A DNA stretch of 63,496 nucleotides, the filler included, from Syncephalis fuscata S228 (Eukaryota > Fungi > Zoopagomycota): assembly GCA_025786725.1 (NCBI GenBank). It is 3 parts of 3 records of this genome, joined end to end, with 100 filler letters (N's around TTAATTAATTAA, not from the genome) between each part and the next. Parts side by side here need not be neighbours in the genome. Positions count along the whole stretch, not along the records: positions 25,678 to 36,116 come from JAHLTZ010000297.1; 2 more parts are not named here. One strand, 5' to 3'. Below, piece after piece: positions 1 through 63,496 of this stretch. Below the pieces are notes generated by a model that did not search any database, was not told the origin of the DNA, and saw nothing but the letters and a program-made list of their open reading frames with translations. Within the stretch, counting starts at the first letter, position 1, and every line of letters starts with the position of its first letter. A program made the position numbers and the translations under genes.

Positions 1-2026
1 CATACTAAATGGATGGATAGATTAGCCAAGTATCGTTTAGTGTAATATAACTTACCGCTGTGATATTTGCAATGTTTGCTCAATTGTTGCACTATCTGGC
101 ACATACAATCCAAGTCGATAACTGGAATCCTTATGCGATCGCATTAAATCAGAGACCGCTGATGGATCGCCTAGTCGTATAGTTTCATGGATGGCCCACA
201 ATGCTGCAATTGAAATCTGTAATAAATGTGTTATTAATTCACAATTAGTTGTATTAAATGTTAACGTCAATTATATTTACCCGATCATCACGACTGGCCA
301 CCATTCTTGACACGGCAGCGGCACAGCTTGGCATCAGAAATGTGGCATCGAGCAGTAAATGTAAAAGATTGTAGTCATCTTCAATGGATCGAAGAATATC
401 AGTTACACATTCTAGCGCTTCAATAGCTTCGGAGTTGGTCTTCTAGTTACGGCTGCACGGACATACAATACATTACGATGAATAGCATGTTCAATCGAGT
501 GTCGCATAAGTGGTGAAGATAGTATTAATGTTAATGTTAATGTTAACGTTGCTATTACTAATGATTAATAATGCAGTTTACCTTTTCACGTGCTAATCTA
601 TACACATCGTGTACTAGACGCCAACGTTGCCAGAATATCTTACGCCGCGCTTCAGTATCCCTTTGTGCACTTGACTCATCATCGTTTGTTTCATTGATAT
701 GTGACGTTGCAGCATGGCTAGTACTTGCATGCAGTACCAATGCCATAAAAGCTTTACGTAATAAACCAGTCTAGATTTATTAAGCCATCAATTAACCTGT
801 TATATATGATCTATCTACTAATACATTCATTACGCCAGTTTCTTCAAGTAATGTTGCCATTAGACTGTCACCGGCATCACTGTCATCGTCACTGACCGAT
901 TCATCTCGTCCATAGCAGCTGCCATTACTGCCATTTCCTCTTGCATGTTTGGCAAATGTTAGCCGTCCATTGGCTAGATTTCTACTCAGGTTTATATGCT
1001 GTTGTCGTTGTACAGCACCCAGCAACTCTAATATAATAGGCTGTGCTAATCGTCGAACACGAACATCATCATAACGAATACACTGCAGAGCAACACGCAT
1101 TACAGCAATAGCAACCTATGTGCATATAAATGTGTATCAGTTGGCTGTAATTTGCCATTTATTTAATTTAAATTACCTCACTTTGAAGCCGGGCAAGCAA
1201 TAGACTTGTTTGTCCTGAAAATGCATCAGCGGCCACATCCAACACCGACTGGCCCAACGATAAAAACGGCACCATTGTGTCGACATCTTCTTCGGATGGC
1301 TCACTATGTGCATTGTCAGCATTATCCAACTATATTAATACAAACAGTAGTGCTTACCAAACATACAGTGCTGCACCAGCATCAATAAGTAATTGTTCAA
1401 CGGGACGCCATGCTGTCGTTTGTAATTTGGCAACATAGCGTCGACCAGTATTGCCAAGTAGCTCGACCACATCCATACAGGCTAGATCGGTAAGGAGTCG
1501 TTCAAACCAGCCTAGCGTGTATTCTAGCATGCCACATGGTAGCTATACATATATCAACAATAAACCATTTAACACTGGCATAAATCATTTAACCAGCATA
1601 TATGCACTTACATCGATAGAGGCATAGCCGGCAATATCGCCTAGTATGCCTTCTCGAGCAGCAAAGCTCCAACAAGGCGGTAGAGTAGGAGCGCATACCA
1701 CCGCCGGATCCAGGTTGCCTGCACCTTCCGTGGCATCTTCAAATAGCAGACGCCACATGCGCTCCATTCTATAGGTTAACTCAGTGTTTTCAATGTGTAC
1801 AGGAACTAACAAGAAGAACAGCAATGCGGCATATCTATAATTAGTACTGAGCTTTCCCCACACTTGCCTACTTACCCCGTGCTCGCCGAAGTTCCATAAA
1901 TGCGCCTAATACACTTAGCCAATGGTCACGGAACTGTCGGAGCCGGCGATTGGTGCTGCCATCATCGGTTCGATGTGCCAAAGAAGAGACTGGCCGTTCA
2001 AAAGTGGCGCTATTGCGTCCAGACAT
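1..2026 (-). CDS. FHIP/FAM160 (RAI16-like) family protein, multi-exon, continues beyond window start
   Basis: Manual splicing from ATG 2026 (GT..AG introns, e.g. donor 1875) gives RLRQFRDHW...PCWSFAAREGILGDIAGYASIDLPCGMLEYTLGWFERLLTDL...WRPVEQLL. This resembles the FAM160/FHIP N-terminus (F..HW; PCLEY...IL..L......P.GM......F...L; HRPVQKLL). Confidence 0.55.
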
Positions 2027-3538
2027 AATATATGTATTGTATGTATGTATATATGTATATATATAGGCAGCTATTGGCAACAAACGTATATGCTTGACAA
2101 TCAATGCAAAATCGTGTAATCAGTAGTAATAAACGTCAACTGAACAGGATGATATCACGTAGACAATATAAATGAATAATATACTAGCGTCAGTGCTTAG
2201 CACTAAATAAAAGTGCAGAGTCTATCTAAAAAGGAATGGAAAGAATAAAATTGGGAAAGGTGTTGATTGCAGGCTAATCTGTTGGCGGCTCCCTTTGACG
2301 GCCAATATACTGCTCGTTAAGCGTGGGCGTGCGTTTGCGTGCGTTAAGTGGAAAACAGGTTAAGCACAAACAAGAATATGCATACAGTGAATGAGTATTG
2401 GTAGTGACTAATCTTTGCAAGTGACGTTGTTGTTGTTGACAAAAAGAAAGAAAGAAAAGGTAAGATGCTTTGGTAAAAGCAATTAGGATTGCTGTAAAAT
2501 ATACACACTAGATCAACAGCCCATAAACTAGGTTAGAGTAAACAAACAAACAAAATAAGAAGGATAGAAGGAAACAGGGTAAAGGACAGGAGATCTTGAA
2601 TAGCAAATAGCTTAGAAACCAGGTAGAGTGGAAAAGGAGAACCTAAAGAAAGAAAAATCCGACCGATAATAATGAATTAGTCGATATGTCCGTAAAAAAC
2701 AGTGATAAACTCCGCTGAAAAGAAATGCAATTGGCGAAGTGTCCAAATTGGGCCAAGGAAAGCGGAGAAAAGTGTCACAATACAGCAAAGGCCAGTTGAG
2801 AATAGTTGGATTATATTAGTGATAATGACACAGCGTAAAGCTGTTCAAATGATTTTTTACGCACTGCCAAGTGCATATTGATAAATTGACACATGCACAC
2901 ACACATGTATACTCTCAAGGCAGATGAAGTTATTGTGGTCCGCAATAACATTGTTGTTACAGTTACTTAATTTTTATAAATTAAAGTTTCAATTTACATT
3001 CCGGCAAATTGCTGTGCGTAACACACACACACACATCCCTACTATTGATATTTAATATAGCTTAAATTATCAGAATTGCACAATTAAACCTTTTTATAAG
3101 TAGTTGTCTATAATTATATTTGGAATAAGAGTACTACTAATATTAATCGTTATATTCTATTGAATTGATAGTATACTTGATTAAGCCATTTACTTTATTT
3201 ACTCTCTCTCACAGTTGTTTAATAATTGATTGCGATATCTTAACAATGGTATTGTAATAATATAATAAATGTACATTATGAATATTGTAATTATTTATTA
3301 TGAATAATGCATGATATTTAATCAAAATGAAAATGTCGTAATTATTGTGTTCAAAGGGTACGTGTACACACAAAACACGTCATAGAAACAAGTCGTAATG
3401 TAGTACTAAATAGAGCCATTAAGCGTAATTAATAAACCATGCTTGTATAATGGCCAAAGATGTGACGACATTAAAAAGATTAAGCAGTAGTAGTTCTACA
3501 TAATTACAAATGTTATTATTATGTAAAGTACTATCTAC

Positions 3539-5707
3539 TTAGTATTCGTAGCTTTCTTCGTACGATGACGAGTACGATTCGCTTGAAGAGTAGCCTGATT
3601 CATAGTGTGATTCGGTTGTTGTTTCGTAGCCGTTTTCTGTTACGGTGGTTGTAGTATTGCTTGACCAGTAAGGCAACGATTCCTTCCATTCGTAGGTCCA
3701 GTTCTCCTTGACCACCTTGTTCAAATCGAGTAGAGAGCCGTTTTGGACACCAGCTTGCTTCGAATCACCAATGATGGCTGTAAGCTTTTGTTCAACTGTT
3801 GCAGCATTATAAACACTTGGTGGTGATGGGTTGTCTTGTTTGCCGTTTATGGCACCATTGGTGCTGTAGCTGCTGTGTTCGACAATATCGGCTGTTTGCT
3901 TACGCAGCTCCATAGCCGCTTTACGTGGATCAGCTTCTGGGCTAGTGGCATTTGTGGGTACTTCAACGGGTACGGCAACATTAGATGTAAGACCAGTGGC
4001 TTCAAACGACGTATGGCCAGCTGCCAATAGCTGGGCCAGCTGATCGGCACGGTTACCCAAAGCACAGGGTGAGACGTAACCGGGAATGGCGTTAATTGGA
4101 TCGTAGATTGTTTGCTTGTAGATGGCTTCGTATTTACGAACAGTTTCCTTATCGTATTTGTTCATAATAATCCATCGCTCATCAATGGCCGCTGGCATTT
4201 GGATTTTGGTAAGCGAAATAACCTTTTCTTCTTCTTCAGTATCATTGGATGAAGCGGGAATGTTAGCAGCAAGAATGGTAGTATTCCTAGCTGGAGTAGC
4301 TGGAGTAGTAGTATTAACAGCTTCAACAGGGATAGAAATGGTAGTATTAACAGCTGGAGAAGTATCAACGGCTTCAGGAGTGGTAATAACAGCTGGAGAA
4401 ATATCAACAATCTCAGAAGTAGCATAGGCATCTGCATTAGCAGTACTGCTAGATTCGGCAGTGGCATAAGTATTTTCATTAGCAGTATTAGCATCGGCAG
4501 TGGCATAGCTCTGGCGACGTTCAAGCTGCTGGCGTCTATGGCGTTTGTTTTGACGGCCCTTCTGCTTGTTCTTCTTGTTGCTCTTCTTCTTGCCAGCACC
4601 CTTGATAGGCTTGAACTTGCCACGCCAGGCTTGTTCTTTCTTGGGTACTTTCTTGGCGGGTGGTTCTGGCTTATCCTTAGCTGAATTCTGTCCATTATTT
4701 GGCTTCTGCTCTTCAGCTGGTGGTGTTGCGGGCTGAGCAGGCTTATCGGTACCTGGTTCGCCATTACCATTGTTGCTAACGTCATCTGGAGTCAGTTCAT
4801 CGTAGGTGTAGCATAAGGCACGTGTATCCAACACCTGGCGAACACGAACGTTGTTCCATGGTCGGATAGGATCATCAGGACTGGCGCCATTACGCTGATT
4901 CTCTTTTGGTCCATTGTAAGTATTGGCTAGATTTGGATATGCCTTTTGCCACTGCGTCCACAATTTATCGATCATGCCATGATGCATAAAGAAAATTGGA
5001 TCATTTGGACTGTGCATGGTGGACATCATACCGCCAATACCCATATGAACGACACCATGAGGAATCATCTCAAGCTGTTGGCGGAAAGCATTATATGACT
5101 TGGCGCGAGTAATAATGCCTTGCAACAACTCGGGAGAGTAAAAGGCCCGCATGCTGCTGGGAGACTCACTAAAGTCACGAGTGAGACAGCCGGGACGAGG
5201 ATAGTATATTTGCATGTTGGCAAACTGGCCATCTGTGACACATTTGTCGCCATCACGGCCATCGCCACCAAAGTAATCGGGACGGAAGATGATTGAAGCT
5301 GATGGGGCCTGTGAATCAATTGACCAATCCCAGTAAGGAAGCATCGTGTCTGGACTGGACTTTTGCAAGTCACGTTCATACAATGCAAGGTAATAGCGAT
5401 GCCATGGGAAAAATAGTGCGTAATTATGGGCGTAGTCACGAGCTTCGTCGTGAATTTTAGCGTATTCATCAAAACGAGATGGCCTTGAGCCCTTTTGGAG
5501 CTCTTTAATGGCTTTGATATAGGCCTGACGCTCTTGAGTGGATAGTGTACGGATTTCTCGTCGAGGACGAATGCCTTTTGGACAATCGCCAAATTGTATT
5601 TGAGGAGCTTGTTGAGCCGTGGCTGTTTGGGCATCAATGGCTACTAGAATTACGGAAATGGAAAGGAGAAGGGCGGCCGGCGCCTTAAAGTAACCAGAAA
5701 ACATCAT
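3539..5707 (-). CDS. Secreted tyrosinase (type-3 di-copper) with long low-complexity C-terminal extension
   Basis: Intronless 722-aa ORF with N-terminal signal peptide, RREIR motif, CuA (H..ARDYAH...FFPWHR) and CuB (PHGVVH...SPNDPIFFMHHGMID) motifs, and LCYTY at the domain end. Confidence 0.93.
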   Translation of the reverse strand: MMFSGYFKAPAALLLSISVILVAIDAQTATAQQAPQIQFGDCPKGIRPRREIRTLSTQERQAYIKAIKELQKGSRPSRFDEYAKIHDEARDYAHNYALFFPWHRYYLALYERDLQKSSPDTMLPYWDWSIDSQAPSASIIFRPDYFGGDGRDGDKCVTDGQFANMQIYYPRPGCLTRDFSESPSSMRAFYSPELLQGIITRAKSYNAFRQQLEMIPHGVVHMGIGGMMSTMHSPNDPIFFMHHGMIDKLWTQWQKAYPNLANTYNGPKENQRNGASPDDPIRPWNNVRVRQVLDTRALCYTYDELTPDDVSNNGNGEPGTDKPAQPATPPAEEQKPNNGQNSAKDKPEPPAKKVPKKEQAWRGKFKPIKGAGKKKSNKKNKQKGRQNKRHRRQQLERRQSYATADANTANENTYATAESSSTANADAYATSEIVDISPAVITTPEAVDTSPAVNTTISIPVEAVNTTTPATPARNTTILAANIPASSNDTEEEEKVISLTKIQMPAAIDERWIIMNKYDKETVRKYEAIYKQTIYDPINAIPGYVSPCALGNRADQLAQLLAAGHTSFEATGLTSNVAVPVEVPTNATSPEADPRKAAMELRKQTADIVEHSSYSTNGAINGKQDNPSPPSVYNAATVEQKLTAIIGDSKQAGVQNGSLLDLNKVVKENWTYEWKESLPYWSSNTTTTVTENGYETTTESHYESGYSSSESYSSSYEESYEY

Positions 5708-5857
5708 CTTACCAAAAAATATTGATAGTATTTTATGTAGATAATTGATCGATGTGCACTTTTAGTAATGAGCAAATTGAATAAATCAAAATAAGAGTTG
5801 TTAACTAGTGCTAATGAAGTAACTGTGTGCAATAGTAAAGTTTGGTATGCAGTAGTG

Positions 5858-5894
5858 AATAGCAAATAGCAAATAGCAAATAGCAAATAGCAAA
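5858..5894. repeat. (AGCAAAT)x5 tandem repeat upstream of tyrosinase
   Basis: Directly visible 7-bp tandem units. Confidence 0.85.
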
Positions 5895-6842
5895 GACGGC
5901 CGGCGTCTACAAAATAGCAATACTCCTAGATGTAAAATTTGTGCAATACAACGTGCAATAAGGTAGACTGCAAATGAAAATGAAAATGTGTGTAATGGTG
6001 GTGTAGTGCAGTATAGCGGTTAATTGTAGATGTCAAAATGTAACGATTTAGTGTATGTATGAAGAAGTATGAGTGAGTGTTGCGTCTTGCGCCAATATTG
6101 AACTATAGGAATTGTCTGGCAAACAAGCAACTTTAAAGCATCAAATGCCTGTCGTATGTTGTCGTCGTACATGTTACACGGAGATAAACAATACATGGTG
6201 CTTCGATACAGCCACCTAAAACGCGTCATAAGCATCGATGCTTCCTTCATACAGTATCATGGTAAATCTGTTCTACCGGCTGTGGATAAGACAACTTTTA
6301 TCTCCGCGTTTTAACATTAACCCATTTATTTCCAAACTGGGATTGCTCTTTTGAAAGTTGGCACTACGCCACTATGCGTCGTTCACGCCTTGTTTTAGTG
6401 TTGTCATAGTTGACCATGTTGGGCAGTTGTTTCACAGCTTTGATACATTTAATTGATATCCACTGTTGCTACTAAAAATACATGGCTATGGTTCAATCAT
6501 TGACTTTTATAGCAAACTGTAGAACGCAAGTTTCGCTTATACAAAAAGGTGCATCTTATAGTAAAAAATTCGTTTAATTGAAATAAACGCAAACCAAAAT
6601 CGGGTGCGGTAACCCAGTATTTGTTGCAAACATCATCTAAGAGGCCCCCTGAAATAAGTAAAACATCTTATAATTGCTAAAAATACTATTGATACCCCAT
6701 TAATGGTCATTAGACAGTGTAACTGAACATTGCTCCAATAAGTCTGGGTAATAATGAATAATATAAGCCAACACAACATCAGTACCACCAATAACACTGT
6801 TCTAATTATATATTGCGTTTATTTGCATAATGATGTTACTAA

Positions 6843-8060
6843 AAAGGAAAATTAGAAAAATACACCGTTTTTAACTTTTACCATAATAAATTTATTTAAT
6901 AAATAAATCATTTTTTATTTGCTCCACACTTCATTTTTTGTAATAACGTTTAGCACAAGTTAAATACTCTTTAACAGTATGTTTTCTTTCTTGATAGCTG
7001 TTTCATTAGTAGTTTTTATCTGTTTAATAAAAACGTTTATTACAACATCAACTACTGCTTCAATACTATTAGTACTAATTTTACATATTATATTTTGTAT
7101 TGTATTTTTTAAATGTATTTACCATAAGTATATTGTTAAAAGTTTTTTAAAAATAAAATGCAATTGGCATTGCTGTCAATATTGCTACAATTAACTAAAC
7201 TACGTAAATAAGTAAAGTTTCAAATTAAAATTGTTGCATTTATTGTAATCAACTTTTTCCCATCAGGCAATTTAGCTTTGTAACTTTTATTATTCAATAA
7301 TATTATAACTACATAATACTGTTACTCAATAATAATAAAAATGACTTTTATAATCCAATTCATTTAGCTTATATTAGAATCCATACAATTACAACGTTTG
7401 TTATAGATATGCTAATTTGAGCTATTTTTATAAGTTATTTAATAATAATAATAATTAAATTGATATTAAACATTTGATTAAATCATTATTTCTATTTCTT
7501 TTCCTTCTTTGGTTACTTGGCCAGTATTGCATCATTTTATTACTATTGCTATAACAATGCCATTTTTTATTGAATCAAAAGCAAATCAAGCTTTGTGATA
7601 AAAACAATAACATTTATTAAGCTGTTACAATTGCTAGTGTATATTAAATAATTAAATGTGTACTTTATGCTTTTACTTGTACATATTTTGGTTTTACATT
7701 TGAGAATATAGCAACATCATTTGTAATATGTTTAGCAATAGATTTAATAGTATCATTGCCAGAATCATATGTACAACCATTAAAGTGCTTAATATTGTAC
7801 TGGGTAATTTTTACTAGGCCAGTTTTCTGCTTTTTGGTAGTCAAAACAAACTGATATTTGTTGCTGGAATGGTCTTTATGGGGATAAATACGCTATAATT
7901 TTGCTGAATCACTATTTTCCCTCTTAAAACTGCAATTGTTAACAAGCTTAGACTTATCAACAGCGGCCCTCAGTTTTTCAATACTGTTAAATATAGCTTT
8001 TTAAATAATTTGGTAAACATTTGGTAGATTTTTCAAAACGGTGTATTTAATAAATAAAAT
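6843..8060 (-). mobile_element. Decayed Mutator-like (MULE) element, copy A
   Basis: Homologous along its length to 54366-55325 and begins with the same terminal motif (AAGGAAAATTAGAAAAATACAC). Minus strand 8027-7670 translates, with stops, to FNSIEKLRAAVD..KLVNNCSFKRENSD...RIY.....KYQFVLT.KK......I.....H..GC, a MuDR-type N-terminal zinc/DNA-binding domain. Confidence 0.65.
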
Positions 8061-9335
8061 CAAAAAACTATATTTTTTCTACTAAAATAGCTTTTAATAA
8101 TATCACTCTATATATAAACTTTTACTATTGCTATTACACTAATCTACTGCACTATTGGTAACATAGCAATAAAATGTCACCATTATTTATGATCCATTAG
8201 TCGTACAATAAAAAGCCATTTATTTATTATATTTTTGTGCAAATATACCCATTTATTTAAAGTATGGCTTGTTAGCTTAAAAGAAACCACTGCTAATAAT
8301 CTAACAATAAACCAGTTACTAATTACTGTAACATAATAGCTTAAGCGCACAGTACAAACGTTATAGAACTATATCATGGGAATATGCAAACAATCTATTA
8401 AAGCGTAATTTGGCGATATACCCATTCATCGCCATACTAATAAGTCTATGTGAACACAAAATCATTGACGCCATTTTAAATTTCATTTATGTTTATGCAC
8501 AACAAGCAAAATAGCACTTGCGCGGCTAGTTTTTCTAAATCGCTGCCAATCACCGATGGGTGTTATACCCCACATACACATATAAACGGAACATCTACAC
8601 ACAGACGATCGATAACTCCGCTTCTTCTCAGATCAATAGGTGATCAGTCGACAGCATTGGCATAAAAAATGTCGACACGCTGTCAATTATAACTTTACGT
8701 GCGGAGCCTGACCATTTCTCAGGCTTTTGCAAACCAGCTAACAACAATCATAAGCCATTCTCATCTTATCGTTCAAGTCCGACAAGGCGCGTGACCTCTA
8801 CGGACCTACGAGCTAAGTAATTATAGATCTAGTGTCCTTTTTCTTAGATGCACACGCACACACGCATCCGTTTACAGTAATACCAATGCATACTACTCTT
8901 CCCTTCCTCTCTTACTCTCAGGCAATCTAGTTATGACCACATTCAAAGTCATTGACATGTCGGAGCTGATAAGGGTCAGTACCAATTGGAGCAACTGCAG
9001 CTGCAGCTGGCTATGAAAGAGGCGTTGCGGTAAAAAAAACCTGCACTGCCTTAAATCTGCACAATGTCGGCCATTAGCAGTCAATTAGCGATGGGAAAAT
9101 ATCTCACGTGAATTATGCCCCACATCCATTAGCGATAGCTTTTAAACAATGTCAGCTTCTAAAGATCATTATTACTATAGACACTGGTATTCTAATATAT
9201 TAATGGCTGTAATGACATTTTATTATTATCGATTTCAGTTCCGCCCCTAGTTTATGGCGCGAATTACGCAGCGGTTCGTGTGAACTAGCCAGAACACCGC
9301 AACTACTTGCGCCATTGCGCTACTGCAGTCTTGTC

Positions 9336-10297
9336 TATAAATGTACCTCCTGGCCGCCCATCGTCCTTCCGCTTCTTCTCTTCTACATCATCGGCGTCAT
9401 CTATCTACTCGTTCACCCACTTGCTGCTCACCACTGCCACTTGTCACATTTATCTGTCATTAATCGTTTGCCTGTCCTCTCCCCTCGCCTCTCCTTCCTT
9501 CAAACTTTTCTAATTGTCTTTATTTGTTGATATCCATTCCACGATAGTTATTGTTTCGCCTGTTGACTGCCATTGGTGGACACCTTCCCCTTAAACCGGT
9601 ATACGGAAGTTCCTTGCTTGAGCTGCAGCTGCACGACAATCCACGCGGTATACCGCTTTCGCCTAGCTATTCGTCATAGTCCGTCTCGTTGATTAATCAA
9701 GCCCAGCCTCTGGTGAGTAGAACAACAGTAGCCTTATCATGAACTTGCACTTGTGTACCATTGAATGAAAAACCGCCAGTTAAGAACGAATGTTTTACTG
9801 CATGGCATAAAATGTTGACCCGTTTTCGGCGCAATACTGGTTATGTTCTTGATCTTTTTGGCTTTTGCATTTCACACGAGTAAGCGAACAGGACTGTGTA
9901 TAAGGGGAACAACGACTTCATAAAGGCCTTGGTGAACTGGTGTATCATTTTTTTACATTTAGTTCTTCAAAACGACCAATTCTATTTGCTTGCTCCCCCT
10001 TTAGTACTCCGTGCGCGCATCACATTTGCAACCTCCCAGTTATTTGACACTGCAACAACCTATCCTCCAGCAACTATTTATGTACTATTGCTGCAAACCC
10101 TTTTCTTTGCCATAATACCTATTTATCTTTTTATTACCCACCGAAGATACTACTGGCCACGACCATTTATAAATCTTTATAACGTACGTGTGTGCGTGTG
10201 TAGGCAAACAATAGCTCTCCTTGCCAAGTTTGTGGTGCCAAGGCACATTTTAATAGCCATTGATTTTATTAGTAACCATACTAACTTTAGTACTTAG
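9336..10297 (+). promoter_or_regulatory. TATA box, pyrimidine-rich leader and putative ~580-nt 5'UTR intron of the MFS gene
   Basis: TATAAA at 9336, CT-rich leader, GTGAGT donor at 9713, perfect TACTAAC branch point at 10279, acceptor AG at 10290 or 10297, ATG at 10385. Confidence 0.5.
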
Positions 10298-10384
10298 AAT
10301 TTTTATTTACCTTACAATCATTTACTTTAGTGCTAAAAAGGTTTATTAGCTGACACATTGGCTCCTTAATCAATCCATCACGCT

Positions 10385-12124
10385 ATGACAAGTAAACAAG
10401 CGGCCGACCAGCATGCGCTGCAAATGGAATCTGGATCAACGGTGGTGCCTACGAGTGGCCATCATCAACCAACCTATGCCACCGTAGTACCAACGGCCAG
10501 AGACGATGACGAACACTCTGATGCTTCTTCTACGAACATTGTACTTCGTGTTATTAAACGCCACTACAGTGGTAATGAACTTAAACGAACAGATGCTCAA
10601 ATTGAGCGTGAACGTACTTTTTTTGGCGGCTTTGCCTTTAATCGCTGGTTTTTGTTTCCGGCCGCCGTTCTTATTCAATTCTGTTGCGGCTCTCTCTACG
10701 CATGGAGCGTATTCAACAAACCAATCGACAAAGTCATCAACGGTAATCCCGCTGCCGATAAGGCACCTACCACTTTCTACATTGCCGTTGGCTGCTTTGG
10801 TGTTTCTGCCGCCGTTATGGGTCCATGGCTAGAACGCAACGGCCCACGTATGGGTGTACTACTTGGCGCCACTCTCTTTTTCATTGGCAATCTTTTGACT
10901 GCACTTGCTATCCACGTCAAGCATATGTGGCTGGTCTATGTAGGCTACGGTGTCATTGCCGGTTATGGCATTGGCTTGTCGTATATTTCACCAGTCTCTG
11001 CTTTACAGAAATGGTTCCCCGACCATCGTGGTATGGCTTCCGGCTTTGCTGTTTGCGGCTTCGGTGCCGGCTCCATTGCTATTGCCAAAATCCCTGACCC
11101 ACTTTCTGCGTCAGTTGGCCTACCGCTGACTTTTGTCATTTTGGGCTCATGCTACTTTGTCCTTATGGTCTTCAGCGCCTATATCCTCCGTATTCCTCCG
11201 CCTGATTATAGCGTTAAAGGCATGACCTCTGATGGTGACAAGGCTAATGATGCAGCCATCCCCACCACGGATATGAAAGAGCACGGTGCCAACTACCACT
11301 CGGTTGCCATCAACGAACAAAAGGCCAACGAACCACCTACGCGCATTAAATTGACTCTTATTCAGAGCTTGACCAACCGTGAATTCTACATTCTTTACGT
11401 AGTCTTTTTTGCCAACTCTGTGTTCGGTCTTGTAGCCATTTCACGTCTTTCCAACATGATTACCGATTTGTTTGGCAAATCACCCGATGCCGCCTCAACT
11501 ATTGTATCAATCAACGGCGGTCTTAACTTGGCCGGCCGCTTGGTCTTTGCTACTGTCTCCGATAAATTCGGCCGTAAAATCTGCTATGTTGTTATGCTTA
11601 CGCTACAAACCATTGGCCTTATTCTATTGCCTATCTTCACGACACACCAAGTCTACCCGGCCTTCTTGGCAGTTGTGCTTATTATGACGGCTTGCTATGG
11701 CGGTGGCTTTGGCGTCATTCCCGCTTTTCTTACTGATATGTTTGGTAGCAAAAACATTGGTGCCTGCCATGGTGTCATTCTTACTGCTTGGGCCATTGCC
11801 GGTGTTGCTGGTGGTCTTATCTTCACACGTGTCTACCAGGATCAACTTCAAGCCTTTGGCGGCACTCACACCGTCAATGAGCCTCACGGATACAACATTA
11901 ACTTTTACTGGATTTTGGCCATCTGCGCTCTTGGTTGGGTTGTTGTTATGTTCTCGCGCACTTCCATACGCGATCGTTTGTTCCCATCTATTAAGGGTGA
12001 GATCATTCGTGTTCGTCTATTTGGTCGTCTTCTTCGCATCAGCTCTTCAAATGGAATTGAACTTCTTAGCAAGGCTGAAGAAGATCGCATCTGGCGTGAA
12101 CATTGGGCATCCAAATCTGGTTAA
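10385..12124 (+). CDS. MFS transporter, oxalate:formate antiporter (OFA/YhjX-like) monocarboxylate family
   Basis: Intronless 579-aa ORF with about 12 hydrophobic segments and motifs GSLYAWSVFNKP, LQKWFPDHRGMASGFAVCGFGAG, SDKFGRK, CYGGGFGVIPAFL.D.FG. Confidence 0.9.
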   Translation: MTSKQAADQHALQMESGSTVVPTSGHHQPTYATVVPTARDDDEHSDASSTNIVLRVIKRHYSGNELKRTDAQIERERTFFGGFAFNRWFLFPAAVLIQFCCGSLYAWSVFNKPIDKVINGNPAADKAPTTFYIAVGCFGVSAAVMGPWLERNGPRMGVLLGATLFFIGNLLTALAIHVKHMWLVYVGYGVIAGYGIGLSYISPVSALQKWFPDHRGMASGFAVCGFGAGSIAIAKIPDPLSASVGLPLTFVILGSCYFVLMVFSAYILRIPPPDYSVKGMTSDGDKANDAAIPTTDMKEHGANYHSVAINEQKANEPPTRIKLTLIQSLTNREFYILYVVFFANSVFGLVAISRLSNMITDLFGKSPDAASTIVSINGGLNLAGRLVFATVSDKFGRKICYVVMLTLQTIGLILLPIFTTHQVYPAFLAVVLIMTACYGGGFGVIPAFLTDMFGSKNIGACHGVILTAWAIAGVAGGLIFTRVYQDQLQAFGGTHTVNEPHGYNINFYWILAICALGWVVVMFSRTSIRDRLFPSIKGEIIRVRLFGRLLRISSSNGIELLSKAEEDRIWREHWASKSG

Positions 12125-12968
12125 ATCGTACAGTAGATATCAATAAAATAGTATTTCATTTATTGTAATAATAATAATAATAATAATAGTCATTAACTAA
12201 TGTTTGATGTCAACAAACCGTTTAATGTTTAAAAAACAGTTTGCTATTTGGTTCAAAAGACTTTTAATCCATCCATTCATCTATGATGATGATGGCTATG
12301 ATAGGTGGTTGTCCGATTAATCTAACTTGTTTTTTACTTGTAATGTTTGAACCACAAATAAACCATTTGTAACCAATCATTTGCTACAGTTCAGTGAAAC
12401 TATTGAGTGAACAAGTATCAAGTTTGACACTCGCCTTTATTAGTCATTGCATATTCTTCTACAGAGCTAATCTGCACCAATGATCAGGCCAGCACAATAG
12501 CGCTTTGTTGCAACGGTTTTGATATTTGCTAAATGATAGTACAGTGTAACGACATTATATTAAAATAAAACACATTTTACTACCACGTGCATCAATCTAT
12601 TAATATGTGGCTTGCAACATGTATTTATCAACGATGGTTTACAGCTTTAATCCATGTGCGTTACACAAACAGGTAATGTGCAGTAGAAAAAAATTTTGTA
12701 GGAATGGCAAATGCCGGGCGAACCAATCAATGGCTCCTTGCACCTACACGGACAAGTCACACACATATACATATCGCTCACTTCTACGACATGACGTGTC
12801 CGGGCAAGTTTAGCACCTTTCCTCCAGCTCTTTCCACCCAAACTTTTACCAAACAGTCCGTCTAGCCGGTATTCTTTTCGCTAGCAATATGAATACAGTA
12901 TAATTTGCCAGTCGCAAGAGTTCTAGTCCATCGATTATTTACCTGGTCAAATTAAACGACTATTGAAC

Positions 12969-14486
12969 ATGCTATTGCTTTTAAACAAATTGCCCATCGA
13001 TGATTTTCGACGTTTTATTTTGAATCTTGATGGATTGAGCGTGGTACGCCTTAGTTACTGCTGTCGCCAGCTAAGAGGCTACATTCTTTCTGATACACTG
13101 CTGTGGAAACAGCTCTACTATAGCCACTTTCTCGCCGGTTTACATGTCGCGAAAGAGCTTGACTTTCTATACTGGTGCGCACGACATCAGCTGCCGTCCA
13201 TTGAATCGCATGACGGCCCGTCGATCCTTTTGAAATCGTTGGACTGGCACGGCGCCTATCGACAACGCGTATGCACAGAAAACAATTGGCGCTACGGCCA
13301 TTCAAAACGTACGGTTTTGCCGCTACCTTCAACGCCAAACGAAGAAAACTGGACGATTAGTAGCCAATGCGCTACCGCCATTCTACTAAAATGTAGCAAA
13401 TTGCACTCAAACCACTCTCCTTATTTTATTGCGGGTCTTGAAAGTACGCCCTATTCACCAAGTACGCAAGCCGCAATCAATCTAGCTGGCACGCCATCTT
13501 CAGCAACACTGAGCACACCAGCATTGGTGAAATTAAATAGCACACGCGAATGTTTAGCATCAACATTTGTAAACACAATTATGGACGATATGTTTATTGT
13601 TATGGTGAGCACATATCCTAAGCTGCATAATACTCGTCTTGAAGTTTGGCGTCGTAAAACGTACAAGCTAAACTTCGCACACACACTGCCCTATGGCTGT
13701 CGGCTCGAGTCAGTCAGTGGTAAATGGGCCTTATTACTTTGCATGGAGTATAATGCTGACAGTGTATTCAACGGTCAAATGATTATTTGGGACCTTGAGC
13801 TGAATAGGCAGCATATTAAGGCAATAGACGATCCATGGGATGGCGTATGCATCTTTCGGGCAACCGAGACGGCCGTGACCGTTTATGCTGCACGGTTAGA
13901 CTCGGACAATCCAGAACTGATCACATGGACGTTTTACGAATTTTCGTCGGATGCAGAACCAAAACAATTACTGCAAAATTGTTTTACAACTGAGTTTGAG
14001 TTTTACGACTATATTGAACCTTCCCCGCTTGATGCGTCGCGTATACTGTTGCAAGAGGTTGACATACGCAACAATCGAAAGCTGCTTATTCACAATGTAA
14101 TGCCAGATAATCCATCGAGACTGGAGCTCGATATGGTGGAGATTCCAGAGGAGCATGTTACAGCTGCTCTACTCTCGCAAGGTAGCTGCTCTAAGATAGG
14201 AGATCGGCTATTGGTGGAGAAACAGGATAGATTCACCTACAACAAAGCTATTTATTGGCCAAATGCCCTCGAGTGTCGGCATATCATCGGTAGCCTTTGT
14301 ATCATTTATGAAAAGCAAGACGACGATAGTATTCGTATTGCTCTAGCTGATAATAATCTAGGCACGCGGTTGCGCTATCTTGACTCTTATTCATCAGATC
14401 ACTTAAACGCCTTTCTTATGACATCCGCGGTAATCATTGACAATGACAAGTGTGAAGTCAATATTATTGATTACGGAGCCTTATAG
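12969..14486 (+). CDS. F-box protein with divergent beta-rich C-terminal domain
   Basis: N-terminal LNKLPIDDFRRFILNLDGLSVVRLSYCCRQLR...LLWKQLY F-box, followed by W..AY..R...ENNWR.G; ends IIDYGAL. Intronless; first ATG at 12969. Confidence 0.75.
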   Translation: MLLLLNKLPIDDFRRFILNLDGLSVVRLSYCCRQLRGYILSDTLLWKQLYYSHFLAGLHVAKELDFLYWCARHQLPSIESHDGPSILLKSLDWHGAYRQRVCTENNWRYGHSKRTVLPLPSTPNEENWTISSQCATAILLKCSKLHSNHSPYFIAGLESTPYSPSTQAAINLAGTPSSATLSTPALVKLNSTRECLASTFVNTIMDDMFIVMVSTYPKLHNTRLEVWRRKTYKLNFAHTLPYGCRLESVSGKWALLLCMEYNADSVFNGQMIIWDLELNRQHIKAIDDPWDGVCIFRATETAVTVYAARLDSDNPELITWTFYEFSSDAEPKQLLQNCFTTEFEFYDYIEPSPLDASRILLQEVDIRNNRKLLIHNVMPDNPSRLELDMVEIPEEHVTAALLSQGSCSKIGDRLLVEKQDRFTYNKAIYWPNALECRHIIGSLCIIYEKQDDDSIRIALADNNLGTRLRYLDSYSSDHLNAFLMTSAVIIDNDKCEVNIIDYGAL

Positions 14487-15239
14487 CATTCGAAGTGATG
14501 GTCAACTGTTAAATACAACTCCTAACTCAAACATAGAATAAAAACAAAAAAAGGTATAAACACCATGTAGGTTCAGTCTTTTTATGTGATAAAATAACAT
14601 AACATTTTCTTTTACATGCATTTTAATAATAACCTTTAGCCTTTATTATTGAAGGATGTAATTTATTGATATATATATATATGTGTGTGTGTGTGTATAT
14701 ATAAGCAATGCCAATTTGAATTGATACATACCAAGTTAAATCAGACTAAAATACTTTAGTATTGGCTAGCAAGTAGCGGACAATTCAAGCACATTGTTTC
14801 GGCTTTTAGCAATCAATATAATGTCATAGTAACATGAGTTTAATTACTTATAATCTGAGATGACAAAAAGATGAAAGTTTTGGTAGACCGCTTGCCATTA
14901 TACTGAACATAATGTGTTTGTTTTTTACCACCATGGTATTATGATGCAATAGTGTACGATAGGTATTGTTTTAATAGATAATACCACGTTAAATCAAAGC
15001 TGAATAATCATGTACAGATTTTAACTACTTAATACATAATAAACTTATATTCTATATGTAAACTTTATATGCGATAACGACTCTAAATTACTAGAAAAAA
15101 GTATATTATATAAATATTTATTCTATTACACGTCACTATACCTAAATATATACTAGCTATATAGCTAGTAAACACATAAACATTGTATGTATATTAACTA
15201 TCTGTATATCATTAACATTGCTATATTGAATCCTTTTTT

Positions 15240-15970
15240 ATTAGCAACTTATTAGTCATTTAGCGTGGTTTAGGGGTCAAATGACTATATTTAACAACAC
15301 TCGTGCATTTAAACTAGACATTTACTCTTTTGAACACGATGATGGATGGTGAATGACATCGGCTATCAAATATTCATCATCATAGATTCGTTATCCAATA
15401 TACATATACTCTTTATTTACATAAACTATTCCAGTTTCCACACATACTGCTATTTATTATTTTATGCTATATTGTACAAATTATATTGTTTATATATTTT
15501 AAAAAATCTTACTTATATCATTCATTGCATTATATGTACTATAACCTTAATACTACTTATCATACTTTTATTGTACATTTATATCATTCTATATCATTTT
15601 ATAATTGCCTAACCATGAACTACATAAATCTGCCGTTTTTGCCCTAGTTTTATTATCAATAAACTTGACTTATTTGTTTATTGCGCTTATTAAACTATAT
15701 ATACTTGGAATTTATAGCAAATATAATACCACCAACATATCATAATATAATATACAATATAATAAATACAGAATAGTAATGATATGGGTGGATAAATTGT
15801 ATATGCATACTAAATACTAAACCTATAATAATAAGTATTTTGATAACTAATGACACTCACCGTCCAGCTTCATGCTCAATAAAACGAATCAGTAACTTGT
15901 TTGTGTAAGTATTAACAAATTTAGTCATTTAAATTTCAAACCATACTAGATTACTAACAAACTATTAAAT
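15240..15970. mobile_element. Degenerate foldback/MITE-like element (dispersed family F) formed by two inverted copies
   Basis: 15240-15410 is an approximate (~70% by eye) reverse complement of 15800-15970. Both contain the family core CATACTGGATAATAAATCTATRATGA...CTCACC...CATGYTCAATAG that recurs at 26, 29, 30.5, 33, 34.8 and 49.8 kb. Confidence 0.55.
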
Positions 15971-16294
15971 TGTATGTTAGTGTGTACTTAATACCAATGA
16001 TCGATACTGTTACTATAACTATGTAAAATATAACAGTATTCTTGCAATTGGTTGTAATCAACAACACGTGTCAATAACCATTATATATAGACTATTATCA
16101 ATATTCTAATGCAATTAAATCAATTAAAGGGTCAATAAATTAGTTGATTGACTAGATTTAATAAACAGCAATTTATGTTTATTAAGAAATACACTATAAT
16201 AATAATAATAATAATAACAATAATAATAATGCAATGTTTAACTGTCACTTTATACTGATTATGATTATGATTATATGTTTTTATATCTTTGGTG

Positions 16295-19037
16295 TTATTT
16301 ACGTTGTCGTTTTCGACTTGAATCCTCTAAACTATTTGATGTATTTGTTCGCGGCTTTCTTCCTTTACTTGTTGGACACCAAACAATGTCAATTGACTGA
16401 CCATGATTCATTCGAGTCAATCGATTACCCTGTGGAGTAAGGGCAGCATACCTAATACAGACACTATTAATTACCATTCATTATAGTTAAAAATTGTTTA
16501 CTTACGATATAGTGCTATAAGCTGTAAAATGAAATGATTCCTTTAAATAGCCTTGTAATAGGGCAAATAGAATAATATGTTCACAATCCTATATATTAAA
16601 CAATTAGTTGTTAAATAATAGACGATTACTAGCAACTTACCTCTATATTCCACTGCTTTCCTAATAGTTGTAGTTCATGATTAGATAGTGCCTGTTCAAT
16701 ATCTACACGCTTTCCACCACAACCACGCCATAGTTCAGCTAGTTTAAGAAATGTCACTCCTGTGCTATCATAACTCTTTTGCTCGCCTATAGTATTCGAT
16801 GCTTCATTTGATGACTGAGCCAGTACTTTAACCAGCCGACATAGATCCTCAATCGCTTTCGTAATATTATGAGTAACACTATCGGTACGGGTACAGTTAT
16901 CACAGTCACCACAATTAGCTTTAGTCGTCATCGTTGTAGTTGTAGTTGTTGTTATACGTGAGGTATTACCACCATTATCTATCATTAATGAATAGCGTTC
17001 AGGTGAAAAGTAGTGTTCAAATAAAACACGACGACATGTACGCATATCCTGTGCATATTTCAGTATAGTATAAACATTACGAATACCATGATGGTCTGCC
17101 ACTACCATTGTGGTTAATCGACTGGCATCTTTAGGATGATAATAAAGAACACAATCAGCCACTTGTCCATCACGTCCAGCTCTTCCCGTCTCTTGATAAT
17201 AGCCTTATAAATCAATTAACCAACCAATAGTTAGTTAGTTAATTAATTAGCACATATACTATAGTTACCATCGAGTGATTTGGACGGTGAATGGTGCAGT
17301 ACATAACGAACATTAGGCTGGTCAATACCCATACCAAATGCAATAGTGGCCACTACAATAAGAATACGACCTACACGCCATGACTGATGCACTTTATTCT
17401 TCCATTCCTATTAACGATCAGTATAGTACTATAGTACTATAGTATAAACATTGATTACCTCAGTGAGATCAGCATGATAAACACCCGTTGCCAAATTATA
17501 TTGAGCCAATCCTTCTGCCACTGACTGTGCTTCCCTCTTTGATAAACAGTAAATAATACCTCGTTGGCCCAAATGATGCTCACGAATCCATTCAGACATT
17601 GATCTAATTTGATCTATTAATGTTTTTGGTTTAGACAGTACATAATATCTTAAATTAGGCCCTATTCAATCCTATTAGTAAATGTAGAATATCAATTATA
17701 ATAACCTACTTTCTAATGGGGCCTGGAAACACACTGTAGCATGTGATCCAATACGCTTTAATTGAAGAATATCCATTACGGCCTTCTTCACTTCAGGTGG
17801 ACAAGTGGCCTATTTATAGCAATTGATTAAATAGTTAATTAAATAGTAATCAAATCACTTACCGTAAGGGCAAGTAAAGGTGTTTTAGGAAACATGGTCT
17901 ATTATCGCCTATATAAATACGCTATTATAACAATATTACTATTAATAACTACCTTTAATATACCTAGTTTCTTGTAATCTGGTCTATAATCATGTCCTAG
18001 TTGTGAACAACAATGACACTCATCAATGACTAGTTGGGCCAATCGACCAGCCTGATAACATTTATCGAGTTGTTGAGTAAATCGTTTACTTTTAGCAATA
18101 CGCTCTGGTGTCACATAGATAAGTGCATGTTGATTAGTTGCTTCACTCTTCTTGCCACTACCGACAAGGATATCACGTACACGGCGACTATCCTCGGGCG
18201 TAGATGAAGCAGTCAAGGCAACGGCAACAATGTTTGCTCTTTCCAGTGCAAATACTTGATCGTGCATCAATGCAATAAGCGGTGATATAACAAGTGTAAC
18301 GCCTTGCTTTAATAAAGCAGGTAACTGATAACACAGCGATTTGCCACCGCCTAGAATACCCGTCAATAGATTGATATCAATATGCATATCTATAGATATA
18401 GATATAGATTACCTGTAGGCATAATTGCTAGTACATCCTTGTTGTGCATCACTGCATTCAGTACTGGTAACTGTGCTGGTCTATAACTTGTAATGCCCCA
18501 ATGTTCTTGGGCTAGTAAGCGTAACTGCTTTGACCAGGAAAAGTCTTCTTGTGCCCAGTCTATGGTTGACGAGCTATTTAAATGCATATTATCCATATCA
18601 TTAGCTTCAATGGCTTCGATATATGCTTCACTATCTTCAATAGTTGGATATGATTGATATTGAGCAATTAGTTGTTCTAATTCATGGCGTCGTTCTGTTA
18701 ATTGCTCTATTTGCTGTTTAATCTGATCAAGTTCATGCATATACTCTTCTAGCATATAGTCATCGTTCTGTATATGCATATCTACTGGTCTATTGTTGTT
18801 ATTGTTATTGCTATTAACATCGATACCATCTTCTTCACTATCTGAAGATACTCTAATAACTTTATGGTTTATATGACAGTCGTTGTTGTAACGCTTTAAT
18901 GTAAGTGGTGAGTGTGGCACGGTTGGCTTATAGTCTATCCTGTTAAATAGTTCATTCTCATACTCTGTACTGAAATCTAGTAACACTTTGTCTTTATAAC
19001 TATCGTTATCGATATCATAATCATTATTAGAACTCAT
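16295..19037 (-). CDS. RECQL: ATP-dependent DNA helicase, RecQ family (RECQL/RecQ1-like), multi-exon
   Basis: Motifs MPTG|[75 protein letters not shown] and the RQC zinc motif CRR...CGDCDNC; short GT-AG introns. Confidence 0.93.
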
Positions 19038-19347
19038 ATTGTTTGTTTGTTTGTTTGTTTGTTATTGATACGAGCAATAAACAAGGGAAAGTAAAAAGAG
19101 GAGAGAAATAGTACGTGGCTCTATTTATTGCTCACTTTCATTTTCTATCTCTCACACTCTATCTATCTCACTTGTCCACTATTTCTTTCTACTTGTCCAT
19201 TCTTTTAACATCCAAGAACGTAACTGTTCTATTGATCACGGCTACTTGTTATTAAGTGCAGTATCTTGTTAATAGCTATTGATAGTCTTGGGGAAAGAAA
19301 GGAGCGTGTCTAGTTTACGGGATTCCACTTATATACTATCTATAGCA
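19038..19347. promoter_or_regulatory. Short bidirectional promoter region shared by RecQ and UFD2
   Basis: Two conserved genes start head-to-head 310 bp apart, with strand-switching purine/pyrimidine tracts between them. Confidence 0.6.
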
Positions 19348-22300
19348 ATGACTATGGCCAGTAAACCACCAGCACGTTCCTTAACTGATTGGCAAAATGA
19401 CGTTATAAGCCGAGTACTTCAAGTTACGCTTAATGTAAGAATAAGAAGAATAGTAATAAGACGAATAGTAATAGTAAATAAACAACATTATTAACCTATA
19501 TATATACATATGTATATCTATGTATATATAGGAAGCGAAAAGCACTACTCGTCCTGAATATACTTTATTAACTTCATTAGTAACTGAACTACAAGAAGAA
19601 CAACAAGGTAACCATAACTCTATATAACATTCATAATATAATACGATGATTCATAATGATATCAGATAGTGTAACACCTATTACCATTCAGCTTGATATG
19701 TTTGATCGTGTTTTAGTGGCCCGATTATCAACGCCCATTAATGAACTTGCCCCTGGTACACCAACTATTGTATTTGACTATTTATTGGCATGTTGGCATC
19801 GATGTGTTGAAATAGGCAATGGATTACGTCAACGATCCAAGGTAGGATATTATATCTATACCAATAGACCGTCTATACTCATTGTCTATAGACATTTACA
19901 CCAGATGTTCTACAAGAGAGATTACAGGTTATAGAAAAGTTACGACAATTAATTGTTTCTTATGCGGGTATTATTCTACAAATGCCTGATATGTTTCCTC
20001 AAACGGGCAAGTATGTATATAGATGGATGGTTATATAGTTATAGTTGTATATTAATGGTATTACATAGTATGGAGTCATTGGGACCGGGTATGTTAGTAC
20101 CACGTCTAATTAATGAGGATGACATGTTATCGGATGAGTTTCTATCTGATCTATTTAAACGATTTGAATCTGATGGATTAGATGAGGTAAGTGCTATATA
20201 TATATATATATATATATATATGACAGTAATTGATATTATGGTTATGGTATAGATACTTCATCCATTATTAATTGGATTGGGTGCTAAAGCGCGAGAACAA
20301 ACTATATTGACAGACTATACATCACCTTTAAGAGTAAATAGACTATAGATCATAAATGGATAGATTAATTAATTATATTAATTAATATAAATTGTAATTG
20401 TTAGGTACTTATGAGATTAATTGAACATAAACCATTCTTGGTAACTGTAAGGGTTATTATTAATAATAGATCTATAATAGATTAATGATTAATATGAATA
20501 TTATATAGTTACATACATTAATAATTGGAATCCTAAAGGTCTTCCTGCTCGTACTATTGAAGTAGCCACACTACTTGGACCATTCTTTCGACTTTCTATA
20601 TTCTCAACCGATGTACCCGATCTAGGTAATGCTTATTTCAAGCATGCTTATAGTCAACCAGGTAGTGATTTTATGGGCAGTGTTAATTCATTACGTGGGG
20701 TTATTCAACACTATCGAGTATGTATTTTTATATGTTTATATATGTAGATTGATTAATGGCAATTATTATTGTAATTATAAATAGTATACATTGGTCGAGT
20801 TGACCAATCAATTGGTTCGAGTCAATGCAGATTCACGACAAGATACATTGCGTTATCTGGCCAATGTAGTTGAGGCAAATCATAAACGGGCTCGTATGCA
20901 AGTAGATCCACGAACAGTTTCCTCTGATGGATTTATGACCAATTTAAACTTTGTATTAATTGCTTTGTGCGAACCATTTATGGATATCAAATACACCAAG
21001 GTAAGTAATAATAGATAAGTATAATACTATACATATATATATATATAAATTATTATGGCTATTAATGATATAATCAGATTAATCGAATAGATACTGATTA
21101 TTATCGCAAACCAGGGGCACTGTTAAATATTGATGAAGAAACAAAGATAAATGCTAGTAAAGAAGAGACAGATGCATACTTTGATGTTACTCTAGATGGA
21201 TCTAGTGGTAAATAAGCATAGATAAATATATATATATATACAATTAATATTAATAATAATGGATAGAGCCTAATTTTATATCTCATTCCTTCTATCTTAC
21301 GGCTGCTTATATGCATTATGGTCTACGTCGATGCTTTGCAGTTTATGAAAAAATAATTAGATCAATGAGTGATTTAAATCAACAAATTGAACAAATTAAA
21401 GATCAATCAGCCACTGCATCTGATGTAAGTAATAGTAAGCAGTATAAGCTTATTCAATGGTTTATAATAATAATAATAATAATAATATGGTTATTATTAT
21501 CTATTAGATAACGATGCGTAATGCACACGAGGCAATGCTTGCTAGAGCCACTGTAAGTAATAATTATAATTAATATATATATATATATATATCAATATAT
21601 CAATATATCAATATATTAATTATTATATTATAGGCCAATATGGATCAAATGGCTGCCCACAAGTATACATTGGATGCAGCATTACTTGATCCATCTGTAC
21701 TTCAACGACAATTACGTTATACTTCACTTATGATGACTTGGCTTGTACGTTTAGTGGATCCACAGCATGCATATCCACACGAATCTATTAAGTAGGTGTT
21801 GTGGTGGTGGTTAAATTGTCATTTCTAATGGATGATACTAGATTGCCATTACCGGATACTGCACCTGAAGCCTTTCGTATGTTACCTGAATACTTTATTG
21901 AAGATATAGCCGAGTTGTATCTATTTATTCTAAAGTAAGTATTTAAATTGACACTACTAGTGATACATCTACTTATTCGATATAGATACAATCCACAAAT
22001 ATTGGCGGAAGTCATTCTTGATGATTTGGTGGTATTTGCCGTTACTTTCCTTTCTATGTCGTCTTACGTAAAGAATCCGTATTTAAAGGCGAAATTGACT
22101 GAGGTTAGTAGTTGGTATTCTAATAGATGTGGCTGATTATAACTATTTATTGACTATATAGGTACTGGCATATATGGGCTATTCATTCCGAGGAGAGCCA
22201 TCCGGTGGTTTAGCGACCATTCTTTGTACTCATCCACTGGCTATTGAGAATTTAATGCCCACTATGATGAAATTCTATATAGGTATTGCTCGTCTATTGC

Positions 22301-23560
22301 TTATAAATATAATGGATACTGATTGTATTGATTGATAGAGGTGGAACGGACGGGTCTATCGTCTCAGTTCTATGACAAGTTTAATATTCGTTACAACATT
22401 TCACAAATTGTTAAGCGTTTGTGGCAAGATGAGCGACATCGAGAACGTCTTCGTCGAGAAAGCCAGTAAGATTTGATATAGCTATTAATCGTAATGGCCT
22501 ATTAATATTTCTATTTAATAGGAATACCGAATTCTTTGTACAATTTGTCAATCTACTAATGAACGACACGACCTATTTGCTTGATGAGGCACTATCGAAA
22601 TTGGCCGAGATTAGAAATATTCAAAACGAAATGGCCGATACCACCGCATGGGAACAACCACTACAGTAAATATAAATATAAATATAAATATACATAGACG
22701 GGTATTAATATATATATATATATATATATATTGGTAGGAACATCGACAAGAACGAGCATCTGTTCTAGAGCAAGATGAACGACAAGCCCGTTCCTATATT
22801 GGATTGGCTAAAGAAACCGTCGATATGATCCGGTATATGACACAAGAAGTACCAGGTCCATTTGTGGCACCTGAAGTGGTTGATCGATTGGCAGCTATGC
22901 TTAACTACAATCTAAACACTTGGTCGGTCCTAAATGTACCGATTTAAAGGTAAAAGATCCGAAAAAGTATGGATTTGAACCGCGTGTTCTATTATCCGAT
23001 ATTATTGCTATCTATTTGAATTTACACCGCACGGAATTTGTTGAAGCGGTGGCCCGAGAAGGGCGCAGTTATCGTCCCGAACGAGTAATGAAAGCGATTA
23101 GTATTTTGTCAAAATATGGTTTAAAACCAGAATCAGAGATTGAACAGTTACAAAAATTCTTAAATGAAGTTGAAACTTGTCGACAAGCAAATATAAATGA
23201 AGATGATTTACTAGCCGATGCACCCGACGAGTTTTTAGGTAATAATTTACATAAGAAAGTTAATTAGTTAAGGTTATTTATTTAATTATTTAATTAGATC
23301 CAATTACGTATACATTAATGCGTGATCCAGTTATATTACCAACAAGTGGTATTACCATGGACCGATCGGCTATTAAATCTCATTTACTAAGTACACCATT
23401 GGATCCGTTTAACCGTAAACCATTAACGGTGGAGATGTTGGAACCAAGTAAGTAGATGTAATAGCAATAACACAGCACTTATCTTTAATACTATTTAGAC
23501 GAAGAACTAAAGATGAAAATCAATGCATTCATTGTAGAACGCCGTGCTGCATCGAAATAA
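19348..23560 (+). CDS. UFD2: Ubiquitin conjugation factor E4 (U-box), about 20 short introns
   Basis: Exons encode [72 protein letters not shown] and the U-box APDEFL|DPIT...MRDPVILP...DPFNR.PL; stop at 23558-23560. Confidence 0.95.
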
Positions 23561-24233
23561 ATAAAGATTTACCTTTTTCATTTAATTATAAACAATGTAC
23601 ATCTATTACAGTACTAATAATAGTAATGATCCCATGTTTATATTTAGTAACGACAATCTAATATCTATATCAATTTATACACTTTGTTATATGTTATAAA
23701 ATACAATTATTATATTACAGTGATTTTAATAATAACCATACTACACTATTCTCCTTTATACGTTTGACTTGTTTAACCGTCTCTTTCTTTCATTGTTTCA
23801 TTATTATGATCCACTTACTATTTATGTCAATGATCGACATACACAGTGTTTATAATGTGATGCATAGTCTTTAACTAGTTTAGTACACTGTAAAGCCATT
23901 AATATACACGTGGATCATAAGCCATCATACTATGAATATTTGACACACCTACAAGTGTATTATACATTTAAAAATAGTAGTTTCTAGCTATTTAAAGCGC
24001 AATTCTCTATAATAATAACAATAATATATGAATCGATAGGCATATGCATATTCTCTAACAAGTTTTATAATCTGCAGCATCAAGGTTGAATCAGTGGCAA
24101 GAACAAGCCTTTGTTACAACAATATAAAAGTGTAACAACAATTACCGCTATACATTATCTATATTTCCTTCTTTCTACTTATTACTTGTTTGACATCTCT
24201 CATTCTTTAATCATTCCTTCAGTACTTACTATT

Positions 24234-24413
24234 ATGCACTTACTATCTGTGTCAACAACATTATTTGCAGTAATAATGGTAGTCATTGCGCTAATGAGCA
24301 CCATACAAGTTGGTTGTAGTGCTAACGCATTACCAGTCAATAGTTTAACACGCCGCGATACCGTTAATATACCCGAGAATAACGGTACAAATGACATGGC
24401 AGAGCTCATTTAA
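24234..24413 (+). CDS. Small secreted prepro-peptide (signal peptide, pro-region, RR site)
   Basis: TATAAAA at 24123, then MHLLSVSTTLFAVIMVVIALMSTIQVGCSANA-LPVNSLTRR-DTVNIPENNGTNDMAELI; AATAAA downstream near 24527. Confidence 0.55.
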   Translation: MHLLSVSTTLFAVIMVVIALMSTIQVGCSANALPVNSLTRRDTVNIPENNGTNDMAELI

Positions 24414-25158
24414 CGTATGTCCAAGTGTATTATACGCCAATTTAATTTGTTCAATTACCAAGTAGAAGCCTATCTCCGCATAATAATAATAATAATACTA
24501 TATAATATATAATATATAATATAACTAATAAAGCAATTCAGTTATATTCAGCGTAATATCCATTAAAGGTTTATATTCAATTAATTAATGATTCTATAAT
24601 TTACAACTTTTTACTTTTAGTTTATTAACATTAACTTACCGTATTTTAGTCTAATTAATGTTGATTATTATTATTATTATTATTATTGTAATAAATATAA
24701 TGTATTTACTATTACTTTTAGCTTATTAGCTTTAACTTACCGTATATTATTTACTACTTACTATTTATTATTAATTGTTATAAATATGTTATATTTACTA
24801 TTACTTTATATATAATACTTTTTTATATTGAATAATCTATACTTATTACGTACATCTGATACTATTTCAATTCAATCTGCCCATTCAAGTTATTATAGTT
24901 GAGATTGTGATTTACCTTGCACGTCATTTGCATTATAGTATGACGTGCGAAGGAGGGCTCGTTCTCGTCACGCCCAATTAAATAATACACAAATACATAC
25001 ACAAATACAAGAGTATATAGTTAATTAAAGGCGTGTGCACGCTTATCTGTGGTTTTATTCCAATAGTGCATAGCAATACACGGAATAGTGGGCATGGCCA
25101 TGACTGCTACTGCTACTAGTACTGCTGCTGCCATCGCCAAGCTTCACTCGCAACACGT

Positions 25159-25530
25159 TTACTCTTCGTCATCTTCGTCATCCTCCTCATCTTCCTGGGA
25201 GGCGATGTTGAAGTAGCGCAACTCGTAGGTGGTGCGGTCAGTGGCAATGACACGGAGCCAGTCACGGAGCTGGTTCTTCTTCAAGAACTTCTTGACAAGG
25301 TACTTGATGTAGCGCTTGGGGAAGACGCGTTGGGTCGAGTTAAGTGTGATCTTGGCACCCTGGCGGGCGATCGTGAGGACTTCGCCAAAGTTACCGGTAC
25401 GGCCAGAGACCTTGACGCGATCGTGCAAGAACTTCTCGAAAGCGGCAACGTCAAAGAGCTTGTCATCAGCTGGAGCTGAGCAGTCGATGACAACCTTGAC
25501 TGGGGTCTTCTTGACCTTCTTGGTCTTTTG
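25159..25530 (-). CDS. RPL22: 60S ribosomal protein eL22, last exon; 5' exon lost in the gap
   Basis: KVVIDCSAPADDKLFDVAAFEKFLHDRVKVSGRTGN...KRYIKYLVKKFLKKNQLRDWLRVIA....YELRYFNI plus acidic tail; strong codon bias; intron acceptor at 25531-25532. Confidence 0.97.
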   Translation of the reverse strand, partial: QKTKKVKKTPVKVVIDCSAPADDKLFDVAAFEKFLHDRVKVSGRTGNFGEVLTIARQGAKITLNSTQRVFPKRYIKYLVKKFLKKNQLRDWLRVIATDRTTYELRYFNIASQEDEEDDEDDEE

Positions 25531-25577
25531 CTACAGTATAAAGGTAAGTATATGAATCTAGCACTGCAATTAAATGC

Positions 25578-25677
25578 NNNNNNNNNNNNNNNNNNNNNNN
25601 NNNNNNNNNNNNNNNNNNNNNTTAATTAATTAANNNNNNNNNNNNNNNNNNNNNNNNNNNNNNNNNNNNNNNNNNNN
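25578..25677. other. Artificial contig-joining spacer (six-frame stop linker)
   Basis: N44-TTAATTAATTAA-N44, identical to the second gap. Confidence 0.97.
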
Positions 25678-25849
25678 CCACCATTTACGTTCTGCCACCA
25701 CCATTTCACCGTTCTGCCACCACCATTTCACCGTTCTGCCACACCATTTCACCGTTCTGCACCATTTGCCACCATCCACCGTTCTGCCACCACCATTCAC
25801 ACGTTCTGCCACCACCATTTCACCATTTTGCCACCACCATTTTACCGTT
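25678..25849 (-). repeat. 22-bp tandem array, left copy, truncated by the contig end
   Basis: About 7 units of ATTTCACCGTTCTGCCACCACC, the reverse complement of the 33.7-kb array unit. Confidence 0.9.
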
Positions 25850-28800
25850 GAACAATTGAACGGTTGAACCGTCGGACTCACTTCCACCACTTTTGACTCC
25901 ACTCTCTTTTCATTCCTTTTAGTGAACATAAAATTAAAGTACCTGACATCTGGGTCCAAAATACCATCATCATAGATTTATTATCCAGTATGCATATATT
26001 TTTAATCCAACAATATCATTAAGATGTATCTTTACATCCTACTCTTAGTCAATGACAGGTTGAACACTTATATTTATTATGCATTTCAATCAGCTTCACT
26101 CAGTCCGCTCAGTGCGTTATAGCTTTATTATAGTTATTTTTATTATTAATAACTGTTTATTACAATTATTAACCATTTAATGTGATTTGTGTCAAATGGC
26201 TACTTTTGATATTCGCGCAACTGGCCTGCACATTTGTTCTATTGAACATGGGGACGGGTGGTGAGTTTTATTAACGATCAAATCATCACATTTGGTGTGA
26301 TTTGGTGGTTAAATGGCTATTTTGATTATTTACGCGTTTGAACTAAACATTCAACCTATTGAACATGGAGCTGGGTGGTGAGCGACATCAAAGTTTAAAA
26401 CACTTGTCATTATAGATTTATTATCCAGTATGCATATATCTCTATCTACCTACACCACTCCCTTTTATTCCGCACTTCTATGTATCATTCTACGACATAC
26501 TGGACACATTCTGTTCATTAAGCACACCAGCATACTCTACTCATTCCCTCCTTGCGTTATATGCACTATAGTTTGACATTGTTTTATATGTCATTTTACA
26601 CTCGCCCATCTATGCTCAATCCAAAACTGGTTTTATTTTTGTTCTAGCGTTATTATTAACAACTGTCGACTAATGTCGCTCATTGATCATGCATATATGC
26701 TCAGTAACTATACCACTGCTGTCCATACTTTTTACTTTGTATATTCGTTTTATTATCCAGTAAATACGCGCTAGCTATTACCGTTGTCTGTTTGGTTCTA
26801 GCACCACTATTAGAAAAGTTCACGCAAGTTGCTTATCTGCTCATGCATATATGCTCGATAGCTTTAACAAAGCTAGTTGTCTTTTAACTAGCATAGCTGA
26901 TAGCTGTTATGCTATTTTACCGTACAGTTACTATGCGCCATCAATAACTACTGTCAGCTTGACGCCAGCTTTAATATTGACAAGTTTGACTCGTTCCGCT
27001 TAGTCAGTTCCTTTCCAAGGCGCACTATAGCTTTAATGCTGCTACTCACACAATTACTTTTGGTATTTTATTTGCTCCATATTATTGTATGCTTAATGGC
27101 TATGCTTTATTTGCAGAAGCTATACGTTCCTTGTTAGCTGTTTGTTGCAAAGTTTAGCTCTGAGCACTTCTTTTACTCTTTGCACACAAACGCGCAAGTA
27201 GAATAGCCTTCTTACACTGCTAGTGCTCTTTTTGCTGTTTTCCAGTGCTGATATGTTGCAATGGTATCGAACGGGCCAGCGATGAACTGGTATAAGCTAT
27301 TATACCAAATAAAGCTTGTTATTACAAAATAGATATTCGCTATGGGTGTTATGTATACGTGCTTTAAAAGTGTCGTATAGCTTATTGCAGGGTAATCATG
27401 TATTGCGCTATAGCTACTTGAGCACAAGGACAAAGTGTACGTATATTTACCATGTGGCCGTAGACAGTGCTGGCTACTCTATTCGACACAGTTAAAAGCA
27501 ATAATAAACTTGGCCAAAAACAATTTGCTTTAAAGATTTTATTAGATGGATTGCATTAGTATTCAACATATAAGCCATTGGTATTTACTGTAGCTACAAG
27601 CTTGAAACTGGTCCCATTTAGCTGCTTTGCGTGCCGCCTAAATGATCGGCATTGTTTGAAATAAAGCCATAGCTGATATTGCCAAATAGACAGATTTACT
27701 TGCTATGCTACATGTAAAGTTTAGCATAGATCATTTTTACGCTTAGTCGGTTAAAGCCGTGTAATCTAGATTTAATCCATCAGCTTATTGCGTTGTAAAG
27801 AGCTTACCAATATTAATGTTCAGACAATATAATGACAGTAATAAAGACTGTTTTGCAATAAGTGTACAAGAAAAACACACGGTTTACTACATATTACACT
27901 AATAGTTACATGTACTGAAGATTCTACTGGAATGGTTGTAGCTGCTTATACGGAAGACTAAGAGCAATTGCGTAGTACATTGGTCATAGACGGTTTTAGA
28001 CGACTCATGTTTTATTACGACATTTTCCACAACTATCACAATACATAAGCTGGCTTTACCGCTCCTCCGAACCAACACTGCACCTTTATCTTCTCTTTCT
28101 ACTCTTTACCACTCGATATACACTACACTCATTCGCCCTTACTGCCATTTGTTGTCCAATATGCTTTGCACTTGCTAGCCGTCTAATGATTACAAGATCA
28201 CTGCTGGTTGCTGCTATATGTACTAAGGTCGGTAAACGGGCGTGGGAGGTGCGATGCAGTTGTGCCTTTTGGCTATGAAGCACTGGATATGCAGTGTTCT
28301 AGAAGCTATATATCACGCAGTGTGTACCCCAGCATGCTGTAGAAGGCGCTTGTCTGCACATAGTTGATTGGTCTTTTGTATAGTAACATTGGTACGCTTA
28401 CCGTGTGTTTGTTTGCGAGGTTGCCTTGCTGAGTATCTGGCTGTTGAGGCGACATAAGGTTTGCGCTTGAAGATATCTGATATCTGATGGTGCAGAGCAA
28501 ATGTTGTTTGGACAACCACTACTTATTGCGGTGTAGTCAAGCAGCAAACATCATTGGCACATGTGGCTCATCTCGTTTACTGACCCTCTTCAATAGATAT
28601 AGATTTAAGCGATATTTAGATTTGGCAAGAACAGGGCCACAATATGCTGTACAGTCATCCGGTTTGTACTAGTCTATCATTATTTATGTATTTCTTTGTT
28701 TAAATAAATAAATGTAGCATTTCTTATTTATTAACATACTACTATTAGTTGCGTTCATATAAATACAGACATCTTCCCATTTAATAATAGTACTAGTTGT

Positions 28801-29087
28801 TTCTGCTATTGTTATTACACTGATAATAAACAACCTATTAAGCCATTGAATGTGCTTTGAAGGCAAACGATTAAATTTGATGCATCCATGCAGTTGAGCT
28901 AGACAATTGCTCTGTTGAACATAATAACGAGCGGTGAGTGAATCAAAGTTTAAAATATTTATTGGCATAGATGTATTATCCAGTACGCTTATATCCAACA
29001 TTTACTTGTATCATTCGTCTATTATCGCATACTATTATGTATTATTCTACAATACACTAGCCGCATTCTGGTTATTGTATGCGGCAA
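25850..29087. repeat. Left arm of ~3.2-kb near-perfect inverted repeat
   Basis: Reverse complement of 30416-33644. Mirrored ORF pairs in the track (27212-27433/32067-32288, 28086-28283/31219-31416, 28487-28672/30830-31015) are identical or differ by 1 aa. Confidence 0.95.
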
Positions 29088-30415
29088 TATACTTTGCTCA
29101 TTACGCTATATACACTGTTTGACACTGCTTTTATGTTTTTTACCGTACATTTGCTATTCTACATATCATTTTATTATCGTCCATCCTTCATCTATCCAAC
29201 CATATTTATTTTTGCACTAGCTTTATTATTAATAAAATTAAACTATTTTGCTCATGCACATCCACGCTGTTTAACCTTCTGGTAGACAAACCAGCTGTTG
29301 TCAATTAGCAATGGCTTTGGTGCTGATCAACGGAACAATGCGTATTCACAGCAATGGCAAGGCCAACCGGAAATGGTGCAATGGTTGGCTCACAGCTTTA
29401 AACCTTGGGTTTATCTCAACTTAGCTTTTGATGCTGTTATATATTCATATCAAAAAGTGGGACTGTTGGGAAGGTACTGAGCGATATACAGTGTGGACTG
29501 AGGCCAACATAAGTGAAATGGAGCAAGTATGGTGTGCAGTGCACTATTACATAGACAAATACGTAGAAGCAACGCAGGGAAGCAAGTGATGCGTAAACTA
29601 CGTAAAACTACGTAAAATAAACAAAATACAGTAGCTGAAATACAAGTAATGACCTGCGAGGACCATACTAAGCGGCCCTTAGCTGAAATGGCTACAGTGG
29701 CTACAGTGGCTGCACTAGAATAGGCTGAATTGATAGCTAATAGCCAATATACCATACACTGATCAATGCACTATCATAATAAACAAACTACATCAGTAAA
29801 TAAACAAATTTATCTGTATACTTATTATTTATACCAATATTTAACCAATATTACTCTGATATGCATGTACAATTCTGGATAAAATACTAAGTATTTGCAC
29901 ATCTCATTTTATTGGCTTAGTATGGCCATAATTGTCGTTTGAGTAGGCAGAATCAATTGGACTGCAGTATATTTTTAGTTAATTTACTGTTAATTTTCTA
30001 GTATGTCTAATTGTAACCGTGTAACATGGGCATTAGCAAAATGAGTGTAATAAGTGGCCAACTTTAAAGATAAAGCTAGGGTAAAATGGACAACGCCAAT
30101 CGATGTAGTGTGGCCAATATACTGTATAACAATATATAACAACACTCTATAAATATAAAGTATATAATATTTATGTCAAATCTACAGTACTAAAGCTACA
30201 GTGTACCAATATGGCCATTCAAGCGCCCGCACAAATGGTGTTAATGCTACAGCGCCTTTCCGATGCCAAAAGCGCTAAAACATAAAAGAGCACTTATTTA
30301 ATAATAGATCTGGAATCAAAACAACAATGGCGTTGCATAGCTCTTATGCGTTATACAATAAACAGCATACAATTTAGTGAATGTACAGCGTAATAGTTGG
30401 GATGAGTGAGGTGTG
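29088..30415. other. 1.33-kb non-palindromic central spacer
   Basis: Mirror identity stops at ...TATGCGGCAA (29087) and TTGCCGCATA... (30416). The spacer has no credible ORF and contains diverged family-F sequence. Confidence 0.85.
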
Positions 30416-33400
30416 TTGCCGCATACAATAACCAGAATGCGGCTAGTGTATTGTAGAATAATACATAATAGTATGCGATAATAGACGAATGATACAAGTA
30501 AATGTTGGATATAAGCGTACTGGATAATACATCTATGCCAATAAATATTTTAAACTTTGATTCACCACCGCTCGTTATTATGTTCAACAGAGCAATTGTC
30601 TAGCTCAACTGCATGGATGCATCAAATTTAATCGTTTGCCTTCAAAGCACATTCAATGGCTTAATAGGTTGTTTATTATCAGTGTAATAACAATAGCAGA
30701 AACAACTAGTACTATTATTAAATGGGAAGATGTCTGTATTTATATGAACGCAACTAATAGTAGTATGTTAATAAATAAGAAATGCTACATTTATTTATTT
30801 AAACAAAGAAATACATAAATAATGATAGACTAGTACAAACCGGATGACTGTACAGCATATTGTGGCCCTGTTCTTGCCAAATCTAAATATCGCTTAAATC
30901 TATATCTATTGAAGAGGGTCAGTAAACGAGATGAGCCACATGTGCCAATGATGTTTGCTGCTTGACTACACCGCAATAAGTAGTGGTTGTCCAAACAACA
31001 TTTGCTCTGCACCATCAGATATCAGATATCTTCAAGCGCAAACCTTATGTCGCCTCAACAGCCAGATACTCAGCAAGGCAACCTCGCAAACAAACACACG
31101 GTAAGCGTACCAATGTTACTATACAAAAGACCAATCAACTATGTGCAGACAAGCGCCTTCTACAGCATGCTGGGGTACACACTGCGTGATATATAGCTTC
31201 TAGAACACTGCATATCCAGTGCTTCATAGCCAAAAGGCACAACTGCATCGCACCTCCCACGCCCGTTTACCGACCTTAGTACATATAACAGCAACCAGCA
31301 GTGATCTTGTAATCATTAGACGGCTAGCAAGTGCAAAGCATATTGGACAACAAATGGCAGTAAGGGCGAATGAGTGTAGCGTATATCGAGTGGTAAAGAG
31401 TAGAAAGAGAAGATAAAGGTGCAATGTTGGTTCGGAGGAGCGGTAAAGCCAGCTTATGTATTGTGATAGTTGTGGAAAATGTCGTAATAAAACATGAGTC
31501 GTCTAAAACCGTCTATGACCAATGTACTACGCAATTGCTCTTAGTCTTCCGTATAAGCAGCTACAACCATTCCAGTAGAATCTTCAGTACATGTAACTAT
31601 TAGTGTAATATGTAGTAAACCGTGTGTTTTTTTGTACACTTATTGCAAAACAGTCTTTATTGCTGTCATTATATTGTCTGAACATTAATATTGGTAAGCT
31701 CTTTACAACGCAATAAGCTGATGGATTAAATCTAGATTACACGGCTTAACCGACTAAGCGTAAAAATGATCTATGCTAAACTTTACATGTAGCATAGCAA
31801 GTAAATCTGTCTATTTGGCAATACCAGCTATGGCTTTATTTCAAACAATGCCGATCATTTAGGCGGCACGCAAAGCAGCTAAATGGGACCAGTTTCAAGC
31901 TTGTAGCTACAGTAAATACCAATGGCTTATATGTTGAATACTAATGCAATCCATCTAATAAAATCTTTAAAGCAAATTGTTTTTGGCCAAGTTTATTATT
32001 GCTTTTAACTGTGTCGAATAGAGTAGCCAGCACTGTCTACGGCCACATGGTAAATATACGTACACTTTGTCCTTGTGCTCAAGTAGCTATAGCGCAATAC
32101 ATGATTACCCTGCAATAAGCTATACGACACTTTTAAAGCTCGTATACATAACACCCATAGCGAATATCTATTTTGTAATAACAAGCTTTATTTGGTATAA
32201 TAGCTTATACCAGTTCATCGCTGGCCCGTTCGATACCATTGCAACATATCAGCACTGGAAAACAGCAAAAAGAGCACTAGCAGTGTAAGAAGGCTATTCT
32301 ACTTGCGCGTTTGTGTGCAAAGAGTAAAAGAAGTGCTCAGAGCTAAATTTGCAACAAACAGCTAACAAGGAACGTATAGCTTCTGCAAATAAAGCATAGC
32401 CATTAAGCATACAATAATATGGAGCAAATAAAATACCAAAAGTAATTGTGTGAGTAGCAGCATTAAAGCTATAGTGCGCCTTGAGAAGGAATGACTAAGC
32501 GGAACGAGTCAAACTTGTCAATATTAAAGCTGGCGTCAAGCTGACAGTAGTTATTGATGGCGCATAGTAACTGTACGGTAAAATAGCATAACAGCTATCA
32601 GCTATGCTAGTTAAAAGACAACTAGCTTTGTTAAAGCTATCGAGCATATATGCATGAGCAGATAAGCAACTTGCGTGAACTTTTCTAATAATGGTGCTAG
32701 AACCAAACAGACAACGGTAATAGCTAGCGCGTATTTACTGGATAATAAAACGAATATACAAAGTAAAAAGTATGGACAGCAGTGGTATAGCTACTGAGCA
32801 TATATGCATGATCAATGAGCGACATTAGTCGACAGTTGTTAATAATAACGCTAGAACAAAAATAAAACCAGTTTTGGATTGAGCATAGATGGGCGAGTGT
32901 AAAATGACATATAAAACGATGTCAAACTATAGTGCATATAACGCAAGGAGGGAATGAGTGTGCTGGTGTGCTTAATGAACAGAATGTGTCCAGTATGTCG
33001 TAGAATGATACATAGAAGTGCGGAATAAAAGGGAGTGGTGTAGGTAGATAGAGATATATGCATACTGGATAATAAATCTATAATGACAAGTGTTTTAAAC
33101 TTTGATGTCGCTCACCACCCAGCTCCATGTTCAATAGGTTGAATGTTTAGTTCAAACGCGTAAATAATCAAAATAGCCATTTAACCACCAAATCACACCA
33201 AATGTGATGATTTGATCGTTAATAAAACTCACCACCCGTCCCCATGTTCAATAGAACAAATGTGCAGGCCAGTTGCGCGAATATCAAAAGTAGCCGTTTG
33301 ACACAAATCACATTAAATGGTTAATAATTGTAATAAACAGTTATAATAATAAAAAATAACTATAATAAAGCTATAACGCACTGAGCGGACTGAGTGAAGC

Positions 33401-33644
33401 TGATTGAAATGCATAATAAATATAAGTGTTCAACCTGTCATTGACTAAGAGTAGGATGTAAAGATACATCTTAATGATATTGTTGGATTAAAAATATATG
33501 CATACTGGATAATAAATCTATGATGATGGTATTTTGGACCCAGATGTCAGGTACTTTAATTTTATGTTCACTAAAAGGAATGAAAAGAGAGTGGAGTCAA
33601 AAGTGGTGGAAGTGAGTCCGACGGTTCAACCGTTCAATTGTTCA
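30416..33644. repeat. Right arm of ~3.2-kb near-perfect inverted repeat
   Basis: Reverse complement of 25850-29087 with a few substitutions and indels (e.g. near 30563, 31287, 32140, 32484, and a 5-bp indel near 32960). Confidence 0.95.
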
Positions 33645-34113
33645 ACGGTAAATGGTGGTGGCAAAATGGTGAAATGGTGGTGGCAGAACGGTGAAATGGT
33701 GATGGCAGAACGGTGAAATGGTGGTGGCAGAACGCTAAAATGGTGGTGGCAGAACGGTGAAATGGTGGTGGCAGAACGCTAAAATGGTGGTGGCAGAACG
33801 GTGACTGAGGTGGCAGAACGGTGAAATGGTGGTGGTAGAACGGTGAAATGGTGATGGCAGAACGGTGGAATGGTGGTGGCAGAACGCTAAAATGGTGGTG
33901 GCAGAACGGTGGACTGATGGTGGCAGAACGGTGAAATGATGATGGCAGAACGGTGAAATGGTGGTGCAGAACGCTAAAATGGTGGTGGCAGAACGGTGGA
34001 CTGATGGTGCAGAACGGTGAAATGGTGGTGGCAGAACAGCGGTATTCCACCATCTCACCGTTTTGCCAGTTCACCGTCCTGCCACTACCATTCTGCCATT
34101 CCGCCATTCTGCC
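33645..34113 (+). repeat. 22-bp tandem array (~17.5 units) followed by short inverted degenerate units
   Basis: GGTGGTGGCAGAACGGTGAAAT with variants (..GCTAAAAT, ..GGTGGACT) from 33654 to 34037; C-strand units CCACCATCTCACCGTTTTGCC etc. at 34047-34113. Confidence 0.93.
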
Positions 34114-34559
34114 TTGACAGTCTCTGACTATCGACTATCAGTCTACATTTAAAGCATTTGCCGTTTCTTTGAAGCTACAGGTAAGCATTGTTATGTTTTA
34201 TTAAATATGTATTATTGTGCGGACAAAGACGGTGTAGCACAAATAGCCATGTACGCTTTTATAATCGGCTGTTTACTATGGTAAGACAACTGGCGCTGCT
34301 ATGTAATAAATACTTGCTTATTTTTACTTCAAACTACTTACCATTTAATCAACTGTTATTTTTACATAGATTTTAGGTATGCAGTGTTAGTGTTGCTGTT
34401 TGCATTCATGCACTGTGTTTTGTTTTCAAATAATACTAGCTTTTAACAAGATCACAAGCCTTCTTCCTTGCCGTGTTATAATATGGAATAATATAGATTC
34501 AAATGAATGGTCAAATAAAGTGTAAAATAATGGCAATAAAGGTATAGTATGCGTATTGC

Positions 34560-35000
34560 ACAAGCAATCAAGTAAAATATACAAACAATACGGCGAGTAA
34601 CAAATAAACGAGTTTTATCAATAAGACATGATGAGTATAGTTTAGAATAGAATCAATGGATAAAATAATAGTGAAGATATACATAGACGATTAAGTAAGT
34701 ACAATAAATTGAACCTATAGCAATAAAGCTAGCGGCAATAAAATACCTGCTGTAAATGGGTTGTGCTTATTATATGATCGATCGATATATGACTTAATAA
34801 ATACAGAATAGTAATGATATGGGTGGATAGAAGGCATATGCATACTAAATACTAAATCTATAATGACGAGTATTTTAATGGCTAATGCCATCCACCACAC
34901 AGTTTCATGCCCAATAGATTGGATGTTGTTAAATTTAGCCATTTATCTTTCAAATCATACTAGATCATCAGCAAATTGTTTAATATTATTATACTAGGCT
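34560..35000 (+). repeat. Dispersed family F copy
   Basis: 34805-34980 aligns with 15770-15965 (GAATAGTAATGATATGGGTGGATA...CATACTAAATACTAAA.CTATAAT) and with 33057-33190. Confidence 0.65.
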
Positions 35001-36116
35001 TAACACAATCAAACCAATCAAACGAACCACTATTGCTATTATTAAAATGACCAGTGTGGGTGTAGCTTTATAGAATGTAACTATTTTTAGTATACTAGCA
35101 GTATAGTACAATTCAAATAATTGAATGGCATAACAAAGCTACTAGACACTATACTAATGTTGATTTATAGCATATTTATTTAGTTAAAGGATGCTAAATG
35201 TTAAAGCGTTTATAAAAAAGTAGCTGTATTTGCTACTACCTATAATCAGGTTAGGCATGGCATTACAATGGGAATCAGCACTATGATATAAGCATCATGT
35301 CAAATAGTTGACCTCCATATACACACACATTCAACGATACAAGAAGGCAACAGCAATGGCAATGTATATAGCGAGTATAAGTACGACAACCACCGCTCGT
35401 TATAGTTGCAATGTTGGTGGTAATATTCAACTGACATCAGCGGCGATCAATGTCAATACACGCCAGCAAGCTGCACATATTAGCTACTGTATTAATAAGC
35501 AGTATAGTTAAGCAACATACAGCAGCATACAGCAGCATACAGCTGTTGAAACGCATGTTAGTACGCATGCAACACCAGCGATTGATTCTATGCTATAATT
35601 ACAAAATAAATAGTAGCGTCATTATGGTTGATTGTAATCAAAATACGTGCCGACGGCCAATATATATTAAATATTGTTAATATTTAATGCTAATATTGCC
35701 ATTTCTATTTGTGGTGCCTTTTCACGATTTTTCCAACATATGTCAGTTATATGCGCCAATGCGTCAACGCCATGCGGTTATAGTAGATGCTATTACGTAT
35801 TTCTAGCTGTATGATTGATAGAATCAAGAATTGGTAAAGTTAATTAATAAAGGCTATAATAGTCCTTTTTTTGTTATTTTGACAATAAAAGCCCACACAA
35901 ATACTAATTAAAAAATGTATCGATTGCTTAATAGATAGCCAATTGCAACTTGACAGTATCAATCCCTGTAGCCATAATTGACCGTTAACAATTGCCGTCG
36001 ATTTGCTAGTTATGTCGGCCAACCAACAGCGTCGGTGACATGATATAATTAATAAATATATTAATGATTGGTATTGCATATAGCTACAGTATGTGTGTAA
36101 TAGCACAATAGCACGC

Positions 36117-36216
36117 NNNNNNNNNNNNNNNNNNNNNNNNNNNNNNNNNNNNNNNNNNNNTTAATTAATTAANNNNNNNNNNNNNNNNNNNNNNNNNNNN
36201 NNNNNNNNNNNNNNNN
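36117..36216. other. Artificial contig-joining spacer (six-frame stop linker)
   Basis: N44-TTAATTAATTAA-N44. Confidence 0.97.
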
Positions 36217-36344
36217 CGATCGACTAAATCTGTTCTAGTTGGTAGACTTAATCGACTTGAACGGGCCAGTCGACAGGTACATTTATCATTATGGGCAATG
36301 AATCATTGTCATCATTGTCAGCATTGTAGCATTGTCAACATTAA

Positions 36345-38706
36345 GTGATAAACAAGGATGCCGATGAAGACAATGAAGATGACTGTGATTACGAGGATTA
36401 TGACTATGATGATGACTATGACTATGACTATGAGGATAGTATAGGCGATGAAAGCTTTATGACTGACTACTCAGTGGATGACAGTTTAATGAACGAGACA
36501 CCAGTAGTAAAGGCCCAAGTACTAAGAGCCACTCGTGTTGTATCAGTAGCAGTACAGAACTTTTCACTGGCTAATGGTGGACATGGTATTTTAAGCAGCA
36601 GTAATAGTAACAACAGTACTAAATCAGCACCACAGCCTGTACCTGCACTGCCTAATCTAAAGAAGCATTAAATAAATTGATTGAAGAAGAGAATAATAAC
36701 AATTATGATGATGATGAAGAAGGCGATATTTTACCTAATGATCTGCCTTCAATGTCTAATCAACTTTATACACGCAATGCTCATTTAGCCGGCAATACCA
36801 GCTTACTAGGACGATCCCACTCAACGGTGGTGCGTTCTAGACATCTACCGGTATAACCGCCACACAGGATCAACAAGAACAGCTAAAGGCATTAAAATTA
36901 TCACTGCAACGAGAACGATCCCAAGTAGCCATTCAGCTAACCGATTTACAGGCGCAGGCCGCCTATCTTGCTGAAGATAAACGACGACTACAAGAACGAT
37001 GGATCGATATGATGGCCCGTCGACTTGAAGCGTGTGATCAAATGATTGATCGTGTACAAACTGGTCGACCTGTAGCTCATGTTTCAAGTACAGATCGCAT
37101 TTTACTTGATCAATCCGAACAACGAGATGCCCAAGCTTTATTAAAAATGCAAGCGGCCAATTTAGTACGCGCTGGTAAAACACCTGATTGGGCTCTACCT
37201 ATTTCAAGTCGTACATCACCCTCTGTTGCACTAGTACCAGCGGAACAACAACAGCCAGTGGTAGCTGAAGAAGAAGAAGAAGAAGAAGAAGAAGAAAAAG
37301 AAAAAGAAGAAGGAATGGAGGAAGAAGTGGGTAATACGACGCTGGCAACAGATCTGTTATCAGAATTGACTGATTCAATTCATGAAGAATTTTTATCAGA
37401 TTCACGAAGAGGTACTCAGATTATTGATACAGCGCCCATTACTACTATTGTTAATACAGTGGAACCCATTACTGTTGTTGATACAGTAGAGAAAGTATCT
37501 CAAAAAACAACACCCATATTCCCACCACAAAAGAACCCAGATCGACAGATACAAAAGAGTTCTGATCAATCAACTATTGTACCTACTATTACAACACCAA
37601 TGCCATCACCACCAATGGTATCACCGCCATTACAATCACCGCCATTACAAATTACTAAAGAGCAAACAAGCAGTAGATTATTTGCTACACCACAACGTGC
37701 ACCATCAATGGACGCAGCGAATGTACCGTATCGACCACCATCGATTATGGTTAAAGGCAATCAAGCGGGTGGTAAATCATCTGCTGCCTATAAACGGGCC
37801 ACTGTCTATCCTTGTAGTGCTGAAGCGGATAGTAGTATTACCAATAGTGTGGGATGTGGTGGTGTAGCAGGTCGGCCTGTATTAAATGCTGCTATGAATT
37901 TATTGCCGACAGATAATGTGGCACTTGTACCGATGAATAACGGTGATGCCCAAGAACAAGAACAGCCAATCTTTACAGGTCGTCTCTATAAATTGGGTCG
38001 TAATCGTCATTGGCAACGACGAGAATTCCGTTTTGATGGTTCCTATCTTGTATGCTTGCGGCCTCGTCGTGAGCGATTGGCTGCCAATACAGTACGTCTA
38101 CTTAAGCCACAATCACCCGATGATGGCTTCTATGATACAAAGCCCCCTCTACCTATGGTAGGACATCCGCTTATTGCTACTGAAACAGCCGATGGCAGTG
38201 GATGGGTTCGTTATTACCAAGCACCTAAATGGGTCATTCCTATTGCCGATATGGAGGAGATTTCACTAGTGACACGACGTGGCATTAAAGTACGTGAGTG
38301 CTTTGCCATTGTTACACGCGAGCGACAATATGTGTTGCGAGGTCGTGATCGTCGTGAGCTAGCGTGTTGGCTATTCCTACTTAAACGTATGGTGAATGCA
38401 CGTCGACGGGCTGAACTTGTCGCGGCCACGGCTGAACTCGAGGCAGCTCAAGCATTGGCCGCATCACAAAGTATGATAGCACCGATAACAACCCCTTCAC
38501 TGGATAATAATCGTATTAGTCGTGCAACAGCCACAACAATGCAATCCAATAATAGCCGACTCGCTTTAGGTATTAATCCCAAGACGGTCGCGGCTGTGGC
38601 CAGTGCCGATGTTGTGTCCAATCAATGGCGACGATCTGTCGGCGAATTATTAGGATTTGATCCAAATGCACGTAGTTCATTACGTGGTACACATAACCTA
38701 TCTTAA
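36345..38706 (+). CDS. Large low-complexity protein with C-terminal split PH domain; 5'-truncated with apparent frameshift errors
   Basis: ORF 37009-38706 contains IFTGRLYKLGRNRHWQRREFRFDGSYLVCL...WVIPIADM.EI......CFAIVTRERQYVLRG.DRREL..WL, a PH fold with an insert. Coding-like acidic segments at 36345-37000 lie in shifting frames. Confidence 0.7.
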
Positions 38707-38962
38707 GTGCTCGTTTCTAGTATAGTGACATTCAAATAGCCGTATTACTTTATGTTTGTTTACATGACCCGCGTTTCTATTCTTTATTATTATAATAATA
38801 TTATTAGACAATAATTCAATAGTGTAATCATAGTGTTGTACAATAAGCAGTTACACGATATATTTATATTTTTGATAGTTAATAATAGCAAAGTGTACAA
38901 GTGTGTATGTGTGTGTTGATTATGTAATGATATGTTGATTTATAAACACTTGTAATGAATAA

Positions 38963-39688
38963 TTAACGATAAACTTGTTGATACGGATATGGTGAAGATG
39001 TATCGTATAAATCATTATCATTATTGTTATTATTATTATTAGTGTTATTGCTATTAGAATAAAAAGGTTGGTTGTTTTGTTCATTAATAGCCGGTGCTAA
39101 TTGATTCCATGCTAAATAATCATTGCCTATGTATGTAATTAATAATTAAACCATGATATCTGGTCTATAAATACCTTCAGCGTTTAATCGGGGACATGAT
39201 ACCACCGAGTCAGGGGAATACATCCATCGACGAGTAGCCGTAATGCCTGTTCGTTGTTCACATCGACGACAGCGTACAATAGTGACCCATCCTACTATAT
39301 TGCCACTATATCATTAATGACAGGTTAGTATCTCTATTCTTTAAATCGACACACTGTCAAATAGTTACCATTGATTACAAGCAATATCTTGGGCTATACA
39401 TCCACATCGTCGATAAATCATACGTACGTTATAGACACTGGCCCCTGTTGGCACTGTATCTGATACGTAACAGCGTCGTGCTGGTAGACTCGATAACACC
39501 ACCTAAGGGTCAAACAACATGTGCTTATCATTAGTCTATGGTTGTTATATAAATAGCTTATAGAGAATAAAGCCGGCATTCTATATACACACCTGATCGC
39601 CACGTTGAGTTAGTAGAATGTTACAGTAGCGACAGCGTAATTCAAGTACAAGACGTCGTGTACGTAAAGGTTGGCGTCGGTGTACCAT
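38963..39688 (-). CDS. FAM72-family (Yippee/Mis18-like zinc-binding) protein, 4 exons
   Basis: Not in the ORF track. Splicing gives MVHRRQPLRTRRLVLELRCRYCNILLTQRGDQ|VVL...RRCGCIAQDIACNQC|GNIVGWVTIVRCRRC......RRWMYSPDSV...PRLNAE|GNDYLAWNQL, matching the FAM72 pattern L.C.FC..L..RG, C.C...D.AC..CGN.VG, C..C, WM...S.V...RL..G..L.W. Confidence 0.75.
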
Positions 39689-40076
39689 AGCGTACTATTG
39701 TTTTCGTAACTATCTAGAACAAACAAAAAAAGCAGCAGGTCCCAGCCAAAGTTGAGTGATGACTTGCATTAAATAAACAATAAACGCAAACAATAGCCAA
39801 CGACTATATATAGTGTAGTAGTAGAAGTAATAATAATAATAATAATAATAATAGCCTATTATTAAAAAGATAAATAACAAGCTTGTCACTATTGTTAAGG
39901 CAAATAGACATACCACAATTGTGTTAAGAGTTAACACGACGTATGTCACAATACCAAAGTAGCGAATACAATTGAATAGACAGACTGATAAACGGTAAAG
40001 TTAATAGACAAATAAAAGTAAAAAACAAAACAAAGACGCAATGGTGTGTGCACGACTAATATCATTGTTGTTGGCA

Positions 40077-40475
40077 CTATTCTAATAAGCCAACAGGTTC
40101 GGGCCGTAGATTAAAAACAATCTTGTGTCGTAGAATATCTATAACATTGTAGTTGACTGGTGGTGGCGTTGAATCATGTTTAGTGGAAGAGACGCGTTGA
40201 AGTATGGCTAATGGTTTTTTCAACACTATAATCTTGCCTTCAAGACGATGATAGCCAATAAACATAATAACGGTGCCCTATGTTTGTTGCGTTATTATTT
40301 ATAGCGCGGCAAATTGGCTTGAGAAACAAAGACTTACATTTGGTTCAATAGTTAGATTACCAACATGGAGATTGTCGCGTGATTCACCTGGTTGCGTTGC
40401 AAGTTTGCCTTGTAGCTCAATAAGAACAAGTTCACGTTGATTGTTAAGATTAACGTGTACAAATAATTGAACCAT
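40077..40475 (-). CDS. CTF8: Chromosome transmission fidelity protein 8 (Ctf18-RFC subunit), 2 exons
   Basis: MVQL...LVLIELQG.L...VGNLTI|...MFIGYHRLEGKIIVLKKPLAIL...Y.V..ILRHKIVF..RPEP; intron 40278-40337. Confidence 0.9.
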
Positions 40476-40595
40476 AGCTAAAGTAGAACTAGAGTATTGG
40501 AAGAAGAATGACTATGCTACGATAGTAAGAAAAATATGTATATAAATAGCAGAGCGATTATACTTGTGATGTGATCATCACTTATTTAACAAGTG

Positions 40596-41360
40596 GGAGT
40601 TATTGTATTTTTACACTTGTATTTTTTATTTACTCATTTCATCTCATTTTTTAATACTTTTAAATATAATTAAACACCCATCCATTACTATAACATGTAT
40701 TGTTATACATCCGACATTGACTAATTCATGTGTAATTATCAATACAGTAATTTAATGTAATTAGTTATTTTTATTATTGCTTTAATATATATATATTGTC
40801 ATTATAATATTAATTGTTCAAAATACCATTTATTTAATCAGATTGGCTATAAGAAAAGTGGCTGTTTAATAAACGACTTTTATAATAATTATATTAATCT
40901 TAATCTTACATCATAGATATGCTCAAAATGCAACAGTAGAATATTAGAAAATAGAAAAGACCACTCAGATACAATAATCCATACTGTATGTAAATGCAAT
41001 AACAACAATTGCGAAATGGCATGGAATTGTAATCATATGGCTTTTATTAATATTCAATCAATCTTTCTGCACATGGTCAACAACAACAACAATCGGCCTC
41101 AAATGTTTAAAAGAAATCAAATAGTATGTTACATTCTTTATTTAAATGCTTAAAATTATTACTAATACAATGTTCTGTTACATCTAATCAATTCTATTTT
41201 ATAAAAACGATAATGTTATTATATTACATTAATGTTTACTGTGAATGATAATTTAAACACAAATTAATCCAATCAATTCGTCAACTATTTAAATTATCAC
41301 AATTGATTGCATAAAAAGATTTACTACTTCGGGGGAACTTGAAGTAGATATTAACCAAAA
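40596..41360 (+). mobile_element. Decayed DNA transposon 5' end with zinc-ribbon remnant (Merlin/IS1595-like), copy A
   Basis: Starts GGAGTTATTGTATTTTTACAC. Encodes DWL*EKWLF then ICSKCNSRILENRKDHSDTIIHTVCKCNNNNCEMAWN. 40596-41125 is an inverted copy of 50158-50665. Confidence 0.5.
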
Positions 41361-43176
41361 TTGCAATTAATATAAATATTCTTATTGCACGTAGTATAAT
41401 TATCTCCACTTTATTATATACTTTTATAAACATTGTATGTGCTCATATCGCTATTGCTGGCCATAAAGAAGCATATATTGCAAATGTTGGAACATTTAAA
41501 CGAAATACCACAGATGTTAAAGTGTAAATATTCACCAATTTAATTTTAGAAAATTAGCTACATTATTAAATATTATGCACCGTCTTTTATTTCATTTCTG
41601 TTTAGTTTTATCATTCTATTTACATTGGCGTCAGCATCAACTAAAAGATTGCCAAGCTTTATTTAGCTTAGTATGATTGAAATAATTTATCTTTTGTTTA
41701 TTGGTTTAATGATGAGGCTAAATTAATTAATACTTAGTCCACACATTGCTTTACATTGACCTGTATTTAACTTGTTATTTTTATCATGACCACTCTTAGT
41801 AGCATAGGCTATTAGCTATACCTTGAGTGATTATTGGTTAGTGTGCGGCTCGCTGCCGCTGTGCACCCAAATTTGATTGTATTTGGATAAAACAGCCTAA
41901 TGTGCATAATCTAATGTTTACAAATTGTGCTGTATGCAATTTGATGAACACGGCTTATTACATCCAAAATTCGATAAAACCGATAAATGAGTCGAATGGT
42001 TTATTGCCCAGGATGCTGTGATGCATTACGTTGTAACATCCCTTATCGCACAGCTGATTCTTAGTCAATTTTGATTAATATCTATTTAAAATGCCGAAGA
42101 CTGCGCAGCACTTAGCATTCACATGTTTGAATATAGCACTTTTTACTCCTGTAAAAGCTTCCATAATATCGAATACAGGTATGCACCAATCAGTGCAATT
42201 TATGTTTCAAGGAGGTACGGCTGATTTACACACATCAGTATGTGTTTGTACAAAAATATTAGTACATTGTATGAAACTTGATAATTCGTCAGTATTATGT
42301 ATGGTTTGGCTCCATATAGATATTGAGGCTTGAGGTGATGGAAGGGACAGCAAAGTCGTCATTACTATTTTTGTATAATCACTTTACCATTAAACGTTCA
42401 AACTGCGTAACAAAAACACAGATTAATATGCGCACCCCTGTAACATTGTTTTTAATATTGTACTTGTAAACCTGTAACAAAATAATTAATTGAAGCATTA
42501 TAACTACTAATTTATGGTTCAAGGTATTGAAAGAGTTATTGCTGGCGTAAACCACTTTGTAATATGGGCAATGGTTTAAATCTAATAGGCATTGACTAAA
42601 TGAATGCATTATAGTATTTGAATTGGCTCACATGTTGCTATTAATGAAGTAATTCAGCAACTTCTAACAATGTTAAAGGATAGCAAAAGTAACCAATATT
42701 TTTAAACACCATTTTGCATATTGATGATTAGTGTTTAATCGGTACAATACAGGCAATGGCCGTCACAGTTATCTGTAATGGAGTAGCACTAAGACGCTCC
42801 GCTTGTTGCATATAAGCTAATAGAGTTAAGTTGAAACAAAGTTTTGACTGTACATCAATATACCATCGATATTTTTGTATACGTTTGTTTCAAATCGTCA
42901 TTTAAATATACTGTTGTTGGTTTCTATTGTACATTAATGGTATATCTCACAAAAATACATTATTTTGATGCTTTAGCGTAATAATATATTTAAATAGCCC
43001 ACAACATTCACACAATTGACCAGTAGTATCATCATCACAGTCTGCTTTCTACCAAACTCTCACTATCGCACACTATAGAATAACACTTTTTACTTGCTGG
43101 CAAGTACTCGCTATAGCCTACTCTAGATCACCGTTTTCTACTTTTTTGTTCTACGTCTCAACAAATCAACGTCGCC

Positions 43177-43374
43177 ATGAAGCTTTCCATCGCCGTCGTT
43201 TGCACCGCCCTCGTAGCTTTTGCAGCTATTACAGCCATGGTGAATGCTGTTCCAACTTCAACAGGTTCTGATAATGGCCAATTATTCGCATTGGCTAAAA
43301 GAAGTCAATGCTGGGGCGGCACTCCATGTGAAGGTCCTAATGGCACCTGCCGCAGCTGCACTTCTTTTCCGTAA
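43177..43374 (+). CDS. Secreted Kex2-processed cysteine-rich peptide precursor, copy 1
   Basis: Signal peptide (ends VNA), pro-region ending LAKR, mature SQCWGGTPCEGPNGTCRSCTSFP. TATTTAAA at ~42986, GCCATG start context, second copy at 56008-56205. Confidence 0.85.
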   Translation: MKLSIAVVCTALVAFAAITAMVNAVPTSTGSDNGQLFALAKRSQCWGGTPCEGPNGTCRSCTSFP

Positions 43375-44674
43375 CTGGTGCATTCAAGTCATTGGCATTT
43401 GATGCGTAATCGAAGTGCTAGTTTAATATGCTTTAGGTATATGTTTGACAACCAAAACTGATCAACAGTTGTTGTTCAGCTCATTTATATAGCAAGTTTT
43501 AGCTAATGTTCCAGTTTATTCAACTTTCAGCCAATAGGATCATTGTATTACCAAGCCTGCATTTAGCTGTATCTATTCAGTTGTGCAAGTTTGTAGTAAT
43601 AAACGCATTGTTTTATTTTAGTTATGCCTGACTGAGTTGTTATTTTTATACCTATGTTTATTTGCATTCAGTAGTCAGCAATCATTAATTTAACATAGAA
43701 TCTGCACAAGCATTTGTATTGATTATAGATGTAAATCAGTGTAGATATAACACTGTGATCATCAAATAATGATTATACGTGCGGATGTTTAACAATATAC
43801 ACTAGAAGTGTAATCAACTATCTTTATTTGCAAGTATACCATTGGTGCTACCAAAATCATTATCATTATAGTAGCAATTCCGATTGGACAACAATTAAAT
43901 AACGTGGTATATCAATTGTATTGCTGTTGAGCAAACTAAACGATGTAACAGCATCATAACGATAAAACGGGCATTAATGTTATATGTAATAATATTTATG
44001 TTTGAATAATTAACAGATTATATATTAATGTATGGAGTACGTATGCTAGTCAATAATAATGCAAGAAACAAACAAAAAGTGTTATAAAGTAGAGGTGAAA
44101 GAGTAGAGTACTTATAACTATGTTCAAAAATAAATATTGAGTGCTATTGATATGAATGGATGGCATTAAAGTGGTCAAGACTTGCGGATAAATATGTTGT
44201 CATGCTTCTATATGGTTATCGTTAAAACATAATCAATACAGATTGTGCGCTCAATTCAACCTTATTCTGCTTATTTTCTGCTTATATTAAAAATAAAACT
44301 ATAAACTAAATAGCATGGTATTATCGTTTATAAGTAAAAAAAACAACGTTTACTAAATTATTTATATATTCATTTATCATTGTTGTAGCTATTTTTAATA
44401 AAATGAAAAAAATTCGCATTGGTAGTAATACTACTACAGCTTAGTTGCTTATTTGCTAATAGGCTAGTAACTATCGTTCTATTATTTAATTAATTACTTA
44501 TCTTTTAATTAAAATTATTAATTGCGTAGATTAGATAATGTTGGCGTATATAAAGAATTAAGCATTTATACATAAAAGATCATAATTTTTGTTACTTTAG
44601 CATCGCTGATATGACTAGGCAGTTGATTTTTTGTATTCTATATTATAGCCTATCTAATTATAGCGAGTATCAAC

Positions 44675-45169
44675 ATGAAGGTAATTACTATAGTTTTAGT
44701 ACTCGTTTTATATATCGTCGATACGGTTCAATCGAATACGGCGTCTGTTGAATTTAACTCAATGCAAATGTTATGCCTAGTGAATCAGCTACGAAGAGAG
44801 AATGGCCTTCCGTTACTTGGTATTGATAATACGCTAAATGCAGCGGCTCAAGAACATAGTATACTTCAGGCGCGCAACAAACAAATGGCCCATATATTTG
44901 ATGGCGAAAAAGGCTTACTAAGACGCTGTTCTGGCTACAATACTAAATGGGCTACTGTGCGAGAGAATGTTGCCTTTGGTCAGGCAACAATGAGCAAAGC
45001 AATGGAAGGCTGGGTAAACTCGCCGCATCATCTTATGAATCTACTTAGCGACGCAACGCACTTTGGTAGCGGTTTGGCAATAAGTAGTCAAGGCGTCCCC
45101 CATTGGACGCAGGACTTTGGTCGTGACGATAATAAGGCAAGAATTATACCCATGTGTTGGAATAAATAA
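44675..45169 (+). CDS. Secreted CAP/SCP-domain protein (bacterial YkwD-like subtype)
   Basis: Signal peptide; MLCLVN.LR...GL..L..D..L..AAQ.HS..QA....M.H, ENVA.GQ, W.NSP.H..NLL, WTQDFG. Confidence 0.9.
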   Translation: MKVITIVLVLVLYIVDTVQSNTASVEFNSMQMLCLVNQLRRENGLPLLGIDNTLNAAAQEHSILQARNKQMAHIFDGEKGLLRRCSGYNTKWATVRENVAFGQATMSKAMEGWVNSPHHLMNLLSDATHFGSGLAISSQGVPHWTQDFGRDDNKARIIPMCWNK

Positions 45170-46655
45170 AATTTAAACAGATAAAACGTATAAAACTGCA
45201 ATTGAATAAATTGAACTTCCACAAGATATGGCCTAAATGCGCATAGAAAACAAATTAATGTTTTATTTAATTGTGTGTAAATTACAGCTATTTTACAGCT
45301 GAAATTATTAATTTATGTGTGGAATAATGATTTATGTGGCAATTTCCTAAAAGTGAAACTGTAAGGTATCAGCATTGATACACCATTGCTTTTGTATCAT
45401 TCGGCAAATTCTATGTTTTTACCTGAATAGCAATAACACTACATGTCACACTCTTCCAGTTATCATATCACCTATTTAATTTAATTTAATTAGCTGTGCG
45501 AGACAACGGTCCATAGGGCCTATTCGTATAATGTTGGATTTGCTTGTCACATCACATATTTCTTTTCCAAAAACTTATTATTTAAAAAACACTGTAACAG
45601 AATCTCAGCGAAATTCTTTTAAAAATTTCCCATTAGTTATGTATTTTATTTTATATTTTGTAGTTCTCCAGGCTACATTCAATCAACTCCTCTACAGACC
45701 AGAGTAACGGCTAGTCAGACCACTATCTAATTTTGCTTTGTGTTAGTTTCGTAGATCTTCCTAAGATCTACTACTCACAGGAAAGACGACGTGAACGTCC
45801 AAAGCATTCTTTCCCAGTATTGTTGAAAATGTATTGACTATATTAATTGGTATTAAAAATGCATTAATGTTGCTGTAACATTTACAATGCTAGATTTACT
45901 AACAATTGCTTAAACACTCAGTTATAAAAAGTTTTAGTTACATAAATATATAATTATTTTGGTTTATTAAATAAAATTTAACGTTTTTTCCTCTTACTTT
46001 GTGCATATTTACATTGTCACAATTACTATTTAAAGTTAACAATAAGTGTATTAATATTAATACTTTTTATTATTAAGGTGTATCATTTTTTGTTTTGGCA
46101 GATGCCATTATTATATATTTTTAACAGCTAAAACACATTCAAAATGTTTAAATGTCACATTTATTTGATCAAATACTATAAGTATTAGTATTAACTCTAC
46201 TCCAACTTTGATTTTATCTTTTATTTGGTGTCTTATCCAACCAGCAAATTGACCATTGTTGTAAAAATAACGACAGTGCACTAATTTACAATATAAAACA
46301 TATTATTTAAATGTTATGCCTTAAAATAAAAAATAAAACTTTATTTTATACATAGCTTTTTAATTACTGCTAGAACTTTAAACTATTTTTATTTTGATAA
46401 CGCTTAAATAATAATAAAATACTACTAACCTTGAAATTAATATTTTGTTGAAAGATAAGCAGCCATTTGCGCATATTGAAGACGTTTTATACAATATTTT
46501 GAATATAGAAATATTGTATTTCTTTAAAGCAATGTGGCCAAACAGATTTTAGTCTAACTTGCAACAATAAAAAAATTGCTTTCAAAATACGTTCCTTATT
46601 TCTTAATTTTGATTATAACTAATACAATAGTAGCATATACACAGTTGTATATATT

Positions 46656-46814
46656 AAACATAAATATTATACAGACAATTATCGTCGTCCGAACTGAATC
46701 AGACAATAAAGATCGTCAATTAAACATAAATGTTATAAACATAAATATTATAGAGACAATTATCGTCGTCCGAACTGAATCAGACAATAAAGATCGTCAA
46801 TTAAACATAATGTT
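46656..46814. repeat. 81-bp tandem duplication
   Basis: AAACATAAATATTATA.AGACAATTATCGTCGTCCGAACTGAATCAGACAATAAAGATCGTCAATTAAACATAA at 46656 and again at 46737. Confidence 0.9.
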
Positions 46815-48020
46815 TATTGATAAAAGTCAAGTCATCACCAATCTGTTTTGTTATTTCCTTTCTACATACTTATCAAAGGGATGTTTTTTGAGTAGGAAGG
46901 GTCGTTTGTAAGGTTTAAATCACAGCACAGGTTGAGAATTGGATTAGGACGGCTAATCAAAAATGTGACAGTCTTGTCCAAATTTATGCTAATAATTTGC
47001 ATCAATGGATACGGGGGCAATTCTACACGATTCCACGCAACAGCCAGTTACCCGACGGATACGCAACCAAATGCCAAACAGCCCGGCCATCTGTAACGTT
47101 CTTTGCAAGCGCTATCCATCGATACCGGTCATACTATTCCGAGCTCCTACAGCCTTATACCGCTTTGACCGCCGCATCATTGTACCTTTACAGGATGGCC
47201 TGCTAATTTCCCGACCGATTCCGCCGCATTGCACGGCGCCAGTCCGGGGGCCTTCCCGTCTATTCTCCACCACTTGTTGCAATATTTACGAACTTCGCCT
47301 ACTTTTACGCAAACTAGGCCGTCTCACATTTTTCCTATCAAAATACTGCCATTCAACTCACAGTTGCCTTAATGTGTATGTCACGTAACTATATCCAGAC
47401 ACTTAGCTGAACAGTTGCTCATCTACGATGACTAAAAGCATGCAAATACGCTACCTATCCAATGTTGTCGCTGTGCAATCAGTTAGTATAATGCTTTACG
47501 CATCTTCCCACACTACTATCGCTACCACATAATACAGTCTATTTACCTGCATTATTATGGCTGTATGGCCATCTATAGCGATATAGCCCAATTATATCTA
47601 TTAATTACAATATATATAACGAAATAAACAACCGATAATTAACGTGCTAAACTTTTATCCTTTTACTCCTTTTACACACTATGTTTATACATGCACTTTT
47701 TATACACAACTACCCCCCTCTAGCACACAGACTATCGCCGCAATACACTCTATCTGCATTCAAATGTATTCTACTCGCTCTCTTGTATAGTATAGACCAT
47801 AGCCGGCACAATTATCGCTAATATTGAAAGGCCGGCATGCGTACAATAACGGTATATTGTCACTGTTGCATCACGTGACACCTTTTTGTATATGACATAA
47901 ATCGCCACTGTACATCAATATTTCTACATCTCAGCTTGATATTATGCTTTGTTTAGCATTATAAAACAATATAATATAATATATATATACTAAATTTTAC
48001 TCGTAATCAATTTACACAAT

Positions 48021-48498
48021 TTTTTGGCCAACTTTTTTTGCAAAAAAATTTGTTCTAAATTCTATACCATTCCTTATAACTAAGCATGGGGAACTCGAAT
48101 CCGCCAATTATTTCGCTATCTTTCGGCTATATAGGCCATGATTGCTAAAAATCTGCTATTTTTGCATATTTATTGGTGTATTATCACTATAACTACGCCA
48201 TCACACAACGCGGCTACAATATACTTCACCAATAGTCGTATATATATCATACGCATATTCATGCAAAATATCATGCAATTTGCTTGATTATACGTAAAGT
48301 TATACCCAGTAATATTTGTGCTTTAAAACTAAATTAAAAATACGTAAATTGCGTTTTTGGCCAACTTTTTTTGCAAAAATTATTCTTCTAAATCTTATAC
48401 CATTCCTTATAACTAAGCATGGAGGACTCGAATCTGGCAATCATTTTGCTATCTCTCAGTTATATAAGCCATGATTGGTAAAAAAACCTGCTATTTTT
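48021..48498. repeat. ~143-bp direct repeat pair (48021-48163 and 48354-48498)
   Basis: TTTTTGGCCAACTTTTTTTGCAAAAA...TATACCATTCCTTATAACTAAGCATGG..ACTCGAATC...GCCATGATTG...CTGCTATTTTT occurs twice, 333 bp apart. Confidence 0.85.
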
Positions 48499-49039
48499 AC
48501 TATAATTTCAATAAATATGCCTATAATTCTAGATAATTACATCTGGTTGCACAGTATTTTTACCACCAACTTACCTTCATCTAAGACAGCTGTTGTTTTA
48601 GATAAAATATTTAATGTATTTGTTTTGGTTACACACGCATTTTACTTTTAATTTTCTATGACCATCGTCACCATCTAAATAAAGTATTTATATGATTTTT
48701 ATTATTTATAATAACTATGACTGTAATGTAGATTTATTTATTTTTGATACAAAGTGTTAATATGATTGTAGTTAACATAATACAGGTTATTGTTACTTAA
48801 TATTAATAAAGTGTAAAGCTTTGACATTTGATGTTAAAAATACGTTAATATTAACACTTTATATTAAAAATGCACAAATGTTACTATTTATTATAATTGA
48901 AGCAAAATTTAAAATTACTTTTCTTATTTTAATCCAATAAATTATTTCTTATTAAATTAGCTAATTAGTTAATTAGTTAGTTATTTAATTGTCTACCTAT
49001 ATTATTTTTTTAATATTTATAAACGTTGCCCTTTATGCT

Positions 49040-49280
49040 ATTAATTGTTTAAAATGCCATTTATTTAGTCAGATTGGCTATAGGGAAAGTGGCTGTTTAA
49101 TAAACGACATTTATGATAATTATATTAATAGTAATCTTACATTATAAATATGCCCAAAATGTAATAGTAGAATATTAAAAAATAGAAGAGACCATTCAGA
49201 TGCAATAATCCATACTGTATGTAGATGTAACAACAACAAATGCGGAATGACATGGAATATCAGTCATATGGCTTTTATAT
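49040..49280 (+). mobile_element. Merlin-like zinc-ribbon remnant, copy B
   Basis: Diverged direct copy of 40810-41047; translates ICPKCNSRILKNRRDHSDAIIHTVCRCNNNKCGMTWNISHMAF. Confidence 0.5.
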
Positions 49281-49399
49281 ATCTATACTATTATATATCA
49301 TTATATGATAAATTGGATACATTATATTGCTATAAGTTTTAATTACATATAGCTTGTTAAATGAATAAGGTAAATAAATTGAGATTTACTAATAGTAAA

Positions 49400-50040
49400 G
49401 ATAGAGTCATAAATAATTTATGGTGTCAAACGACGATTAGCTATGTTGAAGGTATTGAGCACATTTGCATGATCAATGAGCGAAATTAGACGACATTTAT
49501 AAATAATAGTGTTAGAACAAAAATAAAATAACTTTGGATACAGAAAGGCTAGGCGAGTATAGAATGATATATAAAATGGTGAATGTACAATGAGAAGCAT
49601 ATAAAACAATGTTAAAGTTATAGTGTGTATAGTGCAATGAGGGAATGAGTAAAGTATGTTGGAACATATAACAATAGAATGCGTCTAGTATATTATAGAC
49701 TGATATATAGTAGTGTGGAATGGAATGGGAGTAATATAAATGAATAGAGTATATATGTGTACTGGTTATATGCATACTGGATAATAAATCTATAATGACA
49801 AGTATCTGATGACTAATGTCACTCACCGCCATCATCATGCTCAATAGATTGGATGTTATTAAATATTAGTCATTTGACCACCAAACAAACATAAGTGTGA
49901 TGATGTGACGATTAAATAAACTCACCACTTGTCCCCATGTTCAATAGAACAAAATGTAGTTCAACTATGCGAATGTTACAAAATAATTATTTGACACCCA
50001 AATCACACTAAATTGTTAATAGATTGTTTACTATTAGTGT
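49400..50040 (+). repeat. Dispersed family F copy
   Basis: Colinear with 32790-33340 (GCATGATCAATGAGCGA..TTAG.CGAC, GAGGGAATGAGT, CATACTGGATAATAAATCTATAATGACAAGT, CCCATGTTCAATAGAACAAA). Confidence 0.75.
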
Positions 50041-50061
50041 AATAACACTTGTTGCCATCAT

Positions 50062-50665
50062 GGCTAAACTTACTTTGACTCCACATCTGGAATCCTCAAA
50101 GCAAAATTCGTTCCAATTGAAGTCCTACTGTTATTTACAACAATATAGTTATAGTGTTTTATTTGACTACTTTGAAATTCACGAGGCCTATCGTTGTTGC
50201 TGTGACCATGTGCAGAAAGATGATTGAATATTAATAGGAGCCATATGATTACAATTCCATGCCATTTCGCAATTGTTGTTATTGCATTACATACACTATG
50301 TATTATTGCATCTGAATGGTCTTTTCTATTTCTAATATTCTACTGTTGCATTTTGAGCATATCTATGATGTAAGATTAAGATTAATATAATTATTATAAA
50401 GTCGTTTATTAAACAGCCACTTTTCTTATAGCCAATCTGATTAAATAAATGGTATTTTGAACAATTAATATTATAATGACAATATATATATTAAAGCAAT
50501 AATAAAATAACTAATTACATTAATTACTGTATTGATATTACACATGAATTAGTCAATGTTAAATGCAATTTATATATGGAATAGCAATGGATGAGTGTTT
50601 AATTGTACTTAAAAGTAGAGTGAAATGAGTAAATAAAAATATAAGAGTCAAAGTACAGTAGCTCC
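50062..50665 (-). mobile_element. Merlin-like element, copy C (internally deleted, imperfect TIRs)
   Basis: 50158-50665 is the reverse complement of 40596-41125 with long identical blocks. The ends GGCTAAACTTACTTTGACTC (50062) and GAGTCAAAGTACAGTAGCTCC (50665) share an inverted TACTTTGACTC. Confidence 0.5.
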
Positions 50666-50835
50666 AAAATTTAATCGGATTTTAATTTAATCTCAGATCA
50701 CGTGGGTAGATCATAGAATAAAGAGCTCTTTTTAAATTTTCTTCTCTTGCTCTTGCTTTCTCTTTCGTACACTCACGCACGCATTGTCCGTTTCTCCGCG
50801 ATTCAGGTCGTGTACTGCTGTTTAATTTCGTCATA

Positions 50836-53800
50836 ATGTCTGCTGTTGAACAAAGAAGCCTGTCGTTGAGGCTAGTCCAGCTGATGAGCCAAAGAAAGTG
50901 AGTATAGCGAATAGAAGGCGTGTGTATTTCAACTTATTTGATTCTATAGACACATAAGCGCGATGTTCTGCGCTCATTTGAGCCAGTCGCCCAGTCGATA
51001 TGGAAGAAAAAACGTGTTTTTGAACAAAATGCTCCCACCGTAGACGATTGCTCCGCGGACGATGGCGATGCTATGCGTGCCTTTCAAGAAAAGTTTTTAG
51101 TAACTTTTCCATATCCTTATATGAATGGCCGTTTGCACTTGGGACACGCCTTCACCTTTACAAAGGCAGAGTTTGCCACAGGATATATGTTGCTTAAAGG
51201 TAGACGGGCACTATTTCCATTTGGTTTGCATTGTACAGGCATGCCAATTAAAGCTTGTGCTGATAAGTTAAAACGGGAAATTGAGCTATTTGGTATCAAC
51301 TTTGATGCACCACAGCCACTTGAAGAGGCTGTGAAATCACTGTCGATTGAAAGCAATGAGGGAGCTGTTGCGGCTGCCAAAAAGCACTCAAAAGTTGCAG
51401 CCAAGACTGGTAACGTCACTTATCAGTACGAAATTATGTTATCCAATGGTGTGCCACGTGAAGAAATCCATCGATTTGCCGATCCACTTCAATGGCTCAG
51501 CTACTTCCCCGATCTTGCTCTTAAAGATATCGAGGCATTGGGCTGCAAGAATGATACACGCCGTTCATTTATCACTACTGATGTTAATCCATATTACGAT
51601 TCATTTGTTCGTTGGCAAATGAATAAGCTATACGCACTTGGCAAGATCAAGTTTGGTGAGCGTTATACAATCTACTCGCCATTGGATGGCCAGCCATGCA
51701 TGGACCACGATCGTCAAACTGGCGAAGGTGTTGGCCCACAAGAATACACTGGTATTAAGATGGAAGTTGCCGAATGGTCAGCAAATTGCGCTGCACTTTC
51801 TGAACAATTTGCCGGTAAACGAGTCTATTTGGTTGCTGCGACCTTTAGACCAGAGACAATGTACGCTTATAATGTATAATTATATGGTAGACTAACATTA
51901 TTTTAGGTATGGTCAAACAAATTGCTTTGTAGGCACTGCCATTGAGTACGGCTTCTTTGAAGTTAACGATACCGATGTGTATGTCTGTACAGAACGTGCT
52001 GCTCGTAACATGTGCTTCCAAGGCTTTTCAAAGCAAAAGGGTGTACATGTTAGACTAGCTACTGTTCAAGGTAGCGATCTAATTGGTACTCGTGTTAAGG
52101 CACCACTATCTATTTACAAGGAAGTCTATGTGCTACCCATGGACAATGTTTTGCCTACAAAGGTAAGTAATTATAATAGATTAATTTATTAATGTTGTAT
52201 TAATGTTTTATTATTATTGTCATTTTTATTATTGTCATTTTTATTATTTGTGCTTATTATTAACAGGGAACAGGTGTTGTTACTTCCGTACCCAGTGACT
52301 CGCCCGATGACTGTATGGCGTTGCAGGACTTGAAAAAGAAGCCCGACTACTACAAGATTGATCCATCATGGGTGGCCACCTATGACCCAGTACCAATTAT
52401 TCGTTCGCCTGCTTATGGCGATTTGACTGCACCAGCCATTTGCAAAGAGAAGAAGATCCAAAGTCAAAAGGATCGTATTGCGTTGGCTGAAGCAAAAGAT
52501 ATGGCGTACAAAGAAGGCTTTTATAACGGAACTATGATTGTAGGCGACTTTGTCGATGCACCTGTACAAGAAGCCAAACCAAAGATTCGTGAACAATTGA
52601 TAGCTCAAGGTGATGCCTTTATTTACAATGAGCCTGAGTCATTGATCATGTCGCGTTCCGGCGACGAGTGTGTTGTCAATCTTTGCGATCAATGGTATCT
52701 TGACTACGGTGAGACGGAATGGCGTGCAGTAACTGAGCGCTGTCTTTCTCGATTGAATACATACGGCGAAGAGACACGCCATCAATTTGAACACACCATT
52801 GGATGGTTAAATCAATGGGCCTGTGCTCGTTCATTTGGTCTTGGTACTAAATTGCCATGGGATCCACAGTTCCTTGTCGAATCACTTTCGGACTCGACCA
52901 TTTATATGGCCTACTATACAGTAGCACATTTCCTACATGGCGACACATTAGATGGTCATCGTCCTGGTCCAGCCGGTATTCGTCCTGACCAGATGACTGA
53001 TGCCGTTTGGGAGTATTTGTTGGGCAGTGGCGAATTGCCAGCTGATACTGATATTCCAGCCGATACATTGCGTGCTATGCGACGTGAATTTCTTTACTTC
53101 TACCCAATGGATCTACGTGTGTCTGGCAAGGATTTAATTCAAAACCATTTGACATTTGCCCTGTATAATCACACGGCTTTATTCCCCGAGTCTCAATGGC
53201 CACTAGGTATTCGTGCTAACGGCCATTTGCTACTAAATCGTCAAAAAATGAGCAAGAGTACTGGTAACTTCCTTACGGTCGTTGATGCGATTGAAAAGTT
53301 TGGTGCCGACGCTACACGTGTCGCTTTGGCCGATGCTGGCGATGCCATTGAGGACGCCAACTTTGAGGATGCAACAGCGAACGCAGCAATTCTACGTCTC
53401 TTCACGCTAATGGAATGGATCGAGGAGATGCTACAGCCAAATGCGCCACTTCGTGATGGCCCATCCGACTCATTCCACGACCAAGTGTTTGCCAACGAAA
53501 TGACACGTCTTATCCAGCTAACCGACGAAGCTTACAGCAACTTTATGTTCCGTGAAGCACTTAAGAACGGATTCTACGAATTCCAATCAGCTCGTGATTG
53601 GTATCGTGAAGCAACAGCCGGTGAAGGCATGCATCGCGATCTAATTAACAAGTTTATTGAAGCACAAACTTTGATGCTTGCTCCAGTAGCACCCCATTGG
53701 GCAGAACATGTCTGGTCGACATTGTTGCACAAAGACACATCAATTATGGTCGCTTGTTGGCCAGAAACGCCTACCAAAGAAGCCGACGTTGCTCTATTGG

Positions 53801-54318
53801 ATGCAGCTGATTATGTACGCAAATTGCTAAAACGTGTGCGTGACTTGGAGACTAGCTCACAAAAGAAAGGCAAGGGTAAAGGCAAGCCAGCGCCGGCCTT
53901 TGACGCATCTAAACCAAAGGCGCTTGCTATCATGATGGCTGCCAACTTCCCTGAATGGCAAGAAGCAGCTATTATTATAATGAAAGAATCATTTGACAGG
54001 ACGACAAAACAATTCGACGATGTGACCATCCGCCGTGTTCTAGGCGAGCGTGGCCTACTTAAAGACAAACAAATGATGCCATTTGTACAGGAAATTAAGA
54101 AGCGCGTTGCCATTAACGGTCCATCGGCCCTCGATCGTGCCATCACTTTTGACGAACACGAGACGCTAAAACAAGTCATTAAGCTATTTGAACGCGCACT
54201 CAACTACAATGAAATCACTATCTCTTTGGCTGAATCGATCCCGGCCGAGGATCCATTGCGTCGCAAAGCTGATGGTGCAGTGCCAGGCGAGCCTACAGTT
54301 CATTTCTGGAATATTTAA
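50836..54318 (+). CDS. CDC60: Cytosolic leucyl-tRNA synthetase, 4 exons
   Basis: FPYPYMNGRLHLGH (HIGH motif), AATFRPETM, GTGVVTSVPSDSPDD (CP1 editing), ESLSDSTIYMAYY, KMSKS. Introns ~50898-50949, 51862-51907, 52163-52266; a probable 1-nt assembly deletion in exon 1. Confidence 0.97.
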
Positions 54319-54365
54319 TTGATGTTTACTGAATTAAATATTTTATAATAAATTTATGTTTACCA

Positions 54366-55325
54366 TAAGGAAAATTGGAAAAATACACTGTTTTTAAATT
54401 TCATTATAATAAAAGCGTCTATTTCAATATTATCAATGCTAATTTTTACAGAACATGTTTTTGTATTGTATTTCTTGAGTTGCATTTCCACCAGTATATC
54501 GTTAAAAGTCTTTTAACAAATAAACACAATTGACTAAACTATGTAAATAAAGTTTTAAATTAAAATTGTTACATTTATTGTGATTCTTTTTTTCCTATCA
54601 AGCAATTTTTAGCTTTGTAACTTTATTATTCAACAGTATAATAAATACATAGTATTATTACTCAAATAATAAAAATGTTTTTATAATTTTTATTAAATTA
54701 CTATTAAAACATTTGACTAAGCTATAATACTAACTCTTTTTTCTCTTAGTTATTTGGTCAAAATTACATCACTTTTACTATTTTGTAACAGTGTAATTCT
54801 TTTTTATCAAATTAAGAGCAGACCAAGCTTTATAATAATAAATAATAGCAGTTATTAAGCTATTAAAATTGTTAGTGTATATTAAATAATTAAATATGTA
54901 TTTGATACTTTTACTTGTGCATTTTTTGGCTTTACATTTGGCAATGTAGCGGCATCATTTGTAATAGATTTAATAGTAGATTTAATAGTATTGTTACCAG
55001 AATTATATGAAAAACTATTAAAATGTTTAATATTACACTGGATAATTTCTACTAGACCAGTCTTTTGCTTTTTGGCAGTCAAAACAGACTGACATTGTTG
55101 CTAAAACGGTTTTTATGAATACAAATAAGCTGTAATTTTGTTGAATCACTATTTTTCCTCTTAAAATTGCGACAGTTAACAAGCTTAAACTCGCCAACAG
55201 CAGCCCTTAGTTCTTCGATACTGTTAAGTATAGCTTTTTATATATTTTGGTAGACATTTGGTAGATTTTTCAAAACAATATATTTTGATAAATAAAGAAT
55301 TGGTGTATTTTTCTAAATTTTCTTA
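54366..55325 (-). mobile_element. Non-autonomous MULE derivative, copy B, with 23-bp TIRs and a 20-24-bp flanking direct repeat
   Basis: TIRs TAAGGAAAATTGGAAAAATACAC (54366) and GTGTATTTTTCTAAATTTTCTTA (55303-55325), 3 mismatches. Flanks TAATAAATTTAT(G/A)TTTACCA at 54346-54365 and 55326-55345. Minus strand encodes LNSIEELRAAVGEFKLVN..NFKRKNSD.TKLQLIC...CQSVLTAKK...VEIIQC..KH. Confidence 0.75.
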
Positions 55326-56007
55326 TAATAAATTTATATTTACCATAGTCATTTAATTTGATTTTTGTGTACAATTGACTACATTTTCACACTGTAATAA
55401 TGTGTGCTGCCTCGGTGATTGGTTGGTGTCTCCATGCGTTAAATAAAGAACATTATTAGAATATAAATATTGATGAGGAATGTAGTCTATATTGTTTATT
55501 GTACAATAATTACAGTGTACTTGGACACCTTGGGCACAAAAACCAATATTGCTATTTATTTAGCTGTCTTATTTATTTTTATATTGCCATTAGATTAATA
55601 TTAAACAAATTATTAGCAGCTTAAAATGGCTTGGTGTTAAACAACTACATTTAATAGAAATATATAAACTTGAATTATAAGTTTACTCTATGAAACATGA
55701 AATCGGGCGTTAATATTAATAGTCAAATAATCAAATCATAGAAACAGTATCATCATTAAAATAAAACCATATGTTTATTACTGTAAGTTTGCATAGCTGG
55801 ATAAACACAACTAATCACATTCTTGTTGGCAATATAATAGCATTATTAATTAAAGTTGCATAAACTAGAGCATTGGCTAAAACTTGCTATATAAATGAGC
55901 TGACCGGCAGCAGTTAAATGATAGTGTTTTCCACCGATCATATACCTAAAGCATATTAAACTAGCACTTCAATTACGCATCAAATGCCAATGACTTGAAT
56001 GCACCAG

Positions 56008-56205
56008 TTACGGAAAAGAAGTGCAGCTGCGGCAGGTGCCATTAGGACCTTCACATGGAGTGCCGCCCCAGCATTGACTTCTTTTAGCCAATGCGAATAA
56101 TTGGCCATTATCAGAACCTGTTGAAGTTGGAACAGCATCCACCATGGCTGTAATAGCTGCAAAAGCTACGAGGGCGGTGCAAACGACGGCGATGGAAAGC
56201 TTCAT
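56008..56205 (-). CDS. Secreted Kex2-processed cysteine-rich peptide precursor, copy 2
   Basis: 197/198 nt identical to 43177-43374 (N23D in the signal peptide); same mature peptide. Confidence 0.85.
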   Translation of the reverse strand: MKLSIAVVCTALVAFAAITAMVDAVPTSTGSDNGQLFALAKRSQCWGGTPCEGPNGTCRSCTSFP

Positions 56206-58262
56206 GGCGACGTTGATTCGTTGAAATGAAGTAAAGCAAAAAGTAGAAGATGAGAGTATAGAGCAGAGTGTAGTGGATAATTGCCAGCAAGTAAGAGTGT
56301 GCGATAGTGAGTATTTGGTAGAAAGTAGAGTGTGATGATGATACTACTGGTCAGCTGTGTGAATGTTGTGGGCTATTTAACGTATATTGTGCTATGAAAT
56401 TGTCCAATTATTGTATAGAGCAGCGGACTTAATAATTTATTACTCAATGTAGTAACGCAATGGATAAGAAATTGATGATGGGAAAAGATATTAATAGTAT
56501 ACCTATAAATGTATGTGTTATATTATAAGGAAATGCTAAATAAAGCATATTTCTAATATTGCTCTGGTGAGTCGTGTAAATTTCATGGGCCATTCCAATA
56601 TATGGTTACGCCAAAACATCAAAAAGGTATTTTATGGAATACACCATTGATTCATTGTGGAAACCAATAATAGTACAGTCACATAACGATTTGAATTGCG
56701 CGTATACCAATATACCGATGGTGTGCTATTATACAAATAAGCCACTACCTCGACCTACTCAGACATCTGAAACAGCAATGCCGGTGATTTATACATATAT
56801 TTCAGGGACGCGCATATCAATCTGCGCTTTTATTATGCAATTCGGACATTTAATAATGTAGCTTAGTTCTATAAAATAGTAATGGCGGCTTTGTTGTCTC
56901 CTCCATCAACTCAAGTTTTAATATTTATAAGGAACCAAACCATGCACAATACTAATGCACCGCAAATTAGTAAATTATATGGCATTTTTGTATAAACATA
57001 TACTGCTATGTGCAAACCAGCCATAGCTCTAAATTATAAAATGTACTGATTGGTGCACCCGTATATTCTATATTATTGAAATTCATGCAGAAATAGGCAG
57101 TGTGCGGATTTACAAATGCGCTATATCCAAATATGTAAATGCCAAACGCTGTACTATCTCCGACACTTCAAATGATAGTTGGCCGAAATTAGCTGAGAAT
57201 TTGCTGTGTAATAAGGGATGATGTAGTGTAATGCATCACAGCATCCTGAACAATAAATCATTTAATTCAATTACTGATTCCACCAATCCTTGATGTAAAA
57301 TAATATATATTTACCAAACTAGATACAACACAATTTTTAAACGCTAGAATACGCACATCAGATAGTTCTAGACAGGTACTGTTAGTTTTGAATGCACAAT
57401 GACAACAAACCACACATCAGTCAGTATTCATTTGTAAATTAGTTGATAGTCTATGCCACTGAGAATAATTTTAATAATAAATTAAGCAACTTGTCTATAA
57501 AAGAATAAAGCAAAAGCTAATGAAACCAGTTGGTAGCGCAAACATTAATCGTTTTAATATGATAGAAAGTTCTATAATAAAAGCAAACGTTTTTATCATA
57601 CCAAATCACATTAAATTTATTAGAATTTAACGGGTATTTATGTGGATAGGATAGGATAATTAAAAACCAAATAAAACACAAGAAACCAGAAAGAATTTTG
57701 CATGAAATTCAATAAGCTGCAAAAGTTACATATATACTTATATAGTTGCATTTCTAAAATTGAAACAACAAACGCCATAATTAAATAACATTTTAGTATT
57801 GCTAAATTCTATACTGCTGTTTATTTGTATTCACAAATACTTGAAGTAACTCTTACAATAATGTAAACGTAAAATGTGAATGCGATTGAAATATATTAGT
57901 ACCAACTGGTAGTAAAGTATAAATAAATCTAATCAAACAATATCTCCAAACTTAGAGTACGAGTGAAATAAAACGAGACAACACATATATTACAATGATA
58001 TAAGCTATTTCAGAAAAACTTATTTAATTTGTGTGTTTAGCTATGTGATAGAATACATTCTGCAGCTGATGATTTATTGCATATTTAAAATTAGCATCAC
58101 CTGATGTTGTTCATTAGATTATTGCTAACAAAAAGCAATGAATATAATTGGCTGACCATCCAAAAACCATTTTTATATTACAAATAATTAATATTGTGGA
58201 TACTGATTAACTATAATTATTTTATTTTATTTTTGTATATATCTAACTGCATTTCTTATGTT

Positions 58263-59042
58263 TTAAAAAAGATAATTGCGATCGATAACTAGTAGAAAAA
58301 TTAAAAAATAGTCTGGCCTTATTACCAATAGGTTCACTGGAGATTGAACACACATCTGAACAGGCTTCGGATTGTTTAAAACACAAAAATATCCGGCGTA
58401 TCCAGAGGGTCCATCGACGTAATGAAGTACGTCTGGGAGACTTGATGAAATGTGATGTGATGCGGTTGCTGAGAAAATTGCCGGACAGGTGGTAATCGTA
58501 GCGATCGTATCGACAGGCGAGTCGACGCCACTCAATGAAGTCACGGATCGTGCACGATCAAGTATCATAGCACACTTTTTTTCCGTGATAATGGCGAGCG
58601 ATTCTGTCTTTGTCTCGTTCAAGGACAGCCGGTAGGGCGGCGCGGCAATTTCTTCCAATGCTATTTGGTTTTCATGGGCCGTGATAATAGAAGAATAAGA
58701 ATCGAAAATAGGTGATGGAATGTCTATGCTTGCCGAATCGGCAGTGCTAATAGATATCATCGATGATGGTGTATCAGGCGAGTAATATATATGAAACGAT
58801 CCGTTTTCTCCATAGTCGCCATTCTCATCGCTGTAATTATTATTAAGATCGCCGGTGTAGATTGACTCAGGAAGAGTGTGCACAGGTTCGGCCGGCCGAA
58901 TATCCATAATAAATCCTAAGGTGGGCGAGTCAACGCGCGGCATTGAAGCACACGAGTTGACTGATGATAAAACGCTAATGGCCGTCACAACACTTGCAAG
59001 TTGTGGGTGACGGCGTTGGCGTTCAAAGCGATGCTTATACAT
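58263..59042 (-). CDS. Hypothetical Ser-rich protein
   Basis: ~260-codon GC-richer ORF in AT-rich surroundings, first ATG at 59042; no recognisable domain. Confidence 0.45.
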   Translation of the reverse strand: MYKHRFERQRRHPQLASVVTAISVLSSVNSCASMPRVDSPTLGFIMDIRPAEPVHTLPESIYTGDLNNNYSDENGDYGENGSFHIYYSPDTPSSMISISTADSASIDIPSPIFDSYSSIITAHENQIALEEIAAPPYRLSLNETKTESLAIITEKKCAMILDRARSVTSLSGVDSPVDTIATITTCPAIFSATASHHISSSLPDVLHYVDGPSGYAGYFCVLNNPKPVQMCVQSPVNLLVIRPDYFLIFLLVIDRNYLF

Positions 59043-60506
59043 AATGCTGAACAAGCGAGTAAAATGGCAACAAGGAACAACGACAACAACAATATCTGCA
59101 TAAATCACAATGCCAAAAATAAAGAATAATATAATAAAACAGCTTTTAAATAGGCCGACAATTAAGAAATAAAGTATACTGATGTAGAGGATGCAGATAC
59201 AGATACGCGTGCCGTCGCCGATATGGCAAATGCAATGTATTTATTATATAGAAAAAAATGTTTGTGCTGAGTCTTTACTCTCTCAGCGTGCACGTGCGCA
59301 ATGACTACGCGCTAATCTTCTACGTGAAGTAATGATTTGCCGGCTGACCACAAATTTTTTACATGCGTGCACTTTGCTTCCTCGTCCGTCTGTGCACTTT
59401 TCGCTTGCTTTCTCGGACCACACTTTGATGCACGCAACGACATACTGTTCACGCCGCCTGTTCCATGCACTATGAGTTTGCTTTCGCCTTGAACACGCAG
59501 CCATATGCCTATGAGTGCTGCACATCCATTTATTTAATTCTACTACCTCCCCCACATTTCTCCCATGATTTCAATTATCACACGCATGAAGGTGCAGTTC
59601 ACAAATAGCAGCTTAACAATAATGGTAACGTTTGTGGAGGGGGGGGCAAAAAGAACATTAGCAATAATGCAGTAAATTACCAAGTTCTAGATTAATTAAT
59701 TTATAGTATTAGTGTAAACTAAAAGATATTGTTAATGGGGAATAAATGAGTTTGTCATATTATTAAAATGGCCAAAAGAGCAGTCCAGTAACTCTGATTA
59801 ATAGAGCATGTTGCTACGATCATTATGGCTATGCTCGTTGCTGACAACGTGGTTTGTGTCGCCTTGACCTGTTTTTGCAAGTGCTTTTCTGCAGGAGGTA
59901 TATTGAAATCAGATTTTATTGTCAATTACCACAATATTCGGCAATTAAAACGCACGATTATCAAACAGATAGTGTATTAAAACAAATGGTATAATTGTTT
60001 AAAAAACTGATTATTATTATAGACGATATTAAATGGTATAGTGTCAAATAGTATAATTCTATTGTTATTGCTAAATTAAAAATATTATTAAGCTTTTGTT
60101 ACAGCCATATTTGGTAATATAAGCTAATTGATTTTTCCACCTCTTATCAAGATAGTTAGTATTGACTTCGTTATTAATATTTTTCAAATATATGTAAATA
60201 GCAATATTAATCACATTGATTTTGTTATTTATTAAATAATGACTTAGTTGTTCTCATTTTTTACTGTCTAATATTATAATGATTCACTGCTTATTCTTCT
60301 ATAACATTATAGGCCATTATAATTTAATAAACTGAATTAAATATATATTTATTGAATACTTATAAAATGATTGGTTTGCACCACGTATATATCATATTGA
60401 AAATGAATAGTTTGTTTAACACATGGTAATCTCAGCGCATGTGTCCGATTCGGCGTTAGCACTCCACTTACAGTATGTTGTGCAACAGAAAGTCAATCAA
60501 GTGTGT

Positions 60507-62360
60507 TTAAATGTGACTTTCTGCCTTATCTGCAGAACTCATTTCCTTCGCCTTGGATTGCAGTTTGGCTTGCTGACGCATTGCATCTGCGCCGTGAATA
60601 ACTTTGCAAAATATAGCAGCAATGAATGCTAGAATAAGCGGCGGGATGTTAGCAATGAAGGCTTGACGAAAAGCTGTTTTCACAACAAGTTTGCCAATAT
60701 CTTTTTGTTCTAATGGTAGTGTATCAAATATAGAAGTACTGCCATTAAACGGAATATCCTAATAAAAACAGACGATTATTCATTTTATTTTTACCATAGC
60801 TATATTGCTACTTACTGGTAAATATTGTGCCATTGCCGATTCCAATCCGTGGTTAAATATTGTACCGGTAACAGCAACGCCGAAAGCACCACCGATAATT
60901 CGAAAGAATGAACTAAGTGTGGTAGCCACACCAATATCACCCGGTTCCGATGTGTATTGCGCGACCAGGATTACAAGCTGCATGCCAAATCCAAGACCAA
61001 AGCCTGCCAAGAACATAGCACCTATCTCTAATGGCTGATTAGGATTGACATCAAAAAGTGTCATCAGGCCCGTGCCAACGGTGGCTATGGCCATGCCAAA
61101 CAATAGAAAGGCGCGGTAAGACCATGCAGGCAGATAAGAAGTAGCTGTGCCAGATGCAATAGAAATAACGGCAATTGGAATGACCAAGGGCAAAAGCTGC
61201 AGGCCAGAAGCAGTTGCAGTTGTGCCACGAAGTAACTATTATCGCGCACATAAAGTAAGTAGACGTCATTTTTATACATGATTATCGCGCGCACACTAAA
61301 TTTCATTTGCCCATACCTCATAAAATAGCGGAATGTAGTAGACCAGGCTAAGGAAACTCCAGCCAAAAAAGAAGCCACATGTAAACGATGCTGCCGTGCT
61401 TTTTCGTCTAAACATACGACCGGGTGTTAATGGATGTTTAGCTTTCCATCCTTCCCAGTAGACGGTAATGCCCGCTAGTAAAATGGCCACGCAGTATAGT
61501 GCGATAATTACAGCAGAATTCCAAGGATATCGTTTACCACCCCATGTTGTCGGCAATAGAAGGGAAACTGTGGCGGCCAGTACTAATAGTGCGCCAAAAA
61601 AGTCGATTTGCTTGATCTTCTCTTTGATCGACCCGGCACGTACAGGCAATTTAAGAAAGAAGCCCACCATAAATACGGTAATCGCGCCGACCGGCAGATT
61701 GATGTAAAATGCCCAATTCCATGAAAGATTGTCTGTTAATGTACCACCAAGCAGTGGCCCAACTACACTAGCAATTGCAAACACGGCACTGATAAGTCCC
61801 TGATATTTGCCACGATTATATGGCTCTACAACGTCAGAAATGACTAGGTATACGAGCGACACAAGGCCGCCACCACCCACACCCATAAGAGCACGAAAGG
61901 TAATAAGCATATTCATACTTGTGCTTAGCGCACTGCCAAGCGAGCCAAGCATAAATATAGTTTGTGCGCAAAGCATTGTTGTTTTACGACCAAAAATGTC
62001 GGATAAACGACCATACAGTGGCTGAAATGAAGTGTTTGTCAACATGTAAGCTGTCGCTATCCAAAAAGAATCGGATAATGCATTAAATTGTTTGGCAATT
62101 GCTGGTAGAGCTGTTGCTACCAGTGTCAAATTAAGGGTAGCCATAAAAACAGCGAAGCCACATCTACATATGGTTTTAGCGCTTAGCAATACATGCAATG
62201 CCATTAAGGTTACTTACCCGATTAGGACCGGAATAAGTTGCTTAGGTGGCAACACGGTTGATTGCTGGAAAGTATTTGGTGGTACTGAGTCCATGCTAGA
62301 TGTATGGTTATCTGAGCTATGGGCCATATCCACAGAAATGGTGTCGTTAGGTTGTTCCAT
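60507..62360 (-). CDS. MFS drug:H+ antiporter, DHA2 (14-TMS) family, multi-exon
   Basis: LVATALPAI, WIATAYML....QPLYGRLSDIFGRK, RALMGVGGGG, RGKYQG, VVGPLLGG..., WAFYINLP.G, TWGG..YPWNS, FFRIIGGAFGVA. Stop at 60507 or 60539 depending on a likely indel. Confidence 0.9.
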
Positions 62361-62774
62361 ATCGTAAAAGTAGGTAAGATTTAATTGGCAAAACAAAAGA
62401 AGAGGCGAGGATGAGAGAGCAAACAAATAGCTGGATGCAATATATAGCCGGGATGTTACCTTTTTTATTCAACGGTTAATTATCGGACCGGCAAAAAACT
62501 AAAGCAATATATCCATTTTGGTAAACAGGTTGGCCACTTTTTCTATTTTAAACCAAACGCGCAAAGAAAAATGACAATATGTGGCATTTGAACTTGGTTT
62601 GATTACCATGTGAAGCAGTGTGTAATTAAATGAAACAAAATATATTAATAAAACATCATTCCATCTTGGCTTGTTAAAGACGTTGCCAACGACGGCACAA
62701 TATGTTAATGTTTGCAAGAAGTATTTTTATTTAATGAATAGCAAAAATAACACAAAATGATACTGTAATATAAA

Positions 62775-63496
62775 TCAAGCGTCTAACTCCTGCATTGCAG
62801 GTAGTTTTAAGTCGCTTTCTAGAGTGGCTTCTAAATTCTTAGAAGGGGATACAAACGCGGCCGATATCATCGATATTGCTGATGCAGGGATCAATAGCAT
62901 AAACAAATTTCGAAAACCCGTCAAGTAGAGCTGCCTTGTTTCTTCGGAAATGTTTGCAAAATCCACTTTGGTTATATTATTATCTATTGAAATACCCCTA
63001 CAGAACTGTTAAGCACGGCACCCATAGCGGCAATACCAAATACGCCGCCAACAATGCGGAAGAAAGTAACCAGACCGGTTGCTGTTGCCATATCTTTGAA
63101 ACAAACAATAGTTCATTAGTAAGCTGAAACAATGTCACGTTATTGCACAGTACCTTTACGCTCGGCAAATATCTGAGCAGCGTACATTGATGTTTGAATA
63201 CTGCAGCCAACTCCAATTCCAGCCACGGTTGTTGTCGTCATTTCCAAAGCAAGCGAATCAATACCACTTTTGCCTATAAGCTGTAAAAGGGCACAGGACA
63301 CAAGTAGCATTATCATACCAACTGTCATGCTTATACGGAACCTCCATGGATGAGTCATTCGAGCTGTCATGGTAGTAGTGATAAAGGACGACACTGCCAC
63401 AGTAAGAATTAAAGGAATAAGTGTAAGACCAGATTTGGTAGCCGAGTAGTTTCGAACAATCTAAAAAGCAAACGACAAATTAATACTTAATCCATT
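62775..63496 (-). CDS. Second DHA2 MFS transporter, 3' exons only
   Basis: VRNYSATKSGLTLIP, GIGVGCSIQT...AAQ, DMATATGLVTFFRIVGGVFGIAA, C-terminal Y..GFR.LF..LIP; runs off the window end. Confidence 0.8.

Follow-up and report, generated by a model that had tools for sequence, protein, structure and literature searches.

What kind of element is a nearly perfect palindrome that occupies most of one piece of the genome of the fungus Syncephalis fuscata S228? The window analyzed here is a 63,496-nucleotide stretch of this genome (assembly GCA_025786725.1, three joined parts with filler between them), and the piece in question, 25678-36116 (JAHLTZ010000297.1), holds a left arm, a spacer and an inverted right arm with a 22-bp array at each outer side (Table 1). 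Aligned to each other, the arms are identical in 3215 of 3227 columns (99.6% of aligned columns); they differ by 12 substitutions, 11 of them transitions, and by 8 indel events. A preliminary description had called the palindrome gene-free and about 8.4 kb long. That size stands as a minimum only: because the left array is cut by the edge of the piece, 8.4 kb is a lower bound and the symmetry may extend further, the 22-bp arrays being the outer limit of the symmetry known. "Gene-free" holds for proteins (the longest ORF outside the 22-bp arrays is 105 aa, and we found no relatives) but fails for RNA, since the arms are transcribed and spliced.

Table 1. Features of the palindromic locus, in coordinates of the window
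Feature	Position	Strand	Size, basis or remark
Left 22-bp array	25678-25849	-	7.7 units, unit AACGGTGAAATGGTGGTGGCAG on minus strand; edge-cut, indel-noisy
Left arm	25850-29087	+	3238 bp
Outer-arm copies of old high-copy dispersed sub-repeat	25911-26700	+	Self-comparison, run depth
Abundant inward RNA, left copy	28090-28640 (ends approximate, from contig positions)	+	X4 depth; strand deduced
Intron-like segment, 369 nt GT-AG	28228-28596 (right copy 30906-31274, minus)	+	Splice join and folding
Rod hairpin, ~57 bp	28406-28550	+	Mean pair probability 0.92
Inner sub-repeat copy	28820-29260	+	Runs across arm-spacer boundary
Spacer	29088-30415		1328 bp; unique, poorly transcribed
Right arm, inverted copy	30416-33643	-	3228 bp
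Abundant inward RNA, right copy	30861-31410	-	X4's deepest contigs
Outward non-coding transcript region	31420-33081 (limits approximate)	+	X4 contig depth 260-355
Outward-transcript intron, 99 nt GT-AG	31694-31792 (left copy 27708-27807, minus)	+	X4 joint 31692-31792, depth 234
Right 22-bp array	33644-34037	+	18 units; recurring variant units; ~152-bp higher-order period
Short degenerate inverted array	34045-34113	-	Pairs back onto right array's end
Flank sub-repeat copy	34762-35095	-	74% over ~200 nt

Public sequencing runs confirm that both arms exist. Of the words in 29102-33600, 57-74% occur in five runs from one organism (two samples, two studies) and 5-6% in two soil metagenomes. Run X8 (2019, same species label) contains none of these words; it may come from a distant strain or carry a wrong label, or the element may be specific to certain strains. 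We aligned contigs from four runs to 29030-33630; X1 and X2 are DNA, whereas X4, from the other study, is probably RNA (a software guess as to its nature, and it behaves like RNA). In X2, a spacer contig (29600-30445, depth 9.7) ends exactly 30 letters inside the right arm, and its neighbor runs from 30416 onward at depth 18.6, double that of the spacer; such a fork with doubled depth is the behavior of a two-entry repeat in a 31-mer graph. X4 contigs cross both arm-spacer junctions (29047-29614 and 29743-30456), with the arm boundary 11 nt further out than in the window and X2 because 29077-29078 differ. Depth in the DNA runs is flat, at 8-10 in the spacer and 16-33 in the arms, so that the arms stand at about twice the spacer.

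The scattered differences between the arms, which the preliminary description had taken as a sign of two real copies, are genuine in part. At 31380, 32691, 32955 and 33296 both arm alleles occur within one sample, and these differences are therefore real, whereas 30565 and 32347 show the left-arm letter alone in all three runs of the organism, and the single-base gaps of the right arm there are probably consensus errors. The runs also hold variants present in neither arm and so stem from another strain or from additional copies. An assembly or amplification artefact would suit the noisy left end and those right-arm deletions that resemble consensus errors, but it is made extremely unlikely by the junctions in X4, by the X2 graph forking exactly at 30416 with doubled depth and by the presence of both arm alleles in a single sample. 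Independent runs from two studies hold the junctions, as two real copies would predict; the one-armed outcome of a multiple displacement amplification chimera or a misassembly did not appear.

The arms are not silent. X4 contigs reach depths of 12.8 and 8.7 in the spacer (9-13), 236-355 in the arms and 3340 over the core contig 31100-31304, figures from which we read no more than a difference of two to three orders of magnitude, contig depth being a poor measure of expression and X4 contigs carrying no strand, transcript ends or true level. This deep core region is unique within the piece and has a GC content of 44-47% versus 31-36% in the remaining arm. Splice joins occur only in X4 and not in the DNA runs. 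Each strand has one spliced GT-AG intron, and the evidence for either is thin: the outward 99-nt join is present in a single X4 contig, and the inward 369-nt join is the 15-letter loose end of a single X4 contig at 30907, which equals the join to 31275. The ends of the inward segment are canonical (GT, branch motif TACTGAC, AG). With one spliced intron per strand, each arm is read both inward and outward, and the relaxed branch motifs suggest a nuclear eukaryotic locus, perhaps a fungus-like one.

Several further observations concern RNA processing. At 31695 (27806 in the left arm), a T>C change in the runs turns the GT donor of the outward intron into GC; X2 holds both alleles (26/58), and the unspliced X4 contig has C alone. 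Given this donor variation, splicing may differ between copies. X4 contigs also exit at 31296 and 32981 into at least 255 unrelated letters, both breaks lying at a minus-strand GT and perhaps reflecting splicing in related loci. Spliced-leader trans-splicing finds no support, as just 4% of aligned X4 contigs continue into unrelated sequence, and the thin coverage of the spacer makes it unlikely that the main product is a giant hairpin RNA joining the two arms.

Such transcription bears directly on the proposal, made in the preliminary description, of an inverted-repeat regional centromere like those of Komagataella phaffii and Candida tropicalis or the imr-cnt arrangement of Schizosaccharomyces pombe. 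Near-identical kilobase-scale inverted repeats do surround a unique core, and in having 2-3-kb arms and a core of about 1 kb the locus resembles the K. phaffii and C. tropicalis centromeres (PMC5010909). Its sizes are similar to the 2.0-2.7 kb of K. phaffii centromere repeats, its spacer is poorly transcribed, and C. tropicalis centromeres are homogenized from chromosome to chromosome (PMC5010909). However, each K. phaffii chromosome has a single non-transcribed region, which is where its centromere lies, and the centromeres of both yeasts are cold spots without outer repeats (PMC5010909), whereas the arms here are minisatellite-capped and strongly transcribed. Arms and core are no transcription cold spot (X4 depth 236-3340 in the arms versus 9-13 in the spacer), the arm contigs being 20-350 times deeper than the spacer and containing spliced RNAs. 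In addition, the spacer assembles into unbranched contigs with 0-2 letter differences from the window, whereas the cores of those centromeres vary between chromosomes. Because the arms are so heavily transcribed, the centromere proposal is weakened, and we regard it as highly improbable.

Our best reading is that the main feature of the locus is an abundant structured RNA in each arm, whose strand we infer from folding and from the splice join. Compared with shuffles, the 369-nt segment folds unusually well on the inward strand (z -3.39, 0/100) and not on the opposite strand (z +0.33), and a folding scan of about 120 windows gave its best score, z -4.2, at the core segment. The predicted closing helix has 18 pairs starting from the first base of the intron and joins the 5' splice site to the branch motif TACTGAC at 28578-28584; its first 11 pairs have probabilities of 0.99 or more, and its 4 G-U pairs can form on the inward strand only. 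As no homologue was found and covariation is consequently lacking, the core RNA structure is a prediction. Two spacer windows, 29525-29675 and 29900-30050, also fold better than shuffles (z about -3.3), with no Rfam match.

We searched for relatives of this RNA. Rfam covariance models gave only chance-level matches far under gathering scores, and SRP, RNase P/MRP, snRNA, snoRNA and miRNA were set aside with no Rfam match above the gathering score; resemblances to RNase P/MRP, SRP and U2 were not borne out by cmscan. The 12-mer GCCTTTTGGCTA at 28264-28275 is identical to a part of U2 snRNA stem I, which may be chance, as cmscan gave no U2 match. The start of the folded RNA had no exact-pattern match in viral or prokaryote genomes. 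A telomerase RNA was rejected for want of a template, since the arm matches the 22-bp unit over 7 nt at most, and neither TTAGGG nor its complement was found. An Rfam search of 25678-36116 found no rRNA genes, and a scan with ARAGORN for tRNA-type genes was blank. Stable intronic RNAs, introner-like elements and snoRNA host genes combine a structured GT-AG intron with a host that has no ORF. The locus is like them in both respects but unlike them in having no C/D boxes or Rfam match and a 5' splice site fully paired with the branch site, and DNA depth indicates no dispersed extra copies of the 369-nt intron.

Coding capacity appears negligible. None of ten ORFs matched Pfam above cut-off, two core ORFs had no homologue in protein searches (which used unspliced ORFs and detect only kin of similar length), and alternative genetic codes gave no convincing ORF. 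Could the abundant RNA nevertheless be the mRNA of a micro-protein, made by splicing to another acceptor, at 28495, that has a CTGAT branch motif? A 14-codon first exon would then be joined in frame to an ORF that stops at 28672, for a product of 72 aa including 5 cysteines, and X4 depth over 30878-31031 exceeds that over 31032-31185, as such a splice would give. Yet the X4 joins include no joint of the 28227-28496 type, the rod hairpin covers the acceptor, depth drops ahead of the stop codon, no relative of the exon-2 ORF was found and the observed join yields an inward product that encodes 15 aa only. We therefore consider a micro-protein very unlikely.

The setting of the arms suggests how the palindrome arose. 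The outer arm, the inner arm end, the spacer start and the flank share a sub-repeat at about 70-76% identity. The left ~170 nt of the spacer continue this sub-repeat and its right end does so weakly (0/300 and 12/300 shuffles, respectively, reach the score); the homology between flank and outer arm, 1.3 kb at first, comes to ~200 nt when scored more strictly. The point where arm identity ends sharply lies inside this older sub-repeat homology, which fits an origin at a pre-existing inverted pair followed by arm-to-arm conversion. Template-switch models form palindromes at inverted pairs, where spacers are much shorter (PMC10766183). In mammalian sex-chromosome palindromes (PMC3723533, PMC8327919), arms of more than 99% identity likewise flank a spacer and gene conversion is the likely cause, but those palindromes are far larger and carry protein-coding gene families.

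The sub-repeat itself is widespread: its summed depth in the DNA runs is more than 100 times that of the spacer, so the family must be abundant elsewhere. Summed DNA depth rises to 1200-2200, versus 9, at 33053-33340, 33490-33530, near 30105 and at 29200-29330. Inside the outer arm the family has periods of ~115 and 154 bp, and its motif had no exact-pattern match in metagenomes. The piece as a whole has an unusual dinucleotide signature (GpC odds 1.6-1.95, GA/TC 0.56-0.71, TA >1). CpA/TpG depletion of the RIP type is absent, and the CA/TG odds of 1.25 and substrate index of 1.2 rule against a RIP-mutated fungal repeat.

Copy number was estimated from the DNA runs. X1 and X2 comprise 82,000-104,000 records averaging 48 letters and 1.5-1.9 million solid 31-mers, versus 14.8 million in X4. 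For a genome of 10-60 Mb the expected typical depth in X1 and X2 is 0.2-0.8, whereas spacer contigs stand at 8-10, a 12- to 35-fold excess found in long clean contigs. If the libraries are unbiased, this suggests roughly 12-35 near-identical copies, an estimate that assumes even DNA sampling and that an enriched or amplified library would mimic. X1 and X2 also hold one contig each that is 86% identical to 30268-30451, at the depth of the spacer (about 9). It is an older relative of the locus elsewhere, and its matching depth means that the over-represented unit may exceed the piece.

Many near-identical copies would also be expected of a non-autonomous giant foldback DNA transposon that multiplied recently, in which case the RNA would be transposon-derived. 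In its architecture this idea, raised in the preliminary description, fits: foldback elements consist of outer repeats, an inner domain and a non-coding middle (PMC4079207), and the layout here matches that plan, with long inverted repeats, an outer tandem-repeat domain and a non-coding middle as in Drosophila FB, Tetris and Galileo (PMC4079207). The arms here, however, are about twice the longest Tetris repeats (1,735 bp), and the right end is blurred by the old inverted array. Unlike in those elements, the arm ends are built of a sub-repeat also present in spacer and flank, so that the unit is not self-contained, and the interior yields an abundant structured RNA; passive transposon DNA would not be expected to give strand-specific RNA folding or such deep RNA contigs. 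Foldback elements lie at dispersed sites between 8-10-bp target-site duplications, and here the left end is cut by the edge of the piece. We hold a foldback origin to be the likeliest rival of our reading, at a low probability.

The 22-bp arrays bear on whether the locus caps a chromosome or a linear amplicon. As first described, the G-rich strand points outward in both arrays, and the arrays agree in their first two units and then differ. The left array has its C-rich strand at the 5' end, the orientation of a left chromosome end, and the right array is followed in the assembly by 2 kb of other DNA. The right-array end and an old inverted copy form a long hairpin at ~33957-34105 (DNA z -7.3), and the hairpin over 33957-34113 resembles a head-to-head end fusion or a fold-back. 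The array unit had no exact-pattern match in viral or metagenome contigs.

One could picture a chromosome-end element or a linear extrachromosomal amplicon with the 22-bp arrays as telomeres, the right array having become internal by fusion or integration. The piece starts in the C-rich strand of an array, G-rich repeats point outward on both arms, the right array runs into a short inverted array as if two ends had fused head to head, and 12-35 copies could be one per chromosome end. There are precedents: the ends of the Dictyostelium discoideum rDNA palindrome occur at chromosome ends (PMC6759168), and Rhynchosciara chromosome ends carry 22-bp tandem repeats (PMC7694509), compared with the array here by unit length alone. 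On the other hand, tandem arrays of every kind are common break points of assemblies, the units differ from one another by substitutions, as most telomerase products do not, G4Hunter scores of the array are low (mean 0.62), the motif was not found in literature text or in small TeloBase supplements, and the core RNA has no template for it. Taken together, we find telomeric capping rather improbable.

The palindromic amplicon proposed earlier is compatible with the locus and favored by the copy-number estimate, but the piece has no rRNA genes. The D. discoideum extrachromosomal rDNA palindrome, ~85 kb long and present in ~100 copies (PMC6759168), shares with the locus a mirror pair of non-coding RNA units, probably many copies and outward G-rich repeats; the locus differs in its lack of rRNA, its far shorter length and its spliced transcripts pointing both ways. 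By analogy, it may work most like an rDNA palindrome, with mirror RNA units in many copies and no rRNA.

The explanation that we favor, with about even confidence, is that a non-coding transcription unit was duplicated naturally as a palindrome, which probably exists in many near-identical copies; the runs show the two arms and the two junctions, as well as transcription and splicing on either strand. The palindrome would have arisen via fold-back or template switching at an older inverted sub-repeat pair, and arm-to-arm recombination would keep the arms alike. In each arm, a divergent RNA polymerase II promoter near 28080/31420 would yield two RNAs, an abundant inward one of ~0.5 kb that includes the 369-nt folded domain and a weaker outward one of ~1.7 kb that is spliced. 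The closing helix is predicted to hide the 5' splice site and the branch site, and we propose that the inward RNA consequently stays mostly unspliced or that the released intron persists, the latter as a closed, stable RNA. The folded RNA would be the likely product, its dose raised and preserved by duplication and amplification as rDNA palindromes do for rRNA. Its role as a product is a prediction of this model, and the core RNA could be a by-product of repeat transcription. A bolder version, to which we give little credence, is a palindromic mini-chromosome or chromosome-end cassette in multiple copies, with the 22-bp arrays as caps, that amplifies an undescribed, splicing-blocked RNA in the style of rDNA without rRNA.

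Overall, a duplicated non-coding RNA gene, probably in multiple copies, describes the locus better than a centromere does. The recombination-kept palindromes with which we compared it carry rRNA genes, protein genes, centromeres or transposon ends, whereas this one seems to carry an abundant structured RNA of no known family. Should this be confirmed, a little-studied soil eukaryote would yield a new non-coding RNA, a simple means of preventing splicing and, possibly, a novel type of amplified element or chromosome end.
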